Assembly (NCBI GenBank): GCA_046497275.1
Contig: JAWOFX010000043.1
Location: 1-6,409, forward strand
Direction of reading: 5' to 3'
DNA: 6,409 nt
Source: Promethearchaeia archaeon
GTDB lineage: Archaea > Asgardarchaeota > Lokiarchaeia > Sigyniarchaeales > SOKP01
Shown here: positions 1-6,409 of the stretch, piece after piece
Numbering within the stretch: position 1 is the first letter of the stretch
Layout: each line of letters opens with the position of its first letter
Notes under the pieces: model-generated
What the model saw: only the letters and a program-made list of their open reading frames with translations
Told to the model about the DNA's origin: nothing
Database searches by the model: none
Position numbers and translations under genes: made by a program

Positions 1-10
1 TAATTTAAAA

Positions 11-28
11 ATATTTTATATAAAATAT
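11..28. promoter_or_regulatory. Perfect 18-bp AT-only palindrome containing TTTATATA on both strands (candidate TATA box / operator)
   Basis: ATATTTTATATAAAATAT is its own reverse complement. It lies in the non-coding region upstream of the first ORF. Confidence 0.3.
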
Positions 29-126
29 AAAATCCAGAATGATTCACAAGATATTTTCTAATTTAATGAGTCAGATATAAAAATCATAATTGTTATTATT
101 AAATAGAAAAATAATTACAGAAAATA

Positions 127-131
127 GTGAT
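127..131 (+). promoter_or_regulatory. Candidate Shine-Dalgarno motif GTGAT
   Basis: GTGAT matches the 3' part of the GGAGGTGAT consensus and sits 6 nt before ATG 138. It is short, so it could be chance. Confidence 0.4.
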
Positions 132-137
132 TTCGAA

Positions 138-722
138 ATGAGTGAAGAAAAAGAGTCATTGAGAAAATTAATAATGTTAATCTCAGAATTACGGGCTAAA
201 GATGAAGAGCGATATGAGGCACATGTGAACTTCATGAATGAAACTATTAAAATGGTCAAAGCTATCGAATCTCAAATGAATAAACACTGGGAAACAGTTA
301 TAGATTCATTAAAAGATTTGAATGAAAATATTAATACCAATTTAGATTCTTTACTGACTGGAATTAACCCTCAAGGATTGAGAGAAACTTCAAAATCCCT
401 AAGAGAAATTATGGATACCATGAATCGGTCATTATCAACGATGAATTTAGAAAAAATAATGAGTGAATTACAAACATTAAGCGGCACGGGAGTCATACCT
501 AAGGCTGCAACAGCCTCTTCAGAACAAGTTCCTGTTGGGCAGCAACCAGAAGAAATATCTCCAGAAATCAGTACTCCAGGCTTAAAAAAACCTAGTACTG
601 CTTCTTCATCTAAAGGAGCCCAAGAAGAAGGATCTGATTGGGTTGATCCTCATGAAAAAGCTAAAAAAGAGAAAGAAGAAGATGAACCACATTTATTAAA
701 ACCTTCAGATTTCTTTAAATAG
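138..722 (+). CDS. Hypothetical protein (~194 aa): N-terminal helical/coiled-coil region, P/S/T/E/K-rich disordered linker, short hydrophobic C-terminal motif (LLKPSDFFK)
   Basis: Open frame 90..722 ending in TAG 720-722. ATG at 138 (MSEEKES...) is preferred over the TTG at 90 because GTGAT (127-131) lies 6 nt upstream. Amphipathic Leu/Ile/Met periodicity over the first ~115 aa, then low-complexity sequence. No family confidently recognised. Confidence 0.8.
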   Translation: MSEEKESLRKLIMLISELRAKDEERYEAHVNFMNETIKMVKAIESQMNKHWETVIDSLKDLNENINTNLDSLLTGINPQGLRETSKSLREIMDTMNRSLSTMNLEKIMSELQTLSGTGVIPKAATASSEQVPVGQQPEEISPEISTPGLKKPSTASSSKGAQEEGSDWVDPHEKAKKEKEEDEPHLLKPSDFFK

Positions 723-731
723 ATTATAAAA

Positions 732-760
732 TTTTTTAAAATTTCTAATTCTTAATTTTC
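732..760 (+). terminator. Possible oligo-T (archaeal-type) terminator after ORF 138..722
   Basis: T6 tract at 732-737, 9 nt after the stop, followed by further T-rich sequence and no GC hairpin. Weak evidence in an AT-rich genome. Confidence 0.25.
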
Positions 761-849
761 TCTCAATTATAGCGTTTATATTTTCCTCCATTATACTATA
801 TAGAATATGTAGGCTAAAAATAAATCTCTACTATCCTATATTTCAAGTG

Positions 850-1713
850 ATGAGTTCAATATTGAAAAATTTGGGGGATTGGCATACACATAATTATCGA
901 TGTAATCACGCTTCTGGAAATTTAGAAGACTATATTTTTAATGCATCCAAAAAAAATTTAGGAATAATAGGACTGAGCGATCATTTTCCAGCTCATTATT
1001 CGAAATTAGATAATACTCTCCGCCTAAAACAGTTTGCCATGAAAAATAAAGAGGTAGAGGACTATATAAGAGAAGCCATAAAACTAAAGCAAAAGTATAG
1101 AAACATGATTAAAGTGAAAATTGGATTTGAAATAGGTTATTTGTATGGGAAAGAAGATAAGTATATCCATCGTTTAAGAGAATTAAATGGGAAAATTGAT
1201 TACATTATTGGAAGTGTCCATACAATTAGGCTTAATAATAAATATTGGGGGATTAAAAATGATGATCTTAAGTATTTGATCAATAAATTCGGAGCAAATT
1301 TTATTTATTCTAAATATTTTAAAATTATAGCCGCTATGCTTTTGTCTGAGAATTTTAATCTCGATATTATAGGTCACTTGGACTACATAAAAAATGGAAA
1401 TGAAAATTCAAGATTAAATGAGTTAATACTAAAAAAAATAGAAGAAATTACACCATATATTAAAGAAAAAGGCGTGGCAGTAGAAATTAATACTCAAGGT
1501 CTGAGAAATGGCTATAAAAAGTTGTATCCATGTAAAAAAGTGTTAAAATTATTATATGATAATGCTATCCCAATTGTGTTAAGTTCTGATGCGCATGATC
1601 CTTTAGATGTAGGATATGGTTTTGAGAAGGTTATAAATTTAATAAAAAAAATAGGATTTAGGTCAATCGCTAATTTAAGGAAAAGAAAGTTGGATTACAC
1701 ATATTTAAACTAA
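850..1713 (+). CDS. hisJ: Histidinol-phosphatase, PHP family (HisJ/HisK type)
   Basis: All PHP-HolPase motifs appear in order: DWHTHNYRCNHASG, GLSDHFP, IGFEI, DYIIGSVH, DIIGHLD, EINTQGLR, LSSDAH. Start is ATG 850 (or GTG 847), stop TAA 1711-1713. The family call is strong; the exact substrate is not provable from sequence. Confidence 0.88.
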   Translation: MSSILKNLGDWHTHNYRCNHASGNLEDYIFNASKKNLGIIGLSDHFPAHYSKLDNTLRLKQFAMKNKEVEDYIREAIKLKQKYRNMIKVKIGFEIGYLYGKEDKYIHRLRELNGKIDYIIGSVHTIRLNNKYWGIKNDDLKYLINKFGANFIYSKYFKIIAAMLLSENFNLDIIGHLDYIKNGNENSRLNELILKKIEEITPYIKEKGVAVEINTQGLRNGYKKLYPCKKVLKLLYDNAIPIVLSSDAHDPLDVGYGFEKVINLIKKIGFRSIANLRKRKLDYTYLN

Positions 1714-1735
1714 AAATAGTAAAACGCTAAATAAA

Positions 1736-2800
1736 TTATATTGTATCCACTATCTTCGTATCTGGAAATTCTAAAATAAAATCTTTTCCGAATGCTTGAG
1801 AAGGTGTTAAAGTTCCTATTATATCTTTCCCACTTGTGTCCAGTTTTTTTACACATTTGATCGCAGAAATTGCAGTAAGGCGATATGGTTCTATCGTCTT
1901 AAGCCATGCTTCATATGAATCTCCATCTTTATTATATACTTTTGCCCATAAATATGAGCGAGATGCTTTGCGTGTTTTCTCATTTGGCCCCTGGACATTT
2001 TTCTCGATCCAAGTACTTATTAATTTTTGTACTTGGTCCAGTTCAAATATTTTTTTTAATAATGGCTCGAGAGATCCAGTAAAATATTTGAAATAATGAG
2101 GAAGTGCCATATAAACTCGTATATTTTCAATATTTGTTGACCTATAAGCAGTGGAAATATCACCCCACGAGATAGGATAACAAAACCTTTTTTTATCCAT
2201 AAATTGAATTTGTTTTGGATTTTTGCCCAATGGTAAAGCGACTAATTTTTCATTTTGTCGGATAATTGTACCATGTGGAATATTTGTTAAAAATGTCTTC
2301 AGAGTTCCCTTGCTAAATCCACTCAGTCCTGCAATCCCTAGTTCCAACTGTGCGGCATTCGGCATTTTCTCACTTACGTATTTCGCTAAACAATCGCTCG
2401 GTACCACATCAAAACCTACACCAGAAATTATTGCTATATTTTTTTTTAAAGCTTTTTCATGGTAAGTGAAATTTTGCTCAAATACACCAATTTCACCTGT
2501 AATATCAAGATAATGTGAACTATTTTCTAAGCATGCTTTAACGAGTGGTAAGCTTGTCTTTTCAAAAGGACCAGCTGCATTAAAAATGAGGTTGAAATTT
2601 TCAATTTTCTTAAATATAGTTTTTAGATCTGATAAGTCAAAAACTTCATAATTCAAATTATTTTGTTTTGCCAAAGGGATAAGCTTATGTGGATTCCTCC
2701 CAGCAATTACAGGATTTAATCCATTTTTGAGAGCTTCTTCAATTATGAGCTTTCCAGTATAACCATAAGCTCCATATAAAAGCCAATCTCTATCTCTCAC
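1736..2800 (-). CDS. Saccharopine dehydrogenase NADP-binding-domain oxidoreductase (COG3268 / SCCPDH / Rv2953 trans-acting enoyl reductase-like)
   Basis: N-terminal Rossmann motif LLYGAYGYTG, then AGRN, NAAGPF, YLDITGE and SGVGFDVVPSD, the diagnostic series for this family. GTG start at 2800 with AGTGA upstream; TAA stop at 1736-1738. Confidence 0.85.
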   Translation of the reverse strand: MRDRDWLLYGAYGYTGKLIIEEALKNGLNPVIAGRNPHKLIPLAKQNNLNYEVFDLSDLKTIFKKIENFNLIFNAAGPFEKTSLPLVKACLENSSHYLDITGEIGVFEQNFTYHEKALKKNIAIISGVGFDVVPSDCLAKYVSEKMPNAAQLELGIAGLSGFSKGTLKTFLTNIPHGTIIRQNEKLVALPLGKNPKQIQFMDKKRFCYPISWGDISTAYRSTNIENIRVYMALPHYFKYFTGSLEPLLKKIFELDQVQKLISTWIEKNVQGPNEKTRKASRSYLWAKVYNKDGDSYEAWLKTIEPYRLTAISAIKCVKKLDTSGKDIIGTLTPSQAFGKDFILEFPDTKIVDTI

Positions 2801-2902
2801 ACTTAGATTTCACTAAAAATTTTGAATTGTTATTAGACTATTTTTAAATCCAAATTAAAAACTTAATTGTAATAATTTATGAATATAACGCTTGAAGATT
2901 TT

Positions 2903-3937
2903 TTACGTGTGATTAGGAATACGTGGATTTATTATTCTTTTGAATAAAGGAGGAATAAGTGCTATTAGCACCATACCTGCGTATCCAGTGGGTAATTGAG
3001 GTGCTTCATCAAAATGTCTGAGATTTTGATATCTTCTACCCGTTTTATAGTGATGATCAGAATGCCTTTGGAGGTTAAACAAAAACCAGTTTGTTAATCT
3101 TTTGCTCGAATTCCATGAATGATGAGGTTTCACTCTTTCATATCTCCCATTAGACTCTTTTTTTCTTAAAAGTCCATAGTGTTCGATGTAATTAATTATC
3201 TCTAACAACGAAATTGCAATAAGACTTTGCAAGGTGAAAAAAAGCAAAGCAAAAAATCCAAACAAAAATGTTATTATAACTAAAATCATAATTTCATAAA
3301 TAACATAATGAAAAACCCTATTTCTCAAGAGAATAAATTTCTTATTCTGGTTTTGAAGTCTATTCATTTCAAATTTCCAGGCTGATTTAAAGCTTCCAAA
3401 TACAGTTTGAGGCCAAAAACTATAAAAAGATTGATTTAATCTTGCAGTTGCTGGATCTTCTGGGGTAGCAACCCATCTGTGGTGACCTGTCACGTGTTCT
3501 AGACCCCAATGGATATATAAAGAGGGTAATAAAGTGAGGCGCGCTAAAAATGGTTCAAGTTTATTATTTACTCGATGCTGCATCTCATGAGCAGTATTAA
3601 TTCCCACTCCACTAGATATTCCAACAGATACCGTAAATCCAATAAATTCTATAATTGACAACCTTCCAACAGAAATAATATAAGATCCCCATATGACTAA
3701 ACTTAATGTTATAGGCATCGTTAACCAAGTAAGGATCCGAAAGGATTTTTTTTGTTCTAATATTTTTTCTTGTTTTTCAGTTGGATTTCGATAATTATAC
3801 CCTAAAACCAAATCAAGTAGAGGAACAACAATAAAAACAAATAAAGGTGTTAAAAAAGTAAAAATACCTCCCAACCAATAACCTATTATTACAGAGAACG
3901 GAACTAAATATATAAGAGAGAATGGAATTGCTCTCAT
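2903..3937 (-). CDS. alkB: Alkane 1-monooxygenase (AlkB; integral-membrane di-iron hydroxylase, fatty-acid desaturase superfamily), 344 aa
   Basis: His boxes HEMQH (H117/H121), EHVTGHH (H148/H152/H153) followed by VATPEDPATAR, NYIEHYGL, HSWNS, LFNLQRHSDHH and PQLPTGY. Several hydrophobic TM segments and the PLLD motif in TM2. ATG 3937, TAA 2903-2905. Confidence 0.95.
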   Translation of the reverse strand: MRAIPFSLIYLVPFSVIIGYWLGGIFTFLTPLFVFIVVPLLDLVLGYNYRNPTEKQEKILEQKKSFRILTWLTMPITLSLVIWGSYIISVGRLSIIEFIGFTVSVGISSGVGINTAHEMQHRVNNKLEPFLARLTLLPSLYIHWGLEHVTGHHRWVATPEDPATARLNQSFYSFWPQTVFGSFKSAWKFEMNRLQNQNKKFILLRNRVFHYVIYEIMILVIITFLFGFFALLFFTLQSLIAISLLEIINYIEHYGLLRKKESNGRYERVKPHHSWNSSKRLTNWFLFNLQRHSDHHYKTGRRYQNLRHFDEAPQLPTGYAGMVLIALIPPLFKRIINPRIPNHT

Positions 3938-3957
3938 AATTAATTCTGAGATGATAT

Positions 3958-3965
3958 TATTTAAA
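3958..3965 (-). promoter_or_regulatory. Candidate TATA box (TTTAAATA) for a possibly leaderless alkB transcript
   Basis: On the - strand TTTAAATA ends 20 nt before the alkB ATG, and no SD motif is visible in between. There is no clear purine-rich BRE and the AT-rich background weakens the call. Confidence 0.3.
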
Positions 3966-4072
3966 TTAACAAGTAGCCAAATTTATTTTAATTTGTTTGG
4001 TATATTTTAAAAATAGTATATTTAAATGAACAGAGAAATCTTATATAAAATTATACCATCTTAAAATAAATT

Positions 4073-5413
4073 TCATCCGAACATCTCCATAAAAGCTCCG
4101 AGTCTAGTTTTCACTTGCTCTACGTTTTCACCGATTTTATTAAAATTGATGACGGTTGTTGGAATTTCAAGTTTATTCCTTATTTTACGTCTTAATAATG
4201 AATAGCAATTGGAGATACTATGGCAACCAAATACTTGATTGAAAATTAAACCATCCACGTTAAGATCCTTGGCAGTTTGAATATAACTGTCTGTTAATGC
4301 TTCTTGATCGCAACCAATTCCTCGCATTGTCGCATTTAATATGAAACGAGCATAATCTTCAACGGGATTTGAATCACGTCCCACAGGAATCTCTTCTAAT
4401 AATTGCAATACCTCCCAGTCAGCATATATTGTTCGGGCTCCTAAATTATAAAGGATTTCATGAGTTTCAGGTTCCCACCCGCCGAATACAGGCGTGATCA
4501 TAACACGGGGCATCTTTGAGACATCCATCCCTATCCCCTTATCTATTCTTTGTCTCATTTCTTTAACTAAATAACTAAAATTTTCTAAATAACGCTGTGC
4601 ATTTGAGTTATAATCTTGAAAACTTAAACCTAACAACGCAAGAATTTCTGCAAAAGTTGCAGGATTGCAAGGATAAAAATCGGAGGCACTACATTCATAT
4701 AAAACAGTCTTATAATATCTTTTTATTTGATTTCCAATTCGAAACTGTTTTTTTAAACTATTATCAGTCACTAAATTTCCAGTAACTTCTTCTAAATCTG
4801 AAATGGCTTTTGAAATATTATCAGTAAGTAATTCTACAGCATTTCCATACTCTCTGGGTGGTACATCAACCCAAATCTGTTTTGGAACATATTGTTTGAG
4901 AGATTCAGAATACTTATTCCATGCTGAACATCGAATGGTAAAATTGATATTTGCATCAACATTTTGACCTTTTGAGATAAACATTCCAGTGAGCCCTGTT
5001 ATCCCATAACAAAAATCACTTGGTATTCCATTCTCAATCCCTAAATCATAAAGTTCATTATATTTCTCGTTGATGGTATGGATAACATCATCAAGCACAG
5101 TATCTAAAATTTTTAATACATCAAACTGACGAACAAAACTTAATAATTTAGTGGTTAAATCCCAACCGATTAAACTTTTCGCTGAATTTAAAGCATTTAA
5201 ATAAGCATTTACCTTAAATTTCTCCATTCGAATGGGAAACACAGGAATAGCCCCAGCAGAAAAAATTAAATCCGAAAATGGAAGCGCAACTGAAATTAAC
5301 TTTTTTCTCTCCTTAAATTTTTTCCTTTTTAGATATTCTCTCCCCGCTAAGAAATTATAGGCCAATCTGAGAACTGATTTGAAGGTTACAATATCATCAG
5401 TAAATAGGCTCAT
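4073..5413 (-). CDS. 2-hydroxyacyl-CoA dehydratase family subunit (HgdA/FldB/HadB/BcrB-like; HGD-D domain), 446 aa
   Basis: AGAIPVFP motif; three spaced Cys typical of the family's [4Fe-4S] ligands (DFC135YG, IRC162SAWNK, FGC397HS); C-terminal family signature EQVKTRLGAFMEM. ATG 5413 with a strong SD, TGA 4073-4075. Confidence 0.85.
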   Translation of the reverse strand: MSLFTDDIVTFKSVLRLAYNFLAGREYLKRKKFKERKKLISVALPFSDLIFSAGAIPVFPIRMEKFKVNAYLNALNSAKSLIGWDLTTKLLSFVRQFDVLKILDTVLDDVIHTINEKYNELYDLGIENGIPSDFCYGITGLTGMFISKGQNVDANINFTIRCSAWNKYSESLKQYVPKQIWVDVPPREYGNAVELLTDNISKAISDLEEVTGNLVTDNSLKKQFRIGNQIKRYYKTVLYECSASDFYPCNPATFAEILALLGLSFQDYNSNAQRYLENFSYLVKEMRQRIDKGIGMDVSKMPRVMITPVFGGWEPETHEILYNLGARTIYADWEVLQLLEEIPVGRDSNPVEDYARFILNATMRGIGCDQEALTDSYIQTAKDLNVDGLIFNQVFGCHSISNCYSLLRRKIRNKLEIPTTVINFNKIGENVEQVKTRLGAFMEMFG

Positions 5414-5416
5414 TTT

Positions 5417-6409
5417 CTAAATCATCTCCATAAATGCTTCAATTCTTGTAGTAAGTTGACCCCGTATTGATCTAGAATAGTCCCTTTCCAAGTTAAGAAC
5501 TTGAATCCCTCTTTCTTGTAGTTTTTCCTTAAAGGTTGACTGAACTAAGCTAAAATGATCACAGAATTTAATAATATGGTTAATTACGCCTAATTTTTTT
5601 CCATATTCTTTTTTAAAGTTATTAATATAATTTTCTAAGAAAGTAAGTTTTTCTTCGAGGGTATTAGGAACTGTATGATCACCATATATATTATTTTCAA
5701 ATCTTTTAACGAACAAATCCAAAGGATCTTGTAGTGTTTCCAAGATTTTTTCAGAAAATATTTGTGAATAATAATTATGTCCTATCCAACTATCGAAAAA
5801 GACGATGTTCCCTCCCCCCTCTTCGATCATATCAATTAAATAATCTCCAATGAAAATGGAGCATCCCGATAAAATAACAGGTTTAGCATTATTTTTTATT
5901 ATTTCATTTCTTTCCTTATTTTCTTCAATAAATTTTTCTAGCTCAGGTTGAATTTTTGGACCAAATAACATAGCTTTTTGATACATTTTCAACTTTTCTG
6001 AGCCTTTAATATCCAAATCCTTAATTTTTGAGATGGTTTTTTTAAAATTGTTATATTTGATTATACTTTTATGAATTTCTTCGTCCGGAATTTTTCCTCC
6101 TTTAATTTTTTCAAGCTCTTCTCTCAAAAGTTCTAATTCTATTTTGTAATATTTTAGAGCATTTTCATTACGAGTGTAAGACACATAAAAATTAATACGA
6201 TTAAGATTAAAGTTATCACAGATAATTTCGGATACCACTATATCTGATACACAATGGTTTGAGAGTAGGATATAATCAACGTAATCTAAGAATCTATACA
6301 TATTTGGTTTTAAGGAAAAAAATCCGATGCAACTCTGGGCAAAACTACAAGTTGATGGAGGTAAAAAATTATGACTTGCATTCATTAATGAATCATCTCC
6401 CGCGAAAAT
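5417..6409 (-). CDS. 2-hydroxyacyl-CoA dehydratase family subunit (HgdB/FldC/HadC/BcrC-like), probably 5'-partial
   Basis: Cys motifs LPPSTCSFAQS, SNHCVSD and IIKFCDH, the GCSI segment, and C-terminal LERDY...GQLTTRIEAFMEM. The frame stays open from ATG 6385 to the window edge (IFAGDDSL-MNAS...). The family's usual N-terminal ~50 aa is missing from the listed 322-aa ORF, so the true start is probably outside the window. TAG at 5417-5419. Confidence 0.88.
   Translation of the reverse strand: MFAGDDSLMNASHNFLPPSTCSFAQSCIGFFSLKPNMYRFLDYVDYILLSNHCVSDIVVSEIICDNFNLNRINFYVSYTRNENALKYYKIELELLREELEKIKGGKIPDEEIHKSIIKYNNFKKTISKIKDLDIKGSEKLKMYQKAMLFGPKIQPELEKFIEENKERNEIIKNNAKPVILSGCSIFIGDYLIDMIEEGGGNIVFFDSWIGHNYYSQIFSEKILETLQDPLDLFVKRFENNIYGDHTVPNTLEEKLTFLENYINNFKKEYGKKLGVINHIIKFCDHFSLVQSTFKEKLQERGIQVLNLERDYSRSIRGQLTTRIEAFMEMI
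5421..5429 (-). promoter_or_regulatory. Shine-Dalgarno GGAGATGAT inside the last codons of the upstream dehydratase gene (translational coupling)
   Basis: The - strand reads ATG GAG ATG ATT TAG AAA ATG. GGAGATGAT is an 8/9 match to GGAGGTGAT, 7 nt before ATG 5413, and only 3 nt separate the two genes. Confidence 0.65.

Follow-up and report, generated by a model that had tools for sequence, protein, structure and literature searches.

The window, the whole stretch of DNA analysed here (6409 bp), is the entire contig C58 of a 3.85-Mb MAG in 188 contigs (30.4% GC; completeness 98.9%, contamination 4.4%). At its centre lies alkB, predicted to encode a membrane diiron monooxygenase, with two HGD-D family genes upstream and a saccharopine-dehydrogenase-like (SacchDH-like) gene downstream on the same strand, while a PHP-domain gene and the gene 'hyp194' lie on the opposite strand (Table 1). 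The alkB frame begins with ATG and runs through 344 codons with no internal stop. The intergenic region upstream of it is probably alkB's own archaeal promoter, judging from its composition. A scan for bacterial-type promoters and terminators returned fewer matches than did shuffled sequences, its models being bacterial and not applicable to an archaeon.

Table 1. Genes and features in the window, and electron-transfer genes elsewhere in the host genome
Feature	Position	Strand	Remarks	Evidence
'hyp194', backbone gene	90..722	+	no family match; directly after HGD-D_2 where the alkB block is absent	comparison of loci
PHP-domain, HisJ-family histidinol-phosphatase-like gene	847..1713	+	third gene of the block; adjoins alkB also in G275	profile matches, synteny
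SacchDH-like NAD(P) oxidoreductase gene	1736..2800	-	downstream of alkB, in the block	profile match, synteny
alkB, membrane diiron alkane/alkyl 1-monooxygenase (predicted)	2903..3937	-	344 aa	ORF, Pfam, PDB matches, alignment, model
His box LQRHSDHH	3050-3073	-		motif
His box NYIEHYG	3173-3193	-		motif
His box EHVTGHH	3479-3499	-		motif
His box HEMQH	3575-3589	-	H117, H121	motif
Chain-length gate residue V34	3836-3838	-		alignment with FtAlkB
Intergenic region upstream of alkB	3938..4072	-	135 bp, A/T-rich, TATA-like runs	sequence read
HGD-D family subunit gene	4073..5413	-	446 aa; conserved backbone	Pfam HGD-D, 2e-36
HGD-D family subunit gene	5417..6409	-	cut by contig end (378 aa in longer assembly)	Pfam HGD-D, 3.4e-43
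Rubredoxin (47 aa)	contig C65:1827-1970	-	near the fusion	domain match
Rubredoxin (51 aa)	contig C65:3854-4009	-	adjoins the fusion	domain match
Rubredoxin reductase-rubredoxin fusion	contig C65:4014-5357	-		domain matches

Several lines of evidence place the contig in the archaeon. The same protein is also encoded on a 51.5-kb contig (L002) of another assembly, GCA_051746095.1, where alkB is flanked by genes for a tRNA-splicing endonuclease, a BcrAD_BadFG activator, a P-type ATPase, two HGD-D proteins, the SacchDH-like protein and the PHP protein. The ten-gene order of the locus is kept in two same-genus genomes (G274 and G276), and 73-91% of the stretch's words are present in DNA runs of two further samples. 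The GC content of alkB (32.5%) and its GC3 (23.3%) agree with the means of the genome's ORFs (32.1% and 23.2%, respectively), and its codon-usage distance falls at the 46th-59th percentile of these ORFs. The gene is thus compositionally native, fully adapted to its host genome and no recent import, as the first-pass annotation had supposed from its AT-rich codons. The contig is just 6.4 kb long and the nearest non-Asgard relatives are bacterial, but the independent long contig with the same genes and a tRNA-splicing endonuclease gene, the gene order repeated in two MAGs, the matching composition and the recurrence in further DNA runs exclude, for all practical purposes, that it is a chimeric assembly or a contaminant from an aerobic or facultative bacterium.

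Metatranscriptome libraries from two salt-lake studies contain contigs that match alkB at 100% identity, and the gene is covered in four libraries. These contigs extend into the upstream intergenic region (3938..4072) and, by a 31-base rule, none bridges into the HGD-D gene. Strand, level and transcript ends are not readable from such contigs, and uncovered stretches (for example, 2783-2996) are uninterpretable; the contigs are consistent with transcription of alkB, with DNA carry-over possible.

Protein family, active site and predicted fold

AlkB matched the Pfam FA_desaturase family (1.8e-31) and, over its whole length, the alkane 1-monooxygenases 8F6T (4.6e-91) and 8SBB (2e-70) in the PDB; a search of NCBIfam returned no model that matched it. 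As the hallmark of the family we took the four motifs HExxH, EHxxGHH, NYxEHYG and LQRHSDHH, which together supply nine iron ligands. All four motifs and all nine iron-binding histidines are present, and they do not vary among 34 clade members or within the canonical set. An AlphaFold (AF2) model computed from an alignment of 34 relatives (pLDDT 92.6) has the AlkB-type six-TM fold with its cytosolic cap and superimposes on 8F6T and 8SBB with TM-scores of 0.95 and 0.93, respectively (rmsd ~2 A), whereas SCD1 gave a weak match to the model (TM 0.36).

The residues that surround the substrate are also conserved. E252, L245, L286 and L289 correspond to E281, L274, L315 and L318 of FtAlkB and are kept across the clade; in FtAlkB, mutagenesis has established the importance of L274, L318 and E281 (PMC10110569). 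Chain length is set at the position occupied by W62 in FtAlkB, W55 in the GPo1 enzyme and I54 in FtAlkBG, and AlkBs with a small residue at this gate oxidise alkanes of C12 and longer, the W62V mutant having shifted to longer chains (PMC10110569, PMC10113152). This position is a valine in 29 of 31 clade members, including Val34 here. The ORF therefore most likely encodes a functional AlkB-type integral-membrane diiron monooxygenase, as predicted from its alignment and model, and the first-pass description of a full-length AlkB with every catalytic His box and no frameshift stands. The same annotation had offered a branch with a different activity, desaturase-like or lipid hydroxylase, as an alternative. 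Such a switch in chemistry is unlikely, because the catalytic, methyl-positioning and gate residues match those of characterised AlkBs; the protein's position well inside the AlkB clade, with ~41% identity to AlkBs versus 28% to XylM, also speaks against it.

The gene is already known in public MAGs, where it is annotated as 'alkane 1-monooxygenase'. Our literature searches for AlkB in Asgard archaea, in sulfate reducers or in an anaerobe subclade found no paper discussing it; the 'alkB' of Promethearchaeota mentioned in one preprint is a different gene, encoding the DNA-repair AlkB.

Gene neighbourhood and descent of alkB

The HGD-D pair is accompanied by a gene for an ATP-dependent BcrAD_BadFG activator, ~3 kb upstream of the pair in L002, a combination that places it in the superfamily of 2-hydroxyacyl-CoA dehydratases, benzoyl-CoA reductases and double-cubane proteins. 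Scores stayed below the NCBIfam equivalog cut-offs for HadBC/HgdAB (117 bits versus 350 for the best, NF040772, a double-cubane model; 55 versus 700 for HadC), and the closest PDB relative of the HGD-D protein encoded at 5417..6409 is the double-cubane cluster protein 6ENO. On these matches, the HGD-D neighbours are distant members of the superfamily, nearest to double-cubane cluster proteins.

The activator, HGD-D_1 and HGD-D_2 genes form a backbone that is conserved family-wide, and 'hyp194', encoding a protein of 194-210 aa with an acidic, Lys/Glu-rich tail, is likewise a family-wide backbone gene beside the HGD-D pair. In the same-genus genomes G277 (L133) and G273 (L136), HGD-D_2 is followed directly by 'hyp194', with no alkB-SacchDH-PHP genes between them, while in the host genome, G274 and G276 the alkB-SacchDH-PHP block (window 847-3937) sits at this spot. 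The same spot holds other DNA in G275 and G151 and so constitutes a variable hotspot. Inspection for flanking repeats or signs of mobile elements around the inserted block yielded low-complexity A/T matches only.

Outside the three same-genus genomes, alkB is not linked to the HGD-D gene at 4073..5413. It lies on another contig beside a PHP gene in G275, among unrelated genes in a Thor genome, and beside yet other genes in bacterial hosts. In G151, from another genus of the family, an intact alkB frame (L030/L042, G151:C3; frame read in L030) lies between RNA polymerase large-subunit genes (Rpb1 domains) and L7Ae/NusA-like/S12/S7, a region that ranks among the most conserved archaeal gene strings. 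Across 38 loci, the only recurring neighbours of alkB were spurious antisense ORFs inside alkB itself and generic histidine kinases.

The first-pass annotation had singled out the juxtaposition of an O2-dependent AlkB with O2-labile radical enzymes as meaningful. Because the backbone exists without alkB, alkB lies elsewhere in other lineages and no neighbour recurs, this contrast is a coincidence and not a pathway. On the evidence of gene order, alkB stands next to the HGD-D genes by an accident of the insertion (or deletion) of a three-gene block beside a conserved backbone. It follows from the same comparison that alkB, the two HGD-D subunit genes and the SacchDH-like reductase gene are very improbable as a single module for acyl-chain tailoring: the four genes do run in one direction, closely spaced, in the window, G274 and G276, with the activator gene nearby on the longer contig, but the activator/HGD-D backbone occurs with no adjoining alkB in G277, G273, G275 and G151, and the surroundings of alkB are unrelated in G275, G151, Thor and every bacterial host. 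An O2-requiring step would, moreover, be chemically awkward in one pathway with O2-labile Fe-S radical steps. The module is thus largely refuted by synteny.

The nearest relatives of AlkB come from Loki-type MAGs (66-82% identity), followed by Thor-type MAGs and many Desulfobacterota (46-62%). The latter include Desulfatibacillum alkenivorans DSM 16219, a cultured strict anaerobe, a Desulfosudis oleivorans MAG and Desulfobacterales MAGs; SAR324, an anammox bacterium and others also carry a gene of this subclade. Identity drops to 38-42% for the classical AlkBs of Acinetobacter, Marinobacter, Rhodococcus and Ralstonia, and to 28% for XylM. By length and relatedness, the subclade consists of short AlkBs (about 345-360 aa) of anaerobes, mainly Desulfobacterota with a few Loki/Thor-type Asgard archaea. 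We computed one quick and one careful maximum-likelihood tree with XylM as a distant outgroup. The 11 Asgard AlkBs fall into a single clade (UFboot 93 / SH-aLRT 96; seen in 88% of the bootstrap trees). It lies within larger, well-supported groups of 29 and 33 sequences that are mostly from Thermodesulfobacteriota, and the anaerobe AlkB clade is the sister of the clade with the classical enzymes. The archaeal clade thus sits among AlkBs of Desulfobacterota and other anaerobes, with XylM far away. Within it, the branching follows genus, family and order roughly.

The gene is rare: we found it in 11 of 400 Asgard genomes (~3%), four of the seven genomes of the window's genus among them, and in 8 of 401 evenly sampled Desulfobacterota genomes (~2%). 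Where present in the 11 Asgard genomes, it has an intact frame and every catalytic residue, even though the proteins differ from one another at up to 47% of residues. Between genus- and family-level copies, dN is 0.13-0.31 with dS saturated, giving a dN/dS of about 0.06-0.13, and by this measure alkB is under purifying selection. The simplest reading is that an ancestor of these Asgard lineages would have exchanged alkB once with Desulfobacterota-like bacteria, and that vertical descent with many losses, some relocations and continued selection would have followed. The direction of transfer is read from the nesting only, because the branch to the XylM root is very long.

Two further observations concern divergent copies. 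A divergent AlkB-like protein (35% identity) is encoded in an Asgard genome of a different family (L020; G049:C418:1344-2345); its long branch falls outside the Asgard clade, and it was probably acquired separately or represents another subfamily. The alkB match is broken in two in the bacterial MAGs L061 (Desulfosudis oleivorans) and L071, pointing to a frameshift, a pseudogene or a misassembly.

Oxygen biology and proposed function

The host genome encodes five full-length proteins that are true actins, CODH/ACS (CdhC) and a class III RNR (NrdD). Neither a haem-copper oxidase (COX1) nor a cytochrome bd oxidase was found in this 98.9%-complete genome, nor in five other AlkB-bearing Asgard genomes. 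These findings mark the host as an anaerobic Asgard archaeon of Lokiarchaeia type that lacks terminal oxidases, in keeping with the first-pass suspicion of a probable anaerobe and possible Asgard archaeon. As to oxygen defence, it encodes superoxide reductase (SOR) and three to four rubrerythrins, and a profile search for flavodiiron proteins (PF19583) gave weak metallo-beta-lactamase-like matches only, with no clear FDP. Loki and Thor archaea live mostly in deep anoxic layers (10.64898/2026.03.20.713109), which makes their O2 supply uncertain.

Electron donors of the expected kind are encoded in the genome, away from alkB. The 447-aa rubredoxin reductase-rubredoxin fusion on contig C65 joins Pyr_redox_2 and Rubredoxin_C domains (AlkT/NROR architecture) to a rubredoxin, and there are several free rubredoxins, the 51-aa one beside the fusion and two further ones. 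At none of the 38 loci is a rubredoxin, reductase or alcohol/aldehyde dehydrogenase gene linked to alkB. Nor did we find an alk catabolic operon, a cluster with rubredoxin, alcohol/aldehyde dehydrogenase and acyl-CoA synthetase, and the contexts of alkB differ among hosts. Six arginines dock rubredoxin on FtAlkBG (PMC10113152). Two of them, R148 and R169, align with P129 and T150 of the Loki protein, with P and V/T/A at these positions throughout the anaerobe clade, and hence the donor or its docking may differ from that of FtAlkBG. When AlkB was modelled in complex with a 57-aa rubredoxin encoded on contig C98, the score was 0.24 against a mark of 0.32, which decides neither for nor against a pairing. 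Separately, contig C118 encodes a 468-aa acyl-CoA dehydrogenase fused to a C-terminal rubredoxin (C118:12943-14349, minus strand; L004:1489-2895), which may represent a beta-oxidation step wired to rubredoxin.

Taken together, it is likely that AlkB is a genuine O2-dependent long-chain alkyl omega-hydroxylase that acts only when traces of O2 reach the cell, since in a cell without a terminal oxidase the enzyme is workable only with such traces. By homology, alkyl chains from about C12 upwards would partition from the membrane into the hydrophobic tunnel, past a gate that, with Val34 in place of Trp, should be of the long-chain type. The nine-His diiron centre would be reduced by rubredoxin, itself receiving electrons from the NAD(P)H-dependent rubredoxin reductase-rubredoxin fusion, and the reduced centre would then activate O2 and hydroxylate the terminal methyl group. 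In doing so the enzyme would consume trace O2 while converting an inert alkane or alkyl lipid to a fermentable alcohol. Access to alkanes or alkyl lipids, removal of O2 at the membrane, or both are candidates for its physiological role.

It is unlikely, by comparison, that the substrate of AlkB is one of the cell's own membrane lipids, whose alkyl or isoprenoid chain it would hydroxylate or desaturate, perhaps together with the SacchDH-like reductase, and not an environmental alkane. The solitary state of alkB, with no catabolic alk genes nearby, would suit this role, and many enzymes of the FA_desaturase superfamily modify lipids (PMC10110569). The SacchDH-like gene adjoins alkB in three genomes and is present in 6 of 7 AlkB-bearing versus 5 of 34 AlkB-lacking Asgard relatives, but these counts come from related genomes and are non-independent, and in three of the six the two genes are unlinked. 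Further against a tailoring role, the SacchDH-like gene is absent from all eight AlkB-bearing Desulfobacterota sampled, an alkB found in only ~3% of Asgard and ~2% of Desulfobacterota genomes can serve no core lipid, and the substrate-tunnel residues are those of alkane-oxidising AlkBs. A sequence search of the PDB returned no relative of the SacchDH-like protein (1736-2800, minus strand).

We consider it very unlikely that alkB is a silent relic, carried along uselessly in an organism that never sees O2. Its rare and patchy distribution, the lack of linked partner genes and the two-piece matches in the bacterial MAGs L061 and L071 could be read in this way. However, a relic would hardly keep its frame and all catalytic residues in 11 Asgard genomes as divergent as these, a dN/dS of ~0.1 and a fully adapted codon usage, or be matched by identical sequence in RNA libraries. 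Still less can be said for a non-O2 oxidant, or O2 made inside the cell (e.g., by NO dismutation or chlorite dismutation), in the anaerobe subclade: the hosts are anaerobic, and an intra-aerobic route of alkane oxidation has been suggested in other bacteria (PMC3604635), but the metal site does not differ from that of AlkBs that use O2. Candidate NO dismutases fall in the COX1 family, of which a search of the genome found no member, and we know of no O2-independent member of the FA_desaturase/AlkB diiron superfamily.

A further reading concerns the subclade as a whole. Sulfate reducers are syntrophic, co-living partners of Loki and Thor archaea (10.64898/2026.03.20.713109). The short AlkBs of Desulfobacterota and of Loki/Thor archaea might form an anaerobe-adapted subfamily, exchanged between syntrophic partners, working on trace O2 through a different redox-partner surface and using O2 purely as a co-substrate that opens alkanes or alkyl lipids and strips O2 from the membrane. 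This reading is speculative, and we regard it as rather doubtful. If true, it would mean that the use of O2 as a reagent precedes, or exists without, O2 respiration in Asgard archaea.

The locus matters on several counts. A strictly O2-dependent enzyme class is kept under selection in Lokiarchaeia that have no means to respire O2, which makes alkB a testable handle on whether such non-respiring Asgard archaea make any chemical use of O2. The clade shared with sulfate reducers, the usual partners of Asgard archaea, offers a clean case of gene sharing between groups. Since alkB is widely read in sediment surveys as a sign of aerobic alkane degradation, such surveys may misassign a sizeable subclade that resides in anaerobes. 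By contrast, the bearing on oxygen use in the archaeal relatives of eukaryotes that the first-pass annotation had anticipated is weak: as a rare accessory gene (11/400) in a clade shared with Desulfobacterota, alkB says little about the ancestral oxygen metabolism of the eukaryote lineage.

Comparison with known systems

The closest characterised counterparts are FtAlkB and FtAlkBG of Fontimonas thermophila (8SBB and 8F6T), with which the Loki AlkB shares 40-42% identity, the six-TM fold, the nine-His diiron site, the nearby Glu and the methyl-positioning Leu residues. It differs from them in an N-terminus ~25 residues shorter, a shorter C-terminal tail (median 7 versus 25 residues past the end of the window protein), one extra residue after His box 1, W144 in place of F and EHV in place of EHN. 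It also has no fused or adjacent rubredoxin, and two of the docking arginines are replaced. At the gate it carries Val, as in long-chain AlkBs, where FtAlkB has Trp.

AlkB of Pseudomonas putida GPo1, which belongs with the alkBFGHJKL/alkST system, is of the same enzyme family, and the Loki enzyme presumably shares its requirement for rubredoxin and rubredoxin reductase. However, the Loki alkB has no alk operon (solitary in 38 of 38 loci), and its host has no aerobic respiration. XylM and the membrane fatty-acid desaturases belong to the same histidine-box diiron superfamily (PF00487), but the Loki AlkB is only 23-28% identical to them and XylM sits on a long, separate branch.

The AlkBs of Desulfobacterota are members of the same subclade (46-62% identity) with the same short architecture, a solitary gene and anaerobic hosts. 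The hosts themselves differ in their oxygen biology: a cytochrome bd oxidase is encoded in each of the three bacterial genomes with an anaerobe-clade AlkB that we examined (G400, G401 and G402, the genomes of L064, L061 and L069, respectively), whereas the Asgard hosts examined do not.
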